Source: an uncultured Chthonomonadaceae bacterium
Lineage (GTDB): Bacteria > Armatimonadota > Chthonomonadetes > Chthonomonadales > Chthonomonadaceae
Direction of reading: 5' to 3'
DNA length: 64,000 bases
Assembly (NCBI GenBank): GCA_963835065.1
Contig: CAWIEK010000046.1
Location: 32,001 to 96,000, forward strand
Below are positions 1 to 64,000 of the stretch, piece by piece. Under the pieces are notes generated by a model. The model saw nothing but the letters and a program-made list of their open reading frames with translations. It had not been told where the DNA came from and did not search any database. Position 1 is the first letter of the stretch; each line of letters starts with the position of its first letter. The position numbers were made by a program, and so were the translations under genes.

Positions 1-339
1 GCGAACCCGCGCCAGCAGTTCATCAAAGGCAAATGGCTTGACCAGATAATCGTCGGCTCCGGCTTCCAGCCCGCGTACCCTGTCTGAAACGGCATCGCGC
101 GCGGTCAGCATCAGGACGGGCAGAGGGTTACGCGCCCGCCGCAATTGCTCACAAAGCCGGCAGCCGTCCATATCCGGCAGCATTATATCGAGGATGAGCA
201 GCGCGTAGCCGCCATTGGCAGCCAGTTCCAGCCCTTCCGCGCCAGTGCCAGCCGAATCTACGCGATACGCGGCTTTCTGCAATCCGCGCCGTATCGCCTC
301 AGCAATGTCCTCTTCATCTTCAATCAGCAAGATTCGCAT
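1..339 (-). CDS. OmpR-family response regulator (N-terminal part; runs off window start)
   Basis: Manual translation from ATG at 339: MRILLIEDEEDIAEAIRRGL...LLILDIMLPDMDG...PVLMLTARDAVSDRVRGLEAGADDYLVKPFAFDELLARVR, with canonical receiver-domain motifs. Not in the ORF track. Confidence 0.93.
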   Translation of the reverse strand, partial: MRILLIEDEEDIAEAIRRGLQKAAYRVDSAGTGAEGLELAANGGYALLILDIMLPDMDGCRLCEQLRRARNPLPVLMLTARDAVSDRVRGLEAGADDYLVKPFAFDELLARVR

Positions 340-493
340 ACATCTATTATGAACGCGATTTCTGAAAAAATCCTGATAAGAGAGGAAGACGGAAGACGGA
401 AGACGGAAGACGGAATATAGGAAGCCTGAACACCGAACACCGAAATCCTGAATCTGGGAAGGACTGTTCCGCCTGCATGTCGAATCAAGAGCT

Positions 494-1402
494 ATGAACA
501 CGGAAATCGAACCTACCAATGATTTGCAGCAACTCCGCGCCCGGCATTTGATGGAAACGGACGAACTGGCCGCGCGCATGGGGCAGGACGCGAACCTGCG
601 TATTGTGGATATGCGCGGCTTTGTGCATACCAAAACCGACGCGGACGGCAGCCAAACCGCCGATTACGTGGGCGCGGCGGAAGCCTATGCCCAATCCCAC
701 ATTCCCGGCGCGATTTATCTGGACTGGACGCGCGACATTGTGGATTTGGACAATCCGGTTGCCGCGCAGCTTGCCCCGGCGGATAAAATCGCTGACGCGC
801 TGGGTCAGGCAGGCATCGGCAGTGACAGCCTGATTGTAGCTTACGACGCGCACCCGGCCATGCAGTTCGCCACGCGCCTGTGGTGGGCTTTGCGCGTTTA
901 TGGAAACACGAACGTCCGCGTTCTCAACGGCGGCTGGAACAAATGGACGCGCGAAAACCGCCCTGTAACGAGCGATGTTCCGCGCTACATTCCCGCCGTC
1001 TTTACGCCCGATCTTCAGCCCCCGTGGATTGCCACTGCGGAACGGGTCAACGACTGGATCGGCAATCCCGATGTAGTTCTGCTGGATGCCCGCGATGAGG
1101 GGCAGTTTACAGGCAAAATTCGGCGCGGCAAGCGGGGCGGCCATATTCCCGGCGCGCGCAATGTGCCGCGCGAAGCCCTGATTGCGCCCGATGGCACGTT
1201 CCAAACGGCTCCCGAACTGCTCAAAGTGCTGCACGGCGCGGGCGCGGCTCCCAACCGCCGCAATGTGGCGTACTGCAACGGCGGCGTGGCGGCAACATCG
1301 GTGCTGTTCGCGCTGTCCATGCTCGGCTACCCACGCCTGACCAACTACGATGGCTCCTGGAACGAATGGGCGGAGCGCGACGACTTGCCGGTAGAAAAGT
1401 AA
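494..1402 (+). CDS. Two-domain rhodanese / 3-mercaptopyruvate sulfurtransferase (SseA-like)
   Basis: HIPGA motifs in both domains, LNGGW, active-site loop YCNGGVAA, C-terminal YDGSWNEW. Confidence 0.93.
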   Translation: MNTEIEPTNDLQQLRARHLMETDELAARMGQDANLRIVDMRGFVHTKTDADGSQTADYVGAAEAYAQSHIPGAIYLDWTRDIVDLDNPVAAQLAPADKIADALGQAGIGSDSLIVAYDAHPAMQFATRLWWALRVYGNTNVRVLNGGWNKWTRENRPVTSDVPRYIPAVFTPDLQPPWIATAERVNDWIGNPDVVLLDARDEGQFTGKIRRGKRGGHIPGARNVPREALIAPDGTFQTAPELLKVLHGAGAAPNRRNVAYCNGGVAATSVLFALSMLGYPRLTNYDGSWNEWAERDDLPVEK

Positions 1403-1465
1403 ACCACGGAGAACACGGAGGGGAGGAGACTGTTTTTCTCCGTGTCCTCCGTGTTCTCCGTGGTT
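1402..1465. repeat. 9-mer-based intergenic palindrome (AACC-ACGGAGAAC... family)
   Basis: aaccacggagaacacggagg at 1402 is inverted as cctccgtgttctccgtggtt ending at 1465. Confidence 0.85.
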
Positions 1466-1487
1466 AATATTGGTTTTGGAGGTTGAT

Positions 1488-2372
1488 ATGGCGAATGGTG
1501 AAAAATTGCGTGGGTTGTTGACGGCGATATTGACGCCCTTAGATACGCGAGGCGAGTTGGCATTGGGGCATTTTGCCGCGCTGCTGGATTTTCAGCGCAA
1601 GGCGGGTGTGGATGGAGTGATTGTGTGCGGCACGAATGGGGAAGGCACGTCACTTTCCACAACGGAGCGGAAGCAGGCATTAGAAACCGCGCTGGAGCAT
1701 CGGGGCGGGCTGACGGTGGTGGCGGGGACGGGCGCGGCCAGCGTGACGGATGCGATAGAATTGACCCAACACGCGGCCAATGTGGGCGCGGACGCGGTTT
1801 TGGTACTGCCGCCGTTTTTCTTTAAGAACCCGGATGCGCGGGGCGTGGCGGAGTATTTCAAGCGCGTACTGGATGCCGCCGACATTCCCGTGCTGCTGTA
1901 CAACATTCCCCAACATTCCGCAGTCGTGATTACGGACGCGATTTTGGAACTGTTGATAGACCATCCCAATCTGGCGGGAATTAAAGACAGCGCGGGCAAT
2001 TGGGAGGATACGGAGCATTACATCACCACGTACCCGAACCTGCGCATTTTCGCGGGCAGTGACCGATTGGCGTATCAAAGTCATCTGCACGGCGCGGGCG
2101 GCATATCGGGCGGCGCGAACGCTTTTCCCGAAGTTTTGGCGGCAGTGCGCGACGCCTGTCAAAAGGGAGCCGCCGAAGGCGCGGAAGCGCAAACGCGCCT
2201 GAATACCCTGCTCGACATCACCACGCGCTACCCGTTCATTTCCACGAGCAAAAGCATTCTGGCGCATCGCGGCCTGCCCCGTCTTGGCGTCCGCCCGCCG
2301 CTCATGCCCTTGTCGGAAGAACAGGAACAAAATGTAATTGCAGAGTTGACAGCAGCAGGGTTCCTGCAATAA
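1488..2372 (+). CDS. Dihydrodipicolinate synthase (DapA/NAL) family aldolase
   Basis: GTNGE motif, LYNIP, Schiff-base IKDS; GGAGG RBS before ATG 1488. Confidence 0.9.
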   Translation: MANGEKLRGLLTAILTPLDTRGELALGHFAALLDFQRKAGVDGVIVCGTNGEGTSLSTTERKQALETALEHRGGLTVVAGTGAASVTDAIELTQHAANVGADAVLVLPPFFFKNPDARGVAEYFKRVLDAADIPVLLYNIPQHSAVVITDAILELLIDHPNLAGIKDSAGNWEDTEHYITTYPNLRIFAGSDRLAYQSHLHGAGGISGGANAFPEVLAAVRDACQKGAAEGAEAQTRLNTLLDITTRYPFISTSKSILAHRGLPRLGVRPPLMPLSEEQEQNVIAELTAAGFLQ

Positions 2373-2412
2373 TTTGTTCTCATACACAGTAGCGTAAATC
2401 AGATCGAAGGAA

Positions 2413-2629
2413 CCGGTATATAAAACGCTTGCAGTGAAATGGGAGGCCGGGTACCGACAAGAGCGTTCCGAGTGTTGAAAACACCTGGCAGGAAAGGGCA
2501 AGCGTCTTCCAGACGCAACTTCCAGAAAGCATAGGCGCGTCTGCAAGACGCTTGCTTTGTCCAGACAGGGGTTTTCAACCCCTGGCGACCATGTTGCGCC
2601 TATTTCACAGCAAGCGTTTTATATACCGG
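2413..2629. mobile_element. MITE/REPIN-like fold-back element
   Basis: 28-bp terminal inverted repeats (ccggtatataaaacgcttgcagtgaaat / atttcacagcaagcgttttatataccgg, 1 mismatch) enclose a second ~43-bp inverted pair related to the REP-like elements at 8043 and 42698. Confidence 0.7.
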
Positions 2630-2734
2630 GCCAGCGCACAGGGTCAAGGTTTGGTTGCTTTGTTCATAAGGAAAGGCTTGCAAGGTATTGGTAGTGTTAC
2701 TCGGGCGGTTAGTATTAGGCACATGGGGAGCGGC

Positions 2735-3964
2735 ATGAACGCGCCTGATCGGATCATTGTTCGTGGCGTGAAATGGCTTGGGGATGCCGTGATGACTATG
2801 CCTGCGTTGTGCCGCCTGCGTGAAGCGTTTCCTGACGCGCATCTTGCCGTCTTGTCGCCGCCAAAACTGGAAGAGTTGTACGCCTGCCAGCCTGTTGTAG
2901 ATGCTGTGCTGACGGCGGAAAAGAACGAGTCGGCGTGGGCACTTGCCGCCAAAATCCGCGCAGGCCGGTACGATACGGCGCTTATTTTCACCCACTCCGG
3001 GCGCACGGCGCTGCCGTTTCTGCTGGCGGGCGTTCCCCGGCGGATCGCGTATGGCGAACGAGGGCGGGCGTGGATGCTGACAGACGCGATGCAGCCCGAC
3101 TTTGCCATCAAAATACACCGTAGGCCAATCGCGGAAATCAAGCGTCTGACAGGTATGCCGAATGGAAGCGCAATAGGTACGGCACATACCGGAGCAGAAT
3201 TCCAGCCGAACTCCAACATGCCGAGTATGCCTGCCGCTGGTCGCCTGCGGTTGCCGTTTGCAAGACCTTACCGCCCGCACATCCATCACATTTACCACTA
3301 CCTGCGGCTGGCTGCCGTTGCGGGCGCGAACCCCGAACCTCTTGCGCCAACCCTCACTGTTTCGCAAGCGGACGCGCAAGCCGTTCGGCAGCGTTTTGGC
3401 CTGCCTTTGTCCGACATTCGCCGCCCGCTCATCGGCCTCAATCCCGGCGCGGAGTACGGACTGGCGAAACGCTGGCCTGAAGAGCGCTTTATTACAACGG
3501 CACGGCAGATGCAGGCGCATATTCCCTGCGATTGGGTCGTGCTGGGAGGCAAGGCGGATATGGAACTGGCCGCGCGGATTGCAAGCGCCATTCAGGACAA
3601 TGCCATGCCCACAAACGTATGGAATGTGGCCGGACGGACCAGCCTGCGCGAACTATGCGCCGTACTGTATACTTGCGATATGGTACTGAGCAACGACACC
3701 GGCCCGACGCATGTTGCCGCCGCCGTTGGTACGCCCGTCGTGGTTCCCTTCGGCAGCACATCTCCCGAAATTACCGGGCCGGGCCTGCCCAACGATCCGC
3801 GCCATCGCCTGCTGAAATCCGCTGCGCCCTGCGCCCCCTGCTTTCACCGCGTCTGCCCCATAGATTTCCGCTGCATGAACGGTATTACTGTCCCGCAAGT
3901 TGTGGACGCGCTGACAAGCCTGTATGCGCAGCAGAATTCAAGCAAGGTGGAGAGCCGAGTATGA
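2735..3964 (+). CDS. waaF: LPS heptosyltransferase II (GT9 family)
   Basis: WLGDAVM, LNPGAEYGLAKRWP, AGRTSL, SNDTGPTHVAAA, PFGSTSP, C-terminal CAPCFHRVCP; start chosen by GGGGAG RBS. Confidence 0.88.
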   Translation: MNAPDRIIVRGVKWLGDAVMTMPALCRLREAFPDAHLAVLSPPKLEELYACQPVVDAVLTAEKNESAWALAAKIRAGRYDTALIFTHSGRTALPFLLAGVPRRIAYGERGRAWMLTDAMQPDFAIKIHRRPIAEIKRLTGMPNGSAIGTAHTGAEFQPNSNMPSMPAAGRLRLPFARPYRPHIHHIYHYLRLAAVAGANPEPLAPTLTVSQADAQAVRQRFGLPLSDIRRPLIGLNPGAEYGLAKRWPEERFITTARQMQAHIPCDWVVLGGKADMELAARIASAIQDNAMPTNVWNVAGRTSLRELCAVLYTCDMVLSNDTGPTHVAAAVGTPVVVPFGSTSPEITGPGLPNDPRHRLLKSAAPCAPCFHRVCPIDFRCMNGITVPQVVDALTSLYAQQNSSKVESRV

Positions 3965-4986
3965 AGTTTTCTGTCTTCTGTCTTCTGTCTTCTTTTCTTC
4001 TATTAAGCGCAGGTTGTGGACGCAAGCAAGACCCGCCGGTGGAAATCACGGGCAAGGTCGCGCAGTTGTATCCAACCGGGTTGAACGCAAAGGGCGCGAT
4101 GGTCGGGAGCATCCGTTTCCCTGATTTGTACCCGTCCTTCCTTATCGTAAACGGGACGCAGCGCGAACTTGCCGTTCCTCCCGAAGCCGCATGGGTGTAT
4201 CCGCAGGGCATCAACGACTGCGGGCAAGTCGTTGGGTATGCAAGCCGCTCCGATAACCAATCGCGTCACGCCGTCACCTGGCAAAACGGGCGTCCGCTCT
4301 GGCTGGAAGATGGAAACGCTTTGAGCAGTGAGGCCACCGCCGTCAATAATCAGGGCGTTATTGTCGGCTTTCGCGTTACGGCTGACAGAATCACTCACGC
4401 CACGCAATGGCAAAACGGCAGGATGCAGGAAATCACAAGTACGCCGAATGTGCAATGGCGTCCTGTCGGCATCAACGCGCAGGGCGAAATCGTCGGCTGT
4501 GGAACGGACGCCGCAAACCGCCCGCATCTCTACCATTGGCGGCAAAACCACTTAACGGATTCAGGGAACGGCTATCACATCGCCCTGAACAATCGCAACC
4601 AAATCGCCGGGGATTACCTCACGCCCGACTTCCATCTCCACGCCTGCCTTTGGAACGGACAGCAGCGCAAAGAACTGCCCGTCCCGCCCGGAACCAATAA
4701 CAGCCGCGTGTTCGGCATCAACGACCGGGGGCAAATCGTAGGCAGCGCCAGTCTTCAGACTGCGCAACAGGACACCACCATCGGTACACCCCTTCCCCTA
4801 CTCTGGGACAAAGGCCACGCCCTCAACCTCAACTCCATTCGCCCTTCCAACGCCGAGTATACACTGGAAGAAGCCCTAGCCATCAACAACAACGGCCAAA
4901 TTGTCTGCACCGCAAGACAGGGCAAATGGGGCCGCGCGGCCCTCCTGACGCCAACTGCGAACGGGTGGCAAATTCAAGTCTACTGA
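3961..4986 (+). CDS. Lipoprotein with HAF-type extracellular repeats
   Basis: Lipobox LSAGC; repeated GINDxGQVVG...HAxxW units; ATG overlaps the waaF stop. Confidence 0.8.
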   Translation: MKFSVFCLLSSFLLLSAGCGRKQDPPVEITGKVAQLYPTGLNAKGAMVGSIRFPDLYPSFLIVNGTQRELAVPPEAAWVYPQGINDCGQVVGYASRSDNQSRHAVTWQNGRPLWLEDGNALSSEATAVNNQGVIVGFRVTADRITHATQWQNGRMQEITSTPNVQWRPVGINAQGEIVGCGTDAANRPHLYHWRQNHLTDSGNGYHIALNNRNQIAGDYLTPDFHLHACLWNGQQRKELPVPPGTNNSRVFGINDRGQIVGSASLQTAQQDTTIGTPLPLLWDKGHALNLNSIRPSNAEYTLEEALAINNNGQIVCTARQGKWGRAALLTPTANGWQIQVY

Positions 4987-5004
4987 CACCACAGGAACAG
5001 ATTG

Positions 5005-5224
5005 AACCACGGGGAACACGGGGAACACGGGGGAGAAGCGGGGGAGAAACAAACCGCTAAAAACGCGAAGCAAACGAAAAGAAGAACAAAATTTAAAACC
5101 TTAAATGCCCTTGCGTCTTTACTTCTTTGCCGTTCTATTTCGTATTTCTTTTTCGCTTATTTAGCGTATTTCGCGGTTTCTATATTCTTCCCCTCTCCTC
5201 CTGTTCCCCGTGTTCCCCGTGGTT
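5005..5224. repeat. Nested 9-mer palindromes between convergent genes
   Basis: Outer arms aaccacggggaacacggggaaca / tgttccccgtgttccccgtggtt; inner arms aaaccgctaaaaacgcgaa (~5051) / ttagcgtatttcgcggttt (~5179). Confidence 0.8.
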
Positions 5225-5915
5225 TCACTTCGGGCGCGGGCAGTTCAAACAGGCTGTCGGCATGGGCGCGGGCGTACCAGTCGCCGCCCATGCGCCCGAT
5301 GTAGTCTGCTTTGGTAGCGTCTATTTGATTGTCTTGCAGGATGCTTTCGGCGACATGGAAGCAGACGATTTCACCAATCACGTAATTGGCGGACAGGGGG
5401 CCGGGGCCGTGCGGGATGATCTGAAACAACTTACATTCCATCGCAATCACACATTCCGCCACCCGCGCCGGTTTTACTTTCAGGGAAGGAACGGGCGTAA
5501 ATCCAGCCGGATCCCATTCGCTGACGCCATACGGATACGCGGCGGAAGTCTGGTTCATTTGTTCCCGAATGGCATAACTGACCACGTTGATGACGTATTC
5601 GCCTGTCGCTTCCACATTGCGCAGGGTGTCTTTGGGAACGTTGTCGCGGGTGTTGGTGGGAGAAAACGCGACGGAAGGCGGGTTTGCGCCGCCCGCCATG
5701 AAGTAGCTGAACGGCGCGAGATTGGGAACGCCATCCGGTGAAAGCGAGGACACAAACGCAATCGGGCGCGGAGCGACGCTGTTGACAAGCAGGCGGTACA
5801 CGTCCGGCGCGGGCAGTTCGGCGGGATCGAAACTGCGAAAAGTTGCGGGTTGATAGTTGATAGTTGATAGTTCGGTTGCTTCTGCGTTGTTCGCGTCCTC
5901 ATTCCGGTGAGGCAT
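5157..5915 (-). CDS. Flavin reductase family protein (DIM6/NTAB-like)
   Basis: VAPRPIAFVSS, PNLAPFSYF, KDTLRN, GRMGGDWY motifs; C-terminus extends into the palindromic repeat. Confidence 0.9.
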   Translation of the reverse strand: MPHRNEDANNAEATELSTINYQPATFRSFDPAELPAPDVYRLLVNSVAPRPIAFVSSLSPDGVPNLAPFSYFMAGGANPPSVAFSPTNTRDNVPKDTLRNVEATGEYVINVVSYAIREQMNQTSAAYPYGVSEWDPAGFTPVPSLKVKPARVAECVIAMECKLFQIIPHGPGPLSANYVIGEIVCFHVAESILQDNQIDATKADYIGRMGGDWYARAHADSLFELPAPEVKPRGTRGTGGEGKNIETAKYAK

Positions 5916-5999
5916 GATAGATTACTCCTTTAGCTTCGATGCAAATGTGTCCGACAGTCAGATGCAAGATCATCTCAACACGGCGCAGTGGCCTATCAA

Positions 6000-7166
6000 C
6001 TATCCACTATCAACTTTCTTCCAGCTTTCCGGGTAATGATTGTCGTCTAATTGGGCGGCTTGTTGGGTCATTTTTAGCGGGCGGAAGGTGTCGAGCATGA
6101 CGGCGAGTTCTTCGGTGCGGGTGTGGCCTAAACTGGCTTCCACTGCGCCAGGCTGCGGGCCGTGCGGCAGGCCGGACGGGTGCAGGGTCATGGAGCCTTT
6201 TTCAATGCCGCGCCGACTGGCGAAGTTGCCGTTGACGTAATACAGCAGTTCGTCGCTGTCCAGATTGCTGTGGTTGTAGGGAATGGCGACGGCCTGCGGG
6301 TGGTAGTCCAGCATCCGGGGCACGAACGAGCAAACGACAAAATTATGCGCTTCAAACGTCTGATGCACAGGCGGCGGCTGGTGCAGTCGGCCTGTAATCG
6401 GCTCGAAGTCTGCGATATTGAACGCCCAGGGATACAAAAAGCCATCCCAACCGATCACATCCAGCGGGTGAAAATCGTAGAAATAAGCCGTCAGTCTGCC
6501 CCGCGCTTTGATTCGCACTTCATAGCGTCCCGGCGCGTCATGCGTTTCCAATGTTTCGGGGACGCGAATGTCGCGCTCGCAATAGGGGCTGTGTTCCAGC
6601 AGTTGCCCGTACTCGTTGCGGTAGCGGCGCGGTATCTCAATGGCGCTTGCGGACTCGATGACCAGCAGGCGCGTGGCCTCGCTTTCGGTAACCATGCGGT
6701 AAATCACGCCGCGCGGAATGATGAGGTAATCGCCTTCGTGGTAGGGCAGGGTTCCAAACAGGGTTTCCAGTCGCCCCTGCCCCTCGTGAACAAACAGCAG
6801 GTCGTCGCCGTCCGCGTTTTTGTAGAAATAGGGCATCGGTTCGGTCGGGCAGCAGATTCCAAGCGCAACGTCATCGTTGACGAGCAGGGGCGTTCTGCCG
6901 GAAACAGGATCGCCGGCTGGCGGAAAGTTTTGCGTTTTCAGGTGGCGGTGGCGCAGAGGTTCGTCGGGCAAGATTTCGGGGCGCAGGTCATGGAGCAGTT
7001 TATAATCGGCTACCTGCGTCGGCGGGTGCGCGTGGTAGAGGATGGACGCGATGCCCGAAAAGCCTTTGGTTCCGAAGACCTGCTCGGCGTAGAGCGAGCC
7101 GTCGGGCTGCCGAAATTGCGTATGGCGCTTAGGCGGGATTTGCCCCAATCGTACATAGCGTGGCAT
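6000..7166 (-). CDS. hmgA: Homogentisate 1,2-dioxygenase
   Basis: MPRYVRLGQIPPKRHTQFR start with AGGAG RBS; NADGDDLLF, PPPVHQTF, PYNHSNLDSDE, TLHPSGLPHGPQPG, ELAVMLDTF motifs. Confidence 0.93.
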   Translation of the reverse strand: MPRYVRLGQIPPKRHTQFRQPDGSLYAEQVFGTKGFSGIASILYHAHPPTQVADYKLLHDLRPEILPDEPLRHRHLKTQNFPPAGDPVSGRTPLLVNDDVALGICCPTEPMPYFYKNADGDDLLFVHEGQGRLETLFGTLPYHEGDYLIIPRGVIYRMVTESEATRLLVIESASAIEIPRRYRNEYGQLLEHSPYCERDIRVPETLETHDAPGRYEVRIKARGRLTAYFYDFHPLDVIGWDGFLYPWAFNIADFEPITGRLHQPPPVHQTFEAHNFVVCSFVPRMLDYHPQAVAIPYNHSNLDSDELLYYVNGNFASRRGIEKGSMTLHPSGLPHGPQPGAVEASLGHTRTEELAVMLDTFRPLKMTQQAAQLDDNHYPESWKKVDSG

Positions 7167-7997
7167 AAGTGTACTCCTCTTTACCAACAATGTGTTCATT
7201 TCATCGGGAAAGTGTTGGCACAGGAAGACGGCAAGCAGAACTGTCGGCAGGAACGAAAATAGAAGGACAGCGACCCATGCGCGGGTAACGTGCCATGAGC
7301 CGTCCCTGTCATAGCTTGCCCACGCGACCGTGTTCCATCCTCGCGTTGCCCCAATGGTGGTGTAGTAGGCTATCCCAATGAGACAGAAGCCCAACACAAA
7401 GGCCGTAAGAATGTGGGTGGCAAGGTTGGAAAGTTTGCTGTCCGCCATCTTGTCGGCAAAATCTGGGTCGTCTTCTCGCTTCGGCTTGATGTGTGCCTGC
7501 CGCGCGTCCATAAGCCGAAGCAACTCCTGCGCCGTATTATTCCCCGGTTCCCGCGCAAGAACCTGCTCCGCAAGGGTTCGCGCTCTGGCGTTGCGTCCAA
7601 GCGTGTAAAATCCATGCGCCTGCGTGAGCGGGGGAACATGCCGGTTGAGCCAACGGTCGGTTCTGTCAGCAACACGCAGTTTCGCGGCATACCTTTTCCG
7701 TAATTCGCCAAATTTGTCCAGAAGCCAGGCTAAAACAGACGCATTCAGCATTGCGCAGAGGGAAATGCCAATATATCCGGGTACGCGAACGGGGCCAATG
7801 CGCAAAATTGGTCCGTATGCGCCCTGCTTCCATCCCATGCGGCAGCAGTACACCGTCATCATTTCCAGCACAGCGACGGCGGCAACAATGGCGCGTTGCT
7901 GGTTCGGCGTTGCCCGCTCCCAACGTTCCCCAAGCCCTTCTGCAAGCCTGCGCAGCCATCTGCGGAACCGATTGTCTGTTGCTGTACTTGTTGCCAT
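7167..7997 (-). CDS. Hypothetical membrane protein with TPR-like segment, in frame with hmgA and lacking its own stop
   Basis: Several hydrophobic helices plus LAEQVLAREPGNNTAQELL; the ORF track shows a continuous 665-aa frame into hmgA. Confidence 0.5.
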
Positions 7998-8042
7998 TTT
8001 AGGTCAGCCAAATATACTGATTACGTTTGCTGTGAAATACTG

Positions 8043-8190
8043 GCCGGATACTGAAAGTACCCGGCAGGAAAGTACAAGCGTCCTGCGGACGCGGGAGTTT
8101 TTATGAAGAATTGTATCCGTAGGAATTTTCCTACAGAGGTGCGTCCGCAGGACGCTTGTTTTGTCCTGCCGGGTACTTTCAGTACCCGGC
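8043..8190. repeat. REP/REPIN-like doublet (gccgggtactgaaagtacccggc + gcgtcctgcggacgc family)
   Basis: Two inverted copies of hairpin-forming units; same family at 37398-37449 and 42698-42836. Confidence 0.85.
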
Positions 8191-8318
8191 ACAAACAGAA
8201 GAAGCCATCTTCACAGCAGGCGTTGATGACACCATCTTATCTGTTTATAGCCTCCCCTCTCCTAGCGCGTTGCGCGGCCAGGAGAGGGGCCGTGTCCACA
8301 AGTGGACGCCCGGTGAGG

Positions 8319-9242
8319 TCACGCCTCCAAATACCCTATTTCTTCCTCCGTCAGCGTCACTCCAATAGCGGGCAGGCTTGATTCCAATTCCTCAACGGTG
8401 CGCGGACCGAACAGCGCGAATACGGGAAACGGCTGATGCAGCACATACGCAAGCGCGATGTTGTTGGCCGTAACGCCGTGTTTTGCGCCGATTTCCTGCG
8501 CCCGTTTGAGCCGTTCCCAATTCTGGTCGCTGTAAAAGATACGCTCCACGTCCGCGCTCGTATGCACATCCGGCGCATAGCGCCCCGTGAAAAAGCCGCT
8601 GGCCTGCGCCGACCAGGGAAACAGGGGAAATTGGTGTTCCTTGTGCCACGCTTTGCCCGCTTCATCCAGTGTCACGCAGCCCGCCCACATCGGCCCGGAG
8701 GGAACCGCCAAGCTCAGATGCGGACTGCTGGCGACAAACGGCTTCAGCCCGTACATTCCGGCGTAGTTGTTGGCTTCCTGTATCCGTTCGGTTGTCCAGT
8801 TGCTGCCGCCGAACGCCCGGATTTTGCCCAATCGGTACTGCTCGTTCAAACACTCCACAATCGGGCCGACGGGCATATTCGGATCGTCGCGGTGCAGCAG
8901 GTACAGGTCAATGGTTTCGATTTGCAGCCGGTCCAGGCTCTCGGTCAGGTCGGCTAAAATGGCTTCCGGGTTGACGCGCGGGCCGCTGCTGTCATGGTGC
9001 GCTCCCTTGCCCAATACCGCCATCTTGTCCCGATTATTTCCTATGCGCAGCCAGTTGCCTACCGCCCGCTCGCTCTTGCCCCCGCCATAAATATGCGCCG
9101 TATCCAGGCACGTTCCCCCCGCCGCGACAAACGCATCCAGCAGCGAGTTCGTCACGTCCTGATTGTCTGGCGAACACGCCATCGTGCCCAAAACCAGTTC
9201 CGAAATCGGCTGTTCCAGCCCGTCTATCCGTCCGTGCTTCAT
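8319..9242 (-). CDS. Aldo/keto reductase
   Basis: LVLGT, LDTAHIYGGGKSE, IDLYLLHRDD, GKIRAFGGSNW. Confidence 0.93.
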   Translation of the reverse strand: MKHGRIDGLEQPISELVLGTMACSPDNQDVTNSLLDAFVAAGGTCLDTAHIYGGGKSERAVGNWLRIGNNRDKMAVLGKGAHHDSSGPRVNPEAILADLTESLDRLQIETIDLYLLHRDDPNMPVGPIVECLNEQYRLGKIRAFGGSNWTTERIQEANNYAGMYGLKPFVASSPHLSLAVPSGPMWAGCVTLDEAGKAWHKEHQFPLFPWSAQASGFFTGRYAPDVHTSADVERIFYSDQNWERLKRAQEIGAKHGVTANNIALAYVLHQPFPVFALFGPRTVEELESSLPAIGVTLTEEEIGYLEA

Positions 9243-9368
9243 ACGAACTCCTTAAACGTTTCATGTTCAAACTACGCGAATGTTAGGTTCTTCATTATGA
9301 CACGATTCCCGCCTGCAACGCAGCGCGACAGGAGGTATAGGAAAACTCTGATAGAAACCAAGGAGCCG

Positions 9369-9398
9369 TTGACAATCCGCTGGCTTTCTGCTCATAAT
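9369..9398 (+). promoter_or_regulatory. Putative sigma70 promoter for the Uma2 gene
   Basis: TTGACA-18 nt-CATAAT. Confidence 0.55.
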
Positions 9399-9483
9399 AC
9401 AATACGTAAAAAGACAGTGCTTTCTACAGAGCGGCGTCTGGCAGAGTGTGTATTGTCGTGAGCGAATAAAAAGGGCGTGGACA

Positions 9484-10143
9484 ATGAGCGCACAAACTAT
9501 ATTTCAAACCCCTGTGATTCCATTAGCAGACGAAGATACCGGCGAGATTCTGCGGCTTTGGACGCGAGAGGAGTTTCACCAGGCCGTAGACCTTGGCTGG
9601 TTCAACAATGAGAAGGTCGAACTTATACACGGAAAGGTTTACACAAAACGGCCCATGAAACCACTGCATACAATGGGTATTCGCGCCTGTGCCGAAACGC
9701 TGGCAGCCTTGTTTGGCACAGGTTTTGATGTACGGCAGCAGATGCCCGTTGTGTTGACGACGGATGGAGAACCGTTGCCGGATATACTGGTCGTTCCCGG
9801 TTCCTGGCGTGATTACGTTCAGCATCCCACACAGGCCGACGTTCTGCTAATTGTCGAAGTTTCCGATACAACCTTGTACATGGACCGCAACGAGAAGGCG
9901 GCGCTGTATGCCGAGGCAGGCATCCCCGATTATTGGCTGATGAACATGCAAAACCGCACTCTGGAAGTCCGCCGCGAACCTTCTGCCCTGCCCGGCGCCC
10001 CCTACGGCTTTGGCTACCGCGTCCTGACCGTTCATTCCGAGCAGGAGAAAGTGACGCCCCTTTCCCTCCCCAATGTTGAAATCCGCATATCCGACCTGCT
10101 GCCGCCTCCCTCCACATCTGCCCCAACACCCGCCGCGCCCTGA
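9484..10143 (+). CDS. Uma2 family (DUF820) restriction-endonuclease-fold protein
   Basis: VELIHG, EPLPDILVV, LIVEVSDTTLYMDRNEKAALYAEAGIPDYWL. Confidence 0.92.
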   Translation: MSAQTIFQTPVIPLADEDTGEILRLWTREEFHQAVDLGWFNNEKVELIHGKVYTKRPMKPLHTMGIRACAETLAALFGTGFDVRQQMPVVLTTDGEPLPDILVVPGSWRDYVQHPTQADVLLIVEVSDTTLYMDRNEKAALYAEAGIPDYWLMNMQNRTLEVRREPSALPGAPYGFGYRVLTVHSEQEKVTPLSLPNVEIRISDLLPPPSTSAPTPAAP

Positions 10144-10169
10144 ACTCAGCAACGTTCAAAGAAGAGGCC

Positions 10170-10290
10170 GTAGGGGCGCAATTTATTGCGCCCTCTCTCG
10201 TTATTGCGCCCTCTCTCGTTATTGCGCCCTCTCTCGTTATTGCGCCCTCTCTGAAGTAGGAACTGCGGGCGCGATAAATCGCTCCCCTAC
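10170..10290. repeat. GTAG-type REP pair with internal 18-bp tandem amplification
   Basis: gtaggggcgcaatttattgcgccc ... gggcgcgataaatcgctcccctac; ttattgcgccctctctcg repeated ~4 times at 10183-10251. Confidence 0.85.
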
Positions 10291-10523
10291 GGTCTCTTAT
10301 TATTGTATTGGTCTTAGATCCGGTACGCGCCAACCTGCAAACATGGTTAAGAACATAGCGAAACCATTCCGCAAACGAACAGGTAATATTTTCAGGAGAC
10401 AGGCATCAGGCGGGGTACGAATTGTCGTTTACACCGAAGTTTTGGGCGAAGCCAGAGCTGTGCCACATTGTATGCTTGCGCTTATCGTCAGGGCGAAATG
10501 TTCTCTCGTTGAAGGAAAAACTC

Positions 10524-11366
10524 ATGTCAGAGGAAGAACTTAAGTCGCAGGAGATAAATAAGGAAAAGCTCATGTCGCCGGTTGAACATCAGGACTGGGA
10601 AAAAGCGTTTAGAATGATTGAGCTAGAGAACAATCTGGCAAATCACCGATTTACGGCGTTGCTCACTGTACAAGGGTTGTTGTTCGCCGCATTTGTTGGG
10701 GGAGTGAAGGTCTTACTTGACCTTGTAAATGCTTCCAGTCCTAAGTCACCTCTAAATCACATTTCTGTGATACTATGTGTGCTTGTCATCGTGTGCTTGG
10801 TAGGAATTGCCTCTGCATATCATGTATTTTTTGGATTAGAGGCAGCCTACCGACAGGTTCAGACAAGCGCTAAGTGGCTTGCGAACATTCAAAAATGTGA
10901 AGACGGCTACAAAAAGAATTGCCCATATCTGCCGATTACTGGCAAGGCGCGAACGGAAGAATACGATGTTAAATACAAATTCGACGAAGAACCTTATATT
11001 AATTCCTTAGAAGTTGGTATGATCCAAGTGCCGTTTCTTCTTAGATCGGTTTGGGTGGTTTTTCTGTTGCTTGTGGATTTTTGGGGCGTTGTGATTCTTT
11101 GCAATTATGGGGGGCTATCCGTAGCTACTTGGGCAATTGTCGCCTGCGCCATTGTGTGCTATCTCATATATTATGCGGTAAAGGAAACGTCACATCCTCG
11201 CGGCGTACTAAAAGCGGCAAGAGAGATTGTTGCCAACTTACCCTGTGATAAGTGTGCGATGTTCAGTTTATATACGGGATTGATAAATCAATTGCCTAGC
11301 AAATATAAACTTATTCACCCAAAAAAAATCCTATTCACTGCCTCTCACAACCCTTACTGCGCCTGA
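10524..11366 (+). CDS. Hypothetical multi-pass membrane protein (AT-rich, likely acquired)
   Basis: Long ORF in visibly AT-rich DNA with about 4 hydrophobic segments; AAGGA RBS. Confidence 0.7.
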   Translation: MSEEELKSQEINKEKLMSPVEHQDWEKAFRMIELENNLANHRFTALLTVQGLLFAAFVGGVKVLLDLVNASSPKSPLNHISVILCVLVIVCLVGIASAYHVFFGLEAAYRQVQTSAKWLANIQKCEDGYKKNCPYLPITGKARTEEYDVKYKFDEEPYINSLEVGMIQVPFLLRSVWVVFLLLVDFWGVVILCNYGGLSVATWAIVACAIVCYLIYYAVKETSHPRGVLKAAREIVANLPCDKCAMFSLYTGLINQLPSKYKLIHPKKILFTASHNPYCA

Positions 11367-11550
11367 ACTACAGCATTTTATTATTGATAACTGTGTTTTA
11401 TTATCCAATCCTCAGAACTGCCTACTAATAAGCCTCGACGAGACCGGAAACGTCCATATTGAATTCATTAAGATCCATGTAACTGGAATTAAAGTTACGC
11501 CTTCATACTTCTGGAAGCGCGCATGTCTGCGCTTGAAGGAGGTACGCATC

Positions 11551-12000
11551 GTGAAAACAACACAAGTAACCCCGGACATGAAGATTCTTGACATCTTGCC
11601 CGGTGAAGCGCCTGCTGTCCTGCTTGGTAAAGAAATCGCTTTCAACGGCGGCAAACGCCTGTTTACGCAAAAAGTAGCCGTAACGGACACTGTCTTATTT
11701 CAACGGCTGTGTAAAGAAGTACATGTTGGCGACACGAAACAGAAGTGTGAGAAAGCACATGTTGGCGACATGATAAAAGCGACGGTTGTCACCGACTGGC
11801 GCAGCGATCACTACACCACGCGCTTAGAGACTTTCGAGAAAATCAGTGTTCCGGTCTCAGTTCCACCGACCCCAAGCGGGGGCACGGACGTTGCACAGCA
11901 TAGCGATACGAGCAGTACTGAGAACCCTCAACCCTCAACTCTCAACCCTCAACCAGAAACACCGGCCTGCACCACGCGCCCGAATGTCCCTTCAAATTGA
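11551..12000 (+). CDS. Hypothetical protein (beta-rich)
   Basis: AAGGAGG RBS before GTG 11551; internal duplication CKEVHVGDT/CEKAHVGDM; C-terminus built from 7-mer repeats. Confidence 0.6.
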   Translation: MKTTQVTPDMKILDILPGEAPAVLLGKEIAFNGGKRLFTQKVAVTDTVLFQRLCKEVHVGDTKQKCEKAHVGDMIKATVVTDWRSDHYTTRLETFEKISVPVSVPPTPSGGTDVAQHSDTSSTENPQPSTLNPQPETPACTTRPNVPSN

Positions 12001-12601
12001 TGGGCAACGCCATGAACGTTTGCGGCAGGGGCAGGGCGTAGGCTTCGGGCGGAAAGCGCAGTTCTTCCACAATCCAGATACCCTGTCCGAGCAGAATCGT
12101 GTGTACAATTGCATCGTTCTCCTTGTCCCAGCCGCCGATGCCCCAATGGTCAACCCCCAATCCGCGTATCTTGCGTTCGGCCAGCCAATGCGCGGCTTCG
12201 GGCGTCAGTTTGGCCGATTGGTACAGCCATGTATCGGTTCGCTCGCGTATGTCGCCCCATCCCGTCGCCATGAGAACGATGCTGTCGGGCGGAAGCGGGT
12301 CAGGCAAGGCGGCGGACAGGCGTTCGGGCGTAATCCGCGCGAACGGTTCTAAGGGGCGCAGGTCAGCAATAAAGGCCGCGCCGACGAAACTTTCCAGCGG
12401 CAGCATGTCTATGGACGCGCCTCCCGCGATTTTGTGCAGGGGCGCGTCCAAATGGCTGCCCGTGTGGCTGGCAAGCGTCAGGGTTTCCCAATGCCATTCG
12501 GCCCGTTCGTGATCGGAAGAAACTTCCGAACGTACCGGCGGATGGGCAGGACAATTCGGTCCCGCGTCGAAAATAGGCTGTGATAAATCTATAAAGCGCA
12601 T
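11942..12601 (-). CDS. Cyclase family / kynurenine formamidase-like metallohydrolase
   Basis: FIDLSQPI, HTGSHLDAPLH, GLGVDH, IWIVEEL. Confidence 0.9.
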   Translation of the reverse strand: MRFIDLSQPIFDAGPNCPAHPPVRSEVSSDHERAEWHWETLTLASHTGSHLDAPLHKIAGGASIDMLPLESFVGAAFIADLRPLEPFARITPERLSAALPDPLPPDSIVLMATGWGDIRERTDTWLYQSAKLTPEAAHWLAERKIRGLGVDHWGIGGWDKENDAIVHTILLGQGIWIVEELRFPPEAYALPLPQTFMALPINLKGHSGAWCRPVFLVEG

Positions 12602-12630
12602 GGCAGTGGATTCCAATCTCACTTCATCTT

Positions 12631-13194
12631 ATGTCTTCAAAATACACCTTCCACTTCAACGACAACAGCAAAATCGTGCAGGAGCGGCGCGGTGGCGAAT
12701 CGGAACGGCACATCGTTCTCAAATTGCTCGGATACCTGTTATACTATGGGCACGGCGAACAGCGTCCGCAAATCGAAGTGCGCGTTACGAACGACAAGCG
12801 GGATTATCGCCCGGATGTGGTCGCGTTTGACGCTGAAGGTGCGATTACGCTATGGATAGACTGCGGCCAGATCACGCTCCAAAAAGTGGATGATCTAACC
12901 CGGCGCTTGCCACACGCCGCCCTTGTGGTAATCAAAACCACGTGCCGCGAAATGGAAGGCTACGCTTTGCAGGCCGCGAAAAAGGTGAAGCGCAGCGCAA
13001 ACGTTGTGTTTTTGGGCTTCGACCCTGAGTTTGTGCCGGCCCTGATTGGCGGTTTGGGACACAACAACCAATTGCAATGGCAGCGGGATGGCGAACGGTT
13101 GCGCGTAACCCTGAACGGAACCGAGTACGCGACAACCCTATGGCGTTGGGACAGCGAACAAAGCCGCGCCATGCCGGATGTTTCGACTTCGTGA
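12631..13194 (+). CDS. YaeQ family protein
   Basis: ESERHIVLKLL, RPDVV...LWIDCG PD-(D/E)xK-like pattern. Confidence 0.7.
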   Translation: MSSKYTFHFNDNSKIVQERRGGESERHIVLKLLGYLLYYGHGEQRPQIEVRVTNDKRDYRPDVVAFDAEGAITLWIDCGQITLQKVDDLTRRLPHAALVVIKTTCREMEGYALQAAKKVKRSANVVFLGFDPEFVPALIGGLGHNNQLQWQRDGERLRVTLNGTEYATTLWRWDSEQSRAMPDVSTS

Positions 13195-13235
13195 GGCTTC
13201 ATTCCTCTTATTTGGATGTGATTAAGGAACCCTGC

Positions 13236-15506
13236 GTGAACTGGAAAAGCATACGCCTGATTTTGTCAGGAAGCCTTGCATTGAGCATGACGGGCGCGCG
13301 GATTGGCGCGAGTGAAACGGAACGCGCCGCGCTGCTTCAGGACGTGAGCAAACTGATCGCGCCGGGGTGTATTCCCGGTGATTTTGCCGTGTTTGGCGAC
13401 AATGCGTTTGTCGTGCTGACCGGCAGGCAGGGCAAAACGCGCCTGCCCATGCTTGCCGCCACGCGCTACGGAATCGGACGGGCTGCTGCCGTTGGACACG
13501 AAGGTTTTTTCAGCGCGGATGCTCTTGAAAACCCGGACAACGCGCATCTGGCGCGTAATCTGGCGCTGTGGGCGGGGCAAAAGCCGCTTGCCGGATTGCG
13601 CATTGGCCTGCATGATCAAAGCGACGGCCTGCGAAACGCGCTGTCCGCGTTGGGCTGCAAGGTTACGGTGCTTCAAGCCGAAAACCTGCCCGCGAAATTG
13701 AACGCGCTTGACGTGCTGTGGCTCAATCAAACCAGTCTGGAAGGAACGGGTGGACAGGGGAAGGCGGACACCGGGCAGGCAAAAATTAACGCGGTGCGGC
13801 AGTGGGTTCGCGGGGGCGGGGGATTGATTGTGGACGGGCCGGCGTGGGGCTGGCAAATGACGCATCCCGGACTGTTGCTGCCCCGCGACCACAGTGCCAA
13901 CACATTGCTTGCGCCGATGGGGATTGTGTTCGCGCCCGCCATGCTGGACGCCAACAACTCGCAAAACTTCACGCCCGATCCCAACAGCAGTGAACTGACG
14001 CAGGTAAACCGCGCCCTGACCGCGTTGGAACAGGTAGGCGAACGCCGCCGAACCCTGACCGGCCCGGAATTGGAGCAGGTCACGACAACCTTGAGCGAAG
14101 CCGTCAGCGCCCTGCCCGAAACCCAACAGGCGTTGGTGCAGCGCATTGAAACCCTGTGCAGGGACAAAGCCGACAACGCCACTCCCACGCGGGAAACGCC
14201 GATTACCACATCCCTGCCGTTCGCCCGCTTGCAGGCCGTGCTGGACGCGCAAACCTTCCGTCGCCTGCCGCCCGAAAAGGTTACGGCGCATCCGTCCTCG
14301 GCCTCGTTTCCCGGCGCGGTTCCTGCAAATGCCAAACGCGAAACCCGTACCGTCACCCTTGATATGCGGCAGACGGGATGGCATGGCACAGGCCTGTACG
14401 CCGCGCCCGGAGAAGTGATTACCCTGCGAATACCGCAAAACGCCGTGAAGCGCGGCCTGTCCGTGCAGATTGGCGAACATACGGACACACTCTGGAACCT
14501 CCCGAAATGGGAGCGTTTTCCCGAAGTAACGATGCAGCGCCCACTCAATGCCGAAGAAGTTCGGGTTGCCAGTCCGTTCGGCGGCACGATTTTCATAGCC
14601 GCGCCGTTTCGTCCCGCATCCGGCGAAATTGCCGTGACGGTTGCCAACGCCGTTGCCGCGCCCCGCTTTGTGCGTGGCGTGACGAGTTTGACGGAATGGA
14701 AGAACAGCCTGCGCAACGCCCCCGGCCCATGGGCGGAACTTGTCGGCAAACTGGTGGTTCTGTCTGTGCCGTCTTCTGCCGTGCGCGATCTAGACGATCC
14801 CGAAGCATTAATGGCCTATTGGGATGAGATGATGGAGCGCTGCTATGCGTTTTACGCCGCGCCCAAGCGCAACCGCCCCGAACGCTACTGCGTGGACAGG
14901 CAAATCAGCGCGGGCTACATGCACTCCGGCTATCCGATTATGACGGGCGATGATGTGGCGCGTACCTTTTGCGATCTCACTCTCCTGCGCGGCAATGAGG
15001 GTATCAAGTGCTGGGGCTTTTACCATGAAATGGGGCACAATTTCCAGCAGCCGGAATGGACGTGGAGCGCGTTCGGGGAAGTGACCAACAACCTGTTTTC
15101 GCTGTACGGCGCGGAAACGCTTAACGGCGTTAAAATCGGCGCACACCCCGCCATGACGCAGGCCGCAATAGACAAGCGCATACAGGCCGTTGCCACCGAT
15201 CCCGGCAAGGCAAAGTATTACGAGCGCGACCCGTGGTATCCGCTCACGATGTTCTGGCTGCTGCGGCAGGAATTCGGCTGGGAACCGTTCACCAAGCTGT
15301 TCGCGGAGTTTCGCGCTCTGCCGCGCAGCGAACGCCCGCGTACCGAACAGGAAAAGCACGACCAGTTTCTCATCCGCTTTTCCAGCCTGACCGGGCGCAA
15401 TCTAAGCGAGTATCTGGCCGCATGGGGCGTAGAACTATCCCCCAACGCCCGCCAATCCGTCGCCAATTTGCCCACATGGATGCCGCCCGCCATGACCACG
15501 CGCTAA
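13236..15506 (+). CDS. M60-like (enhancin/TCAF) zinc metallopeptidase, secreted
   Basis: TGLYAAPGE, SPFGG, PWAEL, GYMHSGYP, WGFYHEMGHNFQ...EVTNN gluzincin motif; signal-like N-terminus. Confidence 0.9.
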   Translation: MNWKSIRLILSGSLALSMTGARIGASETERAALLQDVSKLIAPGCIPGDFAVFGDNAFVVLTGRQGKTRLPMLAATRYGIGRAAAVGHEGFFSADALENPDNAHLARNLALWAGQKPLAGLRIGLHDQSDGLRNALSALGCKVTVLQAENLPAKLNALDVLWLNQTSLEGTGGQGKADTGQAKINAVRQWVRGGGGLIVDGPAWGWQMTHPGLLLPRDHSANTLLAPMGIVFAPAMLDANNSQNFTPDPNSSELTQVNRALTALEQVGERRRTLTGPELEQVTTTLSEAVSALPETQQALVQRIETLCRDKADNATPTRETPITTSLPFARLQAVLDAQTFRRLPPEKVTAHPSSASFPGAVPANAKRETRTVTLDMRQTGWHGTGLYAAPGEVITLRIPQNAVKRGLSVQIGEHTDTLWNLPKWERFPEVTMQRPLNAEEVRVASPFGGTIFIAAPFRPASGEIAVTVANAVAAPRFVRGVTSLTEWKNSLRNAPGPWAELVGKLVVLSVPSSAVRDLDDPEALMAYWDEMMERCYAFYAAPKRNRPERYCVDRQISAGYMHSGYPIMTGDDVARTFCDLTLLRGNEGIKCWGFYHEMGHNFQQPEWTWSAFGEVTNNLFSLYGAETLNGVKIGAHPAMTQAAIDKRIQAVATDPGKAKYYERDPWYPLTMFWLLRQEFGWEPFTKLFAEFRALPRSERPRTEQEKHDQFLIRFSSLTGRNLSEYLAAWGVELSPNARQSVANLPTWMPPAMTTR

Positions 15507-15518
15507 AATTACAGTAAC

Positions 15519-15674
15519 TTTTCACCACCAAGACGCCAAGAACACCAAGATAATACAGGCCATTCAAAAGGCTTAGACATGGAAGACAGGTTCGTTCTCT
15601 CCTGCAATTTCACAACGTCTTTCCTCTCGTTCTTCTCGTTCTTCTTGGTGGTCTTGGTGTCTTGGTGGTGAAAA
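15519..15674. repeat. 9-mer-based intergenic palindrome
   Basis: ttttcaccaccaagacgccaagaacaccaag / cttggtggtcttggtgtcttggtggtgaaaa. Confidence 0.85.
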
Positions 15675-15708
15675 ACTACAAATTACATTACGAAGGGCAG
15701 TACGTATC

Positions 15709-16722
15709 ATGCGTTTAGTTCAAATACAACACGCTGCACAGGGACGACGGATTGCGCAAGTAGAAGACAATCAACTGCGCCTGCTCAATGACTATGCTTC
15801 CCTGTACGCCTGCGCCCTGGCCGCGCTAAGTCAGAAGGAACGGCTTGTCACTGTTATCGAGCGCGTCGTTACCGGGGAAGCCGTTAATTACGACGCGGTT
15901 TACGCCGGACAATCGGAATGGAAACTGCTGCCCGCGTTCGATCACCCCGAAGAACCCGCCCGCTGCCTCGTCAGCGGCACAGGACTGACGCACCGCAAAA
16001 GCGCCGACAACCGCAACCGGATGCACCAATCGGAAACCGCGCAGGCCGCGCCCGTCACCGACAGTATGCGGATATACGAATGGGGATTGCAGGGCGGGCG
16101 TCCCGCGCCAGGTGAAATCGGCGCGCAGCCCGAATGGTTTTACAAAGGCAACGGCGCAATTTTGCGGGCGCATGGCGAACCATTGGACGTGCCCCCGTTT
16201 GCCGATGATGGCGGCGAGGAAGCCGAAATTGCCGGGTTGTACATTGTGGACGCGCAAGAAACGCCCCGGCGCATCGGCTTTGCGCAGGGCAACGAGTTTT
16301 CCGATCACGAAATGGAATCCAAAAACTACCTGTACCTCGCGCCCTCCAAACTGCGAACCTGCGCGCTCGGCCCGGAAGCCGTGATTGGGGAAGCATTTGA
16401 CGATGCGCGCGGTACGGCAAGCCTGCTCCGCGATAAAGAAACCTTGTGGTCCCAAAACATTGCCAGCGGCGACGCCAACATGGTGCATACCCTCGCCAAC
16501 CTGGAGCATCACCATTTCAAATACGACGCGCACCGCCGCCCCGGCGACGCGCACGTTCACTTTTTCGGCACGGGCGGCTTCAGTTTCGGCAGCGGCATCC
16601 GGCTGGAAAATGGCGATGACATGGTGGTAACGTTTGAAGGCTATGGCCGCCCCCTCCGCAACCCAATTCACATTGCTTCCAAACCGGCAACATTGCTTTC
16701 CATTCAATCAACTATAACCTGA
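15709..16722 (+). CDS. AraD1/GguC family FAH-superfamily protein (pentose oxidation)
   Basis: VSGTGLTH, AQPEWFYKGNG, DGGEEAE, GNEFSDH, NYLYLAPSKLR, LEHHHFKY. Confidence 0.88.
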   Translation: MRLVQIQHAAQGRRIAQVEDNQLRLLNDYASLYACALAALSQKERLVTVIERVVTGEAVNYDAVYAGQSEWKLLPAFDHPEEPARCLVSGTGLTHRKSADNRNRMHQSETAQAAPVTDSMRIYEWGLQGGRPAPGEIGAQPEWFYKGNGAILRAHGEPLDVPPFADDGGEEAEIAGLYIVDAQETPRRIGFAQGNEFSDHEMESKNYLYLAPSKLRTCALGPEAVIGEAFDDARGTASLLRDKETLWSQNIASGDANMVHTLANLEHHHFKYDAHRRPGDAHVHFFGTGGFSFGSGIRLENGDDMVVTFEGYGRPLRNPIHIASKPATLLSIQSTIT

Positions 16723-16732
16723 ATTACAAACC

Positions 16733-16933
16733 TCACCGCCCACTGCCAATATTTTGCCATCGCTTGTTCCACATCCTGTGCCATGCAGGTTCGGCAAAAC
16801 GGTACGCGCCAATCAGGTAAAGCAGGAAGATCAGCCCTGCGATTGCGGCCACAATCCAAAACGCGCGCTCACCATTCATAACGCGGCTGCTTACAACGTT
16901 CGGCGGCTCCTGTTCCTGCGATTCCGGCTTCAT
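16733..16933 (-). CDS. Small hypothetical membrane protein
   Basis: AGGAAGG RBS before MKPESQEQ; one TM helix. Confidence 0.45.
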   Translation of the reverse strand: MKPESQEQEPPNVVSSRVMNGERAFWIVAAIAGLIFLLYLIGAYRFAEPAWHRMWNKRWQNIGSGR

Positions 16934-16965
16934 TTGCTTGGGGTTCCCTTCCTGCCTTCCGACTA

Positions 16966-17175
16966 TCAAATCTTGCGCAGAAACAGGTAGTAAGCGCCCG
17001 CGCATACCAGCAGCAAGCCCGTCAATAGGCCTGCGGATTGCCCTTGTTGATAGGTTTGCGTGGCTGCAGGCAGGCTGTTTCCAAACACACTGCGCAGCAG
17101 CAGCAAACTGCCCCATATCAGCGCGGCCCAAGCCATTATACGCCGACTCTTCGATCCTTTGGGTTCGTCCATCAT
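16966..17175 (-). CDS. Small hypothetical membrane protein
   Basis: GGAAGGAG RBS; two TM helices. Confidence 0.55.
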   Translation of the reverse strand: MMDEPKGSKSRRIMAWAALIWGSLLLLRSVFGNSLPAATQTYQQGQSAGLLTGLLLVCAGAYYLFLRKI

Positions 17176-17244
17176 TCGTCTCCTTCCATCTTACTTCCTA
17201 CAGAAAAATAAACAAAAATAAAACGTCAGCCAACGCAAAAAAGC

Positions 17245-17273
17245 GAACCTTTTGCCCCACACATCCTGTCTAA
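17245..17273 (+). promoter_or_regulatory. ECF-sigma-type promoter (copy 1)
   Basis: GAACCT-17 nt-GTCTAA, conserved with GAAACT-16 nt-GTCTAA at 37332-37305 while the surrounding sequence diverges. Confidence 0.6.
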
Positions 17274-17279
17274 TAGTAG

Positions 17280-17532
17280 TATAATGTCTGCTATACAGAC
17301 AAGAAGGCTGAACGTTGGCAGTTCCTCTCAACTCTCAACCTAACAACTAACAACCTAAAACCCTAAAACCCTAACCCAGAAGGGAGGCGCAAGAAGATGC
17401 CTGTCCACACCCGCCCGCCCTGACGCTGCTGAGGTCACGACGCCTCTCTCCTACAACTTGACACAACGAGACATCGGGCTGGAAGCGCTGCATTGCCAAG
17501 ATTTCGACGATGCCTCTACATACTCTTTTTTC
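17280..17532 (+). ncRNA. Candidate sRNA / micro-ORF transcript, copy 1 (MPVHTRPP-UGA at 17397-17423)
   Basis: 107-nt core 17416-17522 matches the reverse complement of 37081-37187 with 8 mismatches; SD GGGAGG; ends in a U-rich tract. Confidence 0.55.
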
Positions 17533-17578
17533 TACCTAACCGTTTCCCAACGTTTGCAGGACTTTCCACTGCCAGAGG

Positions 17579-19636
17579 TCAGGCTTCTTGCGGTTGAGAC
17601 GGCGCGCTGTTTTGAATCGCGGACAGCATCACTTCGGCTACGTCAAGAACGGGCGGAGCAGACTCGCCTGCTACTTGCGCAAGACTGTCGCCTACCATCA
17701 CTTTGCAGAACGGGCAGCCTACCGCAACCGTTTTCGCGCCCGTCGCTACAATCTCTTCCGCGCGGTTTTTGCCGGGGCGTTGATTGGCCGGTTCTTCCAT
17801 CCACATCCGCCCGCCGCCCGCGCCGCAGCAGAAGGTTTTGCTTTCCCGCCGTTCCAATTCTACAAGCGGGATTACGGACGCGCCATTGAGAAGTTTGCGC
17901 GGCGCGGCAGTTTCGCCGTTCACGCGCGCCAGAAAGCACGGATCGTGGTATGTTACCGTATCCTCATAGGCTGCGGGCAGTTTCAATTTCCCGGCTTCAA
18001 CCAACGCCTGCAAATACTGCGTGTGGTGCATCACATCGTAATTGCCGCCGAACTGCGGGTACTCGTTTTTAAGTGTGTGGAAGCAATGCGGGCAGGAAGT
18101 GACCACCTGTTTTGCCCCAATGCCGTCTAGCGTGGCGATGTTAGCTTCGGCAAGCTGCTGAAACAAGAACTCGTCGCCCGTCCGCCGCGCCGGGTCGCCG
18201 GTACAGCGCTCTTTCGGGCCAAGTATCGTAAATTTGACGCCCGCCTGCTGCAACAATTGTGCCAAAGCGCGTATTGTTTTCTGCGCCCGCGCATCAAACG
18301 CGCCCGCGCAGCCCACCCACAACAACACTTCGCGCTCGTCCGCAGCCGACGCCGTTTGCACATCAAGATTTTTCGCCCAATCCAAACGCTGCGACGCGGG
18401 CAATCCCCACGGGTTTTCCCTGCTGCCCAACTGCCGCAGCATGGTTGCCGCGCTGCCGGACAAGCGCCCTTCCGCCACCCGGAACCGCCGGATGCCGTCC
18501 AGAATATCCACGTGCCGAATCAGCGCGGGACATTCGCGGACACAGGCGTGGCAATTGGTACAGGCCCACAAGGATTCATCGGAGATTATGTCCGTAGACG
18601 GGCTATTGACAACCGAAACGCCCTCCGCCTGCGCCTGCGCGTCGGCTTCCAGCGCTTGCGGCGACTTTTCGCCCATCATGCGGCGCAAATCCAGCACCAC
18701 TTGCTTCGGATTGAGTTCCTTGCCGACGGCGTTTGCGGGGCATACATCGGTACACCGCCCGCACTCCATGCAGGCATCCAAACTCATCAATTGCCATCTG
18801 TCCATATCGGCAATCGCGCCCAAGCCGATACGCCCGGTTTCCTCCACCTGCGCCATTGCTACGGGTTCCAGTACGCCCATCGGACGCTCCGGCTGAAACG
18901 CGATGCTCAGGGGCGCGACAAACAGATGCAGCCAGCGTCCATACGGCAGCGCGGCAATCACGCCCAAAACAAGCGGCGCGTGAAGCCACCACAGCAGGGC
19001 ATAGTTCGTCGGCGACAACCAATGCAGCGCGTGGTAAGAACGGGCAAACACAGCGCCGACAGGAGAAAAGGCCATATAGGGAGCGCGAGTCGGGTCGGCT
19101 TCCAGTCCCGCGCCTTCCAGCATAAAACCGCTGACAGTTGCGGCCAGCAGCAAGGCCAGAAAAGCGTCGTCCTTCCAAGAGTGGTTCAGGTTGGGAGAAT
19201 GCGGACTGTGCCGCCGAACCAATGCCATCACGGTTCCCACAATCAGCCCCAACCCGAAAACATCCATACTCAACTTGCACAGCAGATAAAACCAGCCCCG
19301 GTACAGCCAGTGTTCGCCAAAAACAAATGCGCCATAGTGTTCAAGGCTGACGATATTCGTGCCGATGAACAATACCAACATGCCAAAAAAGATCAGGGCG
19401 TGAAACCAGCCCGCCACCTTGCGCCGCCGCGTCCGCCGGTGCGCAACCGCTTGGTCAAACAAGGTTCGCAGGCGTCCGGGCCAGTCCTGCATTTTGGGAA
19501 CCGGCTGTCCCTGCCGCCACAAAATCACCCGCCGCAAAACGCCCCACGCGCAAACCGCCAGCGCAATCACCGCCAGCGCGTAAAACGCGATTTGCTGCGC
19601 CCCCGAAATATGAAAAAAGATCGTTCGTGTTGCCAT
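17579..19636 (-). CDS. Membrane-bound Fe-S oxidoreductase (FadF/GlpC/HdrD-like; ETF partner)
   Basis: N-terminal TMs, CMECGRCTDVCP and CTNCHACVRECP ferredoxin motifs, CCG domains (YHDPCFL, CCGAGGG). Confidence 0.92.
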   Translation of the reverse strand: MATRTIFFHISGAQQIAFYALAVIALAVCAWGVLRRVILWRQGQPVPKMQDWPGRLRTLFDQAVAHRRTRRRKVAGWFHALIFFGMLVLFIGTNIVSLEHYGAFVFGEHWLYRGWFYLLCKLSMDVFGLGLIVGTVMALVRRHSPHSPNLNHSWKDDAFLALLLAATVSGFMLEGAGLEADPTRAPYMAFSPVGAVFARSYHALHWLSPTNYALLWWLHAPLVLGVIAALPYGRWLHLFVAPLSIAFQPERPMGVLEPVAMAQVEETGRIGLGAIADMDRWQLMSLDACMECGRCTDVCPANAVGKELNPKQVVLDLRRMMGEKSPQALEADAQAQAEGVSVVNSPSTDIISDESLWACTNCHACVRECPALIRHVDILDGIRRFRVAEGRLSGSAATMLRQLGSRENPWGLPASQRLDWAKNLDVQTASAADEREVLLWVGCAGAFDARAQKTIRALAQLLQQAGVKFTILGPKERCTGDPARRTGDEFLFQQLAEANIATLDGIGAKQVVTSCPHCFHTLKNEYPQFGGNYDVMHHTQYLQALVEAGKLKLPAAYEDTVTYHDPCFLARVNGETAAPRKLLNGASVIPLVELERRESKTFCCGAGGGRMWMEEPANQRPGKNRAEEIVATGAKTVAVGCPFCKVMVGDSLAQVAGESAPPVLDVAEVMLSAIQNSAPSQPQEA

Positions 19637-19725
19637 AGCAGATGTAGGTGTCAGGTATCAGGTATCAGGTATCAGATTGGTAGCTTGTGGCTGACACCTG
19701 ACACCTGACACCTGAAACCTGCATT

Positions 19726-20799
19726 TCAAAGTTTTGCAATCAGTTCGGGAATCGCCGTATGCAGGTCGGCTACCAGGCCATAGTCCGCGCTCTCGAAAAT
19801 GGGCGCGTCCGGGTTGGTGTTGATGGCGACGATGGTGGTGGAATCTTTCATACCGGCGAGATGCTGAACGCTGCCGGAAATGCCCGCCGCGATATACAGC
19901 GCGGGCGCGACTACCTTGCCCGTTTGCCCCACCTGCAATTCGTTGGGCGCGAGTCCGCCGTCTACGGCAGCCCGCGTTGCCCCCACCGCGCCGCCCAATT
20001 TGTCCGCCAATCCGCCCACAAGCCGCTCAAAGGTCGCCGCGTCGCGCAGGGGCAGTCCACCCGATACGACCACAGAAGCCGCCGTCAATTCGGGCCGCTT
20101 CGTATCCCCGGCTTCCAAACCGATCCACGTCGTACCCTGTGGCAGCGAAGCCGCGTCAATGGCGAGGCTCTGTACCTCGCTCAGGCTTTCCACCTGTTCC
20201 GGCTTCCCAAACGCCGTGCCCCGCGCGCTGAAAACCGCTTTCTCCCCGTCAACCTGTACGGTTGCCACGATATGCCCCGCGTACATGGGACGCTGAAAAG
20301 CGAGTTGGGATAGGGTGTTGGGTGTTGGGTGTTGGGTGTTGGGTAAGGATGAATTCATTGCCGATTGCGGGTTGCCGATTGTGGATTGGGCTTCTGTCCT
20401 GTTCCCTGTTTCCTGTTCCCTGTTCCCTACTTGAATCACATCCGAAAGCATCGGCAGGTCAAGCAGGGCGGCGACGCGGGGCAGTACGTCGCGCCCGAAC
20501 GAGGACGAAACGCCGGTTAGAACATCCGCGCTTGTCTGCCGCATGGCTGTAACGCATACTGCCGCCACTCGGTCTGCTGTTGGATGTGCCAACTCCGGCA
20601 GGGCTGTTACCAATACCCGCGCGGCTCCGAACCCGCGCCATTGTTCCGCTTCCGCGCGAATGTCCGCGCCGCCCACAATCAGCAGATCGAAACTGCCATT
20701 TGTCCAGTCTGCCACTTGCTGCGCGAACGTGATTGCCGCCAATGTGCCGGGCAGTACGCGCGCCCCATCCGTTTCCGCCAAAACCAATATATGTGTCAT
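19726..20799 (-). CDS. etfA: Electron transfer flavoprotein alpha subunit (with repeat-derived insertion)
   Basis: RPMYAG, VVVSGG, GATRAAVD, QVGQTGKVVAP, GISGSVQHLAGM. Confidence 0.95.
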   Translation of the reverse strand: MTHILVLAETDGARVLPGTLAAITFAQQVADWTNGSFDLLIVGGADIRAEAEQWRGFGAARVLVTALPELAHPTADRVAAVCVTAMRQTSADVLTGVSSSFGRDVLPRVAALLDLPMLSDVIQVGNREQETGNRTEAQSTIGNPQSAMNSSLPNTQHPTPNTLSQLAFQRPMYAGHIVATVQVDGEKAVFSARGTAFGKPEQVESLSEVQSLAIDAASLPQGTTWIGLEAGDTKRPELTAASVVVSGGLPLRDAATFERLVGGLADKLGGAVGATRAAVDGGLAPNELQVGQTGKVVAPALYIAAGISGSVQHLAGMKDSTTIVAINTNPDAPIFESADYGLVADLHTAIPELIAKL

Positions 20800-20819
20800 T
20801 GCTTCCCGCTTTCTATGAG

Positions 20820-21578
20820 TTAAAGAACTTTCGCTTCGTCGCGGAGGGCGGCGATGAGTTCGTCCACGCTGCCGACTTTGCGCCCCGGCTTACGGGGTGG
20901 GGGCGTTGTCAGCGTCACTATGCGCAGGCGTGACGAGGGCAGGGAAGCGAGTTCACCGAGGGGAAGGCGCTGCAAGGGCTTGCTGCGGGCTTTGATGATG
21001 GCGGGCAGGGCGACGTAGCGCGGCTGATTCAAGCGAAGGTCTACAGTAATCACGGCGGGCAGGGTGACTTCCAGCGTTTCGCGTCCCGTGTCCACTTCGC
21101 GGCTAACGCGGGCAGTGCTGCCGGACAGCGTGACGGCAGACGCAAAGGTTGCTTGCGGAATGTTGAGCAGAGCGGCAAGCCGCTGCCCGGTCTGGTTGAA
21201 ATCGTCGTCAATGGCCTGCTTGCCCATCAAAATTAAATCGGGGTTTTCGCGGCGGCACACGGCGGCAAGCAGATGGCTGATGACATTGGGATCAGACGGC
21301 GCCGCTTCCACATCGTCTGCAACAATCAGCAGAGCGCGGTCCGCTCCCATTGCCAGCGCGGCGCGCAACTGCTCCTCGCAAACCGCCGTACCGATGCTGA
21401 CGGCAACAATCTCAACAGAATTGCCCGCTTCGCGCAGGCGAACCGCTTCTTCCAAAGCGATCTCATCGAACGGGTTGATGACCCACGACAGGCTGCTTGT
21501 ATCAAGTTGGCCGTCGGGGGTGAGTTTCACGCGCCCATACGGGTCGGGGACGCGCTTAACCGGTACAAGAATCTTCAT
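20820..21578 (-). CDS. etfB: Electron transfer flavoprotein beta subunit
   Basis: MKILVPVKRVPD, INPFDEIALEEA, GKQAIDDD, LNQPRY. Confidence 0.96.
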   Translation of the reverse strand: MKILVPVKRVPDPYGRVKLTPDGQLDTSSLSWVINPFDEIALEEAVRLREAGNSVEIVAVSIGTAVCEEQLRAALAMGADRALLIVADDVEAAPSDPNVISHLLAAVCRRENPDLILMGKQAIDDDFNQTGQRLAALLNIPQATFASAVTLSGSTARVSREVDTGRETLEVTLPAVITVDLRLNQPRYVALPAIIKARSKPLQRLPLGELASLPSSRLRIVTLTTPPPRKPGRKVGSVDELIAALRDEAKVL

Positions 21579-21604
21579 TGATTATCCTTGAGTATCCTGA
21601 ATGA

Positions 21605-21650
21605 CTCCCCTCCTCCCAAATTTGGGAGAAGGGGTTGGGGGATGAGGGCT
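21605..21650. repeat. CCCCTC(T)CC...GGAGAGGGG-type REP-like hairpin
   Basis: cccctcctcccaaatttgggagaagggg; related element at ~8252-8318. Confidence 0.6.
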
Positions 21651-21791
21651 ACTGTAAACATAAGTATTGCCAGATTGTGCCTTCCCACTATTCGACAAAG
21701 CAGGCCGTTTTCCCTACATCCTCTACATTTAACTACGCAAATGGCGGGGCATTTGAACCCTTCGCCTCGAATACGCTACAATAACAATAAC

Positions 21792-23272
21792 ATGACAAAC
21801 GATTTTGCCCCATCTGAAACGAACCAGAGCCAATCCCCTGCCTCGGAAGAAGCGCCTGCTTCCTTATCCGGCTTGCTGCGGCGGTTGCCATCCGTCAATC
21901 ATCTGCTGTCCTCGCCTGCGGTTCTCGCGCTTGACGGCGAGGTTCCTGCCGGATTGCTGACGGACGCGGCGCGTTCTATATTGGAGCAAACGCGGCAGGA
22001 ATTGCGGGATGCGAACGGTACAGGCAAAGCAGAACCGCCTTCCAGCGAACGGATTGCGGCCCGTGTCGCTGCGGAAGCCTTGCGCCGTCACGCGCCCACG
22101 CTGCAAAGCGCCATTAACGCAACCGGCATTGTGCTGCATACGGGATTGGGCAGGGCGCGGCTGGCAATCGAAGCGCAGCAAGCCATTGCCGATGTCGCTT
22201 CCAATCACAGCATGGTGGAAATTGACCGGGAAACGGGACGGCGCGGGTCACGCCGGGATCATGTGCGCGGTTTATTGTGCGAGTTGACTGGCGCGGAAGA
22301 TGCTACGGTCGTTAATAATTGCGCCGGGGCGGTATTTCTGGCGGTTACGGCGCTTGCGCAGGCAAAGAAGTGGTTATTTCGCGGGGTGAATTGGTGGAAA
22401 TCGGCGGCGCGTTTCGGATGCCCGACATTGTGCGGGCAAGCGGCGCGACGCTCCGGGAAGTGGGCACAACCAACCGCACCCGCCTGTCGGATTACGAGGC
22501 TGCGATTACGGACGCGACCGGCTTGATTTTGCGCTGCCAGCCTTCCAATTTCGCCCTTGTCGGCTTTACGGAAGAAACGCCAACTTCAGAACTGGCCGCG
22601 TTAGGGCGTCGGCGCAACATTCCCGTTCTGGACGATCAGGGCAGTGGCGGACTGCTGCACACGGACGGCTTGGAACTGCCTGCCCTGTCCGGCAGCAAGG
22701 GAACCCTGCGCGACAGCGTACAGGCGGGCAGTGATGTGATCATGGCAAGCGGGGATAAACTGCTTGGCGGGCCGCAGGCAGGATTGATTCTGGGGCGCAA
22801 AGAATACATAGAGCGGATTGTGAAACATCCCTTAGCCCGCGCCCTGCGCGTGGACAAATTCACGCTGGCGGCATTGGAAGCGACCCTGCGCCTGTACCGC
22901 GACCCGGCAAAAGCGCGGCAAGCCATTCCTACCCTGCGCTACCTGAGCCGAACCGAGCCGGAACTGCGGCGCATGGCGCAGCAACTGCACCGACGCCTGC
23001 GCGCGGTTCTTCCTCCCGACCGTTTCGCGCTCGATCTGGTTTCGGACGTATCGCAGGTGGGTGGCGGTTCGCTGCCCGGAGAAAACCTGCCCACTGTCTG
23101 CGTCCGCCTGCGCGCCCTGAACGACACGCCCAATGCCGACGAAATTGCCCGCCGCCTGCGTCTGCACACGCCCGCCGTCTTCGCGCGCATCAAATCCAAC
23201 GCCATTTGGTTCGATCCGCGCACTCTCGACCCGCCCGAACTCGTCATTATCGCCGAAGCCATGCGTTGGTAG
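21792..23272 (+). CDS. selA: L-seryl-tRNA(Sec) selenium transferase, split by a 1-nt frameshift at ~22361
   Basis: LRRLPSV, INATGIVLHTGLGRA, VVNNCA then GKEVVISRGELVEIGG, EVGTTNRT, SGDKLLGGPQAG, VGGGSLP across ORFs 21588-22526 and 22319-23272. Confidence 0.9.
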
Positions 23273-23382
23273 GCATTAGGCATCAGGTATTAGATATAAG
23301 GCAGAAGAGAAGAAGACAGAAGACAGAAGCCGCATCCACAATCGTCAATCGTCAATCGGCAATCGAAAATCCTAACACCGCC

Positions 23383-24414
23383 ATGAACCAACAGCAACTG
23401 CAAACTGAAGAAAGTTCGACGCAAACCCGCGCAGACTCGTTTTCTATCCTGCCGCTTTTGGAGCCAACAGTTCCAGATATGGCGGCTGAGAACGCGCCCA
23501 TTGAGTATACGGAACAGGCAGTGGAGATGGAAACGCCGCCGGAGTTGGAGCAGACCGCCCTTGGAACCACGCCTGCCGATTCCTATCTGCTGCCTCTCCT
23601 GCAAGCGGAAGCGCGGCAACGCCAGCGTGATACCCGTAACATTCTCCTAACGCAATTGGGATTTACGGGCGCGCTGCTGTGGGTCGCGCGAACCGCGATG
23701 GTGTACGACGACGAAAAAATGCTGTATAAGGTGTTGGTCATTGCCCTGATGTGCCTGTTGATGGCTGCCATGTTCGCGCAGTTGTGCTACCGCTCGTACC
23801 GCCGTAAGCGCGCGCTTGCCGCAGAACTGGCAAAGCCGCAGGCGCTGGAAAGTATCGGCGCGCTGATCGAAGCAACCCGCGTGGAAAATAAGCAGGCGCG
23901 TATTCTGTCTCGCCGCGCTTTAACCGATTTACTGCCGCAATTGAAGGCCAGCGATACCGGCTTGCTCACCGATGCGCAGCGCAATCGCCTGCTGCACCTG
24001 CTGACCATTTCGCCCAACGACAAGGGCTACCGCGACCTGACGGAACTGTTTTCCCGGTCTGCTTACCGGCGCGAAGTGGAGGTGCGGGTAGCGATTTTAA
24101 AAGCGTATGAGCAGATCGGCGGGCCGAAAGAATTGGCGCAGGTGGCGCGGCTGGCAAAGGGGCAAATGACCTGGCAAAGCGCGGCCAAAGTGCCCATAGA
24201 AATACGGCAGGCCGCGCAGGAGTGTTTGCCCGCCCTGCAAGCCCGTGCCGGGGAACAGCGCGCCAGCGAACAATTGCTGCGCCCCTCCAGCGGCAGCGCG
24301 GTTCCCGCCGACGTTCTGCTCCGCGCCTCCGAGCATCGTCCCGACGTTGCCCCTGAAGAACTGCTCCGCGCCGGCGAACGCCGCATCCAGATAAACACCA
24401 GCGCCGGGAAGTGA
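23383..24414 (+). CDS. Hypothetical membrane protein with helical (HEAT-like) domain and C-terminal LLR(A/P) repeats
   Basis: Two TMs; tail EQLLRPSS...DVLLRASE...EELLRAG; paralogous to the next ORF. Confidence 0.75.
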   Translation: MNQQQLQTEESSTQTRADSFSILPLLEPTVPDMAAENAPIEYTEQAVEMETPPELEQTALGTTPADSYLLPLLQAEARQRQRDTRNILLTQLGFTGALLWVARTAMVYDDEKMLYKVLVIALMCLLMAAMFAQLCYRSYRRKRALAAELAKPQALESIGALIEATRVENKQARILSRRALTDLLPQLKASDTGLLTDAQRNRLLHLLTISPNDKGYRDLTELFSRSAYRREVEVRVAILKAYEQIGGPKELAQVARLAKGQMTWQSAAKVPIEIRQAAQECLPALQARAGEQRASEQLLRPSSGSAVPADVLLRASEHRPDVAPEELLRAGERRIQINTSAGK

Positions 24415-24998
24415 ACGTTGTAACTCCTTGTATGCAGGCAGGATTTTCCTTTACAGGCTCCCTTGTCTTGAACCATGATTTATGTGATATTGAGGAAAAA
24501 TCTGTACGCGCCGATGTGGAAGAAGCGTTGATTCGCCTGCTGCCACGCCTGCAAGCTAGTGACGCCGGTTTGCTCAATGTGGAGCAGCGCGCATGTTTGA
24601 ACAAGGCTTTGAACTGTGGTAACGAAACGCTGATTGTCGCCATTCTCCGGGCGTATGAACAGGTAGGCGATGCCGCCGCGCTGCCTTATGTCGAGAGTCG
24701 GGCGCGCGAAGTACCGCCTGTTGCTCCTGCTCCGCAGACTGTCGGAACATCGGAGCGGATTATACAGGGATTATTGGGCACTAAGATAAAAGCGTCGCCT
24801 TCCGCGCAAATCACGCAGGCGGCGCAGGCGTGTCTTCCCTATCTGCACGAACGGGTCGAATCGCAGCGCGCCAGCCAAACCCTCCTGCGCGGTGCAAGCG
24901 CAAACGAGGTTGCCCCGGACACCTTGCTCCGCGCCACGCAAGCCCATACCGACAATGCGCCCGAACAACTGCTCCGCGCCGTAAAGGATGAGGGATAG
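24411..24998 (+). CDS. N-terminally truncated paralogue of the preceding protein
   Basis: LLPRLQASDAGLL, VAILRAYEQVG, QAAQACLPYL, triple (T/Q)LLR(G/A) tail. Confidence 0.65.
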   Translation: MNVVTPCMQAGFSFTGSLVLNHDLCDIEEKSVRADVEEALIRLLPRLQASDAGLLNVEQRACLNKALNCGNETLIVAILRAYEQVGDAAALPYVESRAREVPPVAPAPQTVGTSERIIQGLLGTKIKASPSAQITQAAQACLPYLHERVESQRASQTLLRGASANEVAPDTLLRATQAHTDNAPEQLLRAVKDEG

Positions 24999-25105
24999 GG
25001 GAAGAAAAGAAGATATAAGCCTAATACCCGAACACCTGAATACCTGAATACCAACTTCTTCTGCATAGGATTGAGGGCCACTTTACCCGAAAGGAGGTGA
25101 CAACC

Positions 25106-26206
25106 GTGACGAACGTGACAACGAACAGCAACGCGACTGAACTTGTGGATCAGCGCCCGCGCCTGACGCATCTGGCGCGCGGCGCCGGTTGAGCCGGCAA
25201 GATTGGGCCGTCCCAACTCGCGCAGGTCCTGCGCGATCTTAAAATTTCCACCAACCCCGATTTGCTTGTCGGCCTGATTACCGGCGACGATGCGGGCGTG
25301 TACCGTCTGACCGACGAACTCGCGCTTGTGCAGACGCTGGACTTTTTCACGCCTATTGTGGATGACCCGTACCTGTTCGGGCAGATCGCGGCGGCAAACT
25401 CGCTGTCAGACGTGTACGCGATGGGCGGCAAGCCCGTGACGGTGATGAACATTTTGTGCTTTCCGATACGCGAGCGCGACCCGCAGGAATTGGCGCGGAT
25501 TTTGCAGGGCGGGGCGGACAAGGTTGCCGAATCGGGAGCCGCGCTGGTGGGCGGGCATAGCGTGGAAGACCCGGAACCCAAGTTCGGCCTGTCCGTGACG
25601 GGCTTGATTGACCCGCGCCACATCACTACCAACGCGGGCGCACAACCCGGCGACGTAATCGTGCTGACCAAACCGCTCGGCACGGGCATTGTCACCACTG
25701 CGGCCAAGTTCGACGAGGCCGGCCCGGAAACCCTGAGCGCGGCGATTGGCAGCATGGCGACCTTAAACGCGGGCGCGGCAAACGCCATGCGGCAAATCGG
25801 CATCGGGCCGGAACACGCCATCCATGCCGCAACCGACATTACAGGTTTCGGCCTGCTTGGACACCTGTACCAACTGGCGAAAGCAAGCGGCGTCGGCCTG
25901 GAACTCGACAGCAATTCCCTGCCCATGCTGCCCGACATCGAAGCCCTGATTGCGGCCAAAAACGTCACGCGGGGCGACCATGAAAACCGCGCATATTTGG
26001 GCGAACATCTCGTCATTACGGATAACGTTCTGCCCTGGCGTCTCAGCCTGATGCTTGACCCGCAAACGTCGGGCGGCCTGGCAATCTGCGTCCGCGAAGA
26101 CGCTCTGCCTGCGCTGCTGGACGCCCTTGCCGAACAGCAAACGCTTGCGCAAGCCGTTATCGGGCGCGTTGTCGCGTCACCAAAACCAACCGTCCGCGTG
26201 ATTTAA
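25106..26206 (+). CDS. selD: Selenide, water dikinase; selenoprotein form (UGA at 25190-25192 = Sec29)
   Basis: AAAGGAGGTG SD, GTG 25106, RLTHLARGAG-U-AGKIGP in frame with DDAGVY, QTLDFFTPIVDDP, ANSLSDVYAMGG, TDITGFGLLGH, DPQTSGGL. Confidence 0.93.
25218..25236 (+). promoter_or_regulatory. Candidate bacterial SECIS hairpin of selD
   Basis: tcgcgcag-gtc-ctgcgcga perfect stem, loop ~33 nt after UGA; resembles the GCAGGUCUGC apical stem of E. coli fdhF SECIS. Confidence 0.55.
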
Positions 26207-26230
26207 TGGTTTGCAGCAGGGACGCAACAA

Positions 26231-26335
26231 AAAGTCTTGTTGTAGGGGCGCTTGCTTGCTGCGCCCGTTCCACTTGCTGCGCCCATTCCGCTTGCGCCGC
26301 CCTGTCGTATGCTGCGCCCGTTCCGCCTAACGTCC
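26231..26335 (+). repeat. GTAG-type REP-like unit with degenerate ~18-bp tandem repeats
   Basis: gtaggggcgcttgcttgctgcgccc followed by ttgctgcgccc-like units. Confidence 0.6.
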
Positions 26336-26387
26336 GCCTGCGCGGATATAAACGTTTTTGTACACGCAATTCGTTCAGAAAGGCACG

Positions 26388-27542
26388 ATGAACCTACGCC
26401 GACTACAATGGAAGCGCACAGGGAAAGGCCGACGCGGTTTGCTTGTGGCGGCGCTGCTGCTTCGCAGGCTGCACCGTCTTTGTTCTGGCGCGTCGCGCAA
26501 TGATGAACACACTGCTGCGCCACGCCACGCGCTATGCCGATGTGGGCTTAGGCAGCAAAGTGTTTCTGCTGTCGGACCATGAAGCGCTTGTTTTATCAAC
26601 AAACTGCCAGGCATTCCGACTGGACATCGAACGCGGCAGCAAGGAACCCATTGCCCCACTCAGTTCCCTATTCCGCAAAGTGCCTGTAGGAAATCTGACG
26701 CTGTTAAGCCCGGATACAAAATGGCTTTGGGGTGGGATGGCTTGCCCCATCCCTTAATAACATCTTCCAACCCACTTCAGGAAATAATAACACTGGATGG
26801 TTCCAGAACAATGGCAGTGGGGCATAGACTGGTGGCCTCTTCAGAGTTCAAAGCCATTTTGGATCTCCTGACAGTAGTTCCCTAATGTATGTTGAGCGAG
26901 AGGAAGACCATTTTACACTCACTTGCAAGCCCCGGAATTCGGCGAAAGAGCAGCGTACAACCATAAAAATTCCGCCCGGTTCGCCACTCGCATTGCGGCA
27001 GCAGGACAAGCGTTTTGGCAGCTCTGCTTCGGATGTGGAACCGATTGCCTGGACGAACGCGCATCAACTGCTGATAGCTTCCTGGACATGGCCTTCCTCC
27101 ATAGCCCTTACCTTTTATGAATTGGACACGGACAAGCCGGCAAAGCCTGTGCGCTGGTGGAATGTGAAGACGCCACAAAACAGATATGCCGGAAAAATTA
27201 TACTTTCTCCGAAAGGAGATCGTCTGGCATGGCAGGCTGCAAGTGATTGGGAAAATGCAGGCAACAATCCTGCTTCAGCCGACTTGCAGACCGGTGGCCG
27301 ATGCTGCGGCGTTACTCAATGTTCAATCCACAACCACACTGGAAGCTCTCGCTGTATACAAGCCGCCTGGATGGCAGCGATAGGCGCGATTTGGGCAGCA
27401 TTGAGCAGCATGGCGATCCTATGAGTTGTCAGCATGCACCACATCGCCGAAGGAGCGTTGGAAAATCTTGCAATGGACGCCCGATGGAAAGCAACTGCTG
27501 TTTGTCTACTGCGGCACGATTTACACCGTTCCCGCGCAGTAA
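26388..27542 (+). pseudogene. Multiply frameshifted TolB/WD40-like beta-propeller protein
   Basis: Segments LLSPDTKWL, SPDSSSLMY, LSPKGDRLAW, LYTSRLDGS and LQWTPDGKQLLF fall in different frames; about 5 frame changes. Confidence 0.6.
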
Positions 27543-27668
27543 CCTTTTCGTTTCCGGCAGGAATGAACGGGAACGGCGCGGAACTTTGACAGTATCTCTC
27601 ATAAGAGTTTTCGAGCATCTTGATAAGTTTGCGCAATGTTTTTTCGCATTGGATTCAGGGGGTAAGAT

Positions 27669-28998
27669 ATGCAGCCACGATTGAGGACGCCATTTTCCAT
27701 CGCGTGGGCAGGGGGGATGCAGGGGCGGCTGTTGCTGTGCCTGTTATTTGACGTTTGCGCCTGGCCTGCCGCTTTTACTTGCCGCGCCACCCGCGCAGGC
27801 GCAGGGGCGGTTCATCACCGAGTACACGCTGGACAGTTCCATCGTGGAAGCGCCGTTCGAGTACAAGAACCATCAGATTTTCGTGCATGGCACACTGGAC
27901 GGCCACAAGGATTTGACGTTTCTGTTCGATACGGGAGCCAGCGCGCCCGTGATTGACCGCGCCCTCAACATTTCCGGCTACGGGTTGGGCAGCACGACCA
28001 TTCAGGAAGCGGAAGGAGTTACGTCCGCCGATCAACTGTGGGTCAGAGACCTGTCCCTGGGCAGTGAAAAAGCGCAGGCGCGGGTGCATAACATCGCCGT
28101 GCTTGTCACCGATTTGTCGCAGGTATCCCGCGTGTTGGGGCAGAAAGTGGACGGCATCATCGGCATCCCGTTTTGCGCCGGATTCGTCACCGAAATAGAC
28201 TATGAGAAACACCTGCTGCGCTTTTACAATCCCCGCACCTACAGCATCGCCTCCCGCGTGGGGGATGACCAGCGGACGTTTGTTTTTGACGTGACGCCCA
28301 TGAACCTGAAGCGGGCGGCGTCCAGCGTCCTGATTTCCGGGCAACTGCATCCCAAGTACGATTACGATTTTTTGGTGGACACGGGCTTTGGAGGCTATCT
28401 CAGCGTGGCGCACTCCGCCGCGCAGGAGTCGGGACTGTTCAAAACGGATACGCCCCATGTGTCCGCCACTTCCTACGGAGTCACGCGCAGTTTCCGCAGC
28501 GACAAAATCCGCGCCGGGTTTTTAATGCTCGGTCCCATCAATCTGTCGGGGCGCGTGGTTGCCGTAGATTACCGCAACAACGATGTGATCGGGCAAACGG
28601 GCATCGTGGGAAACCGCCTGCTGCAAAACTACCGCGTCACGCTGGATTATCCCCGCCACAAACTGCTGCTGGAGCGCGTCACGACCAAAGAAGAGGCCGA
28701 TGACGCGGAAATCCCCAGTTTCGGCCTTGTCATCCGCACGGACGGCAAAACGGTTCTGGTAGACGCCACTAAAAAGAACTCGCCCGCGCAGCGCGCCGGG
28801 CTTCACGCGGGGGACGAAATCGTTTCCATCAACGACCATGCCGTGCGCGACATGAGCAGCGTGGAAGTGACCGGCCTCCTCAGCGCGGGAACGGGCACTG
28901 CCACCCTGTCCGTCACTCCCGCCGCCGACCCCAACTTAGGCACGCGCGCCAAACCCTACACTGTCACGCTTGCCCCCCGCTCGCCGCTGGATTGGTGA
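27669..28998 (+). CDS. Secreted double retropepsin-like aspartyl protease with PDZ domain (probable frameshift near 27745)
   Basis: FLFDTGAS and FLVDTGF, DGIIG, PDZ NSPAQRAGLHAGDEIVSIN; signal peptide split over ORFs 27669 and 27748. Confidence 0.85.
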
Positions 28999-29132
28999 GG
29001 AAAAGGTTTCAGGTTTCAGGTTTCAGGGCAGAATACCTGCTGCTCCACCATACTTTGCGCAGAATACAAATAAAGCGAGAAGCATCTCCTGACACCTGAA
29101 ACCTGAAACCTGAAACCTTTTTCTTCCCGCCG

Positions 29133-29160
29133 GGAACTTGCAGCGCGGAAACGTCCGTAA
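29133..29160 (+). promoter_or_regulatory. Putative autoregulatory ECF promoter
   Basis: GGAACTT-16 nt-CGTAA 25 nt upstream of the ECF sigma start. Confidence 0.6.
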
Positions 29161-29185
29161 CCTCTGGATAGGAGGTAGGGAGGGT

Positions 29186-29755
29186 ATGGACCTGGCTAGG
29201 CTGTTTACGGGCGTCCTGCGCAACGACCGCAAGGAATTCGATGGGCTGGTGAATCGGTGTCACCGGCAGGCGTATAACGTCGCCTACCGCATGACCGGCA
29301 ATCACGCCGAAGCCGAAGACCTGACTCAAGAGACTTTTTTGCGCGCGTACCGCTTTTTCGACCGCTACAACCGCGATATGCCGTTTGAAAACTGGCTCTA
29401 CCGGATTATGTCCCGCGTGTTCATTGACGAACTGCGCAAAAAGCCAAAGTTTAAGACCCAGTCTCTCGACCAACCCCTCAATTCCAGTGACAGCGGCAAC
29501 TCCGAAGTGCTGCTGGAAATCCCGGACTTTGAATCCAATCCCGAACACATGCTTCTCACCGACGCGCTGGAAGAACACCTTCAGAACGCGCTCAACACCC
29601 TGCCGCAAGAGTTCCGCATGGCGGTCGTGCTGGCCGATGTGGAGGGATTGTCGTATGAAGAGATTGCGGAAACCATGAATTGTTCGCTTGGAACGGTGCG
29701 TTCGCGGCTGCATCGTGGCCGCAAATTATTGAGGAAACTGGTGGCGGGTAGTTAG
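29186..29755 (+). CDS. ECF RNA polymerase sigma-70 factor (RpoE/SigW-like)
   Basis: AEDLTQETFLRAY, FENWLYRI, EGLSYEEIAETMNCSLGTVRSRLHRGR. Confidence 0.95.
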   Translation: MDLARLFTGVLRNDRKEFDGLVNRCHRQAYNVAYRMTGNHAEAEDLTQETFLRAYRFFDRYNRDMPFENWLYRIMSRVFIDELRKKPKFKTQSLDQPLNSSDSGNSEVLLEIPDFESNPEHMLLTDALEEHLQNALNTLPQEFRMAVVLADVEGLSYEEIAETMNCSLGTVRSRLHRGRKLLRKLVAGS

Positions 29756-29768
29756 TGGCTAGTTTTTA

Positions 29769-30398
29769 ATGTCGAGGAGTGTAAGCGTGAACTGTCGTAA
29801 AGTATCGCATCTATTGTCGGCGTATATTGACGGCGAATTGCCGGGCGTGGAGCATCGCCAGATACATGAGCATCTGGCCGGATGCGCGGAGTGCGCGCAG
29901 GAGCATCGGGGGCTGGTGCAGATGAAGCGGATGCTGGCAAGCCTGCGCCTGCGCGAACCGTCCGCCGACCTGCCGCAGCGCATTTTGTCGCAGGTGTCGG
30001 CGCAGCCCACATTGCGCGCGCCCTGGCTCGATCAAATCAACCGATGGGTGCAGGTGCAGGGCTTGAAGCCGCAGTCGCTCGCCCTGGCCGCCACTTTCGC
30101 GCTCGGCGGAATCGTGTTCGCCTCCTATACCATTGACCGCATAGATACCAGCGACAAAACGGCTTCCCTTCAAAACTTGCCCCCGGCGCAAATGGCGTGG
30201 CAACAAACCTCGCCCCTGATGCAGCCGACGACCATCATAGATTCCGAAGTCTTGCCCGGAGGCTCCATGCCTAATGGCGGATATTCTAACCTGCCGAGCA
30301 TGAATCAGAGATACGACTCTATTCTTGTGCCCCCGCGCCGTTCACCGACGCAGAACTCTCTTTTTTACGCGCCGCCCATTTACCGCCGCCAGCCGTAA
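29769..30398 (+). CDS. Zinc-finger (zf-HC2) anti-sigma factor
   Basis: CxxVSHLLSAYIDGEL...HLAGCAEC plus one TM. Confidence 0.9.
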   Translation: MSRSVSVNCRKVSHLLSAYIDGELPGVEHRQIHEHLAGCAECAQEHRGLVQMKRMLASLRLREPSADLPQRILSQVSAQPTLRAPWLDQINRWVQVQGLKPQSLALAATFALGGIVFASYTIDRIDTSDKTASLQNLPPAQMAWQQTSPLMQPTTIIDSEVLPGGSMPNGGYSNLPSMNQRYDSILVPPRRSPTQNSLFYAPPIYRRQP

Positions 30399-30743
30399 GT
30401 CCGTTCGTGAGTGATGGGTATCGGGTGTTAGATTTACCTCCGTCAGCCGTCAATCCGTTCGTTGGCGCGTTTCCTGTATAGCCCTTTTCCTGTGTTCCTT
30501 TGCGCAAGCGCATAAGCAGGAAAGGGGCTATGCTTTTTCGGCAAGTTTCCATTGCAGTATTTTGGGCAAAATCTTACGCGCCGTAGGAAGTGGGCTGTAG
30601 ACTGGCGAATAGAACCTGTGTGGATAGAAATGTTTAGCGTTGTGCTTGAACCTTGCAGAACGGATGATGCTGTTCAAGCGTCAATACACGTGACAGTAAC
30701 GTTTAGCCCCTTGTGTTCATGTTCATTAGGAGGATCGTTAGCA

Positions 30744-32280
30744 ATGCCCTCTTTCCGGTCACAGGCGGGACACGCCGCGTATCGCGTGTCATCAATCATG
30801 CCGTTTTCTGCGCGGATGCGCGTTCGCTCTCGTTGGCGACCCGGCGTTCCTGTGGCGCTGGGATGCCTGCTGGCGCTGGGACAGGTTTCACAGGCGCAGG
30901 CGCAAACTGCTGCGGCTTCAAAACCGACTCTGCCGCCCGCCACGTCCCGAACCGTTTTGAACGGCTTGCAGGACGCTTTTGCCGACCTTGCCGACAAAGT
31001 GGAGCCGGCGGTTGTCACGCTGTACAGCGTCAAGACGTTTCACGGTTCCGCCGACCGGGAAGCGCGAACGGGCGATAAGGGCAACGATTTTCGGATGCCG
31101 CGTCGCATTACCGGAACCGGGTCCGGCGTGATTATCAGCCCGGACGGGTGGGTACTGACCAATGACCATGTGGTTGGCGGCGCGGATAAAGTGACCGTCA
31201 AACTGCACGATGGGCGCGAGTTTACGGGCGAAGTGCGCCGGGACCGCCGCAGCGATCTCGCATTGGTGAAAATCACTTCGCCCTCGCCGTTTCCCGTCGC
31301 CGCGTTGGGCAATTCCGACAAAACCCGCATTGGGCACTGGGCAATTGCCATCGGCAGCCCGTACCGCTACGAAGGCTCGTTTTCCGTCGGCGTTATCAGC
31401 AGCCTGTCCCGCCGACAGCAAATTGCCGACAGTGGCGTTGCCGATGGCGTCCGCGTTTACAGCAATATGATCCAAACGGACGCGGCTATCAATCCCGGCA
31501 ATTCCGGCGGGCCGCTGTGCAACATTGACGGCGAAGTGATCGGCATCAACACGGCCATTGAAAGCGAAAGCGGCGGCAGCGTGGGCATCGGCTTCGCCAT
31601 TCCCATCAACATTGCGCGCCACATTGCCGACCAACTGCGCGAAAAAGGGCATGTGGATTACGGCTATTTGGGCGTTGGTCTGGTGTCGGTCACGCCGCGT
31701 CAAGGCTCCGCCCTGCATGTGCCATACGGCGCGTTGCTGGACAGAGACCCGGAGCCTGCCTCTCCGGCGGCGAAAACGGGACTCCGCGCCGGGGATGTCA
31801 TCACGGCCATGAACGGCAAAGCCATGCGAACGGAAAGCGACCTGCGCCTCGCCATCGGGCAAACGCCGCCCGGAACTCTGGTGGAACTGAGCGTGGTGCG
31901 CGACGGGCAGCCGCAAACGCTCAAAGCCACGCTAGACCGCGCCCCGGAAGTTTCCGAAGATACGCCCCACGCGCCCGCCAAGTCCAAATTAGGCATCGAA
32001 GTGCTGGCCCTGACCACCAAACTGATACAGGACTCCAATGTCGCTCCGGCAACAAAAGGCGTTCTGGTCAAATCCATTGATCCCGAAACCGCCATTTCCG
32101 AGACGCGCGGCCTGTCACACGGCGACATTATCCTGCGCGTCAACGGCAAAGACACGCCCAACGGTACAAGCCTTTCAAGCCGCTGTCGGCAATGTAAAAT
32201 CCGGCGACCAGATCACAGTCGTCTATCTGCAAGCCAGCAGTGATATGTTGAAGCGGTTTGCGATTGTTTCAGTAGAGTAG
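30744..32280 (+). CDS. HtrA/DegP serine protease with two PDZ domains (frameshift near 32160)
   Basis: GSGVII, TNDHVV, IQTDAAINPGNSGGPL, GIGFAIP; second PDZ completed in ORF 32038-32280; AGGAGG RBS. Confidence 0.9.
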
Positions 32281-32408
32281 GCATCAGGCATTAGGCATTA
32301 GGCATTAGGAAAGTTGGCTGACAGGTTGTCTTTCCGCAAAGACATGGCTCAATCTGTGAATTTTTTTCTTAATGCCTAATGCCTAATGCCTGATGCCTGG
32401 AGAATTCC

Positions 32409-33515
32409 ATGCCCCCCGAAGTTCTGCCCCTGCGCGGCATAGACCATTTGCGCTTTTTCGTCGGCAACGCGCGGCAATCTGCGTACTTTTATCGCAATGC
32501 GTTCGGCTTTGAAGTGGCGGCGTATGCGGGACTGGAAACCGGTTCGCGCAACGAAGCCGCTTATGTGCTGAAACAGGGCGAGATTACCTTTGTTCTCGCC
32601 TCGCCGCTGTCGGGCAGCCACCCGGACAATGCGCGGCTTGCGCTGCATGGGGATGGCGTTCAGGACATTGCGCTGGAAGTGGACGACGTGACGCAGGCGT
32701 ACACGGAAGCCACCCGGCGCGGCGCGATTGGCGTCACGCCGCCCACGCAACTAACCGATGAACACGGCATTTACGAGTTCGCCACCATTCGGGCTTATGG
32801 CGACACAACCCACAGCTTTGTCAACCGTGACCGCTATAAGGGCGTGTTCCTTCCCGGCTATCAGCCTTTGGAACCGGAGCGCTACGGGCCGCGCCACTTC
32901 AAGCCTGCCGGACTGAAAATCATTGACCATCTCGTCGGCAACGTAGAATTGGGCAAAATGGACGAGTGGGTCGGCTTTTACGAAAACATCATGGGCTTTT
33001 CGCAGTTGATCCACTTTGACGACAAGGACATCAGCACGGAATACAGCGCCTTGATGTCCAAAGTGGTGCAGGGCGGGCGGGGGCGAATTAAATTTCCGCT
33101 CAACGAGCCGGCGGAAGGGCGCAAAAAGTCGCAGATTGAGGAGTATCTGGAGTTTTATGGCGGGCCGGGCGTTCAGCATATTGCGCTGGCAACGGAAAAC
33201 ATCATTGAAACCGTGCAGGCATTGCGCTACAACGACGTGTCTTTCCTGACCGTGCCGCCCGCGTATTACGATGCCCTGCCCGAACGAGTCGGCGCAATCA
33301 AGGAAGACCTGCGCGAACTCGCCAAGTTGGGCATCCTGGTAGACCGCGACGAGGAGGGCTACCTGCTGCAAATCTTTACCAAGCCCGTGGAAGACCGCCC
33401 AACCCTGTTTTTCGAGATCATCGAGCGGCACGGCTCGCAGAGTTTCGGCAAAGGCAACTTCAAAGCCCTCTTCGAGGCCATCGAGCGTGAGCAAGAGAAG
33501 CGCGGGACTTTGTGA
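32409..33515 (+). CDS. hppD: 4-hydroxyphenylpyruvate dioxygenase
   Basis: IDHLVGNV, KSQIEEYL, GVQHIAL, LLQIFT, FFEIIER, FGKGNFKALFEAIE. Confidence 0.97.
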   Translation: MPPEVLPLRGIDHLRFFVGNARQSAYFYRNAFGFEVAAYAGLETGSRNEAAYVLKQGEITFVLASPLSGSHPDNARLALHGDGVQDIALEVDDVTQAYTEATRRGAIGVTPPTQLTDEHGIYEFATIRAYGDTTHSFVNRDRYKGVFLPGYQPLEPERYGPRHFKPAGLKIIDHLVGNVELGKMDEWVGFYENIMGFSQLIHFDDKDISTEYSALMSKVVQGGRGRIKFPLNEPAEGRKKSQIEEYLEFYGGPGVQHIALATENIIETVQALRYNDVSFLTVPPAYYDALPERVGAIKEDLRELAKLGILVDRDEEGYLLQIFTKPVEDRPTLFFEIIERHGSQSFGKGNFKALFEAIEREQEKRGTL

Positions 33516-33527
33516 CCTCAAGCAAAT

Positions 33528-33929
33528 ATGAGAAGCAAAGAAGAGGTAATGTTGATGTCTTTGCCTGATTTCATTCCTGTTCATCCACACTGGCTTTCTG
33601 TGCTGCTGTCTTCGCTCACCTGTCTTGTCGGCTTGGGAGCAGGAGTTTGCTTCAGCATGAGTGATGGCAGCGAGTTTTCAGACTTTCGCAATTCGGTAGG
33701 CGTTCTTTTGCTGCTCCTGAGTTTTCTGGTTATTGGTTTAATTGCCGGCTTGATTTTTATAACCATCGCCGGGCCAACGTTGTGGCTTTACAACTATCTG
33801 CACTGGCCGGGTTATGCTGCTATCCTGGTGGGCTTGCCGAGTGGCTTGTTCTGCGCTTTTGGAAGCGTATTTGCATTAGAGGCTTACGGCAGCAGAAAAT
33901 CAGCAGCCAAACCAGGACCGCAGGACTGA
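33528..33929 (+). CDS. Hypothetical membrane protein
   Basis: 3-4 hydrophobic helices; start uncertain. Confidence 0.6.
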   Translation: MRSKEEVMLMSLPDFIPVHPHWLSVLLSSLTCLVGLGAGVCFSMSDGSEFSDFRNSVGVLLLLLSFLVIGLIAGLIFITIAGPTLWLYNYLHWPGYAAILVGLPSGLFCAFGSVFALEAYGSRKSAAKPGPQD

Positions 33930-33947
33930 ACAGCAAGGGTAGGCCGC

Positions 33948-34706
33948 ATGGAAGCAGAAATTGTGAAGGGCAAAATAACAATCATAATCGGTGTGCCGGG
34001 AATGTGGGCGGATCGCAGCGCCATTGTTCAGGCGGTGACGAAGAACAATATGAACCGGCTGATGATGATGGGCAAGATGATTTTCCATGTGCCGACGCAG
34101 AACGGGTTTGAGTTTGAGATTTATCCGCACGACGCGAACCTGCGCCGCGCGTTTATGTATGCGGGGCAGGATTGGATTACCGAGCCGGAACTGGCGCAGA
34201 TTGACGCGCACCGGCATACGGTTTACGTTCTCGGACCGGGTGGCAATCTGGACAACGCCCGCGAAATGATGCTGATTACCAACGGCCTGCTCAACGCGGG
34301 CGGGCTTGCCGTCAAGGTGGAAAGTACGGGCAAGGCGTTTCGGCGCGAGGATTGGGCGCGGATGTGCGAGGGCAAAGGCCCGCTTGTGCTGTACGATGCG
34401 TATGTCGTGTTCAGCGTGGATCGGGACGGGGAGCAGTCTACCGTTTACTCGTGCGGGATGCACAACCTGGGCTATCACGACGCGATTATGACAGGTGACT
34501 TGCCGCCGCAGGAGGCCGTTGCCCTGCTGGACACGTTTCTCAAGTATTTGTTGGTGGAGCAGCCAGCGATTGGCGACGGACACACGTTTTCGCTTGCGCC
34601 GGATGCGCCCACTTACCGCCTGCATCTGGAACCCTGCGCCCTGTACCCCGCCGAAGACCCGTTTTTCAATCCGTTCGGGATGTGGCGGTTGGAAAAGCAA
34701 GGATGA
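33948..34706 (+). CDS. DUF4261-like protein
   Basis: AVKVESTG, YSCGMHNLGYHD, DGHTFS, FFNPFGMWRL pattern. Confidence 0.7.
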   Translation: MEAEIVKGKITIIIGVPGMWADRSAIVQAVTKNNMNRLMMMGKMIFHVPTQNGFEFEIYPHDANLRRAFMYAGQDWITEPELAQIDAHRHTVYVLGPGGNLDNAREMMLITNGLLNAGGLAVKVESTGKAFRREDWARMCEGKGPLVLYDAYVVFSVDRDGEQSTVYSCGMHNLGYHDAIMTGDLPPQEAVALLDTFLKYLLVEQPAIGDGHTFSLAPDAPTYRLHLEPCALYPAEDPFFNPFGMWRLEKQG

Positions 34707-34737
34707 AGGATGAAGGATGAAGGATGAAAAGTAACGT

Positions 34738-35721
34738 ATGAAATTGGTGCGGGTTGCGGGGAATGAGCCGTTTTATTCGGTTGTGGTTGAGCGGGCGGGG
34801 GAGGGGGAGCAGAGCGAACTGTTTGACTTCAATATCGTTGTGCCCAACGATCTGCGCCCGCGTATGCCGATGCGCCATCTGGAATTTTTGCCCGTGCTGA
34901 TGCAGATGCAGGAGCGTCCGGGCGTTTTGTCACGTCTGGCTCAGCGGCTGCAAAACGCGCCGGACGATGAGTACGCGCATTTCCGCCGCCCGCTTGCCGG
35001 GGAAACGCTGCTTGCCCCGGTGGAACCGCCCTCCTTCCGCGATTTCTATGCCTTTGAGCAGCATGTCCGCAATGCGCGGGGCAATCGCGGCCTGGACATG
35101 GTTCCCGAATGGTACGACGCGCCCGTGTTTTACTTTTCCAACGTGGCCGGGATTGTCGGGCCGAATGTTCCGGTTCGCAAGCCACGGGAAAGCCGCGAAC
35201 TGGATTTTGAACTTGAAATCGCCGTTGTCATTGGCAAAATGGGGCGCGACATTGCCGTATCCGAAGCGGACGGTTACATTGCCGGGTTTACCATTTGCAA
35301 CGATTGGAGCCTGCGCGACATTCAGCGGCAGGAAATGAAAGTGGGTCTCGGCCCCGCCAAAGGCAAGGACTTCGCCACCAGCATCGGCCCCTATCTGGTC
35401 ACGCCGGATGAACTTGCCGACCGCCTTCTGCCCGATACCAGCCGGGGCAACTCCTACGATCTGACTATGACTGCAACGGTCAACGGACAGGAAATCTCAC
35501 GCGGCAATCTGCGCGATATGCACTGGACATTCGCCGAACTGATCGCGCAAGCCTCCCGCAACACCGTTCTCAATCCCGGCGACCTTCTAGGTTCCGGCAC
35601 GGTAGGAACCGGCTGCCTCACCGAATTTCCGCCCGGAACGTATGAGTGGCTCCAGCCCGGTGACGTAGTGCGTTTAGAAATTGAGCGGCTGGGAGTTCTG
35701 GAAAATACAGTTTGCACCTAA
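34738..35721 (+). CDS. Fumarylacetoacetate hydrolase family protein
   Basis: RDFYAFEQH, LDFELE, NDWSLRD, AKGKDF, PGDLLGSGT. Confidence 0.93.
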   Translation: MKLVRVAGNEPFYSVVVERAGEGEQSELFDFNIVVPNDLRPRMPMRHLEFLPVLMQMQERPGVLSRLAQRLQNAPDDEYAHFRRPLAGETLLAPVEPPSFRDFYAFEQHVRNARGNRGLDMVPEWYDAPVFYFSNVAGIVGPNVPVRKPRESRELDFELEIAVVIGKMGRDIAVSEADGYIAGFTICNDWSLRDIQRQEMKVGLGPAKGKDFATSIGPYLVTPDELADRLLPDTSRGNSYDLTMTATVNGQEISRGNLRDMHWTFAELIAQASRNTVLNPGDLLGSGTVGTGCLTEFPPGTYEWLQPGDVVRLEIERLGVLENTVCT

Positions 35722-35767
35722 AACCATAGAACCCTAAAACCTTAAAACCCTAACCCGAGGAGCAACG

Positions 35768-37030
35768 ATGCGACTGCGCGTGAGTGACAACAAGCGTTTT
35801 CTCGTCTATGAAAACAATACGCCTTTCTTTTACCTGGGGGATACCGCCTGGGAACTGTTTCATCGCTTGAACCGCGAACAGGCCGACCATTACCTGCAAA
35901 CGCGGGCGAAACAGGGCTTTACGGTGATACAGGCGGTTGTACTGGCGGAGCATGGGTACGACAGGCCCAATCCTTACGGGCATCTGCCGCTTGTCAACAA
36001 CGACGTGGCGCAGCCGGTGGAGGCGTACTTTCAGCATGTGGATTATATCGTAGACAAAGCCGCGTCGCATAAGATGTGGACGGGGATGCTGCCGACATGG
36101 GGCGACAAGTGGAACCAGAAATGGGGCGCGGGACCGGAACTGTTCACGCCCGACAACGCCTTTGCGTGGGGCGAGTTTCTGGGCAAGCGGTATCGGGACA
36201 AGCCCATAATCTGGATTCTGGGCGGGGATCGCCCGGTTGAAAACGACGCGCACAGGGCTATTATACGCAATATGGCGGCGGGGTTGAAGGCGGGCGACGG
36301 CGGGGCGCATTTGAAAACGTTTCATCCGCAGGGACAGCAAACCTCGTCGCAATACTTTCACACTGCAGACTGGCTGGACTTCAATATGTACCAGACCGGG
36401 CACACGCGCAACCGGGACTGCTATAATTCTATCGCCCACGATTATGCCCTCGCGCCCACAAAACCGTGCCTGGATGCGGAACCCGGCTACGAAGACCATC
36501 CGAGCGGCTTCGATCCGAAAAACGGTTTTCTGGACGCGCATGATGTTCGTAAATTCGCGTATTGGGATTTGTTCGCGGGAGCCTGCGGGCATACGTATGG
36601 CTGTCACGACATCTGGCAGTTTTTGGGCGCGGCGGACTTCAAGGCCGTCAGTTCGGCGCGTACCGATTGGAAGGACGCGCTGATATTGCCGGGCGCAAAT
36701 CAAATGCTTCATGTCCGGCACTTGCTGGAATCGCGCCCGTTCCTGTCCCGCATCCCTGACCAATCGCTAATTGTATCCGGGCAGGGCGAAGGCATGGAAC
36801 ACGTACAGGCGACGCGGGACGAACACGGATCCTACGCCTTCGTCTACTTCCCGCTGCACAAAACCGTTGCCGTTGACCTGAGCAAACTGTCGGGCAAATC
36901 GGTACGCGCTTCGTGGTACGACCCGCGCACAGGCAAAGTCACACTCGGCGGCGATTACCCCAATACCGCGCAGGAATTCACGCCCCCGGTTCCGTCGGGT
37001 CCTGATTGGATTTTGATCTTGGACGCATAA
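35768..37030 (+). CDS. DUF4038 / GH140-like (apiosidase-like) glycoside hydrolase
   Basis: PFFYLGDTAW, QGFTVIQ, WILGGD, QTGH, DAEPGYE, GHTYG, C-terminal WYDPRTG...DWILIL. Confidence 0.88.
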   Translation: MRLRVSDNKRFLVYENNTPFFYLGDTAWELFHRLNREQADHYLQTRAKQGFTVIQAVVLAEHGYDRPNPYGHLPLVNNDVAQPVEAYFQHVDYIVDKAASHKMWTGMLPTWGDKWNQKWGAGPELFTPDNAFAWGEFLGKRYRDKPIIWILGGDRPVENDAHRAIIRNMAAGLKAGDGGAHLKTFHPQGQQTSSQYFHTADWLDFNMYQTGHTRNRDCYNSIAHDYALAPTKPCLDAEPGYEDHPSGFDPKNGFLDAHDVRKFAYWDLFAGACGHTYGCHDIWQFLGAADFKAVSSARTDWKDALILPGANQMLHVRHLLESRPFLSRIPDQSLIVSGQGEGMEHVQATRDEHGSYAFVYFPLHKTVAVDLSKLSGKSVRASWYDPRTGKVTLGGDYPNTAQEFTPPVPSGPDWILILDA

Positions 37031-37070
37031 GGTTGTCGTTTAACAGCAAAACGTCCTGAGAGAGCGCCAG

Positions 37071-37298
37071 GAAAAAGAAATATGTAGAGTCATCGTCGAA
37101 ATCTTGGCAATACAGCGCTTTCAGCCCGATGTCTCGTTGTGTCTGGTTGTAGGAGAGAGGCATCATGGCCTCAGCAGCGTCAGGGCGAACGGGGAGAGTG
37201 ACCAGGCATTGTCTCACACCTCCTTTCCGGGTGAGTTGATAGTTGATAGGAACTTCGACTTTCAACGGCCCGCCACCTGGCTGATTAGTAGATATATG
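37071..37298 (-). ncRNA. Candidate sRNA / micro-ORF transcript, copy 2 (MPGHSPRSP-UGA at 37209-37180)
   Basis: Paralogue of 17280-17532; SD AAAGGAGGTG; same core and U-rich end. Confidence 0.55.
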
Positions 37299-37304
37299 TC
37301 TGTA

Positions 37305-37332
37305 TTAGACGGGCGGATGGGGCGGTAGTTTC
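37305..37332 (-). promoter_or_regulatory. ECF-sigma-type promoter (copy 2)
   Basis: GAAACT-16 nt-GTCTAA on the minus strand, preceded by an A-tract as in copy 1. Confidence 0.6.
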
Positions 37333-37397
37333 GTTTTTTTTGCTTTTTTGATCTTTTTTTCTGGTTTCTTGGATTGTTGCTGTTGGGAGAACGATAG

Positions 37398-37449
37398 GCC
37401 GGGGCTTTGCAATCCCCGGTCGGAAAGCGCAAGCGTCCTGCGGACGCGG
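37398..37449. repeat. Single REP-like unit of the 8043/42698 family
   Basis: gccggggctttgcaatccccgg...gcgtcctgcggacgc. Confidence 0.75.
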
Positions 37450-37474
37450 ATTGTGCTATTTGTAAGCGTAGCCT

Positions 37475-38362
37475 TTATAATGCAAGAAGCGCCTGCGTTT
37501 TGGGATTGTCACTAAACGGTTCGTGTTCGGGCAGGTTGAAGTTGGCGATTAGAACTTCACGATTGAGGACGCGCGTGTTGCCGTTCTTTTCCGTGTTCAT
37601 GCCGGACGCCGATTGAACAGCGATTGTAAAGGCGTTTGGGAACAAAGCATGGATTTGGGGCGTGTCGTAGGAGGAATATATCCATTGGCAGGTGGAACGT
37701 CGCAGCCGTGCCGCCAGTTCCTCATGCTCCTCCCATGTTCGCATGTTGTGCTTGTAGTTGCAGCCGTTTTCCGGGTAGGGAGGGTCAACGTACAGGACGG
37801 TTCCGGCGCGGTCATAACGATCAAGGCACTGCCGCCAATCCAGACATTCGATAATAACGGAGCGTAAACGGTTATGCACAGGTTTCAAGCGTTCCTGAAG
37901 CGTCTTCAGTGCGCCGATGAGACGATTGCCGCCGCCACCATCCGTAATACTGGTTTGAAAGCGGGGGTAGTCCAGTTCGCCGCCCCATCCCGCCATGATT
38001 AGGTAGTAAAAACGATGGGCGCGTTGTACTTCATCAAGTTGTATTGGATCAAGACCGGCAAGGCGCTGAAACTCGGCGCGGGCGACAAGTTCCCATTCAA
38101 AGGATTGAAGCAATTTTTCGGGACAGTGTTTTACGATGCGAAAAAAGTTGATGAGTTCCTGGTCAACATCATTGAGGACTTCTACAGGACTCGGCGGCTT
38201 GCCGAACAACACCCACGCGCCCCCGGCAAACGGCTCTACGTAGCAGGTATGCGGAGGAAGCAGGGGAATGATCTGTTTTCGCAAGCGTGATTTGCCGCCG
38301 ACCCATCGAATGGGACTGTTGATGGTTTTGTACTCGGTGGAAGGGGCGTTTTTGGCTGCCAT
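37475..38362 (-). CDS. DNA adenine methyltransferase (Dam/D12 class), orphan
   Basis: PIRWVGGKSRL, YVEPFAGG, EVLNDV, YVDPPY; no adjacent endonuclease recognised. Confidence 0.93.
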   Translation of the reverse strand: MAAKNAPSTEYKTINSPIRWVGGKSRLRKQIIPLLPPHTCYVEPFAGGAWVLFGKPPSPVEVLNDVDQELINFFRIVKHCPEKLLQSFEWELVARAEFQRLAGLDPIQLDEVQRAHRFYYLIMAGWGGELDYPRFQTSITDGGGGNRLIGALKTLQERLKPVHNRLRSVIIECLDWRQCLDRYDRAGTVLYVDPPYPENGCNYKHNMRTWEEHEELAARLRRSTCQWIYSSYDTPQIHALFPNAFTIAVQSASGMNTEKNGNTRVLNREVLIANFNLPEHEPFSDNPKTQALLAL

Positions 38363-38456
38363 GCAAATCCTCTTCTTGAGATATTCTGCTGATAATTGAT
38401 TTTAACACAGTATTCTTAACAAAGTTACAGTCTACTTTCCCGACAAATGGCAAGCC

Positions 38457-38513
38457 GCATGTGAGAATACGATTTCACCGAGGTAAAAAGTTCTGGGTAT
38501 GTATGACGGGAAT
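38457..38513 (+). repeat. Cassette-separating repeat, copy A (left arm deleted)
   Basis: atgtgag-aat...gatttcaccgaggtaaaaagttctgggtatgtatgacggga aligns with copies B, C and E. Confidence 0.65.
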
Positions 38514-38543
38514 CGTTCCGGTTAGTAGAAGGGAGGTGCAGGG

Positions 38544-38996
38544 ATGGAGCCATTTGGAGACGAAATACTTGCAGCACAATTCAAAGACTTCTGTGGTGAG
38601 AAACGCTTTCGTAAATTTTTGGATGAACTGAATACAACATGTCGTGAGAAAGGACGGTTGCTTTTCTGGCAGCAAGACCTTTGGGACGCTTTTGTACTTA
38701 CGCACAACGAGTACGCCTGTATCTCCTTTGAATACCTTGCGGCTCCGATAGTTTCCTGTCCCGTTCATGGCTGCTTCTTCCAACCAGATCGTGTTCCCAT
38801 TTGTTACGGCCTAATAAGATTTACACCGGGCTATTGGGAAACAAGAAACACATATTTCCCATACGCGAATACCCTCATTCTAGGCGGTTGCGAAGTAGAT
38901 GAGCAGAGCGAAGGGGACGTAATGTATTGTCCCGAATGTCGCCGCGCCGAGCAGATATGGGAGCAAGAGCGAATTGCCTCAAGGGGGCCGAAGTAG
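38544..38996 (+). CDS. Hypothetical protein with CPxH / CPEC zinc-binding motifs (cassette 1)
   Basis: GGGAGGTG RBS; CPVH...LGGC...YCPEC. Confidence 0.75.
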   Translation: MEPFGDEILAAQFKDFCGEKRFRKFLDELNTTCREKGRLLFWQQDLWDAFVLTHNEYACISFEYLAAPIVSCPVHGCFFQPDRVPICYGLIRFTPGYWETRNTYFPYANTLILGGCEVDEQSEGDVMYCPECRRAEQIWEQERIASRGPK

Positions 38997-39003
38997 GGAA
39001 ACC

Positions 39004-39087
39004 ATGCAGAGATGTGAGGAATCCTTTATACCCGGAACTGATGATTTTACTGACGTGAAATGCCACAGGTATGTGTGACAGGGAGTG
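39004..39087 (+). repeat. Cassette-separating repeat, copy B
   Basis: atgcagagatgtgaggaatcctttatacccggaactgatgattttactgacgtgaaatgccacaggtatgtgtgacagggagtg. Confidence 0.85.
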
Positions 39088-39119
39088 TTCTGTGATGCTT
39101 TGCAGAAGGCTGATGGTAA

Positions 39120-39551
39120 ATGGAGAGTATTGGCACTAGCCAGTGTCTCCACAGGACAACCAATATGAAGCCTATTAACCTGATGCTGCCAAAACATCGC
39201 CGCCCAACCATTCATAAACTCATGCAGGGATTGAAGCGCGTCGCCAATGCTGTTTGGCTCGTCATCGTCGTGATTGTTGCAGGCCCTATGTTATTCCCCT
39301 TCTGGTTGCTGGACGAGGTGAAAACGAAACTCACACAATGCCGAAATTGTAGTCGCATAGGAGGCTTACGAAAATACGATCCTGAAAAGTATGGAGCCAC
39401 ATATTATCTTTGTATGCGTTGCAAGACTCGTTATCTGAACTATCGCGGTACATGGCAGGATGCTTCGGCTCCTGAATACGATGATAAATTCGGTAAGCAT
39501 CGGAATGTGCGCCCCCTACTTCGCGCCGAAAAAGACCAGAAGAGAGCCTGA
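39120..39551 (+). CDS. Hypothetical TM + zinc-ribbon protein (cassette 2; start may be 39165 or 39222)
   Basis: One TM, CRNC...CMRC. Confidence 0.65.
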   Translation: MESIGTSQCLHRTTNMKPINLMLPKHRRPTIHKLMQGLKRVANAVWLVIVVIVAGPMLFPFWLLDEVKTKLTQCRNCSRIGGLRKYDPEKYGATYYLCMRCKTRYLNYRGTWQDASAPEYDDKFGKHRNVRPLLRAEKDQKRA

Positions 39552-39633
39552 TGCAGACATTCGAGGAAAATACATACCCGGAACTTTGCCTTTTCAGGAC
39601 GGTAAATATCACAAGTATATTTGACAGGGAGTG
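39551..39633 (+). repeat. Cassette-separating repeat, copy C
   Basis: atgcagacattcgaggaaaatacatacccggaactttgccttttcaggacggtaaatatcacaagtatatttgacagggagtg; overlaps the upstream stop (TGATG). Confidence 0.85.
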
Positions 39634-39681
39634 CTTCGAGCCGCTTGCAGGATTCGGGCGGATTATGGCGAATGGGGAAAT

Positions 39682-40539
39682 ATGAAACGTCGTCTGCTAT
39701 TTGTGTCCGTGTTGGTTGTCGCTCTTCTGGTGAGTGGCTGCGGCCTGTCGGTGTGGCAGGCGAAGCGGCAGTATACGCTTAACCGGCAGTTGGTCGCGGC
39801 TCTGCTGAATAACGACAACAAACAGGCAATCGCTCTTGTCAACGCAGGAGCCGACCCGAACACACCCTATGCCACGCCGCCTGCGCCTTCCTTCAAACGG
39901 TTGCTGAATCAGCTGCTGCATCGTTCGTCTCCCCCTCCCCATAACGATCTCTGGGCGTTTTTATTTGTCTGTGGAGAAGGATGGGAACTAGACAATGGCG
40001 TCTTTGCGGATCACCGCACGGAAGATGTATACTTGGTTCAATCCATGCTGGAATATGGCGCGGATTGCAAGGGCGTAGATTCGGAAAATCATTCGGCTCT
40101 ATCTTGGGCCGCTTTACGCAGTCGTATCCATCTCACGCAACTACTGTTGGAACACGGTGCGAACGTCAATCAACAGGATACTTCTGGCAACACTCCCCTG
40201 ATGTATGCAGTTCGACACTTTGATGTAAACATGACACGCCTTCTGCTGGAGCATGGTGCGGATGTTTCCCTCAAAAATAAGTGGGAAGTCACAGCCTTAT
40301 ATGATGTCGTAAGTGAGTGTAGGCACCCCCACAACCACCACAACACAGATATTCTTCATCTTCTGCTGGCACATGGAGCCAACCCAAACCAACCTAGTGT
40401 AGACAACGGGACTCCCCTATGGCTTGCACAAAGTCGAGGAGAGGCCGATATTGTTACTCTGCTGCAAAAAGGCGCAAAACAGCACAAAGGCAGAAGCGGC
40501 AGGAGCAGGAGAGCGCAGGATGGAGCCGATGATGGGTAA
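39682..40539 (+). CDS. Exported ankyrin-repeat protein (cassette 3)
   Basis: Signal/lipobox-like N-terminus (LVSGC); LLEHGANVN, GNTPLMYA, LLEHGADV, GTPLWLA. Confidence 0.9.
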   Translation: MKRRLLFVSVLVVALLVSGCGLSVWQAKRQYTLNRQLVAALLNNDNKQAIALVNAGADPNTPYATPPAPSFKRLLNQLLHRSSPPPHNDLWAFLFVCGEGWELDNGVFADHRTEDVYLVQSMLEYGADCKGVDSENHSALSWAALRSRIHLTQLLLEHGANVNQQDTSGNTPLMYAVRHFDVNMTRLLLEHGADVSLKNKWEVTALYDVVSECRHPHNHHNTDILHLLLAHGANPNQPSVDNGTPLWLAQSRGEADIVTLLQKGAKQHKGRSGRSRRAQDGADDG

Positions 40540-40608
40540 GCGGATTGTGAGTAGGGGCACATATGTGAACAGGCAGGTACAGGGACAATAAGGCAGGTGT
40601 CAATTTCC

Positions 40609-41256
40609 ATGATTACTCCACAAGAATTTGCTCTTCGCTGGCAAGATACGCAGATTGACACTCAAATTGCCCGTTTAGTGGCAGAAAACGCCGATTACAA
40701 CTATGCTGACAACGTGTGGGGTTGTTCACCGCTCGTTCGCTATGAACTCAATGTAGTGAATAATCTGCCACTTTCAGAAGAAGCCAAACACTTCCTTTGC
40801 GAAGCCGGACTGCCTAGCCAGATATTCGATTGGCGTCTTGATCATCTACCTGGAAACCTTCCGCCGCTGCCAAATGCGATGGAGGGATATTATTTTCCAG
40901 AGGGTTATTCCCGTTATCGTGTGCTGGGAGCGGCATTTTGGAAAGAGTTGGAGATATGTTTCGGGTTTCTCTGCCTCGATCTGGAAGCAGACGGTCGTGT
41001 TGTGGCTATCTGGTCAGGATTTGAGGAGGCTCAGTTTCTAAATTCCAGCATTGCTCAGTTTGCCGAGTACGTTTTGCTGTTCCGCGACTTCAATGAATGG
41101 TGTTCCATTCATCATCCCTATCCTCTTTCGGAGCCAGAGGACACAGGTATAAATCAGCATATTGAACAAGTGCTTGAGCAACTCAAGCTCGTTGACCCAC
41201 ATGTGCATGACTACGACTGGTTAAACCAGCCTTGGTCTGTACAAGTGCCTCCATAG
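40609..41256 (+). CDS. SUKH-4-like immunity protein
   Basis: LSEEAKHFLCEAGLP ... LCLDLEADGRVV ... FLNSSIAQF ... LKLVDP pattern typical of the SUKH-4 family. Confidence 0.7.
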   Translation: MITPQEFALRWQDTQIDTQIARLVAENADYNYADNVWGCSPLVRYELNVVNNLPLSEEAKHFLCEAGLPSQIFDWRLDHLPGNLPPLPNAMEGYYFPEGYSRYRVLGAAFWKELEICFGFLCLDLEADGRVVAIWSGFEEAQFLNSSIAQFAEYVLLFRDFNEWCSIHHPYPLSEPEDTGINQHIEQVLEQLKLVDPHVHDYDWLNQPWSVQVPP

Positions 41257-41318
41257 CCTCTCCGCTCCCTGCCTCCACTAGCCTGGTACGTCCCGCAGGA
41301 GGGCCGGAATAGGGAAGG

Positions 41319-41400
41319 GTGCAGACATTTGAGGAAAAATATATACCCGTTAGTGAGGATTCCACCGATGTGAAAGGCCATAGGCATATCTGGCAGGAAC
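41319..41400 (+). repeat. Cassette-separating repeat, copy E
   Basis: gtgcagacatttgaggaaaaatatatacccgttagtgaggattccaccgatgtgaaaggccataggcatatctggcagga; upstream gggccggaatagggaa also matches the upstream flank of copy B. Confidence 0.85.
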
Positions 41401-41420
41401 ATTGGAGGGACTTGTGAAAG

Positions 41421-41720
41421 ATGACGCGGAAATCCAAAAATCCAGAGTCGAATGACGCACAGGCCGAAATAGTAGAGGGTGAAATTGCAGAGATAAAGGT
41501 GAATGGTCACTATACTGTTCGGCTTGACGATGGCATGGTGTTATCGTGCCATCTGTCACGATGGTACTATGGTCGAGATGCAGACTTCACGTTTGTGCGA
41601 TTACAGGTTGGCACTCGCGTCAAGGTCAAGGTACTACCTCATAAGGCTGGTTGGGGGCGAATTATGCCTCCGCAATGGCAGAAGCGCGCAAAGACAATAG
41701 AACCAGATGCAAATACTTGA
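41421..41720 (+). CDS. Divergent translation initiation factor IF-1-like (S1/OB-fold) protein
   Basis: VEGEIAEIKVNGHYTVRLDDGMVLSCHLS...VRLQVGTRVKVKVLPHKAGWGRI aligns by eye with the IF-1 pattern; GGAGG RBS. Confidence 0.7.
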   Translation: MTRKSKNPESNDAQAEIVEGEIAEIKVNGHYTVRLDDGMVLSCHLSRWYYGRDADFTFVRLQVGTRVKVKVLPHKAGWGRIMPPQWQKRAKTIEPDANT

Positions 41721-41757
41721 AGAAAGTTTTATACCTGCAACTGAGGATTTTACAGAC
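41707..41757 (+). repeat. Cassette-separating repeat, copy F (left half only)
   Basis: atgcaaatacttgaagaaagttttatacctgcaactgaggattttacagac. Confidence 0.75.
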
Positions 41758-41903
41758 TACTACACTGCGGTGTAAATATGCAGGTAGTTCTTTTGTCCGT
41801 AGGATAATTGGCCGCAGGCTTACCAACCGGCAAAGAATTTAGATGGTATATGCCGGGGCAACGCGGCAGTATCTTGATAAAGCAGATAAGGCTGAAGACG
41901 AAA

Positions 41904-42668
41904 ATGAACATTGACCTGACGGGCAAAAACGCTCTGATTACGGGCGGCACGAGGGGGATAGGACGCACCATCAGCTTGACGCTGGCGCAGGCGGGGGCGC
42001 GGATTGGCGCGATTTACCGCAGCGACGCGCAGACGGCGGAACAAACGCTTGCCGAACTCCGCGCCCTGCCCGATACGCCCGAACATTTCGCCTTGCAAGC
42101 CGATATTGCGGATGAAACGCAGGCGACTGAGGCGGTGCAGCAGGCGTTGGCGAAATTCGATAACGCGCTGGATGTGTTGGTATTGGATGCGGCGGCGGGC
42201 GCGGGCGGGCCACTCGTCGGCATGACGACGGAGGATTGGAAAAAGCCGTTTGAGGTCAATGTGCATGGCGCGTTTTATGTCGTTCGGGCGGCGGCAAGCG
42301 CCTTGCGTCCGGGCGGCAGTATCATTTTTCTGTCTTCGGGCGCGGGACACGATTATCTGGAAGGCTTGTCGGCGTATGGCGCGAGCAAGGCGGCGGTCAA
42401 TCATATAGCGGGAATTCTGGCGCAGGAACTTGGACCAAAAGGCATCCGCGTCAACGTTGTCAGCCCCGGCCACACCCACAAGGACGGCCCAAACCCGAAC
42501 GCCGACCCCGCCGCGTACACCGCCTCACAGCGCAACATTGCCGACACAACCGCGCTGCGACGATTGGGAACCGCGCAGGATGTGGCAAACGTCGTGCTGT
42601 TCTTTGCCAGTGACCTATCCGGGTTTGTCACGGGGCAATGGCTGCGTGTCAATGGCGGACGTATCTAA
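41904..42668 (+). CDS. Short-chain dehydrogenase/reductase (FabG-like)
   Basis: TGGTRGIG, YGASK, IRVNVVSPG, FVTGQWLRVNGG. Confidence 0.94.
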   Translation: MNIDLTGKNALITGGTRGIGRTISLTLAQAGARIGAIYRSDAQTAEQTLAELRALPDTPEHFALQADIADETQATEAVQQALAKFDNALDVLVLDAAAGAGGPLVGMTTEDWKKPFEVNVHGAFYVVRAAASALRPGGSIIFLSSGAGHDYLEGLSAYGASKAAVNHIAGILAQELGPKGIRVNVVSPGHTHKDGPNPNADPAAYTASQRNIADTTALRRLGTAQDVANVVLFFASDLSGFVTGQWLRVNGGRI

Positions 42669-42697
42669 ACCCCCGCGCTAAAAGTTTCTCCCAATTG

Positions 42698-42836
42698 GCC
42701 GGGTACTGAAAGTACCCGGCAGGAAAGGTCAAGCGTCCTGCGGACGCGGGAATCTTGCATGTAGAAGATCGCGTCCGAAGGACGTTTGTTTTTTGTTGCC
42801 GGGTACTGAAAGTACCCGGCACTGTCCTGCGGACGC
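42698..42836. repeat. REP/REPIN-like cluster of the 8043 family
   Basis: Two gccgggtactgaaagtacccggc units plus gtcctgcggacgc hairpins. Confidence 0.85.
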
Positions 42837-42874
42837 AAATGCCGCGCCTCTTGGAGAGGTTCTAAGCGCCTATC

Positions 42875-44149
42875 TTATTTGCCTTGCGCGGCGTTGTCGG
42901 GCGTGAGCAGATAAATGTGAAGCGCGTTGTTGATGCGGCCTGTTCCGACGATCTGGCCCTGATCGTTGATGGCGCTTGCCGCATACAGCACCCAACCGGA
43001 GTTGGTCGCAATCAGCCCGTTGAGGTTCTGCATCACGCCATTGCGCGGGCGTACAAAGCCGAGATCATAAGCGCCGTTACCATCCGCTGTAGACCCGCCT
43101 ACAATGTCGCCCTGTGTGTTGACGCCAAGCGCAATCGCATGATTGCCGTTGGGCAGCGTACCTAAATCGGTCAGCTTGCCGTTCTGCCACATAACCGCGT
43201 GCTGCTGATAAGTCGGAGTGTCGAGGGGCGCTGTCGCCGACGCGCCGACAATCAAGCCGTTGTTGTTAATGCCGTAAGCGCCGCTGAACGTTCCGCCAAG
43301 CGAAGGCAGGGGAGTGATGACGCCCTGATTGGTCGTGAAGGCGATCAGGGTCGGGGCGGTGACGGCGTTGGCGCGGCCTGCAATCTGGCCGCTGTCATTG
43401 ATGGCGTAAGGAGTGGTGAGAAAACCCTCCATTATGCCTAAATCGCTCATTTTGCCGTTTTGGTAAAGGAACATGTGCGAAGTGGAAGACGAATCCGCGC
43501 CGGCAGGAGGGTTAGTTCCCGTCGCCTGCGTGTCGGAAATGCCGACAATCTGGCCGGTGTTGTTCAGCGCGTACGCCACGCTGGAAGGGCCACCTAACGT
43601 ACCCAAATCCGTCGCTTTGCCCTGTCCGTACAAGCAGGCATGGAGGCCACTGTCACCGGGAAGCGTGGAAGCCCCCGCCGCCTGCCCGGAAGCGTTGACG
43701 CCGAAGCCGTAACTCAGCGAACCGCCCAGCGTTGGAAGCGTCGTCCTGTTTCCCGCCTGGTACAGCACCGCCTGCGCCTGCGTTGGCTGCTGGTCGAAGA
43801 CGTCACCCGCAGTGATAACCACCTGCCCGGCGTTGTTGATGGACGCGCCGTGTAAATCATTGAGCGCGCTGCCCAGGTCCGCCACCGTAATGGCCCTGCT
43901 GCGCGGCAGGAGGCCGTTCGGGCTGAAAGCCGCGCGGGTTTGCGCCGTGCCTGCCGACAAGCGTGGAAGCGGGAAAGCGGATTTCGACGCCGTGTTGGAA
44001 GCAGACGGCAGTGCGCCAAGATCGGTCAGCGTGTAGTGCAGACTCTTTGTGGCAGAAAACCCTGCCCCCATGTCGCCGCCCCCGCTTCCGCCACACCCCG
44101 CAAGAACGCTTAATCCTAGTAAAACCGGCAGTTTGTGTACAATTCGCAT
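42875..44149 (-). CDS. Lipoprotein with HAF extracellular repeats
   Basis: Lipobox LAGC; repeated TDLGTLGG.S.A.GIN..GQIVG.S. Confidence 0.9.
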   Translation of the reverse strand: MRIVHKLPVLLGLSVLAGCGGSGGGDMGAGFSATKSLHYTLTDLGALPSASNTASKSAFPLPRLSAGTAQTRAAFSPNGLLPRSRAITVADLGSALNDLHGASINNAGQVVITAGDVFDQQPTQAQAVLYQAGNRTTLPTLGGSLSYGFGVNASGQAAGASTLPGDSGLHACLYGQGKATDLGTLGGPSSVAYALNNTGQIVGISDTQATGTNPPAGADSSSTSHMFLYQNGKMSDLGIMEGFLTTPYAINDSGQIAGRANAVTAPTLIAFTTNQGVITPLPSLGGTFSGAYGINNNGLIVGASATAPLDTPTYQQHAVMWQNGKLTDLGTLPNGNHAIALGVNTQGDIVGGSTADGNGAYDLGFVRPRNGVMQNLNGLIATNSGWVLYAASAINDQGQIVGTGRINNALHIYLLTPDNAAQGK

Positions 44150-44319
44150 CTCAAGACTTTCCTTTCAAGCATCAGGGGGATGTTGAGGGGGGCAATCACC
44201 TTACAACGATGTTCTATTCGCCTGCTTTCCTACGAATTCCTGCACAATTAAAAAATATTTACGGAATCGCCCGCCCGCCACCAGCCACCAACCGCCAGCC
44301 ACTTGCGCAGGGAGCGTAC

Positions 44320-44348
44320 TTGCAATTTCACTGTCCGTGTGATATACT
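44320..44348 (+). promoter_or_regulatory. sigma70 promoter of the nusA-infB operon
   Basis: TTGCAA-17 nt-TATACT with extended -10 TG. Confidence 0.7.
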
Positions 44349-44374
44349 TCCTATACATGGAAACGTCGCCCGAC

Positions 44375-44405
44375 AAAGAGTGGGTTCTGCCCGCTCTTTT
44401 GCTTT
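44375..44405 (+). promoter_or_regulatory. Leader attenuator/terminator hairpin (rimP-leader-like)
   Basis: aaagagtggg-ttctg-cccgctctttt, resembling the GAGUGGG/CCCACUC leader hairpins seen before rimP-nusA operons. Confidence 0.65.
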
Positions 44406-44433
44406 ATCAGGGGTAACATGCGGGGAGAGATGC

Positions 44434-45690
44434 ATGAGTGGTGAATTTCTGGAAGCCTTACAGCAGATTGCCAAAGAGAAAGATATACCGCTTGACACGC
44501 TGATTGAAACAGTCGAGTCCGCGCTGGCGACCGCTTACAAAAAGAACAATCCCGTGCCCGGCGAGGTGAAAGTCAGCATTGACAGCAGCCGCGCTTCCAC
44601 TACGCCGTTCAAAGTGTATTCGGAAAAAGTCGTTGTCGAGGAAGTGACCAACGATTACAACGAGATCAGCCTGGCCGATGCCCGCAAGCACGACCCGAAC
44701 ATTCTGGTGGGCGAAGTGCTGGCGCTGGACGTGAAGCAGGGGGATTTTGGCCGGATTGCCGCGCAGACCGCCAAGCAGGTTGTCGTGCAGCGCATCCGCG
44801 AAGCCGAGCGCCGCAAGGTGCTGGACGAATATTCGGAAAAGCAGGGCGAGGTTGTCACGGGCATGGTATCGCGGCGCGAGGGGCGCACCGTGATCATCGG
44901 CATGGGCAAAATAGAAGCCCTGCTGCCCGCCCAAGAGCAGGTGGAAAGCGAACCCTACCGCATCAATGACCGTATAAAGATATATGTGCTGGAAGTGCGC
45001 GACACCAACAAAGGCCCGCAAGTGGTCGTTTCGCGGACACATCCGAGCCTGATTCGGCGCTTGTTTGAATTGGAAGTGCCGGAAATCGCGGACGGCGTTG
45101 TGACGATTAAGAGCGTAGCCCGCGAACCCGGCGCGCGCTCCAAAATCGCCGTGACCAGTCGCGATGAAAAGGTAGACCCGGTAGGCGCGTGCGTGGGGCA
45201 TCGGGGCAGCCGCGTACAGGCCGTTGTCAATGAGCTTTACGACGAAAAGATTGACATCGTGCGCTGGAACGCGGATATGGCAACCTTTATCGGGGAATCC
45301 CTGTCACCTGCCAAAGCCGTGAAAGTCACGGTCAAGGACGATGACAAAAGCGCGTTTGTGGTTGTGCCGGACAATCAGTTGTCGCTTGCCATCGGCAAGG
45401 CCGGCCAGAACGTGCGCCTCGCCGCCCGCTTGACAGGCTGGCGCATTGACATACGCAGCGAGTCGCAAGTGGCCCGCGCCACGTTCATGAAAATGACCGA
45501 GGCCGACGAAGAGGAAGAAGCCGTAACCATCGGCGACAAATCTTCCGATAGTAAGGCGGATACGCATAAGGAAAAAATCGTGATTGGCCGCCCTGCCACC
45601 GATAAGGCGGACAATCTTTCCGAGGAACCCATCGGCACGGCGCACACGGACGCTTCCGAAACTGCCGCCAGTGAGGATTTGTTGATTTAG
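44434..45690 (+). CDS. nusA: Transcription termination factor NusA
   Basis: FGRIAAQTAKQV, SRTHP, AREPGARSKIAV, GACVGHRGSRV, LAIGKAGQNVRLAARLTGWRIDI. Confidence 0.98.
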   Translation: MSGEFLEALQQIAKEKDIPLDTLIETVESALATAYKKNNPVPGEVKVSIDSSRASTTPFKVYSEKVVVEEVTNDYNEISLADARKHDPNILVGEVLALDVKQGDFGRIAAQTAKQVVVQRIREAERRKVLDEYSEKQGEVVTGMVSRREGRTVIIGMGKIEALLPAQEQVESEPYRINDRIKIYVLEVRDTNKGPQVVVSRTHPSLIRRLFELEVPEIADGVVTIKSVAREPGARSKIAVTSRDEKVDPVGACVGHRGSRVQAVVNELYDEKIDIVRWNADMATFIGESLSPAKAVKVTVKDDDKSAFVVVPDNQLSLAIGKAGQNVRLAARLTGWRIDIRSESQVARATFMKMTEADEEEEAVTIGDKSSDSKADTHKEKIVIGRPATDKADNLSEEPIGTAHTDASETAASEDLLI

Positions 45691-45913
45691 GGAAAAGTTT
45701 CCCGGAGTACGACGCGGTTGAAACGATCATGAAGACAATGGAAACGTCTGATTTGCAGTTCTGCCATGCGCCCGGTTTGACCCGGCGCGGCGGAAATGTG
45801 CTGCACGGCGTGGAAAATAGGGGAGTGGCTATGATGTAGTCGCCTGCTGCCGTTTGTACTCGTGTACGCGCCCTGCGTCACGCCTGCAACCGGCACAAGT
45901 TTGCGCCTGCTTC

Positions 45914-45943
45914 AGCCGCCGCATCCCCGCGTCGGCTTTTTTC
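45914..45943 (+). terminator. Intrinsic terminator-like hairpin between nusA and ylxR
   Basis: agccgccgc-atccc-cgcgtcggct followed by tttttc. Confidence 0.55.
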
Positions 45944-46074
45944 ATGTCAGGTTTGGTTGGGTATTCAGGTGTTCAGGAAGTACGAAAGTACCGAAGTTTA
46001 CTTTGGCATGGCAAGTCTCAGCCTAATACCTGAATACCCGAACACCTGAATACCTGAACACCGACCATAAACCT

Positions 46075-46440
46075 ATGAAACCCAAGCACACGCCCATACG
46101 CACCTGCGTTGCCTGCCGCGAAACAGATGAGAAACGCGACTTGCTGCGCATTGTGCGGCAACCCGATGGAATGCTCCGCTATGACCCGAAAGGCAAACTG
46201 TCGGGGCGGGGCGCCTACCTTTGCGCGCGGACAAGCTGCATTACGCTGGCCCGCAAGCAAAAAAAGCTGGAACGCTCGCTCAAAGTGAGCGGCGTCCCGG
46301 CAACCCTGTTCGATGAACTCAACGCACAGGTTGCATTAAACCCTTCGCCGGAAACCATAGCATCCACGCTGCCCCTTCCCACAGCCCCGGCTGAACCGGA
46401 AGGCGCAGATGCCGAAGCGCCATCTGAATTAGGAACTTGA
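46075..46440 (+). CDS. ylxR: YlxR (DUF448) RNA-binding protein
   Basis: PIRTCVAC, LLRIVR, GRGAYLC; position between nusA and infB. Confidence 0.92.
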   Translation: MKPKHTPIRTCVACRETDEKRDLLRIVRQPDGMLRYDPKGKLSGRGAYLCARTSCITLARKQKKLERSLKVSGVPATLFDELNAQVALNPSPETIASTLPLPTAPAEPEGADAEAPSELGT

Positions 46441-46567
46441 AACTGAAGTTGTAATTTGAGAAGGACGGCGTTTCACGACCCGAGGAGCGAACCCAATGTA
46501 GCCATATACCAGCCGGTCTGAGACCGGACGCGGCGCGAACGCCGCAGGAAAGCGAGGCCAACAAGGC

Positions 46568-48550
46568 ATGACAGCGATTGCAGGAGTACGTGTTAGCGAT
46601 TTAGCGAGAGAACTGAAAAAGACGCCCGCCGAGATGATGGGCGACTTGACCGATTTGGGCGTGAAAGCGTCCGGGACGAACGCGACCATTGACCTGGAAA
46701 CGGCCAACATGGTGCGCGAAATGCTGGGCAAAGTCGCGCCAACGGGCAAAGTGGCCGAGGTGGGGCCGAACGCGACAGTAAAAGAAATCGCCGAGGCGAT
46801 GGGTGTCGAGCCGACCGTCGCGGTGAAAAAATTGATGGATATGGGCCAGTTGATTGCGCCCAATCAGCGCTTGAAGCCCGAACTTGCGGGCAAACTGGCA
46901 GCCTCGTTCGGCTTCACGCTGGCTCCCAAAATGGAAAAACCGGCGACGCCGAGCGCGCCCGCCGCGCCGGTCGCGCCCAAGCCCGCGCCCAAGCCGAAAC
47001 CATTGGCCGGAGCTATGCAGCCGCGCCCGCCCGTCGTCACCATCATGGGACACGTAGATCACGGCAAAACGTCGCTGCTGGACGCCATTCGCAAGACCCA
47101 TGTGGTCGCAGGCGAGCATGGCGGCATCACGCAGCACATCGGCGCGTATCAGGTGGAAGTGGAGCATAACGGCGCGAAGCGGAAAATTACGTTTCTGGAC
47201 ACGCCCGGCCACGCCGCGTTTACCGAGATGCGGGCGCGCGGAGCCAGCGTGACCGACATCGTGATTCTGGTGGTGGCGGCGGACGACGGCATCATGCCGC
47301 AGACGGTGGAAGCGATCAACCACGCGCTTGCCGCCAAAGTGCCCATCATTGTCGCCATGAACAAGATGGACAAGCCCGACGCCAAGCCGGATCGCATCAA
47401 GCAGCAACTGACCGAACACAATCTGGTTGTGGAAGATTACGGCGGGGATGTGGTTGCCGTGCCTGTGTCGGCAAAAGACGGCAGCGGCCTGAATGACCTG
47501 CTGGAATACATTCTGCTCGTGGCGGAAGTGCAGGAACTGAAAGCCGATCCGAGCGGCCCGGCGATGGGCGCGATTGTGGAAGCGAAAGTGCAGCCCGGAC
47601 GCGGCCCGGTGGCGACGATTCTGGTGCAGTCGGGTACGCTGCGCGTTGGAGATAATATAGTCGCCGGTTCCACGTTCGGCAAAGTGCGCGCCATGACCAA
47701 TGAGCGCGGCGAGCGCCTGCTGAAAGCCACGCCCGCAACGCCCGTCGAGGTCATCGGCCTGAACGGTACGCCCAACGCGGGCGATAAGGTGGAAGTCGCC
47801 AAAAACGAGAAAGAAGCGCGAAGCCAAAGCGATACTAAAATGCAGGAGCAGCGCGACACGCGCCTGAGCGGTACAATCAAGCGGCTGACGCTTGCGGATT
47901 ATGCGCGGGCATCCGCTCTGGTGACGATCAAAGACCTCAATCTCGTCGTCAAGGGCGACGTGCAGGGCAGCGTGGAAGCCGTTGTCGGGCAACTGCACAA
48001 GCTGGAAGAAAACAAGACCGAAGCCGAGGTGCGCCTGAACATCAAGTACAGCGACGTGGGCAACATCACCGACTCGGACGTGCTGTACGCGGAAACCACC
48101 GGCTCGATCATCATCGGCTTCAACGTGCGCGTGGAAGTGGCGGCGCAAAAAACGGCGGATCGCGATGGCGTGGACATTCGCCTGTACAACATCATCTACG
48201 ACCTGACCGAAGACATGGACAAGGCCATGAAGGGCCTGCTCACGCCCATCTACGAGCCGGCGGCGTTGGGCAAAGCCGAAGTGCGGCAGTTGTTCCGAAC
48301 GCCGAAGGGCATTGTCATTGCGGGCAGCTTCGTCACGGAAGGCAAATTGCAGCGCGGAACGGAAGTCAACGTCCGGCGCGGCAAGGACATTATCTTCACG
48401 GGCAAAATTGACACCCTGCGCCGCGTAAAAGACGACGTGCGCGAGGTGGCCCAAGGCTACGAGTGCGGCGTGGTGCTTCAAGACTTCACGGATGCCAAGG
48501 AAGGCGACATTCTGGAGTGCTTTGAAATGCGGCAGGTCGCCCGGTACTAA
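46568..48550 (+). CDS. infB: Translation initiation factor IF-2
   Basis: [42 protein letters not shown]. Confidence 0.99.
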
Positions 48551-48690
48551 AAAGTTGATAGTTGATAGTTCATAGTTGATAGTCATGCGCTGTTTGCTAA
48601 CTCCTGCGTTCTGAATGTTCGCTATTTCAGCGAGAGCAGCATGTATTCGACTACCAACTATTAACTATCAACTATCAACTATCAACTTCT

Positions 48691-48972
48691 ATGCACATCG
48701 GAACCCTTACCATTGTCGCGCGGATGCGCGATACAGAGTCGCTGAAAGACAAGCGGCAGATTATCAAGAGCGTGATTGAAACCACGCGCCAGAAGTTCAA
48801 CATCTCGATTGCCGAGGTGGACGATCTGGACCAATGGCGCAAGGCAACGCTGGGCGTGGCCTTCGTGTCCAACGACAAACAGCACGTCAACCGCGTTCTG
48901 GACAAGGTTCTGGACACGCTGGAAAGCAACCCGCTGCTGGACGTGGGCGAAGTGGAGATGGAGATTTTGTGA
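48691..48972 (+). CDS. DUF503 (YlxP) protein
   Basis: SLKDKRQIIKS, KFNISIAEV, position between infB and rbfA. Confidence 0.9.
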   Translation: MHIGTLTIVARMRDTESLKDKRQIIKSVIETTRQKFNISIAEVDDLDQWRKATLGVAFVSNDKQHVNRVLDKVLDTLESNPLLDVGEVEMEIL

Positions 48973-49112
48973 GGTTTCAGGTTTCAGGTTTCAGGTTTCA
49001 GGGAAATGCTCGTTCCTTCTCAGCTCTTATTGAAACAAGGCTTAGGAAAGGAGGTATTTGCCTGACACCTGACACCTGAAACCTGAAACCTTCCTAGAAC
49101 GGAACAACAGCC

Positions 49113-49529
49113 ATGAGTGTGCGACAGGAAAAAGTGCAGGAGCAGTTGGTGCAGGAGATCAGCGAGATTATCCGGCGCGATTTGAGCGACCCGCGTTTGG
49201 GGTTTATCACGCTGACGGGCGCGGAAATCTCGCGGGACTTGCGCCATGCCAAAGTGTATATCAGCGTGTTGGGAGATGAGGAATCGCGGAAGCAGAGTTT
49301 GATTGCCTTAAACCGGGCGTCGGGGATGCTGCGGGGCGAGTTTGCGCGGCGGGCGCATCTGCGCATTGCGCCGGAATTGGAGTTCCGGTACGATGATGGG
49401 ATCGAGCGGGGTGCGCGTATTTTCGAACTGCTTCATTCCGTGGAAGGCGATCTGAAGCCCAAGCCGGAGGACGCGGCAGGCGTGGACGATGAAACCGACA
49501 AAGCGTCGGGCGCAGAGGAAACGCATTAG
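49113..49529 (+). CDS. rbfA: Ribosome-binding factor A
   Basis: DPRLGFIT, SRDLRHAKVYIS, LRIAPELEFRYD. Confidence 0.96.
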   Translation: MSVRQEKVQEQLVQEISEIIRRDLSDPRLGFITLTGAEISRDLRHAKVYISVLGDEESRKQSLIALNRASGMLRGEFARRAHLRIAPELEFRYDDGIERGARIFELLHSVEGDLKPKPEDAAGVDDETDKASGAEETH

Positions 49530-49533
49530 CGCT

Positions 49534-50649
49534 ATGACCCCACCCACGCAGGAACAAACAGCGGCAACGGAAGCGGCAGGCAAAGCAACGACACCAGCAA
49601 TTTCTACATCGGAAGTAACAACGTCGGAAAACGCGATACAACGAGCGCCTTCTGAAGCGAAATCTGACGCGATTGCGGAAGCGGTTCTTGCCATCCGTCA
49701 GGCGCGGCGGATTGTGGTCACAAGTCACGTCAACCCCGACGGTGACGCGCTCGGCTCCGTGCTTGCCATGACGCATATTCTGGACGCGCTTGGCAAGGAC
49801 GTGACGCCGCTCATGGCGGACGGCGTTCCCGACATTTACCGCTGGATGCCTGGCGCGGACAGGATTGTGACGCAGACGGAACGGCGCGATTTCGATCTGG
49901 CGATTGTGTGTGACGCGGGCGCGATTGAGCGCGTAGGCAAGTCGGTACGCCCGGTAGTGGAAGAAACGCTGCTCGTAATGGACATTGACCATCATGTGGC
50001 GGACGGGCCGTTTGGTGATATTCGGATTCTGGACGCGACGGCTTCGGCAACGGCGGAATTGGTATGGCAATTGCTGCTGGCCTTGCAGCCTACAACTGCG
50101 CAAAGTTTGGCGACAAAAGAGATCGCCGACTGCCTGCTGACGGGCATTATCACGGACACCGGCTCCTACCGCTATCCCAATACGACGCCATTCACCTTTG
50201 AATTATCCGCGCAATTGCAGAAATTGGGCGCACAACCCGCCATGATTTCCGAACTGGTGTTTGAAAATCGCAGCTACGCAAGCCTTAAACTGCTTGGACG
50301 CGCCCTCGACTCGCTGCAAACCACGCCGGACGGACAAGTTGCCTGGGCGCATGTGACAACGCAGGATTTCGCCGACACGAAGGGCGAGGACGCGGACACG
50401 GAAGGCATTGTCTCGCATGTTCGGGCGGTGCAGGGCGCCCAAATCGGCATTTTGTTTCGGGAAGTGCCGGATAAAAAGGTTCGCATCAGCCTGCGGGCGC
50501 GCGAGGGCGCAAACGTAAACAAAATCGCCAACGTATTCGGCGGCGGCGGCCACAAACTTGCGGCAGGTTGCTCACTCGATCCCCCACTTGCAGATGTAGA
50601 ACAGCAAGTAATCGCCGAAGCCATGCGACAATTAAATTCAGACAGTTGA
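49534..50649 (+). CDS. DHH/DHHA1 phosphoesterase (NrnA-like oligoribonuclease)
   Basis: HVNPDGDALGS, IDHH, GIITDTGSY, FGGGGH. Confidence 0.93.
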   Translation: MTPPTQEQTAATEAAGKATTPAISTSEVTTSENAIQRAPSEAKSDAIAEAVLAIRQARRIVVTSHVNPDGDALGSVLAMTHILDALGKDVTPLMADGVPDIYRWMPGADRIVTQTERRDFDLAIVCDAGAIERVGKSVRPVVEETLLVMDIDHHVADGPFGDIRILDATASATAELVWQLLLALQPTTAQSLATKEIADCLLTGIITDTGSYRYPNTTPFTFELSAQLQKLGAQPAMISELVFENRSYASLKLLGRALDSLQTTPDGQVAWAHVTTQDFADTKGEDADTEGIVSHVRAVQGAQIGILFREVPDKKVRISLRAREGANVNKIANVFGGGGHKLAAGCSLDPPLADVEQQVIAEAMRQLNSDS

Positions 50650-50650
50650 C

Positions 50651-51181
50651 ATGCACACACGCCGACGTTTGATTTTCAATAGCCTGCTGTTGTGCCTGTG
50701 CGCCGAGTTTGTTGGCGAGGGTATCCGTCTTTATCGCCTGCCGCAACAGGCGCTTGGCGCGGAAACGTTGGCGTTGCTGGATAACGTTCAGAAGGTGGAG
50801 ACATTTCGTTTGAGTTCGGATGTGAAAGACGTGGAGCGTCGGCAAATCAGCGACTATCCACTCAAATACAAAGGCAATGCGCAGGGGCAGGCGTTTGCGC
50901 GTAGGATTGCCAACATACTGCGGAAGCCACAAACATATTGGGGCAGCAACGATACCACCTGTATCGTTGATCCGGGAGTGGCGTATCGGCTGTGGAGCGG
51001 CAGGCGGTGCGTTGAGTTGATGATCTGCTTCCATTGCGGGCAAATGCTGATAGCCACGAAAAACGAAACCGGGCAGGTAACGCATTTCGCTTACACAGAA
51101 TTCGCCTCGGTACGGCCTGAACTGATTGAATTGGCAAAGCAGGCGTTTCCAAACGACGCCGACATTGCAGCCCTCCAATAA
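50651..51181 (+). CDS. Hypothetical exported protein
   Basis: N-terminal TM, C..DPG...ICFHC motif; directly follows the nrnA-like gene. Confidence 0.6.
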   Translation: MHTRRRLIFNSLLLCLCAEFVGEGIRLYRLPQQALGAETLALLDNVQKVETFRLSSDVKDVERRQISDYPLKYKGNAQGQAFARRIANILRKPQTYWGSNDTTCIVDPGVAYRLWSGRRCVELMICFHCGQMLIATKNETGQVTHFAYTEFASVRPELIELAKQAFPNDADIAALQ

Positions 51182-51210
51182 CCACTCTTCAACAGGATTA
51201 AACCGGAACA

Positions 51211-51702
51211 ATGAAAAACATTCACGTACAACGTATTCAGACATTGCCTGTTGAGGAAGTGACAAGACTGGTTCGGGAGAGCGAGGAACAGGGCTTTGAC
51301 TTCCTCGACAGGCTCATAGACAATTATGAGAACGGCAGCAATCGGTTCGATCAGCCGGGAGAAGGCTTGTTCGGCGTGTACGATGGGGAAGCCCTGATTG
51401 CTATTGGCGGTCTGAACTGCGACCCGTTTTTGTTCGATCCATTCGTCGGGCGGGTACGGCGCGTGTATGTCGCTTCGGCGTATCGGCGGCAGGGCGTGGG
51501 CAAAATGCTGCTTGAGGCAATTATCAGCGCGGCGCGAGGGCATTTCAAGCTGCTTACGCTGCGCGCCGACACGCCGGACGCGGCGGCTTTGTATGAGGGA
51601 TTGGGTTTCCAAACCGAGCCGCGCATCGAAAACGCCACGCACCATTTGCAGCTTACGCGAACTCCCTATTTCCCCGCGCCCGTTATTCGCTACGCTTCGT
51701 GA
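51211..51702 (+). CDS. GNAT family N-acetyltransferase
   Basis: RRVYVASAYRRQGVGKMLL, AAALYEGLGF. Confidence 0.92.
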   Translation: MKNIHVQRIQTLPVEEVTRLVRESEEQGFDFLDRLIDNYENGSNRFDQPGEGLFGVYDGEALIAIGGLNCDPFLFDPFVGRVRRVYVASAYRRQGVGKMLLEAIISAARGHFKLLTLRADTPDAAALYEGLGFQTEPRIENATHHLQLTRTPYFPAPVIRYAS

Positions 51703-51734
51703 TTCCTTCTGCGCTTCCTGACTGCGTGAATACC

Positions 51735-52829
51735 ATGACGGCAAAAATCGGGCTTACTTTGGGCAAATACGCGCCTCTGCATCGGGGGCATCAGCTTGTC
51801 ATTGAAACCGCGCTGACGGAAATGGACGAGCTGTTCATTGTAATTTACGACTGCCCGGAAATTACGCCCGTTCCGCTTCCCGTTCGCGCCGGATGGCTGC
51901 GCCGCCTGTACCCGCAGGCGCATGTAATCGAAGCGTGGGACGGCTCCAACGAAGTCGGCGATACGCCCGAAATCAAGCGGATGCACGAAGCGTACCTGCT
52001 CAACCTGCTTGCCCCTTACGTGTTAAACCCCGATGAACCCGCTTCCGACGTTTCTGCTTCCCACTTGCCTGATGCCGCCTTGCCCAATCAACGGCGAATC
52101 ACGCACTTTTATTGCAGCGAGTTTTACGGCGAACACATCAGTCAGGCATTCAGGTGCGTGAACCGGCTGGTGGATTGTGACCGCAGCGCATTTCCGGTTT
52201 CCGGCACAACCATACGCGCCCATCCTTACGAAAACCGCGCGTATCTGCACCCGCTTGTGTACCGCGACCTGATTACGAACGTTGTCTTTGTGGGCGCTCC
52301 GTCAACCGGAAAATCCACCCTTGCCGAACGCTTGGCACTGGAACTAAACACAGTTTATATGCCGGAATACGGGCGCGAGTATTGGGAAGCGCATCAAAAT
52401 GAACGGCGATTGACGTTGGAGCAGCTAGTCGAGATTGCGGAAGGCCATTTGGAGCGCGAAGAAACCCTGCTGGCGCAGGCAAACGGTGTTTTGTTCACGG
52501 ACACCAACGCCCTGACCACGCGCCTGTTTTCCCTGTATTATCACGGCGCTGTTCATCCCCACTTGGAACAACTGGCGCAGCAGTGCGCGTCTCGCTACGA
52601 TCTGGTATTCGTCTGCGAAGATGATATACCTTATGATGATACATGGGATCGTTCGGGCGACGCCAACCGCCGCGTTTTCCAAAAGCAGATTATCGCCGAC
52701 CTGCTGACCCGCAAAATCCCCTTCTTCACGCTGCGCGGCGATCTGGAAACTCGTGTTGCACAGGTAAAAGCCGTCCTTCAACGCCATCCCAAGTACACGA
52801 GTGTTTGTCTGAACCATGATTTTTCATGA
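51735..52829 (+). CDS. NadR-like cytidylyltransferase + AAA_28 kinase
   Basis: GKYAPLHRGH, VSGTTIR, GAPSTGKST, EYGREY, DTNALTT. Confidence 0.9.
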   Translation: MTAKIGLTLGKYAPLHRGHQLVIETALTEMDELFIVIYDCPEITPVPLPVRAGWLRRLYPQAHVIEAWDGSNEVGDTPEIKRMHEAYLLNLLAPYVLNPDEPASDVSASHLPDAALPNQRRITHFYCSEFYGEHISQAFRCVNRLVDCDRSAFPVSGTTIRAHPYENRAYLHPLVYRDLITNVVFVGAPSTGKSTLAERLALELNTVYMPEYGREYWEAHQNERRLTLEQLVEIAEGHLEREETLLAQANGVLFTDTNALTTRLFSLYYHGAVHPHLEQLAQQCASRYDLVFVCEDDIPYDDTWDRSGDANRRVFQKQIIADLLTRKIPFFTLRGDLETRVAQVKAVLQRHPKYTSVCLNHDFS

Positions 52830-52902
52830 TTAAGATGATTACCATGAGGAACGCGCCTCCTCAATCATGCCAATCATATAAATCATGAAAAATCATGGTT
52901 CA
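52810..52902. repeat. 9-mer-based palindrome between convergent genes
   Basis: tgaaccatgatttttcatgatt / aatcatgaaaaatcatggttca; a fragment also at ~24469. Confidence 0.85.
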
Positions 52903-52908
52903 AACAGG

Positions 52909-53715
52909 CTATTTCCAATTTTCGCAGCCCCGAAATGCCATGTGCTTGCCTTCCACGTAGCGCGGGTAGGGGTTGTAATCGTTGATGCCTTCCACGGGTT
53001 CGCCGCGCAGCAGAAACGCGCTCGGCCAACGGCCTTCCGGCGTGAGTTGGCCGCGCAGCAGGATTCGCGTTGTCGTGGGAATATAGCGGATGGTCAGGCC
53101 GCAGCGACGATGGGGGGAATGGTTGGCGTTGGAGCCGTGAATGGTGTTGGGATGATGCACAGACACGCCGCCTTTGGGCAGGATGCAGTCTACGGCCTGC
53201 GATTCATCCACAAGCGCGTCGTCCATGCCGGAACCTAATACGCTTGTCACATCGGTGCGCTTCTTCATCTCCTGCAAATCCGTATGCTGCGTTCCCGGAA
53301 TCACTCTCATGCAGCCGTTTTCCGGCGTCGAGTCGTCAACCGCCAGCCACAGCGTCACCACGTCCATCGGATCGAGCGGCCAGTAACTGCCGTCCTGATG
53401 CCACAGCACAGGCTGTCCATCAAAGGGCGGCTTGCTTATGTAGTGGGACGCGAACAGGGCGATGTTCGGCCCGATGAACTGCTGCGCGATGTCAAGCAGG
53501 CGGGGATCGCTGATAAGCCGAACCCAGAACGGATCATCGGTCATCAGCGTGTGGCCGAGTTGTTCCGGGCGCAGTTCGGGATGTTTCTGCTGAAGCCAGT
53601 CTACGTGTTCGCCGGCTTCGGCAATCAAATCCGCGTCCAGAACGCGCGGAAACAGGACATAGCCCTCGCGTTCGAATTGTTCAACCGCTGCACTGCGCGT
53701 TTGCGTTGCTGTCAT
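52909..53715 (-). CDS. Phytanoyl-CoA dioxygenase (PhyH) family Fe/2OG oxygenase
   Basis: WHQDGSYW, ENGCMRVIPG, HGSNAN, RRCG. Confidence 0.92.
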   Translation of the reverse strand: MTATQTRSAAVEQFEREGYVLFPRVLDADLIAEAGEHVDWLQQKHPELRPEQLGHTLMTDDPFWVRLISDPRLLDIAQQFIGPNIALFASHYISKPPFDGQPVLWHQDGSYWPLDPMDVVTLWLAVDDSTPENGCMRVIPGTQHTDLQEMKKRTDVTSVLGSGMDDALVDESQAVDCILPKGGVSVHHPNTIHGSNANHSPHRRCGLTIRYIPTTTRILLRGQLTPEGRWPSAFLLRGEPVEGINDYNPYPRYVEGKHMAFRGCENWK

Positions 53716-53769
53716 TGTCGTATTCTCCAGATAGGTGCTGCGTTGGTAACTGCCGTTTGAAAACGAATG

Positions 53770-54807
53770 TTAGCTTTGAGCGTTTAAGCGTTCGATTACA
53801 CGGTCGGCGAGTTCATCGTAGAAGATTAAATCGTGAGCGCCCATGCCGTCTACGCGCTTTGCGCCCCACTGGTTTTTGAAGCGCGAAATGCCCGCGAAGA
53901 GATGGCCGGGCTGCCCGAATGGATCGTAACCATACCAATCGTATTCGATGCAGCCGCGCGTTCGCGCCGCCTGCATTGCCGCCCAATGGAGGGCATAATT
54001 GGGCATCAGGTTGCGGTATCGCGTGGAAGAGCCGCCGTACAGGTACGTTGCCCGCCGCCCGAAGAACACCACCAGAATCGCCGCAAGCGTTTCGCCCTGC
54101 CACTTCGCCAGAAACAGGGACGCGCGGCGGGCGGGAAACAGCATCGCGCCCAAATTAAGAAAGAAGCCATAGGGTTCCGCGAAAAAGCGGCTGCGCAGAC
54201 TGGTTTCCCAGAATACGTCGTAAAACGCGCGCATGTCCGCCATGTCAACGGATTCAACCACTTTCACGCCGTGCCGCAGCGACAGGCCGAGATTATAGCG
54301 GCCCTTTGGGTGCATCCGGGAACGCAGAGCGTCGTCCGGCAGGGTCAAATCCTGCATCAAGGTATGATTGGGCGTCAGGTCAACGGGAGCGCGGTTCCAG
54401 TTGCGCAGCAGGGACGGGCGCGGCGGGGGCAGGTGTGGCTCGATGCGCAATCCCAATGCGCCATGCCGCGCCGCCAGTTCCCGCGCCTGCGCAATCAGCA
54501 GCCGTAAGCCCGAACGCGCAAGAGTTGTAGCGTCCCAGGGCAGAACCGGCCCTTCCGGGCACAGGACAAAGCCCGCGTCATGCCCATGCGGATACAGCAA
54601 CAGGCTTGCGCCACCACGTAATTGCCCATCCAAAAATAAGCCGTAACGGGGCGTCACATACCCTTCCGCCCGCTTGAACGCCGCCCACGCGCTGGACTGC
54701 ATAAAGCCGGAAGCCGTTTCCTGCCCCGCCAGCGCGTCCCATTCTCCATCCCATTCCGCTCCTAATTGGCGCAGTTCCCATGCAGCGCAAGACAAAGACG
54801 CCTCCAA
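53770..54807 (-). CDS. FemAB/FemX family aminoacyl-tRNA-dependent transferase
   Basis: FMQSSAWAAFK, GPVLPW, LRIEP, KGRYNL, YLYGGSS, YDWYG, FKNQWG. Confidence 0.88.
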   Translation of the reverse strand: MEASLSCAAWELRQLGAEWDGEWDALAGQETASGFMQSSAWAAFKRAEGYVTPRYGLFLDGQLRGGASLLLYPHGHDAGFVLCPEGPVLPWDATTLARSGLRLLIAQARELAARHGALGLRIEPHLPPPRPSLLRNWNRAPVDLTPNHTLMQDLTLPDDALRSRMHPKGRYNLGLSLRHGVKVVESVDMADMRAFYDVFWETSLRSRFFAEPYGFFLNLGAMLFPARRASLFLAKWQGETLAAILVVFFGRRATYLYGGSSTRYRNLMPNYALHWAAMQAARTRGCIEYDWYGYDPFGQPGHLFAGISRFKNQWGAKRVDGMGAHDLIFYDELADRVIERLNAQS

Positions 54808-54816
54808 GATATGTGC

Positions 54817-54948
54817 GCGACGGGCTGAACCCCTTCGCTGTATAGCCTACGGCTCAGTGTCCTTCGGACACATCTTCTTGCTTCAAGAGTATTCTGTCCG
54901 AAGGACAGTGGGCGGAACGCCATACAGCGAAGGGGTTCAGCCCGTCGC
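54817..54948. repeat. REPIN-like element with 27-bp perfect inverted repeat
   Basis: gcgacgggctgaaccccttcgctgtat / atacagcgaaggggttcagcccgtcgc with inner tgtccttcggaca hairpins. Confidence 0.85.
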
Positions 54949-54989
54949 CACAACGCGCGCCTGATGTTCCATTCGGATTTACAGCGCTG

Positions 54990-57609
54990 TCATGGCGTTA
55001 AGGATTGCAGCGCTTGCGTTACGCGGGCCAGATCGTTCGGCTTTTTATCACGTTCAGCCTGCGTTTGCGCCGTGTTCGTTTGATTTTCGTTCAGGTCGGC
55101 CTGTGTGCGACTGATGGCGTCGGAAACCGCGATTTCGTCCGTGCCATAATCCACCTGATAGGAGGGATCGTTGCCGTTGCTGGCGTACAGCTGGTTGTAC
55201 TCGGCCAAATCACTTGTCAGCGTAGATTTTTCCTGCGCCAGTTCTTTGAGATCGTTGTCCAGGCTGGCAACGTCGCCCTTAAACTCCGTTTGCAGTTTAA
55301 CCAGAACGCTTTTCAGCACGGCTTTCATTTCAGGCGGGCAGGGCGCGGCAGGTTTGCCCGGCACGAACAGTTTCTTGCCGTCTGTGGAAACCCAATTGTT
55401 GTCTGCGGCGCGAAGGGCGATCTGCCCGTTTTGCAGCAGCAGGCTGTCCACGAACAATTCCACGCCGTTCGCTTCGGGCGCGGGAGCGGGCGTCGTGGTG
55501 GTTGTCGGCGGCTTAATCTGCTGCATTGCGGCGTTCAGGCGGCGCTGAAGGTCTTCCAGATTGCGCAGTTCGGTTTTGTCATCGGCAATCACGCCCGCGA
55601 ACGCGCTTGTCCAGCCGACCCATTCCACCCAATGTCGGCGCGGTTCGATAGCGGCAGTAACCGACGCTTGCTGATCCTGCAATTGCGTGAGGATGCTGTT
55701 GAACAATTCGGGATCGGGGTACAGGTTCAGCAGGGCATCGGGGCTGTTGTTGCTCATCAGGCTGACGGTGGAGCCGGAAATCAGCAGGTAGGCGGTATCC
55801 GAAAGCGTAATCACCACGTCGCCGTTGTCCAGGACGAGCATATCATCATCGGCCACAAAGAACGCTTTATGCGCTTCCCCGCGCCCGGCATTATTGGGAG
55901 CGGAAGTATTGGGATTGTTGCCGTTGCCATAGCCACCGTCGGAGTAGCCTCCGTAAACGGTTGTATGCGAGTAGGGGATGTAGGTAAACGTCCGCGTGGG
56001 ATAAGGGACGCCTTCAATATCGGTGGGCTGTCCCGTGCCGTAACTGCGCCGAAAGCCCGTGCTGCGGATATTCGGGGCGGGCGCGCGGAAACTGCCCGCC
56101 GCCGCGCGACCGCCGCTGCCGAAACTGCCGCCATAACCGGGCTTACCCCCAAAGCTGCTTTCCGTCGCACGGCCCGTTCCACTGCTGAATCCGCTTTCAC
56201 CACGTCCGAAACTGCTGCCGTAACCCCGTGACATGCTGGCATGGCCGAAACTGCCTGTACCCTTGCCGAACGCATTGTCCGGCGCGACGGCGTTTGCCAG
56301 CGTCATCAACACCACGAGAATTACGAACAGCTTGCGCCCCCATCCGCCGATCCATTCCAAACGCGGCAATTTATCCTGCAAAAACGCCTGCAAGCGCGTC
56401 AATTCCGTTTGCAGGGCAAGCGGCAATTTTTGCGCCCGACGCAGCAAGGCGCTGACAAGCCGCTGCACGTCCAGTTTACGCAACGGTTCCGATAACCTGC
56501 TCAGCCAGGCTTTCGATCATCACGCGGGTATGGTACGGGTGCGAAATGGGAATGGCGGCCAGCAGCGCGTTCAAGTCGTAAGGCGGTTCGGCTAACGTGG
56601 AATTTGATTCGGGAATTGGGACGGTATTTGTCGCAGACGGAAAGACGTTATCACCAATGGATATAGCTCTACTGTCACCTTGTAGAGCCACTACTTCCCC
56701 GGCTTCTTGCGCCGAACCTGACGCTTGCGCGTAAGCCGTTTGTTGCCGTTTCGACGGAGCCATACCGGGGTTTAACAGGAGCGGCAGCAGGCGCGGGGAT
56801 TGCAGGGAATGAACGCCGATGCGCCGCGCCATTCGCCGCTCCGCAATAGTGAACTGCGCGCTCGGCCACAGGGCGGCCATGTCATACTGCCGCGTTGGAA
56901 CGGGACAGGCGAGATCGGCAAGGTCATTTCGGCGCAGGCGCGGACCGGCAAGCGTAAACGCCCAGACGCCATAGCCCTGCGCCCGAAACGAGGGCAGGCA
57001 TACGCGGTACGATTGCGGGTTTAAGCCGGCAGCCCGTACAGTACGGTTGACGCACCAGAACGCTTCGGGCGTGGTTTCGGGCGACAGGGCATTGAGCGCC
57101 AGCAGGCCGTCCGAACCCAACACCTGCCGGAGCAACTGATACCATTCCACGCTGTAAACCCGCGCGTCTTCCTCGCGCCGGGGAACCGTGAAATCACACA
57201 AAATAATGTCGTAAGCGTCGGCAGTGGAACTTTCCATTTGAGCAACGCGGTTTTGCAGAAACTCCCAGGCGTCGGCGATGTGGACATGGGCGCGCGGATC
57301 GGTAAACGCCCGTTCGTTCAGATCGGCAAAGCGGGTTTTGCCCCATTCCACAACCTCGGAACTGTAATCTACCAGATCAACATGCGCGACATGCGGGAAG
57401 CGCAGGCACTCGCGCAGGGCAAGGCCATCCCCGCCGCCGCAAATCAAGACTTTCAAATCCGCGTTGGGTTTCTGTAGCGCGGCAAGGCTGAGGGCGGGCA
57501 GGGCTAGGCTTTCATGGTACAGGGCTTCGTCCAGCGTATCGAACTGCAAGTCGCCGTCAATGTAAAACGCGAACGCCTTCTCGCTGCGCTGATCCAGATG
57601 CAGGTTCAT
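54990..57609 (-). CDS. Spermidine-synthase-like domain joined to TM + Gly/Ser-rich + coiled-coil region (probable frameshift ~56485, or two coupled genes)
   Basis: FYIDGDLQF, YHESL, VLICGGGDGLALRE, DAWEFL, YDIILCD in ORF 56476-57807; ORF 54990-56483 overlaps it and has no clear start/RBS. Confidence 0.7.
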
Positions 57610-58016
57610 GCCGTTCCTCCCTGACGATTGGCTTGCAGATAAAACATGATGCCTGCCAGCCCGGCCACAATGCCCCCAAGCAGGGTATAAACACACGCCA
57701 CAAGCGCGCCGATAAGCAGGGTTCCGCCGGCATTGCTGCTTGGCCCCACTCTGCCATGCGCGACCATCAGGCTGATGGCGACATATACGAACATCGGCAG
57801 GCTGCACGTCCAGAAGCCGCTTGAAAACCGCTGTCCGGGCGTATCAATGCGGCTCGTGCCATTTGCCGCCACTGCGCCCGTGAAAACCGGAACAGCGACA
57901 ACCGCAAGCAGCCACCACGCCGCATGTCCCGGCGTCAGTGACGATAGAAAACCGAGAAAAGTGTAGCCGCAAACAGCCAGCGCAAACCCCGCTTTGCGCG
58001 TATTGTTGGCTTCCAC
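57606..58016 (-). CDS. Hypothetical 4-TM membrane protein
   Basis: Four hydrophobic helices; stop overlaps the next ATG. Confidence 0.65.
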   Translation of the reverse strand: MEANNTRKAGFALAVCGYTFLGFLSSLTPGHAAWWLLAVVAVPVFTGAVAANGTSRIDTPGQRFSSGFWTCSLPMFVYVAISLMVAHGRVGPSSNAGGTLLIGALVACVYTLLGGIVAGLAGIMFYLQANRQGGTA

Positions 58017-58033
58017 TTTGTGTTTATTTATGT

Positions 58034-58750
58034 TTAGCCGCCATGCCGCATGCTCCTTTGCATATCGCTGCGTTCCTGTTGTTCTTCGCGCAAGTGGAGG
58101 CGCGTGGCTTCGCATAAATCGTGAAATGTGGCGTCGTTGTAATTGCGGAATTTGGCATCGTTCAAGGCGCGGAACGTGGTTTCGCTGCGAACGCCGCAAT
58201 TTTCCTCCGGGTACGTATGAACCGTTTCGATATACAACGCCGTTCCCTCCATCTTCCAGCCTATCCGCGTAACGGGAGAGATTGCTTCAAGAGTAGAAGC
58301 CTTTGTTTCAAAAGCAGCAACGTTTGCGCCGAAAACAGGAGCGTTTGTACTGTAAGCAGGAGCGTTTGCAGCCGAAGCATGAGGAAACGTAAACGCCAGA
58401 GTATTCTCTTCGAGCATGTTGATTTTCAGCGCATCGCCTTCCGACAAAGCAAACCGCGTCAGGGCAATACGGCAGCCAAAGCCCGGAACATCAGGACAAA
58501 GCGCAGCAGGCAATGCCCCACTGCTTTGCGCCAGAACCGGAGCGTCGGTTGTCACCGGCGCACAGGTAAACAGTTCCGTAATGCAAACATCGTCTCGTTC
58601 CAGAGTGACGGCATGACTCGCGCCCAGCACATGAAACGCCACGCGCCAGCCATTCCAGCAAACTTCACGCCGCGCCAGTATGCGCAACGGCTCCAGACAC
58701 ACCCGCCCCTGAACCAGTTGGTAACATAAGTTGTTGATTCTGTGGTGCAT
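58034..58750 (-). CDS. DUF2617-like protein
   Basis: VLGASHAV...TELFTC...ETVHTYPEE pattern; neighbour of a SpeE-like gene. Confidence 0.6.
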   Translation of the reverse strand: MHHRINNLCYQLVQGRVCLEPLRILARREVCWNGWRVAFHVLGASHAVTLERDDVCITELFTCAPVTTDAPVLAQSSGALPAALCPDVPGFGCRIALTRFALSEGDALKINMLEENTLAFTFPHASAANAPAYSTNAPVFGANVAAFETKASTLEAISPVTRIGWKMEGTALYIETVHTYPEENCGVRSETTFRALNDAKFRNYNDATFHDLCEATRLHLREEQQERSDMQRSMRHGG

Positions 58751-58794
58751 GTTGCCTGCTTCCCTGCATACAAGTTCCTATAAGAACGTTGTTA

Positions 58795-59616
58795 TTATAT
58801 CTCTGTAGAGTCTTGAACTTCAGTATTCATTATCTTGATGTACTCAGGCTTGAAAGGTAAGTCAAGCGTCTTGCAAATTGGCTTGTAATCTTTGACATTG
58901 CCGGAGTATATCTCACTTTCGTGATGATGCGCTTCCAGAGCGATAATCGTGTCGGAAAGAGTTCGCCACTTTTTGGGTCCCAACGCATACCTATTTGCAA
59001 GGAGATCAGATAAGGCTTGTTTCAAGCGTACACAATCCGTTACTTTGTTCCATTCTTGGTCGGCTGCATCAATGGCTGCTTCCAGCATCTGCAGAAGCGG
59101 CTGTTTTGCTGCCAGGAATGTGCGCAAGCCGTCTGTCGCCTCTTTTGGCGGAAATGAAGGAAGAGGATCATAGGTTAGGCCATTGTAATGTGGGCGTATA
59201 TGCGCAGGCTGGCAAAGAGTGGTGTCTGTCAGCGTTGGAATGGTCTCCTCAAACCATAGATAGAGCGTACTGTCAATAAATATCCTTAAACGCAGAAGAG
59301 CGTCTTCTTTCGTCTCTTCGTCCTGAATAACCATAAAGAGAATATTGGTGCCAAGTTCTTTGATGCTTCCGGCCCAATGAAGCATCCAGCGTGAACGCGC
59401 ATCTTCCAAGTCTTCGGAATCCACGATGACGTTGTGCAAATCAACTGCGGCGCGAACATAAGTGTTGATGTACTCTGCGCGAACATAAGTTGATGAGATA
59501 GGATGTCGTTCTGAAAGCGTTTTGTCAATGCGCCTTCTAACCTCTTTGGGCATCGTGCGCCGCCAAATGGGAATTGTTGTTTCGACAAAAAGAGGACGCT
59601 CATCTTGTGGGGGCAT
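58795..59616 (-). CDS. PIN-domain-like protein (AT-richer)
   Basis: N-terminal LFVETT, C-terminal SDTIIALEA and IYSGNVKDY resembling the acidic PIN motifs. Confidence 0.55.
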   Translation of the reverse strand: MPPQDERPLFVETTIPIWRRTMPKEVRRRIDKTLSERHPISSTYVRAEYINTYVRAAVDLHNVIVDSEDLEDARSRWMLHWAGSIKELGTNILFMVIQDEETKEDALLRLRIFIDSTLYLWFEETIPTLTDTTLCQPAHIRPHYNGLTYDPLPSFPPKEATDGLRTFLAAKQPLLQMLEAAIDAADQEWNKVTDCVRLKQALSDLLANRYALGPKKWRTLSDTIIALEAHHHESEIYSGNVKDYKPICKTLDLPFKPEYIKIMNTEVQDSTEI

Positions 59617-59630
59617 TAGAGCTTCTGTCT

Positions 59631-60188
59631 TTACTTTGAAACCCCATCGCTTTCAATCCTGAAGGTAGGCAGCCAACTCAGCCCTGCGTGAAAAAGAGTT
59701 TTTTCACACACATAGGCATCTGCGTTACTCGCTTGTCCTTCGATTGCCTGCTCACATGCCTTTAAGAAACCTTGCACTTCTGCGTCATCCAGAGCTTCCA
59801 CAGGGTTGTTTTTGAGTGTATCATGCAGTATCGCGGCTACGCGAGACAGCGCCTCATACCCACATCGCCCTGCATCATGCTCCAGCTTTCTCAAAGAAGT
59901 TTTCAATGGGACTGCGGCTGCCAAACGTTCGCTCAGGTCGTCCTCTGCTTGCTGGAGGCGAAGAAGATTACAGCGTATCTCCTCTCGTAATACCTCCATA
60001 GGAGGATGCTCATCAGTCAGTTCCCTGTTTTGCCTGAGCGCCGTTTCATAAGCAACTGAGTCAGCAATTTCAAATTCAGGCGGCGTGGAAGCGCCGGAAA
60101 AGTGAACGCGCAGAAAGCCTTGTGTAAGCCCTTGCTGTACAAAGGCTGCTGCCAGACTATCAAAAGTATCTTCGGTTTTGGCGGTCAT
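59631..60188 (-). CDS. Hypothetical helical protein, partner of the PIN-like gene
   Basis: GAGG RBS, 185-aa ORF, 14 nt upstream of the PIN-like ORF. Confidence 0.65.
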   Translation of the reverse strand: MTAKTEDTFDSLAAAFVQQGLTQGFLRVHFSGASTPPEFEIADSVAYETALRQNRELTDEHPPMEVLREEIRCNLLRLQQAEDDLSERLAAAVPLKTSLRKLEHDAGRCGYEALSRVAAILHDTLKNNPVEALDDAEVQGFLKACEQAIEGQASNADAYVCEKTLFHAGLSWLPTFRIESDGVSK

Positions 60189-60265
60189 AGTAACCTCAGA
60201 ATAGCAGTTCGAAGCGCGTGTTGTGTTTACTGCGTATTCATTCAGGCAAAAGGAAAGGCTGAAAT

Positions 60266-61942
60266 TTAGAACAGGCCGGTAATCTGGCCGGCTTCATCTA
60301 CGTCTATGGCTTCCGCTGCGGGGTGTTCGGGCAGGCCGGGCATGGTCATGATGTCGCCGGCAAGGGCAACGACGAACCCGGCTCCGGCTGAAGGGCGCAG
60401 ATCGCGGACGTGAATATCAAAGTTGGTGGGCGCTCCCCCGGCTTTGGGGTCGTCGCTGAAGGAGTATTGGGTTTTGGCGACGCATACGCGCAGTTCTCCC
60501 AAACCGTGCGCTTCCAGCCACTTGCGCTGCGCGTCGGCTTCACCCGTCAGAACAACGCCGTTCGCGCCATAAACCCGCGTCGCAACCGCGTTTAATTTGT
60601 CCAGCAGGCTGCTTTCGGCTGTGTAGTTGGGCGCGAATTGCGCGGGCGTTTCGAGGGCTTCCAGAACGGCCTCGCCCAATTCGCGCCCGCCTTCGCCGCC
60701 CCCGCCCCATACGTCGGCAACGGCCACGCGCCAGTTATTGCGTTGGCAAAAGTCGCGTACCACTTTGGTTTCCGCGTCCGAGTCCTTGCTGAAATGGTTG
60801 ATGGCGACCACGAACGGGCTGCCCATTTGCGCCACATTGCGGGCATGGCGTTCCAGGTTCGCCAGTCCTGCCTCTACCGCCCACACATTTTCCCCATCCA
60901 GTCGCTTGCGGGAAACGCCGCCGTGCATTTTCAGGGCGCGAATAGTCGCCACGAGAACAACGGCATCCGGGGGCAAGTCGGCGGACGGCGCGACAATATC
61001 GCAGTATTTTTCAAAGCCCAAATCAGAACCGAAGCCCGCTTCCGTGACCACGATTTCGCCCAACTTACGCGCCACTTTTGTCGCCAGGACGCTGCTGCAT
61101 CCGTGCGCGATATTGCCGAACGGCCCGCCATGCACGAACGCGGGCGTCCCTTCCAATGTCTGCACAAGATTGGGCTTCAGGGCGTCCCGCAAAATCGCCG
61201 CCATCGCGCCATGCGCTTTCAGGTCGGCAGCCGTGACGGGGTTGCCCTCAATGGTGCGCCCGACAAGAATACGCCCCAGGCGTTCTTTCAATTCGGCAAG
61301 CGTATTGCTCAGGCACAAAATCGCCATTACCTCGCTTGCAACCGTGATGCTGAAACCGCCTTCGCGGGGTATGCCGTTGGTACGTCCGCCAAGCCCTAAC
61401 ACCAGAAAACGCAGGGCGCGGTCGTTCATATCCACCACGCGCTGCAGCGTGATTGTGCGCGGGTCAACATTGAGTCGGTTGCCCTGCTGCAAGTGGTTGT
61501 CGAGCATGGCGGCAAGCAGGTTATGCGCCGCGCCGATGGCATGCATGTCCCCCGTAAAGTGCAGGTTGATGTCTTCCATCGGCAGCACTTGCGCATACCC
61601 GCCACCCGCCGCCCCGCCCTTCACGCCGAAGACGGGTCCCATCGAAGGCTCACGGGTCGCCGAGATAGCCTTTTTGCCCAATTTGCACAGCGCCTGCGCC
61701 AGCCCGATGGTGACGGTTGTTTTCCCTTCCCCGGCAGGCGTGGGCGTAATGGCCGTGACCAGCACGATTTTGCCGGTCGGTCGGCTTGTATCGGCCAGCA
61801 GGCGATTGATGAGGTCATACGACAGTTTGGCCTTGTAGCGTCCGTACAATTCCAGATCATCGTCGGCAAGGCCGAGTTCGGAAGCGATGTCGGCGACAGG
61901 GCGCAGGGTGGCGGCCTGGGCAATGGATAGGTCGGTGTTCAT
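60266..61942 (-). CDS. fhs: Formate--tetrahydrofolate ligase
   Basis: TPTPAGEGKTT, GVKGGAAGGGYAQV, VHGGPFGNIAHG, TEAGFG, AKTQYSFSDD, IMTMPGLP. Confidence 0.98.
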   Translation of the reverse strand: MNTDLSIAQAATLRPVADIASELGLADDDLELYGRYKAKLSYDLINRLLADTSRPTGKIVLVTAITPTPAGEGKTTVTIGLAQALCKLGKKAISATREPSMGPVFGVKGGAAGGGYAQVLPMEDINLHFTGDMHAIGAAHNLLAAMLDNHLQQGNRLNVDPRTITLQRVVDMNDRALRFLVLGLGGRTNGIPREGGFSITVASEVMAILCLSNTLAELKERLGRILVGRTIEGNPVTAADLKAHGAMAAILRDALKPNLVQTLEGTPAFVHGGPFGNIAHGCSSVLATKVARKLGEIVVTEAGFGSDLGFEKYCDIVAPSADLPPDAVVLVATIRALKMHGGVSRKRLDGENVWAVEAGLANLERHARNVAQMGSPFVVAINHFSKDSDAETKVVRDFCQRNNWRVAVADVWGGGGEGGRELGEAVLEALETPAQFAPNYTAESSLLDKLNAVATRVYGANGVVLTGEADAQRKWLEAHGLGELRVCVAKTQYSFSDDPKAGGAPTNFDIHVRDLRPSAGAGFVVALAGDIMTMPGLPEHPAAEAIDVDEAGQITGLF

Positions 61943-62076
61943 AAGGTTTCAGGGTTTCAGGGTTCCAGGGTTTCAGGTGGTTAGGGTGTTCAGGTATTCG
62001 GGTGTTCGGGTGTTCAGGTGTTGGGTATTGGGCGTATCCGGCATTTATTCGCGTTCATTCGCGGCTGAAGTTGTTT

Positions 62077-62682
62077 TCACGGTTTGCGCAATAAGCGGTG
62101 CAGCAGGCCGCGTTTGGTCGGCGGGTGTTCGGGTTCGATAGTATGGGTTGGCTGGAGCAGGGTGTCCGTGTCGGCTTCGGCTTCGCATGCGGAGCGGAGC
62201 AGTTGATTGGCGGGTTCCGGCGCGCGTTCGGAACCGCGCAGCAGGCTGAAATGGTCTTTCCATGCCTGCAATGCGGCGCGGGCGGCTTCGGCATAAAGCG
62301 CATCGAACGCCTGTACCCACGAACAAAAGTATTCCACGTCAATGTCCGCGTGGCGTAACTGCGTCACCTGCTGCAAGGGCGTCAGCCGGTTGTCCAGCAG
62401 AATGGCGTAGGGCAGAACCCGGTACAGCAAAATCTGGCGCGCGTCCTCATCCAATGTAAAATCCGTGGAAGGCGCTTGTCCGAAAAAGAAATTGGGCAGG
62501 GCGCGGCTACTCTGATTGCGGCGCAGCAGGTGTACGTAATGGCTTTCCAGCGGAAAATCCACCAGCAATTCTTCCAGATCACCCCATTGCGCGTCAGGGT
62601 GCGTGAGCAGTTCGGCAAGGTCGGCGACGATGGCGGGATGCCAAACCGGAGCGTTAGCGGGATTAAAGGAGGGCATTAGCAT
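62077..62682 (-). CDS. Hypothetical protein with C-terminal LLR(G/S) repeats
   Basis: Tail SLLRGSE...NQLLRSA...DTLLQP resembles the tails at 23383-24998. Confidence 0.6.
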   Translation of the reverse strand: MLMPSFNPANAPVWHPAIVADLAELLTHPDAQWGDLEELLVDFPLESHYVHLLRRNQSSRALPNFFFGQAPSTDFTLDEDARQILLYRVLPYAILLDNRLTPLQQVTQLRHADIDVEYFCSWVQAFDALYAEAARAALQAWKDHFSLLRGSERAPEPANQLLRSACEAEADTDTLLQPTHTIEPEHPPTKRGLLHRLLRKP

Positions 62683-62753
62683 AAGATTATCTGGCGCGGC
62701 AGATTGCCGACGCCGGCCTGACGAAAGGCGTGTGTAAGGGCATTGGCATAACA

Positions 62754-63422
62754 TTATCCGGCGCGGGCTGTGACCTGAGCCGCAATCGCGCCGGCAAGCA
62801 GGGGCGCGACGCGGGCAAAATCGGCATCCCCGCGCACAATCAAATCGGCGTAAACGCGGGATGGCTCCACATAAGCGTTGTGCCCGACACGGGCGCACTC
62901 CTGGTAATAGGTGGCGATCCAAAGTGGGTCGGTACTGCCCCGCCCCCCGTTCATATCGCGCAGCAAGCGGCGCAGGGCGCGGACATCGGCTTCCAGTTCG
63001 ATAAACACGCGCATGTCCAGGCGCTTTCGTATCTCTTCGACATGCAGCGCCATCAAGCCTTCCACAATCAACACATGGGGCGTGTCCGAAGCGGCAAGCC
63101 GCGCGTCCAAATCCGCCACAAGCCGCGCATTATCCGCCGAGTTGGGATGGTTGTTATCCGGCAAGTCTTCGCCGGACGAGGGCGACACAAAGCGCGGCCC
63201 GCCCGGCCCGCCCCGATAAAAATACTTGTCCATGCCCATCAACTCGACCCGCAAGTGGGGATACTGCCGCCGCATCACGTCCAGCAGCGCATTGGTAAAC
63301 GTCGTCTTGCCCGACGCCGAGCCGCCGGCGACACCAACGACAAAAGTTGATAGTTGATAGTTGATAGTTGATAGGCCATCCTCTTGTGGCTTGTCTGTTG
63401 TGTTTTGTACGATGTGACTCAT
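62754..63422 (-). CDS. Uridine kinase family protein
   Basis: GVAGGSASGKTT, MDKYF, NHP, IVEG, RRLLRD, YVEPSRVYADLIV. Confidence 0.88.
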   Translation of the reverse strand: MSHIVQNTTDKPQEDGLSTINYQLSTFVVGVAGGSASGKTTFTNALLDVMRRQYPHLRVELMGMDKYFYRGGPGGPRFVSPSSGEDLPDNNHPNSADNARLVADLDARLAASDTPHVLIVEGLMALHVEEIRKRLDMRVFIELEADVRALRRLLRDMNGGRGSTDPLWIATYYQECARVGHNAYVEPSRVYADLIVRGDADFARVAPLLAGAIAAQVTARAG

Positions 63423-63457
63423 TGTTACGCTAAATCCTGACTATCAACTATCAACTA

Positions 63458-64000
63458 TCAACGAACTCTGCCCGTTGTCGGCGCGAAAAACGTGAGATGG
63501 CGTTCCGCGTTGTTGTTTTCCGACGTGAGGACGAGGATACCGTTTTTGCCTTCGTTTTTGGGGTCGCCGACGCGCACATCCAGGACGCGGCCCGGCAGGG
63601 CGTCGCTTTTCCAGGATTCGTCAAAGTCACTGGAACGGGTCAACTGCCAGAACGATTTGTCGCGGTTGGACAGCTTGGGCGTGTATACGACAATCTTATC
63701 GCCCGTTGTGGCGTTGGGGTCATCGGGCGTGGGCGCGGGCTTGCCGCGCTCCAGGCCGACGATCCAGCGATTGGAACCCTGCCAGAAACTCTGCATGTAG
63801 CGCACATTGGGCAGGAAGTCTTTGCTGCCCTCATACGGCTGTGTGCCGACGGCCATGCGCGCGTAACCGGGATCGGCAACCGCAAGCAGGAACGCGGATT
63901 GGTGCGTATCGGTTTCGCCGGCCTCATACGCAACGCTGGCATCGCCGTTCTTCATCACCATTTGATCGGGAGTGCCGTCCAGCACCAGGGACAGGCGCAG
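63458..64000 (-). CDS. Hypothetical protein, C-terminal part (start beyond window)
   Basis: Open frame from the window end to the stop at 63458; GC-rich codon use. Confidence 0.7.
   Translation of the reverse strand: MRLSLVLDGTPDQMVMKNGDASVAYEAGETDTHQSAFLLAVADPGYARMAVGTQPYEGSKDFLPNVRYMQSFWQGSNRWIVGLERGKPAPTPDDPNATTGDKIVVYTPKLSNRDKSFWQLTRSSDFDESWKSDALPGRVLDVRVGDPKNEGKNGILVLTSENNNAERHLTFFAPTTGRVR

Follow-up and report, generated by a model that had tools for sequence, protein, structure and literature searches.

A genus-restricted, high-copy mini-gene and structured RNA spread by two transposon families in the Chthonomonadaceae

Two loci in a window of 64,000 nt, the window being the whole stretch of DNA that was analysed, belong to what sequence comparison indicates is a real, strongly constrained and genus-restricted family, in which a high-copy mini-gene is joined to a structured RNA, which has been spread by two insertion-sequence (IS) families and which falls into no known family. 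It is probably a stand-alone RNA family that is both transcribed and translated. Bacterial MITEs are commonly taken for parasites in decay; in this family it is the transposon ends that decay, and the cargo stays intact in nearly all copies. The window comes from a Chthonomonadaceae genome (G000, 92% complete), and two genomes of the same genus, G001 and G002 (the latter 80% complete), were compared with it. The parts of the two window copies are the following, with positions given in the window.

17204..17244, plus strand: phased A-tracts of copy 1, UP-element-like, upstream of the promoter (from the sequence; A-tracts also in the family logo)
17245..17273, plus strand: predicted ECF-type promoter of copy 1, GAACCT-17-GTCTAA (from the sequence, the family motif and the divergence of the boxes)
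17286..17291, plus strand: second -10-like hexamer of copy 1, GTCTGC (GTCTAC in the family), a candidate sigma-dependent pause element
17308..17376, plus strand: variable leader of copy 1 with 7-mer repeats, which other copies can do without (from the sequence)
17382..17387, plus strand: Shine-Dalgarno (SD) sequence of copy 1, GGGAGG (from the sequence; 0.9% divergence)
17397..17423, plus strand: micro-ORF of copy 1, MPVHTRPP-UGA
17431..17446, plus strand: hairpin P1 of copy 1, GAGGU/GCCUC with the loop CACGAC, 7 nt past the stop (pair counts)
17468..17522, plus strand: long hairpin P2/P3 of copy 1 with the apical AGCGCUGYAUUGCCA, then UACAUA (pair counts, invariance)
17523..17595, plus strand: U-rich tail of copy 1 and 3' arm common to ISAzo13-type copies, which stops short of the terminal inverted repeat
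37305..37332, minus strand: predicted ECF-type promoter of copy 2, GAAACT-16-GTCTAA (from the sequence)
37288..37293, minus strand: second -10-like hexamer of copy 2, ATCTAC (from the sequence)
37219..37223, minus strand: SD sequence of copy 2, GGAGG (from the sequence)
37180..37209, minus strand: micro-ORF of copy 2, MPGHSPRSP-UGA (from the sequence)
37071..37172, minus strand: structured core and U-rich tail of copy 2, with P1 at 37172-37157 and P2/P3 at 37135-37087
37394..37447, minus strand: REP-like palindromic repeat directly behind copy 2 (from the sequence)

The original prediction had described a common layout of promoter boxes, A-tracts, 7-mer repeats, SD sequences, micro-ORFs and U-rich tails at the two loci, an ungapped core of 107 nt with 8 mismatches between copies 1 and 2, and a convergent gene in front of each copy. 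All of this was confirmed in the sequence, the convergent neighbours being a CCG/Fe-S oxidoreductase and an apiosidase-like hydrolase. The leader with 7-mer repeats is indeed present in both window copies, but the long form is absent from many copies of the family, in which the distance from the -10 box to the stop is mostly 65-166 nt. Likewise, both loci are real but "duplicated" understates the case, as they are not a pair but 2 of 162 copies in G000 (blastn). No intrinsic terminator was found at copy 1, and the search at copy 2 gave a weak hairpin without a U-run. The tail of copy 1 (17523..17595) aligns locally to C44_334480 and C3_20050 over about 73 nt.

Behind copy 2 lies a D12 adenine methyltransferase gene (37475-38362, minus strand) with a 96% identical second copy at G000:C53:417356-418320. 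Four small same-strand genes in low-GC DNA (two unknown, one ankyrin, one SUKH-4) occupy 38544-41256, where G002 has 1.4 kb of other DNA. REP-like palindromic repeats are found at 2516-2595, 8092-8200, 42690-42830 and 37394-37447 of the window, three of them as inverted pairs, and a related REP-like repeat is present at the empty G002 site corresponding to copy 2. The REP family, with about 130 sites in G000, served as the control for the placement tests described below.

The 162 near-full copies of the core in G000 were obtained by blastn against the whole genome, and a profile search of the same genome found none beyond these. A covariance model built from 27 copies gave 47 matches in G002 and 13 in G001, none in 39 other genomes of the family (83 candidates scored per genome) and none in 150 genomes of the phylum (23 candidates scored per genome); weak relatives outside the genus could be missed at these numbers of candidates. 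Among the genomes searched, the unit was seen in one genus only. Without one unparsed match and one 3' fragment, 45 copies were parsed in G002, which makes 220 parsed copies together with 162 from G000 and 13 from G001. Viral contigs contained no copies, and a pattern scan of GTDB returned at least 29 matches. Four metagenome matches were rejected, as the rest of the unit is missing there and they have the look of coding sequence. A single copy in a Solirubrobacteraceae assembly (L113; G066:C7 near 46182-46340, L124) has neither promoter nor SD and sits between a 5'-truncated actinobacterial PBP-like gene and lower-GC DNA with frameshifted genes; because it is promoterless and lies at such a junction, it is probably a chimeric join in the assembly, and transfer was rejected. 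The expectation that no known Rfam family is involved held, with no match at the gathering threshold in the 64,000-nt window and with weak matches only (best E 0.057, to miRNA models) when four loci were compared with the Rfam covariance models. Literature on Armatimonad or Chthonomonas repeats, on ECF-promoter MITE sRNAs and on conserved-cargo MITEs yielded nothing relevant within a search whose scope excluded most subscription journals.

The Pro-stop end of the micro-ORF, first noticed at the two window loci, recurs in 218 of the 220 parsed copies, the two exceptions ending in Thr and Ser. An in-frame start codon stands behind the SD in 207/220 copies, and the ORF mostly comprises 8-9 codons, with up to 16 in G001. 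Position -3 is Arg in 198, Leu in 13, His in 6 and Gly in 1 (n = 218), while position -2 is Ser, Pro, Ala or Gln, and two consecutive prolines precede the stop in 59/218 copies. The N-terminal residues vary freely, giving dozens of peptide variants, and the last three codons alone are constrained. All four Pro codons and all four CGN Arg codons are used, the stop is TGA, TAA or TAG in 183, 34 and 1 copies, respectively, and the base after it is C in 193/218. Along a tree built without these codons, the Pro codon shows 38 changes at position 3 and 0 at positions 1 and 2; the anchor pattern demanded CCN in G001 and G002, and in G000 CGN or CTN could pass. Such codon usage shows a peptide-level constraint on (R/L/H)-(S/P/A/Q)-P-stop, and the ORF behaves as a translated one.

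The micro-ORF is followed by a fold that is best seen in the alignment. Its three helices, P1 of 5 bp with a six-base loop, P2 of 9 bp and P3 of 5 bp, are paired in 100, 86 and 98% of cells in 27 sequences; overall, 93.9% of cells pair, a value that 0/500 shuffles reach, and slid controls pair in 42-57%. Pair counts on the same 27 sequences support the helices that had been proposed, GAGGY/GCCUC and GAGACAUCG/CGAUGnCUC. The alternative helix between the SD and GCCUC, also proposed, is not kept, the 3' strand of P1 being GCCAC in the G001 copies. Four pairs are changed on both sides and one compensatory pair lies in P1; these two-sided changes come mostly from one small G001 clade of four sequences, and no variation is seen in the three apical pairs. 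Folded one at a time, the RNAs do no better than shuffled sequences (z 0.16 to 1.44 in four folds of the window copies). The apical 15-mer AGCGCUGYAUUGCCA is invariant apart from Y in 218/218 copies, and it was also the anchor for the G001 and G002 copies. Its self-complementary AGCGCU (window 17484-17489, with an equivalent in all copies) is a possible kissing-loop dimerisation site. The linker between P1 and P2 is variable (20-29 nt). The spacer from the stop to P1 is 7 nt long in 208/218 copies, and its last three bases change 64-79 times on the tree although its length stays. When a stop codon is in the A site of the ribosome, a 7-nt spacer puts P1 at the mRNA entry channel, so the fixed spacer would tie the RNA structure to the position of the ribosome.

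A hairpin with conserved loops at a fixed short distance past a stop is also typical of SECIS and of readthrough or frameshift stimulators. In the unit, however, all three stops occur and indels in the linker break the downstream frame, so no recoded product is conserved. With TAA in 34 copies and TAG in 1, the stops do not follow the selenoprotein pattern, although the genome does have a tRNA-Sec. Frameshift, readthrough and selenocysteine readings were dropped because almost all differences in the +1 frame of the core are non-synonymous and no frame survives the linker indels once the whole family is considered. The reading of the core as a decayed fragment of a protein gene was rejected as well: both window copies leave the +1 frame open, yet the differences between them there are almost all non-synonymous.

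The ECF-type motif is found in 156/162 copies (regex). A second -10-like hexamer with at most one mismatch is present in 142/156 parsed ECF copies, as compared with 4.8% in shuffles, nearly always 16-21 nt from the first -10 box; its conservation fits sigma-dependent pausing (PMC9191641). About 15 copies, mostly from G001 and G002, have an upstream motif with TTCTAA replacing the ECF boxes or beside them, which suggests that the promoter is exchangeable while the ORF and RNA stay. Twelve intergenic matches to the ECF motif lie outside the copies, and the cognate ECF sigma factor was not picked out among 51 sigma matches. At G000:C11:129891-131366, an ECF sigma gene is divergent from a membrane-protein-like gene with GAACC-16-GTCTG, and it is a candidate for the cognate sigma. 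A G001 subfamily (L060, L063, L066, L069, L072) shows non-ATG starts and ORFs of 15-16 codons; its leader is long and structured, and upstream stands a CAACATATAGT motif reminiscent of the NrdR box.

The mobility of the unit is evident from comparison of the genomes. Both window sites are empty in G002, the closer relative of G000 (flanking genes 76-85% identical), where the flanking genes are 70 and 75 nt apart as against about 700 and 400 nt in G000. The copies that resemble one another most closely end sharply in a 19-bp inverted repeat (IR). The consensus of this ISAs1-type IR is identical to the IRL of an intact ISAs1-family element of G002 (L129/L130, PF13808), and a second group of copies ends in the IR of an ISAzo13 element (G000:C41, PF07592) and its 80-bp derivatives. 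An IS-type IR is kept in 70/162 copies (31 ISAs1, 42 ISAzo13, 3 both) compared with 11/600 control gaps, the other 92 copies having no recognisable IR. Neither window copy carries an IR of either type, copy 1 keeping the inner ISAzo13-type 3' arm only. ISAs1 elements are marked by CAGGG ends and a 10-bp target duplication; among 17 candidates with both ends, the ten-base duplication matches at 10/10 in five, 9/10 in three, 7/10 in one and 5 or fewer in eight. Full ISAs1-type copies, 453-476 bp long, contain the micro-ORF only and no transposase, and no ISAs1 transposase was found in G000 or G001. The IS inverted repeats and the five perfect duplications indicate that MITE shells spread the unit, and part of the family is, by these sequence signs, made up of true MITEs; MITE status does not account for the cargo. 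A match to an IS end, which the original prediction had named as a way in which it could fail, thus applies to 70 copies but leaves the cargo unaccounted for, since that part is conserved in spite of the decay of the IS ends.

This contrast was quantified in 13 full ISAs1-type copies, in which the IRs show 56/494 deviations and the core 0/546. Divergence from the consensus in these copies is 10-14% in the ends and arms and 20% in the promoter spacer, as compared with 1.5% in the -35 box, 0 in the -10 box, 0.9% in the SD, 0.6% in R-x-P-stop, 2.4% in P1 and 3.6% in the long hairpin. Forty-two sites set as invariant from G001 and G002 alone have 9 deviations among 6804 in the 162 G000 copies, the core count of 0/546 for the 13 copies having been taken at these sites too, and the cargo stays intact in copies with mutated or lost IRs. 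The suspicion that the core is constrained is therefore well founded for the promoter boxes, the SD and the end of the ORF as well as for the core itself. Among the 45 G002 copies examined are 40 with an orthologous flank, of which at least 11 share their place with a G000 copy, the cargo being intact, so some insertions predate the split of the two species. Taken together, conserved cargo in nearly all 162 copies and its pickup by two IS families point to selection at the level of the host, acting on a non-coding gene of very high copy number and of a kind that Rfam does not contain. Correia and RUP elements are bacterial MITEs or cargo-carrying non-autonomous elements, and the unit resembles this class in having no transposase, an internal promoter and relatives with empty sites. 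Borrowed IS inverted repeats and target duplications are likewise features of this class, in which TIME (PMC4133298) is also counted. Unlike such elements, the unit is one cargo in the shells of two unrelated IS families that outlives its shells; purifying selection acts on almost all of its copies, and these are spaced evenly and with a preferred direction.

What the unit does can be proposed with less confidence. We tentatively favour, at somewhat less than an even chance, a ribosome trap: an ECF-induced RNA would load a ribosome and hold it at the Pro-stop, and its many copies would form a reversible brake on translation. An ECF sigma factor would fire the promoter under stress and the strong SD would load a ribosome, whereupon a nascent xSP, xPP or xAP with the stop codon in the A site would slow the release of the peptide. 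P1 would then stand at the mRNA entry channel, and P1 with the long hairpin could protect the message against trimming and rescue, or offer a factor a docking site in the invariant loops. Ribosomes and tRNA-Pro would be tied up by the many copies. The biases in orientation described below would be a side cost, since, with no clear terminator to stop transcription, copies that fire into the following gene or into low-GC DNA of foreign origin would be purged.

Several published systems lend plausibility to these steps. NSP-stop and NAP-stop peptides are reported to arrest the ribosome while the stop codon occupies the A site, the residues at -3 and -1 being required (PMC10987492), and RAP in the P site blocks the catalytic centre (PMC10951233). 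NSP-stop and NAP-stop, RAPP (PMC10987492; PMC10951233), TnaC and PepNL (PMC11890864) have in common with the unit a C-terminal x-S/A/P-P, a stop codon in the A site and constrained positions -3 and -1; overexpression of TnaC depletes tRNA-Pro (PMC11890864). It speaks against the brake that the majority of the natural RAPP-like sequences that have been tested stalled only if a suitable N-terminal part was present (PMC10987492), and the micro-ORF peptide is mostly of 8-9 residues; the shuffle-like folding of the single RNAs and the origin of most two-sided changes in one small G001 clade also count against it. Arrest peptides linked to Sec or YidC are encoded by long uORFs, carry N-terminal localisation signals and control in cis the gene that follows; the unit, by contrast, has a short ORF without a common downstream gene, followed by 100 nt of conserved RNA.

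The nearest likeness is to CreT of Pseudomonas aeruginosa, for which bioRxiv 10.64898/2026.06.02.729485 describes its own promoter, a strong SD, a mini-ORF ending in PP-stop and a hairpin that together form a bacteriostatic RNA toxin; the likeness to CreT RNA toxins (PMC10097628) extends to the proposed action on translation. The SD, mini-ORF and hairpin of CreT/CreTA are all found in the unit; the cas locus is not, and the two prolines that the Pseudomonas toxin needs occur in so few copies (59/218) that they count against the brake. CreT belongs to cas loci, has a CreA guide and a hairpin that only stabilises, whose sequence and spacing are irrelevant, whereas the unit is dispersed in 162 copies, has an ECF-type promoter, ends mostly in R-S-P-stop and keeps its loop sequences and its spacer fixed, which likewise counts against the brake. 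No link of the unit to an antitoxin or to cas was found, the copies being dispersed among unrelated neighbours, and 81 spacer-like pieces from a crude array finder had best matches of 14 nt to the element regions with flanks. By analogy the unit would work like a CreT-type or arrest-peptide RNA and yet is a member of neither class, because it has no cas link, two prolines in a minority of copies and no regulated downstream gene. If the ribosome trap is true, RNA toxins of CreT type extend beyond CRISPR loci to a dormancy stress regulon, a new kind of translation brake exists, and 220 natural variants map the minimal needs of Pro-stop arrest.

A trans-acting dosage role does not by itself explain where the copies lie. 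Copies avoid each other: 4/105 gaps between them are shorter than 10 kb, whereas 27 +/- 4 are expected from four null sets and the REP control is clustered (26 such gaps, 18.5 expected); in G002, 0/36 gaps are shorter than 13 kb (3.4 expected, p 0.026). The sole pair less than 8 kb apart (G000:C30:36854-38129) is a tandem duplication with an ATT start and a degenerate promoter. Median gaps are 21 kb for facing, 36 kb for tandem and 47.5 kb for back-to-back pairs (permutation p 0.0002), the shortest back-to-back gap being 15.8 kb; G002 has the same order, facing < tandem < back-to-back, which is not significant there (p 0.21). The avoidance within about 8 kb in all orientations and the closeness of facing as compared with back-to-back pairs would both be left unexplained by dosage alone, and the spacing and its direction fit a role in cis better than a trans brake. 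There is no replichore bias (74 vs 88), and neighbouring copies are no more alike than random pairs.

The copies are also oriented with respect to the DNA around them. For 5-7 kb, GC is 0.553 behind the promoter and 0.582 ahead of it, and native-looking coding sequence is 0.61 behind and 0.82 ahead over the same distance (p about 1e-11), with the REP control symmetric. GC is lower behind in 107/146 copies of G000, 12/13 of G001 and 21/22 of G002, where 22 of the 47 copies have long enough flanks, and the asymmetry holds in copies with or without IS ends. The sites themselves (0.551/0.588) are only slightly more asymmetric than ordinary long gaps (0.559/0.584), so the bias is one of orientation and not of choice of site. 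Restriction-modification (RM) genes and AAA/DUF4276 are among the genes behind the copies; in the window, ankyrin and SUKH genes are found there. Six loci picked for low GC behind the unit, and window copy 2, were compared with G002 and G001. In one of them the unit and 5.4 kb with type ISP RM and AAA/DUF4276 genes are missing together in G002, two have the variable DNA without the unit, one has different subfamilies at nearly one spot with different DNA behind, and three are too rearranged for reading. One site thus fits a cargo-carrying island, a reading that was not adopted because self-contained copies with both IRs show equal GC asymmetry (10/14) and variable regions exist without the unit. 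H-NS-type proteins silence foreign DNA and attract transposons (PMC11335895); by analogy they could set the sites of insertion and would not obviously set the direction.

Possibly, though doubtfully, the family is a domesticated, transposon-delivered network of oriented elements, about one per 50 kb and at no point close to each other, that turn their backs to accessory DNA and act as a directional boundary or as a genome-wide stress brake. Its components would be an ECF-paused polymerase, a ribosome held at the Pro-stop and the structured RNA. If true, this would be a bacterial counterpart of insulators or of SINE-like stress RNAs, made from coupled transcription and translation. A role in cis, the main rival to the ribosome trap, which we consider unlikely yet deserving of attention, would make each copy a roadblock or boundary in which the sigma-paused polymerase and the stalled ribosome are oriented between low-GC accessory DNA behind and core genes ahead; it might act against incoming transcription, the spreading of a xenogeneic silencer or the diffusion of supercoils. 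The mutual avoidance, the directional gaps, the low GC behind, the conserved second -10-like hexamer and the constraint on every copy speak for such a role, and an oriented boundary element for the bacterial chromosome would follow from it. Against it stand the near-ordinary asymmetry of the sites, islands that are not bracketed on both sides, positions mostly not common to the species (11/40 G002 copies with an orthologous flank), variable regions of G002 without the unit and the lack of significance for directional spacing in G002.

The position of the downstream genes bears on two further readings. The next gene is convergent in 98/161 cases and no neighbour family recurs among the copies, so the claim that the unit is not the leader of a downstream CDS was borne out and a cis-leader was rejected. 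In tandem gaps the unit is antisense in 62 cases and sense in 26 (p 1.6e-4). This bias, the want of an intrinsic terminator at copy 1 and the C-rich, G-poor linker and tail would suit a mobile ECF promoter with a tna-like attenuator, in which stalling at the Pro-stop decides the loading of Rho on the C-rich linker and hence sense or antisense readthrough; in tnaC, it is the loading of Rho that is blocked. We regard this as improbable, since the downstream genes are without a common family and mostly convergent and the positions turn over between species, so that no common regulated output is apparent.

Still more improbable is a selfish element, whose conservation would reflect selection among copies for mobility, through recruitment of a transposase or an RNA intermediate, and not benefit to the host. 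A copy number that varies from 13 to 47 and 162, ends supplied by two IS families and confinement to one genus among the genomes searched agree with it. It is weakened by the contrast between the decay of shell and core, since copies with mutated IRs or none keep an intact cargo, and also by the at least 11 intact positions common to two species; moreover, the promoter would lie outside any RNA intermediate and the reverse transcriptase (RT) genes of the genus are not linked to the copies. The least probable reading is a base-pairing sRNA or an active micropeptide whose ORF merely stabilises the RNA, which the stand-alone layout, the invariant unpaired segments and the ECF-type promoter would allow and which freely varying N-terminal residues, a fixed 7-nt spacer that ties the structure to the ribosome and short, by eye chance-like matches of the conserved segments in the genome, rRNA and tRNAs speak against; the dual-function sRNA of the original prediction found no support: constraint is confined to the final three codons, and the search of rRNA, tRNA and mRNA for complementarity gave nothing beyond short matches.

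Some minor observations concern mobile DNA in these genomes. A link to Y1/RAYT transposases was rejected, as these are present in all five genomes tested, two of them without the unit. A link to RTs, retrons or group II introns was also rejected: G000 has two RT genes, neither among the nearest neighbours of any copy. One, of 476-503 aa (L054 = G000:C50:51195-54827, L053, L052), is present in all three genomes of the genus and absent from two other family genomes tested; it adjoins what we take to be a SWIM/BRCT-like gene and presumably is retron-like. The second adjoins genes that we assume to be cas1/cas2-like. At the G002 loci L005, L011, L077, L080, L117, L118 and L120, the two flanks of the copy lie at separate locations in G000. 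Copies may thus mark breakpoints of rearrangement, and the ISAs1-type copies C11_2207 and C2_238976 have flanks that are apparently swapped. In G002, L065:772-905 is the ISAs1 element reduced to 134 bp by an internal deletion, and it keeps both ends. Stand-alone ISAzo13-derived MITEs of 80-95 bp occur at G000:C1:156876-156960, C12:84343-84426, C2:10599-10692 and elsewhere, and several of them hold a GTAG-type REP hairpin.

Follow-up and report, generated by a model that had tools for sequence, protein, structure and literature searches.

A small-gene array in an uncultured Chthonomonadaceae bacterium bounded by repeats with predicted serine-recombinase attachment-site geometry

What kind of element is formed by short, co-oriented genes that alternate with copies of one repeat? 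The original prediction, made on the 64,000-nucleotide stretch analysed here (the window), saw an undescribed cassette system in which five ORFs are punctuated by five copies of an ~85-bp repeat. The repeat is real and all five copies lie where they had been placed, but it measures ~110 bp, from a Shine-Dalgarno (SD) sequence ~8 nt before an ATG to ~50 nt past the centre, and the five copies bound four units (572, 546, 1769 and 388 bp; Table 1), with the ankyrin and SUKH-4 genes together in a single unit. The array is indeed AT-richer (GC 0.491 versus 0.568 for the window). As to the proposed identities of the ORFs, ankyrin and SUKH-4 pass Pfam cut-offs, but the IF-1/S1 and zinc-ribbon matches are weak and below cut-off.

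Table 1. Features of the array and its borders (positions in the window).
Feature	Position	Strand	Evidence
Dam-like (D12 class) DNA adenine methyltransferase, type II restriction-modification locus	37475..38362	-	Pfam PF02086 E 1.6e-22
Last codons of deleted restriction-endonuclease gene	38406..38486	+	tblastn 78% to residues 253-275 of intact C53 gene
Site 1, right arm only; central GA 38480-38481	38468..38535	+	
Unit 1 gene, 150 aa, Cys-rich	38544..38996	+	no Pfam family over cut-off
Site 2, full; SD + ATG 39004; central GA 39052-39053; in-frame stop 39076-39078	38996..39108	+	
Unit 2 gene, up to 143 aa, hydrophobic stretch + two CxxC	39120..39551	+	
Site 3, full; ATG 39551; central GA 39598-39599	39545..39654	+	
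Unit 3 ankyrin-repeat gene, likely start 39682	39631..40539	+	Pfam Ank_2 E 1.7e-22
N-terminal relic of 'MEPK' family membrane-protein gene	40520..40591	+	DNA matches to family starts, G000 + G002
Unit 3 SUKH-4 immunity-type gene, between two MEPK relics	40597..41256	+	Pfam PF14435 E 1.3e-14
C-terminal relic of 'MEPK' family gene, directly before site 4	41283..41312	+	
Site 4, full; SD + GTG 41319; central GA 41367-41368; best comM match	41311..41423	+	
Unit 4 gene, 99 aa, weak IF-1/S1-like OB fold	41421..41720	+	TIGR00008 E 5.8e-6, below cut-off
Site 5, left arm only; ends 1 base after central GA 41755-41756	41699..41757	+	
Dispersed intergenic repeat, outside site family	41757..41860	+	BLAST

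The methyltransferase has a 96% identical copy on contig C53, adjoining an intact endonuclease-like gene, and the endonuclease relic recurs at locus L017 of G002, which with G001 makes up the two congeners of the present genome (G000, array contig C46). This relic would supply the left arm of site 1, as a chance target. In its first and last codons the unit 1 gene is similar to the ends of the 'MEPK' small-gene family (of 10 candidates, 3 are relatives), and a 75% DNA homologue lies in G002 outside any repeat copy. The stop of the unit 2 gene overlaps the ATG of site 3, and its zinc-ribbon matches are weak (E 0.03-0.04). The ankyrin gene belongs to a multi-copy family of the genus, with repeat-free paralogues on 8 other contigs; the second MEPK relic of unit 3 is 81% alike over 67 nt to the end of an intact MEPK gene plus left-half site at L016, another G002 locus, and the unit 4 gene runs into site 5. 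Gene-end relics are left between genes in this genus.

A profile of the five copies, run through the whole 8.0-Mb genome as had been proposed, returned the seed copies and one more, on C53 (E 3e-4); a second profile with the C53 copy added found an independent full copy in G002 (E 2e-15). Clear copies occurred in G000 and G002 only in these model searches, with none in G001, in 8 metagenome MEPK loci or in 55 restriction loci. Exact-pattern scans, which are low in sensitivity, gave no match in metagenome contigs or in four viral scans, BLAST of the repeat against phages and plasmids gave nothing better than E>=1, and Rfam gave chance matches only. No tRNA or tmRNA lies in the window, and promoter and terminator searches gave no signal beyond shuffle levels.

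In each full site an inverted repeat is centred on a GA, and a 9-bp inverted motif lies further out, 16-24 bp from the centre on the left and 11-19 bp on the right. The central dinucleotide is GA in 8 of 10 copies and AA in two, the full copy of G002 and that at L017. The dyad centre was picked by eye; in an all-pairs scan the offset-0 dyad ranked first (0.60, reached by 0 of 300 column shuffles) and an offset +5 dyad second, only ~1 sd above the shuffled maximum. At left positions 16-24, offset +5 scored 0.53 and the 16 others 0.14-0.33; none of 20000 random column sets reached the +5 score. Both right arms of G002 are 1 nt short of the outer-motif spacing. In the published sites, as given in the part of PMC3783163 used here, the zinc-domain motif of serine recombinases of the LSR type lies at positions 16-24 in attP and 11-19 in attB. 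Both the inner dyad of ~10-12 bp and the outer-motif spacing of the repeat match LSR attachment sites. Unlike plain attP × attB products, however, every interior site of the array is an attP/attB hybrid; a plain LSR array would be expected to give symmetric attP sites, and this counts against the LSR reading. No symmetric attP- or attB-type copy was found elsewhere in G000. An SD sequence and a start codon are present in all six left arms, in frame with comM-like codons, and an in-frame stop follows 8 codons past the centre in 4 of 7 right arms.

The centre of the repeat (-9 to +22) matches the codons DFxDVKGHxHV of comM, a DNA-uptake gene. Of the weak matches of the repeat outside the genus, all 3 among 42 family genomes fell on the same comM codons, as did 1 of 3 when 151 genomes of the phylum were sampled; the best forward E was no better than 0.0015 per genome. 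With a comM matrix from 28 genomes, copies 4, 2 and 1 ranked 1st, 2nd and 8th of 16.0 million positions, copy 3 and C53b ranked poorly, and this comM segment scored 23.4 bits versus 8.6 for the next of 6642 diagonals (three gene families); matrix rank and diagonal score are not independent evidence, because the comM match had itself been found by searching (post hoc). At site 1 the identity with comM reaches -12 (0.60), where the full copies have 0.19-0.35. In the portion of PMC10083194 drawn on here, 12.4% of predicted site-specific LSRs have the comM/Mg-chelatase gene as their target. Within the phylum comM is split by insertions, once inside the same motif (G109, at VK/G), and an in-frame ATG lies at or shortly before the break in all five 3' halves inspected; the SD and in-frame start codon of the left arms are like those of elements that split comM. 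The G109 break falls 5-7 nt right of the GA position, with arms unrelated to the repeat, and no comM split at GA with arms like these was seen among the best ~150 matches from 401 genomes, 39 low-scoring or double-hit genomes being followed up. The gene is absent from the G000 assembly (92% complete), and six 11-mers of the comM site are absent from 8 supplements of PMC10083194.

The half-copies had been taken for recombination scars, and their breaks do lie at or near one point. Copy 1, which matches the full copies only from ~38471, fits this view. Copy 5 possibly does, its break lying 1 base after GA, where a dispersed genome-wide repeat starts (BLAST gives 39 matches at E<=1e-3, one to itself, one in L016 and 37 at other places in G000), but the left-half copy of G002 does not, being cut 14 nt before the centre by a dispersed repeat. 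Site 1 would be attL-like and site 5 attR-like. A second array in G002, at L016, has the same layout of right-half, full and left-half copies, and the orthologous locus L017 holds different genes, which bears out the expectation of variable cargo; an empty ancestral locus was sought and not found. In the C53 duplicate of the controller and endonuclease block, 12 nt are shared, to one base past GA. Both in-register contig joints of run X1 also fall at GA (2 of 2): one leads from 38479 to 39052 with only GA shared, the other from 39594, plus 3 nt, to 41367, and they avoid the longer identity tracts of 5-7 nt. These joints, single contigs of depth 3-4 with short sides of 34 and 38 nt and 80% likeness, may stem from other copies in related strains; among the joints listed for this run, none was that of a circle. 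Two sequencing runs hold the species, with a small share, and no RNA run was among those listed.

Could the array still be an integron, or the product of another tyrosine recombinase? Integron attC sites have the ends RYYYAAC...GTTRRRY. As the original prediction had it, these ends have no match on either strand in or near any of the five copies. Folding is weak (-3 to -7 kcal/mol for full copies, -3.3 and -4.7 kcal/mol for the consensus), compensatory pairs on the bottom strand number 1 of 10 where a stable hairpin would be looked for, and IntI (TIGR02249) passed the cut-off in none of three genomes (G000 92%, G002 80% complete). A rAID-, dif-module- or atypical attC-like site with 7-bp arms and a 6-bp spacer would agree with the rAID layout, in which co-oriented short genes including SUKH alternate with conserved intergenic motifs (PMC12247911, in part), and with the 6 tyrosine recombinases of G000 (PF00589 matches on five other contigs). 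The 6-bp spacers, however, differ among copies (by eye), whereas 8 of 10 retain the central 2 bp, and no recombinase adjoins either array; with the attC, folding and IntI results this makes such a site highly doubtful, the least probable reading that we weighed. As anticipated for a recombinase acting in trans, contig C46 holds no PF00239/PF07508 match, and no LSR lies near L016. The recombinase, HUH or RT gene envisaged beside an array was not found: Y1, RT and IS110 genes exist, none on the array's contig. The G000 genome encodes two LSRs, at C56:736-2388 and C60:~302-2008, to which none of the compared LSR loci of G002 corresponds; no cognate LSR of the sites was found, which counts against the LSR reading.

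Two readings dispense with such an enzyme. One dead attachment-site relic could have been multiplied by tandem duplication together with a MEPK-family gene, its cargo being replaced later. MEPK-family ends are kept in units 1 and 3 and in the G002 unit, site 1 and the G002 full copy are 81% alike over 80 nt into the MEPK start, MEPK tandem clusters without the repeat occur in 18 of 42 family genomes, no recombinase is linked, and one common restriction-gene junction in all four right-half copies points to a single old event. Yet duplication ends need no dyad centre, and site 5, the C53 duplicate and both contig joints hit it; motif spacing is kept, moreover, though the left arms are only 50-82% alike. 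We consider this reading improbable. That the repeat is what decay has left of the 5' part of a protein-coding gene, or else a short ORF that is translated (MQTFEE...), with dyads and comM likeness due to chance, seems very unlikely, even though it would account for the SD and start in every left arm, for 15 synonymous ones among 39 changes versus 8.0 expected in frame (an expectation without a transition-bias term) and agrees with the gene-end relics that occur between genes of the genus. The start codon is not special to the fragment reading, because the attachment-site reading also explains it. The third-position excess is not significant (p 0.17), most copies carry frameshifts and stops, a 32-column profile, a weak one, had no protein match in 1.84 billion representatives, and the repeat peptide belongs to no Pfam or NCBIfam family and occurs nowhere in the genome beyond the copies. 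Origin from the controller gene of a restriction system failed: a 43-sequence DNA profile placed no copy among its 33 matches at E<=30, with z of 3.0, 2.3 and 1.8 for three copies and ~0 for six.

On our best reading the array would have arisen by tandem accretion, in the manner of SCC composites and CIMEs: the repeat is probably an LSR attachment site with the DFxDVKG codons of comM as its predicted usual target, and four mini-elements lacking a recombinase would be stacked at a chance look-alike of that target. If, as is likely, a DNA-recombining enzyme that normally enters comM docks at the repeat, the array would be a stack of insertions and not an integron. In comM, the ATPase half would start anew from the left arm, and the first half would stop in the right arm. 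Small site-bearing circles would cross over at GA, first with the restriction-gene end and then with resident sites, which could be entered repeatedly, since every insertion would restore a usable target through the comM-like right arm; successive crossovers at GA would put a right half at the start of the array, full sites in its interior and a left half at its end. The recombinase would have acted in trans and may be gone, and cargo may later have been swapped inside units by other recombination. The claim that the type of site is undescribed is not supported, given the LSR geometry and comM-like centre of the site and the tandem accretion already described at LSR sites (PMC5704250, PMC3146451, PMC13739063). 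A stronger version, possible but unlikely, is a serine-recombinase counterpart of the integron, in which an LSR acting in trans on a hybrid site (a long attP arm and a short arm mimicking comM) captures, stacks and removes single genes at comM-like chance sites, still in living populations. In the literature covered, with subscription papers mostly outside its scope, we found no account of single-gene arrays at comM-like LSR sites.

The repeat becomes a testable substrate, for which crossover is predicted at the central GA and the DFxDVKG codons of comM are the predicted natural target. Recombination of the hybrid sites with one another, if it occurs, would break the one-way rule that serine integrases usually obey and offer a second route, besides integrons, to swappable single-gene arrays; with such an enzyme, one landing pad could take insertions repeatedly. 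Should the array be no more than a relic, it would still document in compact form how islands accreted away from their normal target, in a phylum that has been little studied.

Known systems resemble the array in different respects, as far as the cited parts of their descriptions go. Integrons and CALINs (PMC8618304) share the gene-site-gene layout and the short co-oriented genes, CALINs without a linked integrase, and rAID arrays (PMC12247911) also carry a SUKH gene; unlike these, the array has no attC ends, strong hairpin, IntI or linked tyrosine recombinase. The comM-like centre and in-frame restart codon recall comM-targeting LSR elements (PMC10083194). The attL/attR hybrids of the Listeria LI/A118 integrase (PMC3783163) have a 2-bp core, an inner dyad to ~10-12 bp and a 9-bp outer motif that occupies positions 16-24 in one arm and 11-19 in the opposite one, in a numbering that may differ by 1 base. 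SCC composites and ccr-less staphylococcal islands (PMC13739063) likewise have LSR sites with a central GA, AA in one variant, degenerate inverted half-sites, internal attachment sites dividing modules and one half-site overlapping a host reading frame. They differ in their target, rlmH, in elements of tens of kb that usually carry ccr, and in a core motif 4 nt after GA, whereas a similar octamer lies 6-7 nt after it here, in three copies only. Tandem accretion is also known for integrative elements and CIMEs (PMC5704250) and for the Dehalococcoides ssrA islands with the serine integrase DsiB (PMC3146451). Unlike in these, the units here are 0.4-1.8 kb long with one or two genes, the array sits at a chance site and not in the presumed target gene, and no integrase-bearing member was found; like them, it is made of tandem recombinase-less modules with target-derived attachment repeats and an integrase elsewhere or lost. 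As in CIMEs, these modules keep their attachment sites, and their content differs between relatives.

The repeat array is real. All five copies reported in the original prediction were found where it placed them, at a measured length of about 110 bp rather than ~85 bp, and their centres delimit four units of 572, 546, 1769 and 388 bp; GC content in the array is 0.491, against 0.568 for the window. A profile scan, as the prediction had proposed, revealed extra copies: one on contig C53 of the same genome (8.0 Mb), besides the five in the array, and four in the congener G002 (profile and model searches). The G002 locus orthologous to the window array (L017) retains a short right-half trace, while model searches recovered no copy in G001, the third congener.

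Features of the array and of related loci (G000, genome holding the window; G001 and G002, congeners; G004 to G309, further genomes; C, contigs; L, compared loci)
Feature	Location	Remark
Site 1, centre	window 38480	
Site 2, centre	window 39052	
Site 3, centre	window 39598	
Site 4, centre	window 41367	
Site 5, centre	window 41755	
Second array	L016 (G002)	right half, full copy, left half of repeat
Repeat trace	L019 (G002)	weak left half
Dispersed repeat, ~100 bp	window 41757-41860	37 further G000 copies, two subtypes
Two further intergenic repeat families	window 37070-37450; 42690-42870	high copy
Single gene in G002	L018:9480-10160	flanked by inverted dispersed-repeat copies
C53 restriction locus	L022:8275-10340 = G000:C53:417273-419337	methyltransferase and endonuclease-like gene
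MEPK examples	window 40520-41312; L019 (G002:C4:38000-57500); G001:C2:117201-119428	
comM interruptions	L153/L155 (G002); L196 (G018); L205/L212 (G309); L208/L210 (G110); L206/L211 (G132); L216/L221 (G109)	
comM 3' part, fused	L192 (G004:C13:1-260)	in frame at Walker A motif to another, presumably terminase-like, stretch
comM, intact	L240/L241 (G001:C2:2662000-2675000)	then three duplicated 3'-part fragments, small variable genes between

To the left of the array lie a Dam-like methyltransferase gene and the terminal codons that remain of a deleted endonuclease. An intact copy of this pair is on C53 (methyltransferase 96% identical), with a right half of the repeat coming after it, and the junction at the endonuclease end is common to all four right-half copies. 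The closest relatives of the endonuclease include Armatimonadota records; the C53 endonuclease-like gene has no Pfam or NCBIfam match. On C53 the controller gene is truncated at its 5' end, and a direct repeat of ~50 bp, ending one base past the central GA, encloses the block of truncated controller and endonuclease. We also noted 56 loci related to this one, mostly next to a controller HTH gene. Both arrays are cut off by a dispersed repeat: in the window this happens one base after the GA, in G002 14 nt short of the centre.

L017 keeps the flanks and the endonuclease relic but carries wholly different genes; gene content is hence not fixed, in keeping with the predicted variability. Hypervariable families of this group supply the cargo. 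The ankyrin gene has paralogues on 8 other contigs. A family of small membrane proteins, here called MEPK, occurs in 18 of 42 family genomes, and its ends are still present around the unit 1 and SUKH-4 genes. In G002 the unit 1 homologue is flanked by inverted copies of the dispersed repeat, without the site repeat. MEPK proteins (~150 aa) have conserved ends and a hypervariable middle; genomes of this genus each carry 20-26 of them, frequently in tandem, and foreign genes occur between relics of the family's two ends; the one member scanned had no Pfam family over cut-off.

Two in-register joints in contigs of sequencing run X1 both fall at the central GA, a centre defined later from symmetry alone. 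In the first (38479 to 39052) GA are the only letters common to both sides, and in the second (39594 to 41367) three other letters lie between the sides; the copy pairs involved share longer identical tracts (5-7 nt) elsewhere. A single contig covers each joint, at depth 3-4; the shorter sides measure 34 and 38 nt and show 80% likeness, and the joints may therefore represent other repeat copies from related strains. Even so, arms change partner at the GA. The joints listed for this run include no circle joint.

An all-pairs scan of left and right arms ranked first a symmetric dyad at positions 1-10 around the GA (reached in 0 of 300 shuffles), and second a dyad offset by 5 bp. For left positions 16-24, offset +5 scored 0.53 vs 0.14-0.33 for the 16 other offsets; taken by itself, this second dyad does not reach significance relative to the shuffled maximum (0.49, sd 0.03). 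In PMC3783163, the 9-bp zinc-domain motif of a serine integrase occupies 16-24 in attP and 11-19 in attB. The dyad centre was chosen by eye. Right arms are one base short in two G002 copies.

The repeat also resembles a Mg-chelatase-like gene matching TIGR00368, which we take to be comM. Outside the genus, all three weak model matches in 42 family genomes fell on its codons DFADVKGH, as did one of three weak matches in a 151-genome phylum sample. With a 28-gene comM matrix over 16.0 million positions, copies 4, 2 and 1 ranked 1, 2 and 8 (copy 3, 28,599; the C53b copy, 2,823), and the comM diagonal reached 23.4 bits, the next 8.6, among 6642 diagonals from the alignments of comM, endonuclease and methyltransferase. 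All of these comM tests are post hoc. The likeness spans -9 to +22 (to -12 in right-half copies), with background outside. The left arm holds an in-frame start in 6/6 copies; likewise, in all five comM 3' halves inspected, an ATG in frame lies at the break or just upstream of it. Right arms reach a stop at codon 25 in 4/7. comM is split in G002 by a 101-kb island carrying a large serine recombinase (LSR), and in G109 inside the very motif, at VK|G. A comM split at the GA of the site, with the arms of the repeat, was not found among the ~150 matches listed from 401 genomes or in the 39 genomes followed up. The gene, present in 292/300 near-complete genomes of the phylum sample, is absent from the G000 assembly. 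Across the phylum comM is interrupted at no fewer than four separate positions; the interrupting arms in G109 form a perfect 11-bp inverted repeat. We rate the likeness above chance because of these splits and because LSRs target comM: PMC10083194 gives this gene as the target of 12.4% of predicted site-specific LSRs, with no match for the comM site in the eight supplements searched.

The array thus probably consists of LSR att sites, with mini-elements stacked by a trans-acting enzyme. Beyond the geometry, comM likeness, in-frame start, variable content and common first junction, which are observed, we infer the following. An LSR acting in trans would insert small circles at the endonuclease-gene end, a chance target with a comM-like left arm; later circles would enter resident sites, the comM-like right arm rebuilding the target each time, and repetition would leave a right half, full sites and a left half. 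Of the G002 LSR loci compared, none corresponds to either of the two G000 LSRs, and the G000 genome yielded no symmetric partner site. The copies might instead stem from a dead site multiplied by duplication, which we consider unlikely; the joints at the GA speak against this reading. That the repeat is a gene relic appears improbable.

A site for a tyrosine-type recombinase is, in our judgement, very improbable. As the prediction had noted, the copies lack attC end motifs. Genes of the Y1, RT, IS110 and tyrosine or serine recombinase types are absent from the contig. An integron was rejected on these grounds, together with the weak folds of the copies and the lack of IntI (over cut-off in 0/3 genomes). 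The proposal of an undescribed integron-like system held in that the sites are not attC and the content varies; its kind, resembling island accretion, is known.

The array does not belong to integrons or CALINs (PMC8618304) and, without a linked recombinase, differs from rAIDs (PMC12247911). Nor can it be assigned to comM-targeting LSR elements, because the enzyme and a comM split at this site were sought and not found. Among the papers listed by our literature searches, none describes single-gene arrays of this sort. The array works like CIME accretion (PMC5704250), the Dehalococcoides ssrA islands (PMC3146451) and the SCC composites, which likewise have a central GA (PMC13739063). A preprint (10.64898/2026.01.13.699239) contributed nothing beyond references on accretion. 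Apart from the missing enzyme, such accretion systems would explain the array in kind.
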